DNA of 34,199 bases from Malacoraja senta. Taxonomy: Eukaryota. Under the pieces are notes generated by a model, which saw only the letters and a list, made by a program, of their open reading frames with translations, made no database searches and was not told the DNA's origin. Where the stretch lies: contig CM075978.1 of the NCBI GenBank assembly GCA_038087875.1, positions 164,205,802 through 164,240,000 on the forward strand, read 5' to 3'. Within the stretch, counting starts at the first letter, position 1; every line of letters begins with the position of its first letter. The position numbers and the translations under genes are program-made. This document shows, in pieces, positions 1-34,199 of this stretch.

Positions 1-7
1 CCTTTAA

Positions 8-298
8 GTTTAGTTTAGAGATATAGCGCGAAAACAGGCCCTTCGGCCCACTGAGTCCACGCCGACCAGCGATCCCTGTACACTAACACTATCCCAAACA
101 CCAGGGACAAATTACAAGTTATTACCAAAGTTTGCAAGTTTTTATACATCTTTGGAGTGTGGGAGGAAACCGGAGCACCCGGGGAAAACCCATGCCGTCA
201 CGGGGAGAACGTAAAATTTTGAACAGACAACACCTGAAGTCGGGATCGAACCTGGCGCTGTAATGGCTGCAACTCTACCACCATGGCAACGTGCAGCC
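8..298 (-). mobile_element. tRNA-derived V-SINE (HE1-like)
   Basis: Minus strand: tRNA-like head (GGTAGAGTTGCAGCC...GGTTCGATCC B box), V-domain (GTTCTCCCCGTGAC...TTTCCTCCCACACTCCAAAGA), CR1-type tail GGGCCGAAGGGCCTGTTT...CTCTAAACTAAACT. Confidence 0.85.
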
Positions 299-304
299 AC
301 ATTA

Positions 305-575
305 TAGAGTGGTGGAGAGAAACAGCTCCGTCAGCACACTGTCTGTGCTGACCATCAGCCACCCAATTACACTAATACTACATTCATCCCTTTGTTAAAT
401 TCTGCCCGCATTCTGATCAACTCCCTCAATATTCTATCACTCGTGCACACTAGGGACAATTTACAGTCGACATTTAACTTACCAACCTTGGGATGTGGGT
501 GGAAACTGGAGCACCCAGTGGAAACACAGGGAGAACATGCAAACTCCACACAGACGGCACCGCAGATCAGGATAG
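305..575 (-). mobile_element. Degenerate V-SINE
   Basis: Same V-domain core (GTGTGGAGTTTGCATGTTCTCCCTGTG...TTTCCACCCACATCCCAAGG), more diverged. Confidence 0.7.
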
Positions 576-779
576 AAACTCTGCTAGGTGTGATTATGTA
601 GATATTTGTTTAGTAATAGACACATTAATCACACTAATCACACCTATTCCTAAAAATATATCTTAAATAAAAATACTTCAGAAACTACAATTCAATATCT
701 AGTCCCCTTGATCTTTTTTATTTTTTAATGTGTCAGTTATTTCAATGATATCTAAATTTATAGCAGGATCTAGATCAGT

Positions 780-1290
780 TGAGAAGGCAGGCAAAGGAAT
801 AGGAAATTCTGACACGTGAGGTGTTGCACTTTGGTATGTCAACCCTTGGCAAGAGATCTGGGAGTATGGGTGATGCTTCCCTGAAAGTGGCAAGGCAGTG
901 GGCTGGGAATTTGGGAGCATAGGAGGATGAGGGGTGACCTTATTGAAGATTATGAGAGACATGGATAAGGTATTTTTCTGAGGGTCAAGGACTCTAAAAC
1001 TAGAGGGCAAAGACTTAAGGGGAGCGTGGAGTGATTTGAGATGGAAGAGGACCTTAGGGAGATCTTCCTCATGCAGAGAGTAGTCCATATCTGGAATTAG
1101 CTGCCAGAGGATGCTATAGAGGTGGACGTTATTAAGACTTCCAAAAGACATTTGGAGAGATTTATGGATAGGAAGGGTTTGCAGGGATACGTAGTAAATG
1201 CAGGTAAATGGGACTAACCCAGAATGCCATCTTGGTCGACGTGGATAAGGTGGGCTGAATGGCCTGTTTCCACACTGTATAGTTGTGTGA
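780..1290 (+). mobile_element. CR1/HER1-like LINE 3' fragment, degenerate
   Basis: GAGGGGTGACCTTATTGAAG (RGDLIE motif), tail GGGCTGAATGGCCTGTTTCCACACTGTAT. Confidence 0.7.
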
Positions 1291-1547
1291 CTATTTCTCA
1301 GCACCTCATTTCTTCTGGACGTGGCAGCTTTCTAGTACTTCATTCTATTGGCCTTGAGTATATGTGGACAATTCAACAGCAGTGTTAAAACCTACTGTAC
1401 CCTGCACCCTGCTCCATTGTCTTCATACCCAAAACTTTCAATAGTAGTCATTAGCCACACCTCAAGGGAAACTGGCCCTCCCAACCCTTGGTGTGTTTGC
1501 AGGTTGTGGCATCCCTAACTACTACTCAAACAAAGATCAGCTAGATC

Positions 1548-1770
1548 TCTTTATGCCTCGTTCTTACCTTCTCCTCAGCTAACAATTAACCATTTTACAT
1601 TTCCTTGATCAGCATCTGCTTTGATCTGTCATTTTCACACCTCACCCTTCCATATTTCTAGTCTCCCTCTCCCCTGACAGTCTGAAGAAGGGTCTCGACC
1701 CGAAACGTCACTCATTCCTTCTCTCCATAGATGCTACCTGTCCCGCTGAGTCATACCAGCATTTTGTGTC
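1548..1770 (+). mobile_element. Short Penelope-like-derived repeat carrying a hammerhead core
   Basis: Pyrimidine-rich 5' part, then CTGAAGAAGGGTCTCGACCCGAAACGTCAC...AGATGCTACCTGTCCCGCTGAG...CAGCATTTTGTGTC; related copies elsewhere in the window. Confidence 0.7.
1679..1712 (+). ncRNA. Minimal type I hammerhead ribozyme motif
   Basis: AGT-CTGAAGA-A-GGGT(CTCG)ACCC-GAAAC-GTC-ACT: intact CUGAnGA and GAAA core, stem II, 3-bp stem I, palindromic ACGU stem III, GUC cleavage triplet. Confidence 0.65.
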
Positions 1771-1865
1771 GAACAGCTAAATCTAGATCGGATAAGTACA
1801 AACTGGAAACTCCACAGCTGTAATTTCTACATGGTGAAATCAAAATATATTAAAATGGCCTTTAT

Positions 1866-3026
1866 CCTAATTTTATGTATTATTATTGGTCAGTAAATAT
1901 TAAAAACATGATTCAACTGATGGATAACTCCGCCCAGCAAGTAGACTGGATTGTAATGGAGAAAGAGGATTGCTCCTCTAGAAACATTGGAGCGATCCTC
2001 CTCTCTCCAATGAAATTGAATAACATAAACTATAATAAGAACCCAATTATTCATAGTACAATCCGTATTTGGAAACAAATAAAACAAAATTTAAAATTAA
2101 GAAACTTATCACTTTTATTACCTATAGTCAATAACCCTTCGTTTAGTCCTTCTATTATAGATAAAGCTTATACACAATGGGATAGACTAGGAATTAAAAC
2201 GCTTGGTGACTTGTATGAAACTGGAAAACTACTTTCATTTCAACAATTACAAATAAAATATAAACTCGGAAATAATCAATATTTTAAATACTTTCAAATA
2301 TGCGACTATTTGAAAAAATATACAAAAGATCATCATAATAACCCAGCAGATGTACTGGACGAGGCAATGCAGATAAAAGCGGAATCAGCAAACTTAATAT
2401 CATATTTGTACAATATTATCTTAAATGCACAAATACCATCTACGGAGGGTATCAGAAGAGACTGGGAACAAGAGTTAGCTATTAAAATTTCAAAGGAAAG
2501 TTGGAATGAATACTTATTAAAAGTGCATAAATGCTCGATTAATGTAAGACACACTTTAATACAATTTAAAATTTTACATAGATTATATTATTCGAAAACT
2601 AAATATCATAAAATTTTCCCAAACGTATCATCTATTTGTGATAAATGTCAATCCCAAGAAGCAACTATAGCGCACTCATTTGTCTTCTGTACAAAAATTC
2701 AAAAATTTTGGAATGAAATTTTTGAAATCTTTACAAAGTTATTTAAAACAAGACTGATACCCAAAGCAGAATGGATTATCTTCGGAATAACGGAAGATGA
2801 TCCAGAACTAAATGTGTTTCAAAAGAAATTAATGGATTATGGGTTAATAACTGGAAAAAAGCTAATTCTAAAATTTTGGAAGAAGGCTCCAATACCAACT
2901 ATAAATATGTGGATTTCAAATATGTTTGAAACATTACACCTTGAAGAGATAAGACTCCTCCTAGCAGGTAAACCAGATCACTTCCACCTGACGTGGTCTG
3001 CATTTATAGAATTATTACAAACATAG
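1866..3026 (+). pseudogene. L1 ORF2 C-terminal fragment (zf-RVT / CCHC region)
   Basis: Uninterrupted frame PNFMYYYW...QFKILHRLYYS...CDKC-x8-H-x4-C...FW...W; no EN or RT domain. Confidence 0.85.
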
Positions 3027-3439
3027 GGTGCAAAAGTACTTTAAAAAAATAAAAAATTGAGGTCGGGTAAGGGGGGATGATAGTTGAAGAGTTGGTATGT
3101 CCTATTTACGTGATGCTCAAAAAAAAAAAAAAACATTTGTTTCTCTTTTTTTCTCTTTCTCTTTTCTTTTCTTAGGGCCTATTTCTTAACTCTTTTTCTT
3201 TTTGTTTTTAATTTCGCTCTTATAGGGTCTTCGTCCTTTTTTGTTGTTACATTTTCTACACTTTTCTACACTTGCACTTTTTCCTTCACTTTCTTCTCTC
3301 TTTCAATCTTTTCTTTCTCTAGTGTAAAAAAATAAATAAAGGGAGTACATTAATTGTAAGAAGATATAAATGACGAGTATTAATGTACGTGGTTGTAATG
3401 TAATGTACTTCTAATAAATAAAAATTTAAAAAATAAAAA
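1866..3439 (+). mobile_element. 5'-truncated L1-clade LINE with 15-bp TSD
   Basis: TSD TAAAATGGCCTTTAT at 1851-1865 and 3440-3454; T-rich 3' UTR, AATAAA and A-rich tail. Confidence 0.9.
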
Positions 3440-3522
3440 TAAAATGGCCTTTATTAAAATCTGACAATGTGTATTTTAACCACATGTGATTTTTTTCTAT
3501 TACAAATCTCAAATTGTGGAGT

Positions 3523-3775
3523 AGATTAGATAGCCCTTTATTGTCATTCAGACCGAAGTCTGAACGAAATTGCAACAGTCATACATAAAACAACAATAAA
3601 CACATATTAACATCCACCACAGTGAGTCCACCCAACATCTCCTCACTGTGATGGAGGCAAAAGTCTTAGGTCTGCAGTCTCTTCCCTCCTCTTCTCCCTC
3701 TGCGCTGAGGCGATACCCCCCGGGCGATGTTTCCCGCGGCTCAAACACCGCGGCCCGGGGTGGTCGAAGCTGCCG
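3523..3775 (-). mobile_element. Rex1/Babar-type non-autonomous retroposon 3' fragment
   Basis: Plus strand GATTAGATAGCCCTTTATTGTCATTCAGACC...GAAATTGCAACAG (polyA signal plus microsatellite tail), GC-rich body, GTA at both sides. Confidence 0.55.
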
Positions 3776-4251
3776 TACAGGGGCAAATAAATAAATTATG
3801 GGTCTTTGTCCAAGACATTATGGAGGGCACTGTATGCTGCATCAAATTAGGTCTTTACTTAGATGGTCAGGATACAATTCTCTTAATACTAAGAATGCAA
3901 AAGGAGAAATACACTGGTCAGTCAGAAGCTGATGATAACATTATATATAATCATATAAACATCCCACTGTGATTTGAAATAATAATAGTAAAGGAATGCA
4001 ATTTCAAGGTTCCCAGATCTGGATCTTAGTAAAAAAGCCATTTTTTTAATTGGTGGAAAACAGAGCAATTCTTTACACAATATAATGTTCTATTGTTACT
4101 TTATTATGTTATATTCGTACCTTTAAATGTTCAACTATTTGAAAATGATTACACTGTTTATGTATAAATAGAGGTAGGAATGCTTTATGTTGTGGATAAA
4201 GAATGTTATGTTTTTCAAATGATTTAAATCATTTACCTATTTATATTCCAG

Positions 4252-4426
4252 ATGATAATGGCCTTAATCCAGTGTGGTCAGGGGCAACTGAAGAGCCACA
4301 TAAGGAATTTATCATCCAAGATCCCTCTTTTAGCTTTTCTCCGATTGTGGTGTGTATGAAGAGGACATGTTCAGTGATCCAAACTTCTTGGCTCATGCCA
4401 CTTTCCCGTCAAAGGAATCAAAACGG
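4252..4426 (+). CDS. PLCG2: Phospholipase C gamma 2, C2-domain exon (contains apparent frameshifts)
   Basis: ttccag|AT GAT AAT GGC...ACG G|gttagt; DNGLNPVW...[35 protein letters not shown] matches recalled PLCG2 DNGLSPIW...[36 protein letters not shown]; 175 nt, net +1. Confidence 0.9.
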
Positions 4427-4940
4427 GTTAGTTTTTACAGATCAGAATATTGTGGTTAAAGATATTTTAAGTTCAGCATTATCCTGTAAATGTGGTTTAG
4501 CCAATTACAAAGGCAGGGGACATGCTAGGTTCATTCTAGCAGAAAAATAAGTTGGTAAATGTGCAATTAATTTCTAGAAGCCAAAAAGCTTCCCATGTGT
4601 GTACCACGATTCTTAGAATGGATAATCGGCCTTTAATTACGGATCCGAACATGTGTAGGAAAGTCCCATCTGGTGGCCATTGCTTGCGCACATGGATATC
4701 ACTAGTGACCAAAGACAAATCTTCCCGAATGCTGGAAACACTCAGCAGATCAGGTAGCATCCGTGGAAAGCGGTCAGGTCACCTTGCCTGAGGTCATCTG
4801 TTGCCAGTCCTGATATGTCCTGGTCTTTTCTCGCTTTAGCTCTGGGTCATAATGAAATGATTTAGGAGCAATGTGTGACTGAAGGATGATTTGAGGTTTC
4901 ATTGTAATGTTCCTCCTGATATTAGAAAGATACAGTATAT

Positions 4941-5100
4941 AGACACAAAAAGCTGAGTAACTCAGCTCTCAGCTTGGATCTATAGAGAAAAGGAATAGGT
5001 GACGTTTTGTGTCGAGACCCTTCTTCAGACCCAAAACGTCAACTACTCCTTTTCTGTTTCTATCTTTGGTGTAAATCAGCATCTGCAGTTCCTTCCCCCA
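4941..5100. mobile_element. Inverted pair of hammerhead-type short repeats, degenerate
   Basis: Minus strand CTGAAGAAGGGTCTCGACACAAAACGTCACC joined to plus-strand GACCCAAAACGTCAAC...CAGCATCTGCAGTTCC. Confidence 0.6.
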
Positions 5101-5509
5101 CATTTGGAAAGATATATAAACCGAGTATAGTTCCAGTTTGTCATCCACTTTAATTGGATTTAGTAAAGGTTCATGTATACTCATGAGGAACAAACCTCCA
5201 GACAGTTAAAAGTTTTTGTTGTCTATATGTGAGTTAATGTTTGCAATATCACAGATTTAATTCTGACTATACATAGACTTGCCACAGCCTCCAGTATGCA
5301 ACATAAATTTAATTTATGTATCAGAATGTTTAATATAAAATAAGCTATGAAACATCTGCACATTTTATGGCTATCTATAAATCATCTGTTAATAAAGCAA
5401 GTATGAAAAATCTAATCTTTAATTGTCATCTTTCAAAAGGACCATTATCTTTATTGCATATACTTATCTAATTAATGATTAGTAATGTATTTAATTAACA
5501 GAGCCTGTG

Positions 5510-5780
5510 ACAGCGATGGCCAGTCACTAGTGTATAGTGATTTTGTCACCGGGTTGGGAATCTGGATGACTAGATTAATGGTCCATGATGGCGTTTGATA
5601 AATTTAATCCCACCCTACCAGCTAAGGGATTTAAATTCAAGAACATGAATAAAAAACAGCTGGTTACCAGTAATGGTGGCTTATGTTCTTTAATAATACC
5701 TTTCAAGAATGAAAATCTGCCATGCTTCCCTGGTCTGACCTATATGTGACTCCAGGTCCATTGCAACATCGTTGACTCTC
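5510..5780 (+). mobile_element. Deu-domain SINE (SacSINE1-like), old, interrupted by younger elements
   Basis: GAAAATCTGCCATGCTTCCCTGGTCTGACCTATATGTGACTCCAGGTCCA...GTTGACTCT; resumes near 6201 (GATGGCCTAGCA). Confidence 0.55.
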
Positions 5781-5782
5781 AT

Positions 5783-6066
5783 GGGCGCCAGAGTGGTAGA
5801 GTGCTGCCTTTCAGCGCCAGAGACCAGGGTTCGATCCCGACTACATGTGCTGTCAGCACGGAGAATGCACATGCTCCCACGTGACCGCGTGTGTTTCTCC
5901 GAGGCTCCAGTTTCCTCCCACTTTGCAAGACGTACAGATTGTATGTTAATAGGCTTCTGTAAATTGTCCCTAGAGTGTAGGATAGAACAAGTGCATGGGG
6001 TGATTGTTGGTGGGTGCAGACTTGGTAGGACAAAGAGCCTGTTTCCACGCTGTGTCTCTAAGTCCT
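5783..6066 (+). mobile_element. V-SINE (HE1-like)
   Basis: GTGGTAGAGTGCTGCC...GGTTCGATCCCG head, V-domain, tail GCCTGTTTCCACGCTGTGTCTCTAAAG. Confidence 0.8.
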
Positions 6067-6074
6067 AGAACTTA

Positions 6075-6196
6075 TGAACTGCAGATGCTGGAATCTTGTG
6101 TAGGACACCAACTATCTGCTGGAGTAACTCAGCGTCAGGCAGCATCTCTGGAGGACATATATAGGTGACGTTTGGATCATGACCCTTCTTCTGACT
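6075..6196 (-). mobile_element. Hammerhead-type short repeat, degenerate
   Basis: Minus strand AGTCAGAAGAAGGGTCATGATCCAAACGTCACC...AGATGCTGCCTGAC; core mutated. Confidence 0.6.
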
Positions 6197-7998
6197 ATGT
6201 CTGGATGGCCTAGCATTCAACAAATATTTTAACATCTCCACTGCAGCTAAGCCCAGTAATTTACATTTACAGTTTTGCTATTCATTTCAACCATGTTCCC
6301 ATGGAAGTAACATTTCCAGAGACAACCCAGGATTCCTTTGATCAAGAAGTTGCATTTTATTGGTGCTGTTTGTGAGAATAATGTGCCACGGAAATACAAG
6401 ACTGTAAATTCACATGTGTTAATATCTCAGAATTCTAAGAGGATTGTTGAGACAGGCTCTAGGATTGTGAGGAAACATTTGGCCATCTCCCCTCAATATC
6501 CACAGTTACCTCAGACATGAGTGTATGCTGTTATTTTACCACGATGTATCATTCTTTTTGCAAAATAGCTTTAAGATTTTGATTTCAAATTCACCTAGTC
6601 ATCACCATTTGAATAATTTCACGTGAAAAATATGTTAAAATCTTTTAGGAGCTGAAGTTAGCAATGTTACAAAATTTTGAGATTTAAAAAATCAAGTCTA
6701 ATTTATCCCATGAGATAAAGCATAAAAAGACGTTTAATTTGACACCTAATTCACTTTCATATCTTCAGTACTAAAAAGTTATGGCCATTTTCATACTCGG
6801 AAATTAGCATCTTGTTCCTATTGCTTTTCCATTGACTTAACACAAATGCTGTGATCAAGGACAGTCCAAAGCCCATAACTTTCTTAAAAATTAAGAGAAC
6901 TGAAATAAATTTTCAGTTATTATAGATTGAAGCATTCTGAAACAAATATGAAACAACCTTACTTAGATGACATGAAATTAAAGTATATAATTAGTTAGTT
7001 ACCTAATTGTACCTAATTACAAAATTCAATTACTAGATCTAAACATCTATCAATTTCTTAAGAATAGATTAACATTTTTAAATAGCCTAAGTGTCCAAAT
7101 AACATTCACACAAGAATTCACAATATAACATAATTTTTAAATCTCATTGTCATGGATTTACAGGCCAAATTGAAGGAATTGAATGTTTAATACCTGTAAA
7201 TTAATGGCCATTTAAATCATCTTGCGAGTGAGGTTTTCTGGAACGCGATCATTTGGAACGTTGATTTGCGGTGAATTTAACCCCATATCGGCATGAAAAA
7301 TTCTGCCGTTAGTTCGGGTAAAAGAATCACCGTTTCGCATTACAAAATATGAATTAAAGGCTTCTTAAGAAGCACATTTATACAAAAAAATAAACTACTT
7401 TCGTTTACCTGTACCGTGTGTGAAATCTGTCCCCGTTGTCAGCGTTGACGGCTTTCAAAGCTGATTTTAAAATAACTCCAGCGCTGACATTGTCGATTTA
7501 ATATAAATAAAAAATACACAAAACCCCCGTAGGAACGATTTTTCAGCAAACGCTTGTACTCCAACGAAATATAATACAGGACAAGGTAGAAGAAACCCGC
7601 GTTTTAACCCCACCCCCCCCCTTAAAGGCGCCAAAATCACGCACACGGCCAGTGGCAGAATTGCAGCGCCGCTGAAGGTAAGTATTGTAACATACCTACT
7701 AGATCTAAACATCTATCAATTTCTTAAGAATAGATTAACATTTTTAAATAGCCTAAAAGCCCTGTCTCACGGTGCGAGTTGACCCACGAGGTACCCCGAG
7801 TGAAAGACTCGTGGTTGTGTACGAGATTCCAAGTGTATGATCAAGAGTTTAACCGTTCCCACGGGTATGACTACGTTTGCCGTTAACTTGTCATTTCTGC
7901 GATGTTCCAAGTTCGTCTCCCGAGTTATCAAGTTCCTCTCCCGAGTTACTCTTGAGCCAAACGTGAATGAAGGTCTGTTTTAATAAGCAACAGTGTTA

Positions 7999-8093
7999 CT
8001 GAAGAAGGGTTTCGACCCGAAACGTCGCATATCTCTTCTCTCCGTAGGTGCTGCCTCACCTGCTGAGTTTCTCAAGCATTTTTTGTCTGCCTT
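7999..8093 (+). ncRNA. Hammerhead-core repeat inside the Harbinger
   Basis: CTGAAGA-A-GGGT(TTCG)ACCC-GAAAC-GTC; intact core with UUCG-capped stem II, weak stem I; followed by the family's 3' body. Confidence 0.55.
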
Positions 8094-8306
8094 TGCATAT
8101 TTACAAGCCTTGTTACCATTGTTTTTAAACAAAACAATATTCATGCTCAACATTATCCAAGTACGTTCACTGTACTTCCTATACTGTAATAGACTTTGGA
8201 ACCTCCTGAGTTTGTGATGGGCGCTATTTAAATACAGGGATGTCTTTTCATTGCTGGACGTTTTTCCCTGTAACATATTTAATAGAATTTAAACTTTATA
8301 ATTAAA

Positions 8307-10774
8307 CTATTCGCATCCGCATATAAAATGTGAATTAAGCCGCCGTTTCAACGGTAGATGGGAGGATGGTCCTTGTAATCTCGCCGGCAGAGGTAGATAG
8401 ATAGATAGATAAACATTTATTGTCACATACACCAATTGGTGTAGTGAAATTTGACTTGCCATGCAGCACACAAATAAAGATAACATCAAAGAATTTAACA
8501 ATAACATAAAAACATCCCCCCACAATGGTTCCCACTGTGGGGGAAGGCAGCAAAGTCCAGTCCCATCCCCAGTTCACCCACAGTCGGGGCCTATTGAGGC
8601 CTCTGTAGTCGCCGATACGGCAGCCCGATGCCTCAGGCCCTCTCACCGGATGATGGAGCTCTGGTGTCGGGTGAACACTCTCAGCGGCCCGGAGTGTCTG
8701 GAGCGGCCGCTACCTCCCAGGAGACCACGGCTCCCGAAGTCCACGAGCCGCGCTGGTCGATGCTCCGACTCTGGCGACCTCGTCGTGAGATCCCAGGCTC
8801 CGCGGTGTTTAGGGTTCAGCGCCGCCCGCGGCTGGAAGCTCTGCAGACCGCTGACCGCAGACCACAGCACTCCGGAGCTTGCTGCACGGCGACCCGGGTT
8901 AGGCATCGCCCGCTCCGCGATGGTGCTTCAGCGCTGTGCCGCCGCCGAAGCTGAAGTCCTGGCTGGTCCCGGCAGGAAAACGCCGCTCCAGTCTGCCCGT
9001 AGGCCGCGAAGAAGGGGCGAAGATACGGCTCGGAGAAAAGCCGCAACTCAGGTAACGGGAATCCGCGTGGTTTGTCTTGGGTACGTGGGGTGGTGAGAGG
9101 GAATACCGTGGGTTCTACCATTGGCACCGAGGTCACCACATCTTGGAGAGTCGGCTTGGTCAGAACGAACGTCCTTTGAGTAACAATCTTATGCCCGGTA
9201 CCCTTCATGGGTTTCCGAAGCCTCCGGAGTACATCCCTTTGACTATTGAACCCGAAAAGCCTATCCAAAGGGATCTTTCCACGAACAGACTTGTGGGGCT
9301 GGCTGGTAGGCTGGATAGTGGTTGGAGTATATGTTGAAGAGCAGATAATTTGGGGTTGACTTTCTGTAGGTCTCTTGATAGCTAGTAAGGTAGGGTTGGG
9401 GCTGGTGCCTGGACTGGTCGCCGGGGGTTGTGTCGTGGTTTTCCAAGTGGGGGCTTGTGTGTTGCTATCGGGACTGATTGCCCGATCATCTTCCTCCAAG
9501 GGACCTCTGCCAAACTGGATCTGTGGCTGAGGGGGAACTCCGGCATTCTCCATCGGTGCTATCTCAGTCTGTGTGGGAAGGGACAGTGGGAACGGGAGTC
9601 GCAGTGGGACCTCGGTGATAGCGGAGTTGCGATGTGACTGTGTCAGTGCCGACCCGCCGTGTCTCCGCCGACACGGTCTCACAATGCTATACCAGTGTTT
9701 GTTAACATCTGGCCAGCCGTATCGACGCCTGTATGGCTGTTTCCGTCTTTGTCCCCAAAGCCTTGGTTTGGAAACTGAGGCGTCGGTGACAGTGTGGCTC
9801 CGCTGGCTGACAGTGGTGGATAGCAAAGGGGTTGGAGAGTCGGTGGCTTTCTGCCTGGGCTCAAGCGGGACTTGATGACCAAGGTCTTTGGTGGTCATAG
9901 GGTGATGGTGGCCGCCACTGATGGTCACGCTCCCGCCTTTATAGACCTCCACTTGTGTTGTATGTTCTCCTGGTGGGATTAAATCTGCCTGTGGCGTGGG
10001 CATCTGCATTGTGGCTGGGGTAGGTGCATGGGTAACATGAAGATCCAAAATATCATCGGAGAACGTCATTTGCCCTTCAGCATTGGGTTGTTGGGGAGTT
10101 ACAGTTGGGGCTTTGACACCTCCCGGTCTCCTTTTATCAATGGAATCTGTAGGCACAGGATGCAGACTGGGGTATGTGGACACCTGGCTCATTGGAAACG
10201 TTGTCTCCCTTTCGTTAGGTGGTGTGGTCTGTACCAGCATTGGAGACTGTGCCACCACTGGCGCTCCATTCGCATGGGGATCCTTTGGCCTTATGCGAGG
10301 AGATACCAATGTGATTGGAACCTCTCGTGGCCGCCTGGTGGTCACCGCGATGAATTCCTCGTCCACTGGGCTATCCTGGTCGTCTCCCGACGCTTCCCTT
10401 CCCTCCACAGATGCCTGGGAACCCCACTGAGGTTTATCTGTGATTCCTCGCGTTGTTGTTGTTGGCTTGGCTGTGGCGTTCTTCCTGGCTCTTTCCAGAT
10501 ACTCAGCCCAATGCTTGGGATCAACTTTTCTGGGCTACTTCAACGTCCTCCGGTTGGCCCACCAGCGAGCTCGGGATCTCCCGCCGCCACTGGTTCTTCT
10601 CCTGGGTGCCACCGCTGCCGTTGGTGGCTGCGTCCTGGGTTCTGGAGTGGTGGCTTGGTCTGGTTTATAATCTGGCATGTTCTCCGAGGCAGACTGGCTG
10701 TGGTTTCTCCCCGCTTCTTCAAACTCCAGTGACTCTTCCTCACTCATTTTATGAATTAAAGCAAAATAGATCAT
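8307..10774 (-). pseudogene. Captured fragment of an IGSF10/MXRA5-family gene (Thr/Pro-rich middle region), split by a retroposon
   Basis: ORFs 10774-10535, 10408-9050 and 8390-8307 join in one frame (one TAG at 10537-10535); motifs RKVDPKHWAEYLERARKNA, EASG...DEEF, KHWYSIVR, RGKIPLDRLFG...LRRLRKP resemble recalled IGSF10. Confidence 0.7.
8396..9049 (-). mobile_element. GC-rich non-autonomous retroposon (Rex1/Babar-type tail)
   Basis: (GATA)n tail plus TTTATT at the left, GAAATTTGACTTGCCATGCAGC, TSD AGGTA at 8391-8395 and 9050-9054. Confidence 0.75.
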
Positions 10775-11927
10775 ATTCCGGAAGAAATTCTTACTGATGT
10801 CAAAATAACGTGGCTGGATTTATTAATTAAATGGGGCTCTGATGAAAGATCGCACTCGAAACGTTAATCCAACACGGTAGACTCAAGAGTCACTAAGTTT
10901 AACTCAAGGGCCACCAAGTTCTTACAACGAGTTTAAATGTTTCCATTATTAACCTCGAGTAAATTTTACTCGTGGAAAACTTTAAACATGTTTGAACTTT
11001 TCAAGAGTTAACAAGTTTCACGGGTACCTGCCGTTAGCGCCACGAGTCGCTAAGTTGCGTCCACGAGTTCCGATGTTCCCACTACGTTAATCGTAAGTGA
11101 TTACCACGAGTTAAATTTGTTTTAAGCTCGGGATACCTCGTGGGTCAGCTCGCACCGTGAGACATGGGTTTAAGTGTCCAAATAACATTCACACAAGAAT
11201 TCACAATATAACATAATTTTTAAATCTCATTGTCATGGATTTATAGGCCAAATGGAAAGAATTTAATGTTTAATACCTGTAAATTAATGGCCATTTAAAT
11301 CATCTTGCGAGTGGTTTTTTCTGGAACGTGATCATTTGGAACGTTGCATTTGCGGTGAATTTAACCCCGTATCGGCATGAAAAATACTGCCGGTTCGTTC
11401 GGGGAAAAAAATCACCATTTCGCAACTTAAAATGTGAATAAAGGCATCTTAAGGAGCACTTTTATACATAAAATAAACGGCTTTCGTTTACCTGTCCCGT
11501 GCGTGAAATCCGTCTCCGTTGTCGGCGTTAGAAGCTGATTTTAAAATAACTCCAGCGCTGAACTTGTCAGGCGAATAAAAAAATAAATAACACAGAACGC
11601 CCGTCGGAACGGTTCTTCAGCAAAAGCTTGCACTCCAACGAAATATAATACAGGACAAGGTAGGAGAAACCCACGTTTTAACCACGCCCCCCCTCAAAGG
11701 CGCCAAAATCGCGCACACGGCCAGTGGCAGAATTGCAGCGCCGCTGAAGGTAAGTATTGTAACATACCTACTGAAGTGCGATGATGTTCTGCTTCCATTG
11801 CATGCACCTAGAACTAGCTTCCAAAGAATTGTTATGTGAAATATGTATAACAGCTATCGACATGTAAAATCCAGTGTTCAGAAGTTTATATGTTTAAGAA
11901 GTCCTTATTTTCTGTTTTTTTCTCCAG

Positions 11928-12016
11928 GTTACAGGTCAATTCCTCTTAAAAATGGTTACAATGAAGATATTGAATTAGCAGCTCTTCTAGTCCAATGTGA
12001 AGTGAATTATTTAGGG
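11928..12016 (+). CDS. PLCG2: PLCG2 exon, end of C2 domain
   Basis: tttctccag|GT TAC...TTA GGG|gtaaat; GYRSIPLKNGYNEDIELAALLVQCEVNYLG versus recalled human [30 protein letters not shown]. Confidence 0.95.
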
Positions 12017-12324
12017 GTAAATTATGTTTTTCTTCATAACGCTAATCTTTTCACGGGTGCTAGCTTTAACCCGTTGCTTAAAGCATTGATTGTTAAGAGC
12101 ACACATATATTTTCATGCATTTTCAAGGTCAAACAACCAGGTAAATAAACAACTTTCATTCAGTAGCATTTCAAATTCTTTAGTCTCTGTGATGAAGGAA
12201 AATGTCAGGAAATTAAGGGGATCAAGGAATAGATTTTCATCCTCACCAGTAGGAGATGCAGAGTTGTGTGGCTATTATAGAACAACACATTTGCATTGTA
12301 TTAATTTCAATGGAATAAAAGTCC

Positions 12325-12650
12325 AGTTTAGTTTAGTTTAGTTTAGAGATACAGCGCAAACAGGCCCTTCGGCCCACCGGGTCCGTGCCGACCAGTGATC
12401 CCCACATATTAACACTATCCTACACACACTAGGGACAATTTTTACATTTACCAAGCCAATTAACCTACAAACCTGTACGTCTTTGGAGTGTGGAAGGAAA
12501 CCGAAGATCTCGGAGAAAACCTACGCAGGTCACGGGGAGAACGTACAAACCCCGTGCAGACAGCACCCGTAGTCAGATCAAACCCAGGTCCCCGGTGCTG
12601 CAAGCACTGTAAGGCAGTAACTCTACCGCTGCACCACCATGCCACTGCCC
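12325..12650 (-). mobile_element. V-SINE (HE1-like), well preserved
   Basis: (TTTAG)n tail, V-domain, tRNA head GGTGCAGCGGTAGAG...GGGTTTGATC. Confidence 0.9.
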
Positions 12651-13249
12651 GGTTGGACTTGGTTGTGGGTATCTTATCCCTTCTCTGATATTCTCCAGTC
12701 CCTACCAGTCACCAGTCTATGTTGTCAGGTCTACCCAAGAGTTTTATTCATGAGAAATATTGTTAGATGGTTGGAAAGATGAAGTTTTGATGGCAAACAT
12801 GCACTTTTCAAAGATTCTACAATGCAAAAATAATAACTGATATACCTGTAGTACAATAAATAATGAACGAATTGACAAAGAGACAAATTAGCAAAAATCA
12901 TTCTTTAGTGAAATCAAATCAACATTGAACAAGCTATTGCCTAGTAATAGCTCTCCCACTGTTGTTATTCTCCGAGACTCATTTACTCCTGAGTTATCGT
13001 GTAATATGATTAAACTTTAGCTGCCTGATCAATTATAATATTTAGGTGGAAAATCCCATTCCTGATATGACACAGACTAAAATTGAATTGGCTACAAGTT
13101 CTAGTAGCAGTGAGTTGCAGTGAGAATAAAAACAAGATGAATCATCTACGCAACATATCTAGCTGAAGATGGTTGCAAATGCTTCAGCTTTATCCTTTAC
13201 AAGTGATCTGGGCTGCACGATTGGGAAGGATAGAAGGTCCATCTCCATA

Positions 13250-13545
13250 CGAACATACATAAGGACATACATGTTGAAGCAGAAATAGACCACACGACCC
13301 CTCGACCTTGCTTGTCATTAAATAAGGTCTTCGATGATCTGATCATCAGCTCAAGAAACCTTTTACCCCACCCACAAATGATCAAAGATATGTCTACTTC
13401 CTCCTTGAAAATATTCCATTGTCTTTTACTGCAAAAGACTCATGACTCTTGAGGGAGATGTTTATCTCTGTTTTAAACGGGTGACACCTTATTTTTAAAC
13501 AACGAACCCCAATTCTCGATCTCTCACGAGTGACAACATTCTGTT
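13250..13545 (-). mobile_element. Old CR1-like LINE 3' end
   Basis: ACATAAGGACATAC...GCAGAAATAGACCAC...CCCCTCGA pattern shared with the 15625 copy. Confidence 0.5.
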
Positions 13546-14224
13546 CTCATTGAAAAATGGAGACCTTTCTTCCATATCTAAGGCTGGGTCACTAAATGTT
13601 TGTCTTGGTACTTGTTATTCTAACAGAGAGGTATAAAAGACATATATAAATAAAAAATAAGTAAAGTAAGCTGTTTTGAGAAATAATCCATTTTGCAATA
13701 AGAAATCCATATTACCCACTAGGTACAACTATGATATCAGTTTACAGCATCCAGAGGAGTACAGAGCATGGCTAGATCAACCTCAAACTGATAGAATAAT
13801 GGATCATTGAATTCATTAGATTGCTAGAATGCAAATGCACATTATAATTTCAGTAGGTGAGAATTCATATTCCAGTCACACGAAAGTAAAACTAAAAAGT
13901 GTTTATTTATGCTTATGTGTGTCTTCTCTCATAACTGAATGACCACAGTGAATTTAGCATAAGAAAGTAAACTTATCTCTTGCAGTCTCTTCTAGTAAGC
14001 AGTAGATCTCACTTTTTAAGCCTGACACAAATTCAGATGTTTGTAAAAATTTGTAGACTAATGACTCGGTGAGAAATGATCCACAGTAATGAGTTGCTGG
14101 CATTCTATCAGGATTTAGACTGATGGGATCGGATTATTTATCATGTCGCATTATCACAGCCCTGGGAAAGTGTCACGTGACATTTAGCTAGATTAACACT
14201 AATTCCCCTCATTCATCACTGCAG

Positions 14225-14454
14225 ACAGGTGAAGAAGAACTGTACTCCTCGCGTCTGCAGTTATGGCAGCGGCCCGTTGAAGGGTTGTACGATACTGCCC
14301 CGGTCAGGCAGCGGACACTAGAAGGATTATATGGCAGCAGCAGCACGCCCCGGCAGAGGCAAGCGTGTGATCCGATGTTATACGATTCCAACACACTGCC
14401 AGCTAGCCGGAGCGGAGGACAGAGGGACCAACTTCCAGAGGTTCCAAAGAGGAG
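14225..14454 (+). CDS. PLCG2: PLCG2 penultimate coding exon (C-terminal tyrosine-containing tail)
   Basis: ctgcag|ACA GGT GAA GAA GAA CTG TAC TCC (TGEEELYSS; human ESEEELYSS)...AGG AG|gtatgc; phases fit both neighbours. Confidence 0.88.
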
Positions 14455-14854
14455 GTATGCATGTGAAACTTCTAATAATTTGCCATCACCTAGGAAGCTG
14501 CATGGAGGAGATATTTCACAAATTTCAAAAGGTATCACTGGAATTTTAAATTCATTGCACCCTGCAAGACAGAGCAGGAACAACCTCACCCTCAATAATC
14601 CCACTGATGCGTCCATTCACCGTTTAGAAAGGTGCTTACTGCTGGCTGCCGAGGGTTGCTCCTTACTTCATCTTGCAGCCCCTTTTAATTTTTCAGAATC
14701 CCCAACAATGTCCTATGTTTGAACTTCTGTCCGTATGCACTGGTCAGTTCTTTCAGCATTTGAGGTGAGTTTAAAGATGACTATCCAAGGCATTTTGCTG
14801 ACTGGGTTCCCAAAATATGAAAATCAACCCCATTCCTACATCTGATGCCTAGGT

Positions 14855-15135
14855 TCAAAAGTGTTTTATTGTATGTCCTAAAATGGAACAATGAAATATT
14901 TACTTGCAGCAGCACAACAATAGTACTCAGTAGGCACTTTGTGGTTCAGAGTTTAGTTGATGTTCGTAGTGTTTAATAGCCTGATGGTTGTTGGGAAGAA
15001 GCTGTTCCTGGATCTGGATGTTATAGTTTTCAGGCACCTATGGTTTCTTCCCAATGATAGATGTGAAATGAGAGTGGTGTGGGACCTTGATGATGTTGGC
15101 TGCCTTTTTGAGGTAGCATTTCCTATAGATGTCTT
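14855..15135 (-). mobile_element. Rex1/Babar LINE 3' end
   Basis: C-terminal motif TSRSRNSFFPTTIRLLN and a Rex-type 3' tail with AATAAA. Confidence 0.75.
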
Positions 15136-15624
15136 TGCTGGCTTCAAAGACACCTCACCCCAAAACTCCTTAATGGACTAAATAATGGAACAAATGCTGT
15201 TTCTATTTATGATTACGCTGCTTCTATTTATGATTATGATTCACATAATTTATGTTTTTTATCCAATCAACATAACATCAAATTTAATAAAATAGGAAGA
15301 GAGCAGGTTCAGATGTGCAAACATGTCATTGAAAAGTTTCTATTCTGCTCAGATTAACAATAAAATGTAATACTTTAGAGATAAATTAGCTATTCTAATG
15401 TGTCTCAACAGAACACAAACTATACTTTTAAGAGACACTGCATTCTTAAGGCCAGGAGCCCATAAGCATGTGAAACATCGTATTAGTTATCTAAAATTAG
15501 CTTAGACATTACTAACTGCTCAGAGGAAGGTAAAATATTCACTGCCCGTGGAAGATATTATTTCCTGGGATTTAACAATTTTCAGATTATATTCTGTAGG
15601 GTAAATATTAATATAGAAGTCTTA

Positions 15625-18165
15625 TAGAAACATAGAAAATAGGTGCAGGAGTAGGCCATTTGGCCCTTCGAGCCAGCAGCGCCATTCAATATGATCATGG
15701 CTGATCATCCAAAATCAATACACCGTTCCTGCTTTTTCCCCCCATATCCCTTGATTCTGTTAGCCCTAAGAGCTATATCCAACTCTCTCTTGAAAACATC
15801 GAGTGAATTGGCCTCCACTGCCTTCTGTGACAGAGAATTCCACAGATTCACAACTCTCTGGGTGAAAAGGTTTTTCCTCATCTCAGTCCTAAATGGCCTA
15901 CCCCTTATTCTTAAACTCTGACCCCTGGTTCTGGACTCCCCAACATTGGGAACATTTATCCTGCATCTAATGTAACCTGTCCAATCCCTTAAGAATTTTA
16001 TATGTTTCTACTAGATCCCCTCATCCTTCTAAATTCCAGTGAATATAAGATCAGTCGATCCATTCTTTCATCATATGTCAGTCCCACCATCCAGGGAAAT
16101 AACCTGGTGAACCTAAGCTGCACTACCTCAAGAGCAAGAATGTCCTTCCTCAAATTAGGAGACCAAAACTGCACTCAATACTCCAGGTGTGGTTTCACCA
16201 GGGCTCTGTACAACTGCAGTAGGACCTCCTTGCTCATACTCAAATCATCTCGCTATGACGGCCAACAGGCCATTTGCTTTCTTCACTGCCTGCTGTACAA
16301 GCATGCTTACTTTCAATGACTGAAGTACAAGGACATCCAGGTCTCGTTGCACATCCCTTTTTCCTAATCTGACATCAATCAGATAATAATCTGCCTTCTT
16401 GTTCTTGCACCAAAGTAGGTAACCTCACATTTATCCACATTATACGGCATCTGCCATGTATCTGCCCACTCACCCAATCTATGTATCCAAGTCATCCTGT
16501 AGCCTCATAGCATGGTCAAGCATGATTTCTCCTTCATAAAGCCATGCTGACTTTGACCAATCCTGTCACTGCTTTCCAAATGCGCTGCTATTACATCTTT
16601 AATAATCGACTCCAGCATCTTCCCCACTACCGATGTAAGGCTAACTGGTCTATAATTCCGTTTTCTCTGTCCCTCTTTTCTTAAAAAATGAGGTTACATT
16701 GGCTACCCTCCAGTCCACAGGAACTGATCCAGAGTCTATAGAACATTGGAAAATGATCACCAATGCATCCATGATTTCTAGGGCCACCTCCCCGAGTACT
16801 CTGGGATGCAGACCATCAGGCCCTGGGGATTTATCTGCTTTCAGTCCCAACAATTTACCTGACACCATTTCCTGACTAACGTGAATACCCTTCAGTTCCT
16901 TCCTCCCTGAGATCCCAGTCCCCTAGTATTTCTGGGAGATTGTTTGTGTCTTCTTTAGTGAAGACAGAACCAAAGTACTTGTTTAACTGGTCTGCCATTT
17001 CCTTGTTCCCATTATAAATTCACCTGTTTCTGACTGCAAGGGACCTACATTTGTCTTCACTAATCTTTTCCTCTTCACATATCTATAGAAGCCTTTACAG
17101 TCAGTTTTTATATTCCCCGCATGCTTTCTTTCATGCTCTATTTCCCCCTCTTAATTAACCCCTTAGTTCTCCTCTGTTAAACTCTAAATTTCTCCCAGTC
17201 CTCTGGTTTGCTGCTTCTTCTGGCCAATTTTGAATCCTTGGACTTAACACTATCCCTAATTTCCCTCGTTAGCAACGGTTGGGCCGTCTTCCCAGTTTTA
17301 TTTTTACGCCAGACGGGGATGAATAATTGTTGTATTTCATCCATGCTATCTTTAAATCTTTGCCATTGCATATCCACCGTCAACCCTTTAAGTATCATTT
17401 GCCAGTCTATCCTAGCAAATTCCCATCTCATGCCATCAAAGTTACCTTTCTTTAAGTTCAGGACCCTTGTCTCTGAATTAACCGCGTCACTCTCCATCGT
17501 AATGCAGAATTCTACCATATTATGGTCACTGTTGCCCAAGGGGCTTTGCACAAGATTGCTAACTAAGCCTTCATCACTGCACAATACCCAGTCGAGGATG
17601 GCCTGCCCTCTAGTTGATTCCTCTACATATTGGCTCAGAAAACCATCCTGTATACATTCCAAGAAATCCTCCTCCTCAGTGTTGTTACCAATTTGGTTGG
17701 CCCAATTTTTATGTAGATTAAAGTCACCCATGATAACGGCTATACCTTTGCTACACGCATCCCTAATTTCCTGTTTGATGTTATCCCCAACCTCACTACA
17801 GCTGTTTAGTGGTCTGTACACAATGCCAACAGCCATTTTCTGCCCTTGGCTATTTCACAGTTCTACCCATACAGATTCTACAACATCCAAGCTAATGTCT
17901 CTCCTTACAATTACATTAATCTCCTCTTTAACCAGCAATGTTATCCAGTAACAACTAACTGCGCATTCAATTCATCCACCTTATTATGATGCTCCCCGCA
18001 TTGAGGCACAAAGCTTTCAGGTTTGTTTTAATATTCTTAGCCCTTCCACTTTTACTTTTCTCCCTTTTGCTTCTGCCCTCAATTTACGACCCTCTGACTC
18101 CCTGCAATGGTTCCCATCCCCCTGCCATATTAGTTTAAACTCTTCTAAACAGCACTAGCAAACAC
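15625..18165 (-). mobile_element. CR1/HER1-like LINE, internally deleted and frameshifted
   Basis: APE endonuclease motifs IVYRP, MGDFN, ILDWVL, SDHN (17836-17177); KSPGPDGLHPRVL...DWRVANVT linker; RT 3' remnants; (TAGAAACA) tail. Confidence 0.92.
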
Positions 18166-18254
18166 TATGTACCACTCACTTCCCTGCATTGCCATGTTGT
18201 TCTTTGTTCCTCGAGTACCACATGCAGCCACAGTTATGATAATTAAGATTTATT

Positions 18255-18392
18255 CAGATATATGGATAGAAAAAGTTTGGAGGGAAATGGATCAGATGCA
18301 AGCAAGTGGAACTAGCTCGGTTCGGCAACTTGGTCGGAATGGACGGGTTGGGCCTATGGGCCTGTTTCCATGTTGTATAGATATATGACTCC
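18255..18392 (+). mobile_element. CR1-like 3' tail fragment
   Basis: ATGGATAGAAAAAGTTTGGAGGGA...GGGCCTGTTTCCATGTTGTAT. Confidence 0.65.
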
Positions 18393-19075
18393 ATGTCCCA
18401 CACTCTTGCTCTTCACCTGAAGCCCTTTTTTTATTTTTTATGTATTCCTTTTTACAAGTGAGCTTGATTTCAACGTCCTTCTGGCATTCACCACTGATTT
18501 TATACCAAATATATTTAATTTGATTCCAACAACTCTGTCAGAAGTAGGTTTGTCCATATCTTCTCTACGGCAACCTCTCTCAATACCAAATGCCTTGGTA
18601 AAACCCCTTAAGCCTGTCAGCTGTATGGAGAATGATACCAGGCTCTTAGATGTACCATCTGGACATGAAGGGGTAGTAAAGTTGTCGAGACATTCAACAA
18701 CATCTCAACAATGCCGCAGCAGAAATTCAAAAATTATTTCATTTCATTTAGTTTACTGCCACAGTGAAAGGTAGTGAAAAACTTTTGTGCGTGCTAACCA
18801 GTCCGCGGAAAGACAATACATGATTACAATCGAGCCATCCACAATATACAGATACATAATAAAGGGAAATGTTGCTGTCGGAGTAGAGGTTTAAAAGAGT
18901 GGAGTAATTGCAGTGCATGATTGCAGATCCACTCTGTGAGTAGCATACAAAGAATCACCTGGGTTGGGCACCATCATGGGTCTCATGTTTGTATTGTGCT
19001 GAACTTTTGCAGTATTGACCTTTAGAAGTCTAGGTTAAATATTAAAAGGCATTCTCTGTTATTTTTGCTTTTCAG

Positions 19076-19121
19076 AGGTAAAGATAAGGAAAAGAGAGTT
19101 GCTCACACCAACAAGTTTTAA
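19076..19121 (+). CDS. PLCG2: PLCG2 last coding exon
   Basis: ttttgcttttcag|A GGT AAA...TTT TAA; RGKDKEKRVAHTNKF* versus recalled human RLREKRVSNSKFYS*. Confidence 0.88.
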
Positions 19122-19432
19122 GTGTGAAAGAAGATTGCCTTTTGTCAGCATCCATGGTGCCAACATATTGTACAGCAAAAATATTGATTATTGTAAATTA
19201 GGAAATTGGTGGTTAATAGATCAGTATATTTAGTGGTTATTGCACTATATCTTGTTATTATTTTTGTTAGGTATTAGAATCATTAATCTCCCCACTTCAA
19301 TAACGTGCCTTTTATTTTCCACATTAAATGACCTGTTGACTCCAAAGGCTTTCAAAAGAATCTGCCCTACAAATGATAATCAATTTAAAAGTTATCACAT
19401 TTACAATCCCATGAAATGATCTTCAGATAAAG

Positions 19433-19630
19433 TAGACATAAAGAACTGCAGATGCTGGGATCATGAGCAAAATACACAAAGTGCTGGAGCAACTCATCGG
19501 ATCAGGCAGCACATCTGGAGTACACGGATGGGTGACATTTTGAGTTGGGACCCTTCAGAAACGTCACCAATCCATGTTCTCCAGAGAAGCTGCCTGGCCC
19601 TCCGCTAAATTACTCCAGCACTTTGTGTTT
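19433..19630. repeat. Fold-back (inverted) pair of hammerhead-family repeats
   Basis: ACACAAAGTGCTGGAG...CAGGCAGC...CTGGAG...GGATGGGTGAC / GTCACCAATCC...CTCCAG...GCTGCCTG...CTCCAGCACTTTGTGT. Confidence 0.75.
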
Positions 19631-19691
19631 TTTTCATTTTCAGATGAACTTGAGTTGAATTATCAAGTTTGAACTCTGGTAAAAAGAGATT

Positions 19692-19990
19692 GGGTTGGCA
19701 CAGTGGCATAGCTGGTAGAGCTCACAGCACCATAGACCTGGGATCAATCCTGACCTCAGGTGCTGTGTGCGTAGAGTTTGCAAGTTCTCCCTGTGACTCC
19801 GTGGGTTTCCGTTTCAGGTGCTTCAGTTTCCTCCCACATACCAAAGACATGCGGATTTGTAGGTAAATTGGCCTCTGAAAATTGCTCCCCGTGTGTCGGG
19901 AATAGATGTGTGAGATAACATAGAACTAGTGTGAACAAGTCAGCATGAACTCAGTGGGCCGAAAGGCCTGTTTCCATGCTATATTTCAAC
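19692..19990 (+). mobile_element. V-SINE (HE1-like)
   Basis: GGCACAGTGGCATAGCTGGTAGAG head, V-domain, GGGCCGAAAGGCCTGTTTCC tail. Confidence 0.85.
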
Positions 19991-20084
19991 CAATCAAAAT
20001 GAGATTGAACCCAAGACTTCAAAATTATTCTGGATTGCAAATGGGATTTAAATATTTAAGTAAAGTATAAAAAAGATAGATTGA

Positions 20085-20305
20085 GAAGCAAAATACTGCA
20101 GATGTTATAAAATTGAAATAAAAAAAATTGCAAATATACTCAATAGATCAGGCAATTTCTGTGGAGAGAAGCAGAAATGACATTTAAACTCGACAACCCT
20201 TTTCAGTAATTGAGATCTGATGAAGCGTCAACGACTTGAACTAGTAGCTCTACTTTTCACTCCACGGATGCTGTCTGATCAGATGAGTTTATCCCAAATT
20301 TTATG
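20085..20305. repeat. Older fold-back repeat of the same type
   Basis: AATACTGCAGATG...GATCAGGCAATTTCTGTGGAG / CTGATGAAG...CTCCACGGATGCTGTCTGATC. Confidence 0.55.
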
Positions 20306-23300
20306 TGCTACATTTATGAAGGATTGAGATTAACTTGATGAATCATGTACTAAATAGGAGCAGAATATATTGTGTGTCAGTGTTCCATCTTTTGACATTT
20401 CCAAAACAGAAGTTGGAGCATTGAGACAAGAGGGAATAGGTTGTCGTGTTCAGATATTGACGTATCATTAAAATATATTGACTGTTAATTACATATATCA
20501 TTCAATGCAGAGGAAGAACAAAGACCAACTGTGCCTTCTTTTACAAGTTAAATGTTTTCTGAAGAGGGAAATGATACTTGGTATCAAACCAAAGATGTGG
20601 CACGCCATGGAAGGTCAAATAGACAACATGACTAGACCCAAATCAATGGGAAACACACAATTAGTTTGGCCTCGTAGTGAGGAAAGAAAACAGTACATCA
20701 GTAATTTCAACAGTGTAGGAAAAATACTACAGTCCTGTAATTTATAATTTTTCTTCAAGATTATGGTTGGCATTCAATTATTAGAAAATATTGCATCACT
20801 TGACTTATTTTGTTTTTATTAAACAGGTTGTATCATAGGATTGAGTTGAAAATTAAAAGTATTCACAGCATGATATTTAGTTAGTACCAGCCACATCAAA
20901 AGGTTCAATGTTTCAAGTAAATTAAGTTCAGAATACCAAGCACTTTTTGTTTGTATTTATAAGTCTATGAAGCATTATGTTAAAGCATGCGGATTCTTTC
21001 CTTTTGATGAAAAATTGTATGGAAGTTTTTTTTCCATATAGCTTAACTTATGCAGGCAGGCTTGTTGAACTCCAATTGCCCTCTGAAGGAAACATTAATC
21101 TAGAGTATAAAACTGCCTCAGTATTAATTATGTGCATTTGACCTTTGATGAGGCACATCCGGTATCTGCAAAGAGAGATTTTGGTTAATTTATTCAGCGT
21201 CACCTACTTTTCCTGCCTATTACTAAAATGTTCTCTATTAACCAAATGTAGAGGATTCCATTTGTGGCTTGTAACGTATTTCCCGATAATATTTCTTTTT
21301 TTCTTACCAAAATTAATTTAAATACCAGCCTTTTGTGAGATTTGAAAAACTCTGGCTTACCTCCTCCTAAGTAAAAAGGTCACTGTATATGTACTACCAC
21401 TTCCAAAGACCCCATTTGCACACTGTGACTAGTATTTGAGACAGTCTATCAGGAAATTTCTGCAGTGCAGGCATTTAAGAAAACTAGATTTGTATCTTCA
21501 ATGGAACCACAAATCACAAAAAGATAAATAATTTATTAAAAATCTGACTTAGTCAGGAAAAAAACTGCTATACCATTTTTGTAGTGTAGTAATGCATAAA
21601 AATGTCTGTAGTGCCACTTTACATAGCAATCATTGCTTTTTATTTCTGCAGTAAATATTTGCTATTATTTTCATCAGAAACAGAACAGCTTTAGGCTATT
21701 GTCCAATGTACATTCTCCTTTTAAATGTACTATATAATTCCGTTGTGAATGTATATTTGATGTTAAATCCAAAAGTTTGCAATGAATCCAGTCATAGTAG
21801 TAGTAGTGGAAAATAAAATACAGAAAGTTCTTATATGTTTTCATGTTTTGTCATTCCATAATTTTTGCTATTTTTGGAATTTTAAGGATGACAATAGTTG
21901 AGATGTATGTGTCAATGGCTGATCAGTACTGACAGGTTGCTGTGAATGAGGTTTTTGTTTCTATTAAACTAAGTTTAATGTGAGAAGTACATATATAAAC
22001 ATTTCTAGTGTGCCTTTACCTGAAGTGCATCACTTCTACAAGTATAACCTCATAAATGTCAAAATCATTGTTAAACACGGGACAGAAAAATGTTACATTT
22101 TTCTTTGAAAACTATTCTCAACTGTTCTGGATAATTACCATTAATATTAATTTCCACTAATTTTAGTTATACAAAATGTCATTGTGCTAAGATAATGCTT
22201 GTTCCATGCATTTTTAAAATGAAGTTAAGAACTGCATCTTTGTTGATTTTCATGAACAGAGTGAATTTTCATCTTTTAGTGCCACTCTTCAAAATATTGT
22301 ATGGTTTGGGTCATTCTCTACAGAAATTAATGTAGACAATTTTAAAAAGGTTATGTACATCAGTTCTAATTTGAATGTTAATGTTAAGATAATGCACTTC
22401 TGAAATTATGATTCAGTCATTCATCATTCCTGTTGAATCTTGAAAAAACGACTGACATTATTCAAATCATCCAAACCAAAGAGTTCTCTGGGAGGCAATG
22501 TACTGCCATAGAAAAAAACTATTGGACAATAAATAGATGAAATATTAGACTATTGCATATGTAAGAATCCATCAGGCAAACACTGGAGGATAGACAGTAA
22601 GGAACAAATGCAATAATGGAAACAAGAAACAAATTCAAAATGCAGGAAATACACAGTATGCGGGATAATAAATACCCGGTCTACATTTTCAGTATTTTCT
22701 GCTTTCTAACATATATTACTTACGTTTTTTCTAGTCCAGTTTTCATTATATCTATTTTTCAATATTCTATTTTAAAACTGCAATTGGGTTACAAAAACAG
22801 CATTTGATTCAATCATTTTACAGTTGCTACCAGTAATTACTTTATTGAGCTGAATGACTTCAAATTGGTTAGTAGGATTTGTCTTATTTATATTTTTGTA
22901 ATTCCTTTCTCTATCTATTGTGTTACATAACTTTGGATTAATCATTTTCTAGTTATGGTGTTTTAACAGTTACATTTTGAATGGATTCATTTTTTACCTT
23001 ATGATTGAAATCTTTGCAGAATGAAAAGTAGGTCAGTGGATACAATTTGTGCTATTTCCAGAAACTGATAATTTGTTGTATTTATTTCTGAAAAATATGA
23101 GCCATGTTGAATTTTATTTCCATTGCTTTCTTTTAAAAAAAAACTGGAAATACATTTGAACGTCATTGGAACAGTCAAGTTATGCTAAAGTGTTTCTGAA
23201 ATTCATTTGCGTTAAAAGTGACTAATCCTGGTTGATGCTGGATACAATCAGTTTGAGTTTACTTTGCAGCATTGCAGTATGGCGTTTTATGTAGTTTTAT

Positions 23301-23884
23301 GCTCTTTAAAAAAAAGTGAAACAGCTCTAAACATTGTGAATTTTGCTTTTTTTTGTCAATTATTTAACATATGCATATAAATAAATTCACATATCTGCAT
23401 TTCTGTTGTAATGTGTTAGTAATATAATTTGCTAAAATGGTGTTAACTGCTAGCAGTTATAGAACCTTAAATGCCATAACATTTGTGCATTGGGTAAGGA
23501 TGATTGCATGAATAAAATTGTACCATGTAAGCTTCATGATAAAGGTACCTAATTTACCATGAGGCACAAGAGATTCCTCTACGTGTGCACCCCAAAATTA
23601 CCTTGTATGAAGCACCATATTTTCCTGTCAATTAGATCAAGCATATTGCACAAGGGCCAGAATATAATTCAGTCAAGTGTTGTACATCATGCATCTGTTT
23701 GGTAGATTTACATTTATTTGAACTGCTCCAAAACTGATCCTTAAGGACCGTGCTATTCTCTAATCTAATTTCTAAAAATAATATAAAGAATATCTTTAGG
23801 GGCCAAGTTTAAAGTGGTCTTTTTTTGTATTTTATATTAGTTTTCACTTTAGCATCAAATAATTCAGCAATCTTTCTTTTTCTT

Positions 23885-24125
23885 GCCACACAACCTCAAT
23901 GACCCGAGTCTTACTCTGACCTGTGGTGTTCTATGCTCAGGGTTTGCATGTTCTCCCTGACAACGTGCTGGCTGCTTCAATTTCCACTCATATCTCGAAG
24001 GAAGGCTAGAAGGTCAATTGGTAGCTGCAAGTTATCCTTAGTAGAGTTGGCAGTAGAAACAGGGTGAAGTTGACAGATGTGCGAGAGAATAGATTGCAAG
24101 GAAGTAAGTGGAAACTATGACTTTT
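23885..24125 (+). mobile_element. Degenerate V-SINE
   Basis: GTTTGCATGTTCTCCCTG V-domain remnant. Confidence 0.5.
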
Positions 24126-24134
24126 CCGAAAGCT

Positions 24135-24658
24135 GGCATAGATTCGATAGGAGGCAGCATGGAAACAGGCCCTTCAACCTAACTTGCCCTTGCCGACCAA
24201 GAAGCTCCATCTTTACTAGTCCAATCTGCCCGCGTTTGGCTCATATCCCTCTAAAGCTTTCCTGTCCGTGTACATTCAAATGTATTTTAAATGTTGAAAT
24301 GGTGCCTACCTCAGCTCCCTCCCCTAGCAGCTTGTTCCATATACCCACCATACTGTGTGAAAAAGCTGCCACTCAGGTTCCTATTAAATGTTTCCTCTCT
24401 CACCTTAAACCCATGTCTTCTGCTTCTTGATTCACCTACTCTGTGTAAATCTGTTCATTCACCCCATCTATTCCCCTCATGATCTTATGCACCTCTATGA
24501 GATTACCCATTAACCTTCTGAGTTCCAATGAATAAAGTCCTAGTCTGTCTTGCCTCTTCCTATAGCTCAGGGCCTTAAGTCCTGGCAACATCGTCGTAAA
24601 TCTTCTCCTCACTCTTTCCAGCTTAACATCTTTCCCATAGCAGGGTGACAAAAACGGA
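24135..24658 (-). mobile_element. CR1-like LINE 3' end
   Basis: KDVKLERVRRRFTTMLPGL...LGLYSLELRRLMGNLIEVHKIMRGID and CR1 tail. Confidence 0.88.
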
Positions 24659-24659
24659 A

Positions 24660-25678
24660 CCTTCATAGAGCTGGCCGCCCAGCCAAACTGAGCAATTGGG
24701 GGAGAAGGGCCTTGGTCAGGGAGGTGACTCTGACAGAGGTCCAAAGTTCCTCTGTGGAGATTGGAGAAACTGCCAGAAGAACAACTATATCTACAGCACT
24801 CCACCAATCAGGCCTTTATGGTAGTGGCCAGACGGAAGCCACTCCTCAGTAAAAGGCACATGACAGCCCAGTAAAAGGCACCTAAACAAGATTCTCTGGT
24901 CTGATGAAACCAAGATTGAACTCTTTGGCCTGAATGCCAAGTGTCACGTCTGGTGGAAACCTGGCACCGCTCATTACCTGGCCAATACTATACCTACGGT
25001 GAAGCATGGTGGTGGCAGCATCATGCTGTGGGGATGTTTTTCAGCGGCAGGAACTGGGAGACTAGTCAGGATCGAGGGAAAGATGAATGGAGCAAAGTAT
25101 AGAGAGATATTTGATAAAAACCTGCTCCAGAGCGTTCTGGACCTCAGACTGGAGCGGAGGTTCACCTTCCAACAGGACAACCACCCTAAGCACACAGCCA
25201 AGACAACGCAGGAGTGGCTTCGTGACAAGTCTGTGAATGTCCTTGAGTGGCACAGCCAGCACCCGGACTTGAACCCAATGGAATTTCTCTAGAGGGACCT
25301 GAAATAGCTGTACATCGACGCTCCCCATCCAACCTGACAGAGCTGGAGAGGATCTGCAGAGAAGAATGGGAGAAATTACCCAAATACAGGTGTGCCAAGC
25401 TTGTAGCGTCATACCCAAGAAGACTTGAGGCTGTAATCGCTGCCAAAGGTGCCTCAACAAAGTACTGAGTAAAGGGTCTGATTATTTATGCAAATGTGAT
25501 ACTTCAGTTATTTATTTTTAATTACTTTGCAAAAATTTGTAAACACCCATTTTTGCTTTTTTATTATGGGGTATTGTGTGTAGATTGATCATTAAAAATG
25601 AATTTAATCCATTTTAGAATAAGGCTGTAGCGTAACTAAAAGTGGAAAAAGTGGTCTGAATACTTTCTAAATGCACTG
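24660..25678 (+). mobile_element. Tc1 (DD34E) transposon, 5' part missing, transposase disrupted
   Basis: [12 protein letters not shown]; [13 protein letters not shown]; FQQDNHPKH; PDLNPME; ...AAKGASTKY*; ~200-bp right IR with two GGTCTGA direct repeats, ending CACTG|TA. Confidence 0.93.
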
Positions 25679-25684
25679 TAAATA

Positions 25685-26135
25685 TAGGACACAGAACAGC
25701 ACGACACGGGAATAGGCCCTTTCGGCCCACTAAGTCCATGCCATACATTATGCCAAGTTAAACTTATCTTCTCTGCCTGCACATGGTTCATGCGTTCCCT
25801 GCATATCTATGTGCCTATCTAAAAGCTTCTTAAAAAACCCTTTGGTATCTGCCTTCACCACCACACCGGGTAGCATGTTCCAGCCACTCCTAATTCTCTG
25901 TAAAAAAAACTTGCCCTGCGCATCTTTGAAATTTGCCTCTCTCTCCTTAAAGCCATGACCTCAAGTCTTTAACATTTCCACCCTGGGAAAAAGGTTCTAT
26001 GTCTATCCAATCTATGCCTCTTATAATATTATGTAGTTCTACCAGGTGTCCCCATAGCATCTGACCTGCCAGAGAAAGCAATACAAGTTTGTTCAACCTC
26101 TCTTTATGGCTAATACCCTCTAATCCAGGCATAGA
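25685..26135 (-). mobile_element. CR1-like LINE 3' end
   Basis: MPGLEGISHKERLNKL...IIRGID and tail GGGCCGAAAGGGCCTATTCCCGTG. Confidence 0.8.
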
Positions 26136-26902
26136 TTGTTGATGAGCATTAAGAGTATAAATGACCACAAAGAGAGTTTTGCAAATTGCAACAAGTGTTA
26201 TATTTCAGCATCTAAAATAATGAAAAATGTGTTAATATTGGAATGTGCATGAAAAATTAAGAATATTTAATTTCCCCCCGCATAGTTTGGTCAGAGCAAT
26301 TATCTACTAAACAAAGCCCATGAAATATGAATCTCATTTCATTTCAACCAGTTGATGGGAATGTTGGAAGATTAGGATGGGATTGGTTTAATAATGGATG
26401 AGATGTTCATCAGAGGTTTGTTTCCATGCTGTATCGCTCGATGACTAACACATAAAAACTGTTTGAAATAACGGCTTAAAATATGCATAACAGCATTTAA
26501 ACAGCATTTAATCTTAACAGAAGTTATATTAAATGTTAGTCCATCAAAATATCACACATGCTTACTTTTCTTTTTAGTACAAATATTGTATACATTGATA
26601 AGTACACCAATTCCAGAATGTCCAGTTAATAAAGATACATTTCTAGAACTTATCGTGAAAGTAACATCAGAAACCAACCAAAACCCACATTTGCCCTTCA
26701 TCTGAAGAGTTACAACAGTTTGATAAAAGTTTAAAGAGTTGTCCCAACCCCTTTATCTATTGGTCTAAGCTTTGTTGCATTAAATACATTTTGAACATTT
26801 ACACTGAACTAACAAAGAGCTCCTAACAGTTTGAAATCACATCGATGTATGCACATATGAATTTTTAAGTTATGCATCAAACTGAGAAGATGATTGATTG
26901 GA

Positions 26903-27145
26903 CTGATTCGTACTGGAGTTGGGCGTTTCAATGCCAGCATGTGGAGATGGGGCCAGAGCCCAGCCTGTGAATGCGGAGCAGAACAACAGACAGCCAACCG
27001 TGGCATCTCTGGGTGCCCGCTCTACCACCCACCAAATGGAACTCAGGGCCTGGCAGACATTGACACAGAGACAACAACCTGGCTGCTCAACACCCGGCTT
27101 GAGATCTAACTATTCCTTTGGTTTATGTTTAATTCGCAAGAAGAA
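26903..27145 (+). mobile_element. 5'-truncated Vingi/Ingi-like (or RTE-X) non-LTR retrotransposon
   Basis: RTGVGRF...WRWG...CECG...QTA...CP...WL C-terminus, (AAG)3 tail, TSD GATTGATTGGA at 26892-26902 and 27146-27156. Confidence 0.75.
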
Positions 27146-28269
27146 GATTGATTGGAACCCGTTTCTGCAGTGCAGTTGGTTAATGCATTCAGCATTGAAC
27201 CAAAAGGATGGTGAATGAGCTCACCAAGATCAGGCATTGATTTGTGGGTGGCACAATGATGCAGTGCTAATACTGCTGGCCTGTAGCTCCAGTGGCCCAG
27301 CTTTAATCCCGATTTCCAGCATTGTGTGTACAATTTTCACATTTTTCCTGTAAACAGGTGGATTTTGAATAGATGGATTTCACAGAGTTACCTCCCACAT
27401 CTCAGAGTCCTGCTGGCCAGTAGTTTAATTGTTTGTAGAAATATAGTCTGTGGTGAAGGTGGGTGGTTGGGGCATCAGGATTGAATTGGGGGGCACAAGA
27501 GAGAATAGGTTGCAGGGAAATAAACTGGGGAAATGGATCAAATAGTAATGTACTGCAGAGCCAACGTTGTTTTTGGTTATTGTAAACATATAAATGAGAG
27601 GTTACTTATCAAAAAGCCATCCAATCCTTTGATTATGGGCATCACATTCCCATCCAGAAAATTGGTTTCAAGTTTCTCAACAGACTTTAATACCCTAATC
27701 CAATAGCTCAGAGTAGCTCCAAACACATATCAAATTGCTGCAGCTTTTGTTTGCTCAGTTAATAATCTTATGCGACCAATGAAAATAAATCTTTTCCTGA
27801 TCAACATTCTTTCTCCAACCAAAACAGAGATGAAAAATAATTAAACTCTTGACTGTTCGCAGAATGCTACTAGTATAATTGTCCATTTGTTTATTCGCAC
27901 TGCACACCAAATAATCTATTATCAGAAGCACTCCTGTATGTTAAAGTGTTATATAGAAGTACTATCTCTTTCATGGAGAATTATGTGCAATGACAATAGC
28001 ATTAACCTAACTTGAATTTAACCTTCAAACCATTCAAATGTTTTCACTTAAATCTCAGTATGAAGAATAAGAATAATTATGAATATATCAATGAATTAAA
28101 AAGAAATTAAGTTAATATTGTATTCTATTTGTTACCCATTCATTCAGCTTTTTAGAGAGAGATTGTATTAGTTTCCTTAAGTTTGTCATTAACTTTTCTT
28201 TATTTTTCTATATCTACATAAACAAGTGTTCATTATAAAAGAGACAAAATCCAAAGCAATAACAGCTTC

Positions 28270-28750
28270 AAACAAGTGGAATATTCTCTTTTTACTTGGA
28301 TGAATGCAGCTCTGTCAACTCTTAAGAAGTCTAATATCATCCAGGGCAAAGTCTATCAATCGACTGGTACCGAATCAACCAACCTATGCATTCATTGCCG
28401 CTGCCACTGGCTCACTAAGGATGCAGTGTGTACCATCTATGTAATGCATTGCAGTTAGTCATTCGGCCACTATGACAGCCCCAAACCCTTCTACTGTAAA
28501 CAAAAGCAGCAGGTACAACGGAACACCAATGACTGCAGGCTTCCCTCCAGATTGTACCCTATGCTGCATTTGAAACACAGACCCTTCATTGTCACAGTCT
28601 AAATTCTGGATCTCCTTACCCCGAAATGCTATGGATGTCCCTTGACATGAGGAACTGCAGTAATGCAAGTCCCACCACCTTCTCAGCAGTAGCTAGAGAT
28701 TAATGATAAATGCTGTCCTTGCCAACCATGCCCAGATCCAAAATAAAAAT
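28270..28750 (+). mobile_element. Old CR1/L2-group LINE 3' end with a SacSINE-type tail
   Basis: EYS...WM...L..IQ remnant; tail ATAAATGCTGTCCTTGCCAACCATGCCCAGATCC plus A-rich end. Confidence 0.55.
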
Positions 28751-29488
28751 TGTTTCTCCCTTAGAGAGGTCAAACTAGTTTCTTATTTAGAACATGTTCT
28801 GAAAGGCAAGGATATTTCTCAACTTATCATAAACCATCTTATACGTTGTAAGATCAGGTTATTTAGCTCTCAACCTACTCCAGTATTCCACATATCTCTC
28901 CTTGTCTTGATGTTAAACTATAAAAGGCAGCAATTAAAAGTCACTTGGACAGGTACATGAAGAGGAAAGGTTTAGAGGGATATGGGCCAAATGCGAGCAA
29001 ATAGAACTGGCTTAGATGGGGCATTGCAGTTGGAATGGATGAGATTCTGTATAATTGTCTCTGATGTAATCTGATGAAGGATGAAATAAGACTACATTCC
29101 TCTTTGAGATCTACTTCTTTGCTTCTTGGCACTTTCTCAGCATAATTCTTGACTGCTTTCCCATTCTCCTTTATTCCAACAATCAAAAAGATATAACTAA
29201 ATAGCACAACACCCCCTGATACACCCATTGCTAAAAAACAAACTAATCCCACAACCTAATGACTACCTCACCTCTCTATTTGTGAGACAAGTCACCAACA
29301 AGAAAAGATAATTGCCTTCTTCTGCCCCCAACATTTCTTCCCACAAATTTATGGGAGAGCTAAAAGTAGTTGACTACATTAATCTCAGGCTTCCAGTGGC
29401 AACTAACTCCCCTTTTACATGAAAATATATGTTTTCTATTTTTTATAAACCTGTGTCAATTTCAGTAGAGTATTAGGTGCATGAAATA

Positions 29489-30587
29489 TTATGCAGATAC
29501 TACTGGAAGCCAAGACATGATAACAATCAACAGCAACATTAAAAATACGACATCCCACATAAAGCGTCTAATGTTGTACATGGATAATTTCCGCCCGTGA
29601 CCACGGGTTTTGAACCACTCCACTATTTCTTTCAAGCTATGTTCTTGAGGGTTGTACCCCAGATCTTTTCTAGCCTTCTGTATGCTGAAATAATGCGTGA
29701 CGCCGGTTTTATAGACTTCCGTTCGGGTCAGAAATGGTTGAAAATTGTAAATGCGGCCGATAAAACAGTGAACTATTTCAGTTAGGAAAGCAAAGTAATA
29801 GATGAGCGAGAGTGGCAATCTAATTGTGGGATACTTGTAGCCAAGGCCTTCAACCAGTGGTTTGAAAAATTCAAAGTTGTTGACTGGTTTGCCATCAGAG
29901 ATGAAATAAGCTTGGCCTGCTGCTATGTAATTTTTTCGTCCTGTTAAAGCTTCTGATGCCAGTACTTGTGCAGAAACAAGGTTGTCAACGTGGACGAACT
30001 CCACCAGGCAATCTGCGGCACCATATACAAACTTGAATAGGCCATTCTCCACGTAATTAACTATCCTTGGAAGGTGTCTCTGCTCACCTGGTCCATAGAT
30101 ACCTGCTGGCCGCAGGGCACATGTCCGTAAAACACCAGAGCCTTTCTTGTGCTTTGTGCAATTTGCGTGCAGCACCTTCATCTCAGCTAAAGATTTAGTC
30201 CTTGAGTAGTGATCTGGGTGAAGATGCAGAGGAAGATATGGCAGCGATTCATCTCCATTTTTAATTACTTGGCCCCCAAACACAACATTGTACGTACTTG
30301 TGTAAAGAAGTCTTGGTACTTCATTCCACAGACATGCTTTGATAACATTATCCGTTCCTTTTAGATTTACATCATCTATCAGCTTTATATTTAGCTGTTC
30401 CCTACCAGACATGCCATAAGAAGCTAAATGGAAAACACAGTCTACATTCCTGAATGCAGTCTCCACCTCCAGGTAGTTGCAGATATCTCCCTTTATAAAG
30501 CTTACTGTATCAGGCACTTCCACTAAAGGACTGTGGATGTCAAACAGAATCACCTTTAGGCCCATCTTCTGCAGGGTGCAGCCAAGT
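29489..30587 (-). CDS. SDR42E1: Short-chain dehydrogenase/reductase 42E1 (3-beta-HSD-like), large last coding exon
   Basis: ttttag|A CTT GGC TGC; CVFHLASYGMSGREQL, YTSTYNVVFGG, catalytic YSRTK, LRPAGIYGPGEQRHLPR, C-terminal TM helix; near-identical to recalled SDR42E1. Confidence 0.97.
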
Positions 30588-31137
30588 CTAAAATGTAAAA
30601 GATAAAAGGCAGCTTAAATTTTTTTGCTAACAATAGTTCATTGTTATATTAGATAATTAACATTGGATAGAACAGATACTAATAAAGGTTCACCACTGAT
30701 ATTCTGGCACCCTTGGGTCTAGAGCCTTGCCACATTATCCATTTCGCCAGACCAACAGGGGTCACGTAATAATGATACAATACACCTCTGACCCACTAAT
30801 TATACCCCTCCCAAGACTCAAAAGCTAGAAACTTAAATAAAACAAATATTAAATGTAAATTAATTTTACGGCTAAAATTGCATTTCTTGCACCAGTCAAC
30901 GAGCTGCCCTCAGAAGATCCGATGAGGGCCGAATCGGCATCTGCCCATGCGGCCATGGGACCACCTTCTCGGCAGAATCACGGGGCCGAACCCCACCAAG
31001 CTGAGAATTGCCGAATCTGCTGAAATTACGGCTAGACACTTAAAAAGTTACTACTAACTTCACTTTCAAACAGTACTTTAAGTATTTCTCCATTAAGTAA
31101 TTACAATTTAATTCACATGTACCATGAAGGACCTTAC

Positions 31138-31211
31138 CTACATCCTAGATAACCTCCCCCGCCAGTTATCAGCATAGTTTTGGATGCTGTGATCTCTTCT
31201 GATGTCTCCAT
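31138..31211 (-). CDS. SDR42E1: SDR42E1 first coding exon (NAD-binding TGGxGxxG)
   Basis: METSEEITASKTMLITGGGGYLGC-AG|gtaagg; phase 2 joins 30587 to give 390 aa; exon acceptor ttttcaacag| at 31244. Confidence 0.95.
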
Positions 31212-32167
31212 TTCTTTAGATTCGACGTCCAAACGTATAGTGCGCTGTTGAAAATAAAATATAAATATGACACCTCTGAAGATTAAAATAATTTACAATA
31301 TTACATACTGATGAAGAAAGCAACTTACCTATAAGTTGGCTTTTGGATTCATTGCAGGGAAGTGGGGGAGGGATCGGTGGTCATTAAGAATGGACTTTGC
31401 CCTTTCCAAAGTCAGTTTATCAGCTCCAGAGGATTTCTAACAACAAGCAACAAAACATCATCATCATCAGTCTAACAGTAAATTATATTTATGAGTTCTT
31501 ACAAACAACAAACCAGAACCAAAGAGGAAAGCAAAACACATTTTAAAAATAACTTTTTTAACATTTCATAGAAAACAAAACAAATTTGGATATACAAAAG
31601 ATAGAAGTAGAAATACAAGGATTCTTCTTTGTACAATTAACTTCATTGCATACAAATGGAAAATTGACTTATTTAATACCGTAAATAAAAACATGTCCTG
31701 TGTGTGCCCATTATCTTCATTCAGTGCCATGCATCTTGTGAAAAGGAGCTGGCAATGACAATTCTCAGCTTCAGCACTTACTGTAATCATAACACTATAT
31801 TCAATCCATAGTTCACAATCTTCCAATGTCCCCTGATATCACTGGTCTTCAGGTATGGCAGTGATATCAGGATCCTGCTGTAAAACATATTCGCTTAAAA
31901 CTTCTGAATGGCAAAAAATACTTATTTTAAAAACATACTCTTTGAATTCTTCTGTTTAACTAAGAATAGCAAACATGGAAGAATAGTAATCTGATTTTTT
32001 TGTAATGCGTTAATGAAATGTCTATTCCAGTTTCAACTGAAATGATCATTGTTAGATCAGAAATGGTTAGAGTACATTGACATATAGGCTGGAAACAAAT
32101 CAATGGTAGGTAAACTTGTGGATGCCACAAAACAGGCAAGACTGCCACTTGGGAGGAGGTTTTGTTT

Positions 32168-32270
32168 ACATAGAACACAGAAACATAGAAAACAGATGCA
32201 GGAGTAGGCCATTCGGCCCTTCGAGCCTGCACCGCCATTCAATATGATCATGGCTGATCATCCAACTCAG
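32168..32270 (-). mobile_element. CR1/HER1 3' tail, young
   Basis: Nearly identical to 15625-15712. Confidence 0.85.
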
Positions 32271-32619
32271 TTTACACAGAGATCTTATCTAAGTTGGCAA
32301 AAGGAGTACAATGTGGAAAAATGTTAAATTATAGTAAACCCTTGTTATTAAAGATGACTTTATAACAGATTTTGGTTGCAGCAGACTATCTTTTTAAAAA
32401 CACAGGCTGCTCGTTACACTGCGGAGACTTGAAATCGACATGGTATTGAAATTGAGATGGCATTGAAATTGACAAGCAATCGCTTCCATCAACACTGAAC
32501 TCTATTAAACAATATATTTTGTATTTTTAGCTTGCAGTAACAAATATACATTTTTAGCTGTATTTTTAGCTAAAAAGAACTTTGTATTTGATAATGTTAT
32601 TTCACGGAGTGAAGTTAGA

Positions 32620-33120
32620 TTATAGAGACTAAGATCGTGGAAACAGGCTTAGTTATTGGACAACATATTGGACTACACTGGTCCCACCTGCCTGTGTTTG
32701 GCTCATAGCCCTCTAAACATGTCCTATCCATGAATCTATCCAAATGTTTCTTAAAAGTCGAGTCCTAGCCTCACCCTCGTAAATCTTCTCTGCACCCTTT
32801 CCAGCTTGCACAAAAATGAACAGAATCCTCGAAATATAGCCTCACTTACGTCTTATGCAACTATATGTCCTGCCAACTTCTATACTCAATGCTCGGACTG
32901 ATGGCCAATATGCAAAAAGCCTTTTTGACCACCTCTTCTACCCATGATGCCATTTTCAACAAACGATTTACCTGCACTCCTAGATCCTCTGCTCTACAAT
33001 TCCCCAGAGCCCTACTGTTCATTCTGTGTAGGTTCTGCCCATGTTAATGCTCCCAAAATGTAACACCTCACATTTCTCAGTATTAAATTCAATCAACCAT
33101 TCCTCTGCCCACTGTCCAAT
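32620..33120 (-). mobile_element. CR1-like LINE 3' fragment with deletions
   Basis: CGTAAATCTTCTCTGCACCCTTTCCAGC shared with the 24135-24658 copy. Confidence 0.7.
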
Positions 33121-33150
33121 ACTGAGAGTCAAGCGGGAGAGACAGACTAG

Positions 33151-33225
33151 TCTCTGAAGAAGGGTCTCAACCCAAAAACGTCACCCATTCCTTCTCTCCA
33201 GAGTTACTCCAGAATGTTGTGTCCA
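33151..33225 (+). mobile_element. Hammerhead-type repeat, core mutated
   Basis: CTGAAGAAGGGTCTCAACCCAAAAACGTCACCC (GAAA lost). Confidence 0.6.
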
Positions 33226-33324
33226 TGTTCCTACACACAACAAATGACTTCAGGAAGGTGGACCCCATAATGGCCTATTGTTGGCTGGGGGAGGTGTGAT
33301 GACAAGAGGGATACCAGGAAGCCC

Positions 33325-33512
33325 CAGAAGGCTGTGGAGGCCAAGTCAATATTTTTATGGCAGAGATAGAATTCTTGATTAGTACGGGTGTCAGGGGTTA
33401 TGGGGAGAAGGCAGGAGAATAGGGTTAGGAGGGAGAGATAGATCAGCCATAATTGAATGGCGGAGCAGACTTGATGGGCCAAATGGCCGAATTCTGCTCC
33501 TATCACTTATGA
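33325..33512 (+). mobile_element. CR1/HER1 3' tail
   Basis: GATCAGCCATAATTGAATGGCGGAGCAGACTTGATGGGCCAAATGGCCGAATTCTGCTCCTAT. Confidence 0.8.
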
Positions 33513-33674
33513 CCTTAAGCGCCGTGTTGCAAGCTTCCCAGGGGAAATATGTGGCCTCATTCTTGCTGTTCTTGCATCCCAACTCCATGCACCTCTCCCA
33601 CATGGCTCCACATCTCCCTCCTCACCTGGTCCCACCAACCGCCTGCCTGCCTGCCAGCCAGCCCCTGCCCCCTC

Positions 33675-34199
33675 ACTCACCTTTATACTTGCTCCCTCGC
33701 CTCCACATTCGGTCCTGGTGGAGAGTTTCGCCCCAAAAGGCCAGCCATGTCCCTCTGTCCTCCACATACGCCGCCTGACCCTCTCCTCCAGCTCCAGTAC
33801 TCAGCGCCGCGCCTCAAACTTCCGACCCACTTACTACCATCAACCCGCCTCTCGCCCAACTGAAACCGCAGTCCACCTTGTACAGTGACTCAAAAATGAT
33901 TCATTTACGATTTGGCCCACTGGGCCAATTGAATATTTCGTCTTAGTACATAAATGTTGGCAGACGGAGCGTGTGTGATTGGTGGGGCCTGGATCAAAGA
34001 TGGAGCGGGCGCCGGTGCTGCCCTAATCCAAGATGGCGAAGGGTCAATTGACGCTCCCTTGATTAGAAGGTGAGGTGGGTTGCGCAGCCCTCATCAAAGA
34101 TGGCGCAGGGACAACTGACGCTGCCTTGATTGAAGGCGGGGTGAGGACGATGGCCGTCGCTGCGCACCTGGCGCAGCCCTCATCAAAGTTGGCGAGGCG
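33675..34199 (-). promoter_or_regulatory. SDR42E1: CpG-rich promoter and probable non-coding exon 1 of SDR42E1
   Basis: GC/CpG-rich; consensus donor AAG|GTGAGT (minus strand, exon end 33681); ETS CGGAAGT 33818-33824; TGACTCA 33886-33892; CCAAT 33925 and 33978; YY1-type AAGATGGCG repeats. Confidence 0.65.

Follow-up and report, generated by a model that had tools for sequence, protein, structure and literature searches.

In a stretch of DNA from the skate Malacoraja senta, the interval 7757-11170 is, with a probability of about 0.85, one copy of a multicopy Pack-type family of Harbinger-like transposons, and it carries a fragment of the giant exon of IGSF10 as a dead passenger. The window, the whole stretch that was analyzed, is 34,199 nucleotides of contig CM075978.1, and positions are counted within it. 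Such a loaded element is rare for a vertebrate.

The Element and Its Site

The transposon lies between two exons of PLCG2, with the following parts:

4349-4420, plus strand: part of the upstream PLCG2 exon, aa 1135-1158 (PDB 8jqg/8t7c, E 2e-7)
7031-7093, no strand: paralogous empty site, ..AATAGCC TAA GTGTCC.., in the neighboring unit of a ~667-bp host repeat
7754-7756, no strand: left TAA target-site duplication (TSD), read from the sequence; a single TAA in the empty paralogous site
7757-11170: Harbinger-type element, 3.4 kb, non-autonomous, in a PLCG2 intron of Malacoraja senta
7757-7800, plus strand: left terminal inverted repeat (TIR), 40 of 44 nt identical to the reverse complement of 11127-11170
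7757-8338, no strand: left backbone arm of the non-autonomous element, with no Pfam match in its ORFs
8331-8338 (left) and 10752-10759 (right), no strand: 8-nt direct repeat TGAATTAA in the backbone bracketing the cargo, read from the sequence
10746-11170, no strand: right backbone arm, 21 nt of which are duplicated in tandem at 10881-10920; contains ACTCGTGG-type motifs
11127-11170, minus strand: right TIR, 44 nt, partner of 7757-7800
11171-11173, no strand: right TAA TSD, read from the sequence; a single TAA in the empty paralogous site
11918-12007, plus strand: downstream PLCG2 exon, aa 1158-1187 (PDB 8jqg, E 1.4e-6; splice signals read)

A first, sequence-only reading had placed the element in a PLCG2 intron and described clean TIRs, a TAA TSD, and no transposase. 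The flanking exons bear out the first point, and the rest agrees with what was found. The inverted repeat as a whole (7753-7800 with 11127-11174) measures 48 nt at 90% identity; shuffled sequences gave 0 chance matches to the TIR, and the 34-kb window holds no further TIR copies. No ORF of 7757-11170 matches a Pfam family, so the element is without a transposase, and neither a PIF/IS5-type DDE transposase nor a Myb/SANT-like ORF is present in the element or the window.

In the empty-site unit, 7031-7090 is 100% identical to the left flank (7697-7756), and 7088-7524 is 87% identical to the right flank (11171-11598). Four runs contain the joint from 7753 to 11171, at which three letters fit both sides, with 11-16 such contigs per run. 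The empty paralogue in the window and this joint together confirm the boundaries of the element. The intact TAA duplication and the empty paralogous sites show that the whole unit transposed.

Harbinger elements make a 3-bp TSD and have inverted repeats of 25-50 bp (PMC2572040), and the TSDs of PIF elements are TTA or TAA (PMC8903248). The TAA and the 44-nt TIRs agree with both features, and the element probably belongs to the PIF/Harbinger superfamily, an assignment made from TSD and TIR features alone because no autonomous Harbinger sharing the TIRs turned up.

In the left arm, subterminal motifs of the ACTCGTGG type are accompanied by 21 nt duplicated in tandem (7908-7948) and by a high-copy SINE-like piece of ~95 nt at 7996-8092. 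Four of the window's five exact ACTCGTGG matches are in the right arm.

The Cargo and Its Parent Exon

Between the arms lies the cargo, with a GC content of 56% compared to ~39% around it, split in two by a retroposon:

8339-8395, minus strand: 3' end of the captured IGSF10 fragment, split off by a retroposon; 8391-8395 is one AGGTA copy
8396-9049, minus strand: retroposon, 654 bp, its tail made of (GATA)n/(TATC)n; repeated at very high copy number in every run
9050-10745, minus strand: main captured IGSF10 block, a giant-exon fragment (blastn, phmmer)

The origin of the cargo in IGSF10 had been proposed in the first reading, and homology searches now establish it. Among 1.84 billion representatives, phmmer returned a single match for the cargo protein, IGSF10 of the stingray Hypanus sabinus (E 1.4e-63), the gene that had been expected. 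The cargo protein is 89-90% identical to skate IGSF10 proteins over 479 aa, and the cargo DNA about 94-96% identical to the IGSF10 exons of other skates (94-95% to the giant exon of two skates, counting mismatches only). Taken together, 9050-10745 and 8339-8390 come to 1,748 bp and are the counterpart of 1,752 parental bp (aa ~691-1274). In both Leucoraja erinacea and Amblyraja radiata, blastn places these as contiguous bases within one exon of the IGSF10 locus. This search also located the parent exon (L001 8593-12771) and the capture breakpoints, at window positions 10745 and 8339. The proposal of a Pack-type transduplication of part of a giant exon is thus borne out by 1,752 bp of IGSF10 between TIRs and a TAA TSD, without a transposase. 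The interior is host-derived with an identifiable parent, the IGSF10 exon, as in a Pack-TIR.

The captured part is the Pfam-free linker of IGSF10; the LRR and Ig domains fall outside aa 691-1274, and the cargo has no promoter or start of its own. No other IGSF10 sequence is present in the 34-kb window. In two other skate species, L. erinacea and A. radiata, the IGSF10 loci (24-26 kb) contain no TIR core. Past position 10745, the parent contigs from four other skates do not resemble the backbone.

The first reading had the cargo split by a 654-bp retroposon that duplicated AGGTA, and this is so. The 5-bp AGGTA is present at 8391-8395 and at 9050-9054, with one copy in the parent, and family-consensus contigs cease matching exactly at 9050. 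Positions 8339-8394 match L001 11681-11626 at 96% and are contiguous with the main block in the parent. The retroposon inserted after the capture, because the sequences on either side of it adjoin in the parent exon and AGGTA is single there. Before this hit the element was 2,755 bp long.

Decay of the Window Copy

The cargo lies antisense to PLCG2, and its minus-strand frame, 10774..9050, runs for 575 codons with one TAG. In the 603-codon frame that is joined across the retroposon, 10 codons at the start and 11 at the end belong to the transposon backbone and not to IGSF10. Two lesions are private to this copy:

10535-10537, minus strand: TAG stop; the family consensus and every parent gene seen read CAG here
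9072..9073, minus strand: 13-nt deletion that shifts the frame relative to IGSF10 (alignment and translation)

The earlier description of a frame with one internal TAG and no frameshift was correct as to the stop. The frame is indeed continuous, but it contains a 13-nt deletion relative to the parent, so that the final ~35 codons no longer follow the frame of IGSF10. The stop is codon 69 of the cargo frame, and 10537 A>G is seen in X1, X2, X3, X7, X9, and X15. The insertion TGTCCGGTGGTGG behind 9072 is found in contigs of X1, X2, and X9. Besides the stop and the deletion, the window copy has 28 private substitutions relative to the family consensus (7 at CpG), and at 24 of the 28 private differences the consensus state is that of both parent genes.

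Substitutions follow a neutral pattern and give no sign of function. From the consensus to the window there are 9 synonymous and 18 nonsynonymous changes and 1 stop, compared to a simulated 7.5, 19.6, and 0.85; from the parents to the consensus the corresponding counts are 15, 32, and 0, compared to 13.3, 32.4, and 1.3. The comparison of dN/dS with the parent that had been suggested thus comes out neutral on both the capture-to-consensus and the private branch, while dN/dS between the parent genes is 0.41. Post-capture dN/dS and the time of capture are both based on two other skate species, because the runs did not yield the IGSF10 exon of the species itself; it probably collapsed into, or was dropped beside, the 10x deeper family contigs. 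As for timing, dS between the consensus and L. erinacea is 0.063, and the flanks diverge from organism D by 5.2-5.7%. L. erinacea and A. radiata differ in this exon by a dS of 0.048, or 1.7x the 2.8% by which their introns diverge; the figures thus show no excess that would date the capture to before the split.

One could consider the cargo to be functional now or formerly, as a transposon-borne ORF derived from IGSF10 or as a source of antisense or small RNA against IGSF10, with the window copy transcribed antisense within the PLCG2 pre-mRNA. The family consensus does have an uninterrupted 584-codon frame, the copy is antisense inside the intron of a transcribed gene, and its identity to other skates' IGSF10 exons is enough for small-RNA cross-targeting; in plants, according to a preprint, captured fragments generate siRNAs against their parents (bioRxiv 10.1101/777037). 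Chance alone would leave the consensus frame open about 1 time in 4 (P about 0.26), although an open frame is also compatible with some past constraint. The fit of both branches to neutral simulation, the stop, frameshift, and retroposon of the window copy, and the nature of the cargo as a Pfam-free linker without its own start or promoter all argue against function, which we consider very unlikely. The cargo thus appears to be a dead passenger and not a gene.

A functional IGSF10 paralogue was considered separately and is ruled out by the stop, the 13-nt frameshift, the neutral pattern, and a linker-only cargo without LRR or Ig domains.

Copy Number and Mobility

X1 and X2 are two DNA runs from the same species as the window, and depth here is the assembler word depth of Logan contigs, which is not a copy number. 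The flank contigs are at depth 29-33.5 in X2 (0 and 1 differences) and 2.1-2.8 in X1 (0 differences), while the cargo contigs are at 333-757 and 22.4-41.7, respectively. The relative depth of the cargo is ~10x for 9546-10745 and ~17-22x for 9050-9575, and the two runs agree. The X1 contig that covers 9546-10770 passes the breakpoint at 10745 by 25 nt with no mismatch there and differs from the window at 18 sites, and several X2 contigs cover the same cargo positions. This contig and the cargo depth in the two runs point to at least two copies with a common capture breakpoint. In four other skate organisms, only the parent contig is seen, at single-copy depth and ending at 10745. The backbone segment 8164-8307 has a summed depth of 687 in X1 and 3,622 in X2, and about one single-copy depth in X3 and X7. 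Deep cargo contigs, with one across the capture breakpoint, thus show a multicopy family that moved with its cargo, as the sequence-only reading had supposed. Word depth, although not a copy number, suggests roughly 10-20 loaded copies in the species.

Could this be a single-copy Pack-TIR made by transposition-independent gap filling, its depth due to tandem or segmental duplication or to an artefact of the assembly graph? Gap-filled one-offs are the commonest animal kind, and only four of the 370 Pack-TIRs in the survey of Tan et al. are multicopy, given as 1.4%, in frog and alligator (PMC8277862). Contig depth is no copy count, and no second set of flanks was seen, the contigs ending inside high-copy arms. 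However, the excess over perfectly matching single-copy flanks is the same in both runs, the deep contig spans the backbone/cargo junction, and it keeps the parental state at the window's 28 differing sites, as expected of a multi-copy consensus. The several X2 contigs over the same cargo positions, the whole-unit transposition shown by the TAA duplication and empty paralogues, and the lack of a parent gene within the window also speak against a single copy, which is very improbable.

How the Family May Have Arisen

For the multicopy family, the capture would have taken place in this skate's lineage, after its split from the Leucoraja/Amblyraja lineage. Repair or replication in a Harbinger backbone may have switched template to IGSF10 and back, so that a DNA-level copy of 1,752 bp from the middle of the giant exon replaced the backbone interior. 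The switch would have left an 8-nt backbone motif duplicated around the cargo, and the TGAATTAA repeat is a candidate for this footprint.

The least probable account, in which two Harbinger copies 1.75 kb apart in the IGSF10 exon were mobilised as a unit by their outer ends, has in its favor the mirrored subterminal repeats of both arms and a neighboring-insertion model of Pack-TYPE formation in plants, documented for maize Pack-PIF families (PMC8903248), but the parent has no TAA/TTA target at either breakpoint, no inner TIR remnants adjoin the cargo, the same 8-nt motif stands on both sides of it as expected from one opened backbone, the backbone relatives in other skates run to 8342 and 10745 and then into other sequence (one contig, from organism D, matches 10745-10869 and diverges at the breakpoint), and IGSF10 would not have survived two insertions in a coding exon.

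Following a capture by template switching, an autonomous Harbinger would have mobilised the loaded element in trans by cut and paste, its transposase and Myb-like protein acting on the 44-nt TIRs and on the subterminal ACTCGTGG motifs, which they would recognise. Such trans-mobilisation may have brought the family to its roughly 10-20 copies. The window copy would have landed at a TAA of the ~667-bp repeat, within the PLCG2 intron that separates the exons for aa ~1135-1158 and aa 1158-1187, and then decayed neutrally through its 28 substitutions, nonsense mutation, 13-nt frameshift deletion, and 654-bp retroposon.

Comparison with Known Systems

Rice Pack-MULEs and the Pack-PIF and Pack-TYPE elements of maize and rice (PMC8903248; PMC5861414) follow the same logic as the skate element, with capture by a TIR element, amplification with the cargo, and a cargo length that varies among members, and Pack-PIFs have the same TTA/TAA duplication (PMC8903248). 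The plant systems differ in comprising hundreds to thousands of elements, often with chimeric cargos and with documented transcription and siRNAs (PMC8903248; PMC5861414). The skate element, in a vertebrate, carries a single cargo drawn from one exon and is known here from DNA alone.

Turmoil-1 of Caenorhabditis elegans (PMC2572040) is likewise an animal element of the Harbinger superfamily with host protein-coding fragments. It is autonomous, with a transposase, and its captured pieces sit in 760-bp ITRs, in one full copy and eight fragments (PMC2572040), whereas the skate element is not autonomous and has its cargo in the interior, between short TIRs.

A close likeness is to the animal Pack-TIRs of Tan et al. 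2021 (PMC8277862), which are also non-autonomous TIR elements with a TSD and a DNA-level copy of a host gene fragment. Their parent genes are not TE-associated, as is probably true of the IGSF10 parent. Like the multicopy cases among them, the skate element has a GC-rich cargo, and no parent gene lies nearby, within the window (PMC8277862). In that survey 87% of the elements are hAT or TcMariner, the multicopy case described in detail occupies three chromosomes with a 291-bp cargo, and the main text makes no mention of cartilaginous fish (PMC8277862). Compared to those cases, the skate element has a Harbinger-like carrier, a 1.75-kb cargo of coding exon, and a depth that suggests about 10-20 copies, and it belongs to the already known Pack-TIR kind.

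A probable Harbinger-type element in a PLCG2 intron

The unit at 7757-11170 spans 3,414 bp and carries inverted repeats at both ends. A repeat search of the window pairs 7753-7800 with 11127-11174 (48 nt, 90%), and base-by-base comparison gives a terminal inverted repeat (TIR) of 44 nt with 40 matches. The TIR core has no further occurrence within the window and none in shuffles. None of the open reading frames (ORFs) of the element, whether in the cargo or in the backbone (the transposon's own sequence on either side of the cargo), matches a Pfam family, so the element is non-autonomous. These results bear out the sequence-only reading, which had described clean TIRs, a TAA duplication, and no transposase.

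Features of the element and its host site
4349-4420, plus strand: PLCG2 exon, aa 1135-1158 (E 2e-7)
7754-7756 and 11171-11173: TAA target-site duplication directly outside the element ends, read from the sequence
8331-8338 and 10752-10759: backbone motif TGAATTAA, duplicated around the cargo, read from the sequence
8396-9049: very high-copy retroposon, 654 bp, with a (GATA)n tail and AGGTA at 8391-8395 and 9050-9054
11918-12007, plus strand: PLCG2 exon, aa 1158-1187 (E 1.4e-6), splice signals in place

The host sequence around the element is itself a repeat, a unit of ~667 bp that is tandem in the window and provides a paralogous empty site. Positions 7031-7090 reproduce, at 100% identity, the 60 nt that precede the element on its left, and continue, via a single TAA, into sequence 87% identical to the element's right flank. 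The joint 7753->11171 is also found in 11-16 Logan contigs per run, in four runs from three skate organisms, with three letters that fit both sides. The whole 3.4-kb unit therefore entered a TAA and duplicated it. Over 7031-7756 and 11171-11840, units are 86-87% alike, although two of them share their last 60 nt at 100% identity. In every skate run the abundance of the unit is extreme (summed depth 1e5-1e6).

Motifs of the ACTCGTGG type occur in both arms of the backbone. Of the exact matches in the 34-kb window, all five fall there, and of the 22 with at most one mismatch, 12 do. Each arm also has a 21-nt tandem duplication, and the two are mirrored. The 3-bp TAA duplication and 44-nt TIRs fit the definition of Harbinger elements (PMC2572040; PMC8903248). 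Membership is probable rather than proven. Within the left arm, a piece of ~95 nt (7996-8092) turns up again in the IGSF10 loci of Leucoraja erinacea (L001) and Amblyraja radiata (L002), where several introns contain it at 77-86% identity. It is a SINE-like repeat, widespread and lodged within the Harbinger backbone.

As proposed earlier, the element sits inside a PLCG2 intron, of ~7.5 kb, between the two plus-strand exons listed, with its cargo antisense to the gene. The upstream exon region (4249-4427, plus strand) is read in three frames: 13 residues, then LAFLR, then 19 residues. The frame changes imply short indels near 4300-4345, in a T-run and in a TG repeat, and these reflect an assembly error or else a defective copy of PLCG2; the exon that follows, at 11918-12007, is intact. 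Downstream, a minus-strand ORF of 358 aa at 29489-30565 belongs to the 3-beta-HSD/NAD-dependent epimerase family (Pfam E 3.6e-62) and is convergent with PLCG2. SDR42E1 has this arrangement next to PLCG2 on human 16q23, suggesting conserved synteny. The window also contains LINE remnants at 1875-3026 (plus strand, 383-aa ORF, weak zf-RVT match) and 17177-17836 (minus strand, 219-aa ORF, endonuclease-reverse-transcriptase match, Exo_endo_phos_2). Its most abundant repeat, at 12382-12577, has a summed word depth of 1.7e6 in X1 and 1.7e7 in X2, the DNA runs of the window's own species (organism A). This is on the order of 5e5x single copy, and depth is similarly high in two other skates; the repeat had no match in Rfam and is presumably the main SINE of skates.

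The cargo derives from the IGSF10 giant exon

On the minus strand, the frame from 10774 to 9050 has 575 codons with one TAG at 10535-10537. When the cargo frame was searched with phmmer against 1.84 billion representatives, a single protein matched (E 1.4e-63), named IGSF10 of Hypanus sabinus by NCBI. This protein of 2,556 aa has LRRs at its N-terminus and Ig domains at its C-terminus, and a search with it brought up IGSF10 of two skates. Over 479 aa, the window frame is 90% identical to that of A. radiata and 89% to that of L. erinacea; for the stretch upstream of the TAG, identity to A. radiata IGSF10 is 84%. The IGSF10 origin claimed for the cargo from the sequence is thus upheld. A protein atlas search with the cargo gave no usable match, and two Logan fragments from the skate IGSF10 cluster (P0123 and P0124) were set aside as Ig-domain pieces irrelevant to the cargo.

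The extent of the capture can be read from L001. Window 9050-10745 aligns to L001 11629-9930 and window 8339-8394 to L001 11681-11626, so that the two blocks adjoin in the parent. The capture therefore comprises 1,752 parental bases, all within the giant exon (L001 8593-12771, aa 245-1637), and covers IGSF10 aa ~691-1274, a Pfam-free linker. The breakpoints lie at 10745 and 8339. The ATG and first 10 codons of the frame, like its last 11 codons and stop, are backbone sequence. There is no other IGSF10 sequence within the window and no TIR core in the two IGSF10 loci.

How the cargo may have been captured

The IGSF10 piece would have entered the element when template switching or gap repair acted within a single backbone; both have been put forward for animal Pack-TIRs (PMC8277862). 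The sharp breakpoints, the duplicated TGAATTAA, and the lack of a poly(A) fit such an event. Since the cargo is a single-exon piece, the absence of introns is expected under DNA-mediated and RNA-mediated capture alike. Two neighbouring insertions mobilised together could also enclose host sequence (PMC8903248), but this origin fits less well, as the parent sequence at the breakpoints is without TAA/TTA and the cargo is not bordered by inner TIRs. The element itself would have to move in trans.

A multicopy family in one skate lineage

The cargo-loaded element is a multicopy family, not a one-off, as the sequence-only reading had thought possible. In X2, contigs of the unique flank differ from the window at 0 (11745-12223) and 1 (12619-14900) positions, with a depth of 29-33.5; in X1, they have 0 differences and a depth of 2.1-2.8. 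Cargo contigs reach 333-757 in X2 and 22.4-41.7 in X1. Relative to single copy, the two runs put 9546-10745 at about 10x and 9050-9575 at about 17-22x. These are word depths from the assembler, not copy numbers, and the figures are rough; they suggest about 10-20 copies of the loaded element, and from the unequal depth along the cargo, some members seem to have a shorter one. One X1 contig of 1,225 nt spans 9546-10770, differing from the window at 18 sites, and runs 25 nt past the capture breakpoint with no mismatch there. Separate contigs of the species' own IGSF10 exon were sought in X1 and X2 and not found.

In runs of four other skate organisms (X3, X7, X9, and X15), the cargo is covered by one contig only, at single-copy depth, which stops at 10745 and continues into sequence unlike the backbone. 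This is therefore the parent gene. By their mismatch counts, X3 would fit A. radiata and X9 L. erinacea. In these skates, backbone relatives agree with the element as far as 8342 (X3, X7) or, coming from the right, 10745 (X9), and differ beyond, which marks the same limits of the cargo as seen from the backbone. In RNA runs of other skates, 5-11% of words are present, in line with IGSF10 mRNA of their own.

The backbone adjacent to the cargo (8164-8307 and 10756-10899) has a summed depth of 430-687 in X1 and 3,622-4,212 in X2. This is roughly 100-300x single copy in the window's species, compared to about 1-20x in the four other skates. The backbone subfamily has therefore expanded in the lineage of the window's species, and the depths point to a lineage-specific burst. 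Only a minority of the subfamily carries IGSF10; most members must be without it.

Decay, neutrality, and age

Set against the window copy, the X1 contigs as a group show 28 substitutions and, behind 9072, an insertion of 13 nt. At 24 of these 28 sites they have the state of both parent genes, so they behave as the family consensus and the changes of the window copy are private to it. Seven of these 28 are CpG>TpG/CpA. A private G>A at 10537 creates the TAG, and owing to the private 13-nt deletion, the final ~35 codons no longer follow the frame of IGSF10. The frame had earlier been described as having one TAG and no frameshift; the first part stands, and the second fails against the parent. 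The 654-bp retroposon was recognised correctly, with AGGTA on both sides; since AGGTA occurs once in the parent, the insertion followed the capture. Nothing matched in Rfam across 6800-13000, a span that includes the retroposon and the host repeat.

Substitutions in the cargo, observed and simulated at random
Consensus to window copy: 9 synonymous, 18 nonsynonymous, 1 stop (simulated 7.5, 19.6, 0.85)
Shared parental state to family consensus: 15 synonymous, 32 nonsynonymous, 0 stop (simulated 13.3, 32.4, 1.3)

Neither branch departs from neutrality (P about 0.33-0.34), and chance would leave the consensus frame open in about a quarter of cases. As the substitutions fit random simulation, purifying selection is rejected for the cargo. 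For the parent genes, dN/dS is 0.41 (L. erinacea versus A. radiata, cargo segment), which is moderate constraint.

The dS to L. erinacea is 0.063 for the family consensus and 0.082 for the window copy. The noncoding flank is 5.2-5.7% different from organism D, and in the CpG-rich exon the dS between L. erinacea and A. radiata (0.048) is 1.7x their intron divergence of about 2.8%. By these distances, the divergence of the cargo from L. erinacea IGSF10 does not exceed that of an orthologue, which places the capture after the split from the L. erinacea lineage. A horizontal origin is rejected, the synonymous distance being within species-level expectation. The 1.6% private divergence would make the insertion very roughly half as old as that split.

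Significance

Capture of gene fragments by cut-and-paste transposons is frequent in plants and rare in animals. The largest survey of animal Pack-TIRs found 370 in 100 genomes, 87% of them hAT or TcMariner; four were multicopy, and nearly all were single-copy and formed without transposition (Tan et al. 2021; PMC8277862). The skate element is a Pack-TIR in the sense of that survey and so of a known kind, but it is unusual in its Harbinger-like carrier, its 1.75 kb of exon cargo, and its about 10-20 copies by depth. With base-exact breakpoints and a decayed copy that can be dated against the consensus, it is a good vertebrate case for the origin of a loaded TIR element, useful for asking whether template switching or gap filling was at work and how long mobility lasted. 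It is also a warning for annotation, since its 600-codon open frame is not a gene.

The family would allow a test of epigenetic cross-talk between captured exon pieces and the parent gene. It is conceivable, though we consider it unlikely (a probability of roughly 0.25), that one Harbinger backbone lineage, amplified in this skate lineage, is a serial capturer of gene fragments, IGSF10 included, which takes each cargo to tens of copies, with antisense intronic copies feeding small RNAs against the parent genes. If true, vertebrates would have a parallel to the Pack-MULE system of rice.
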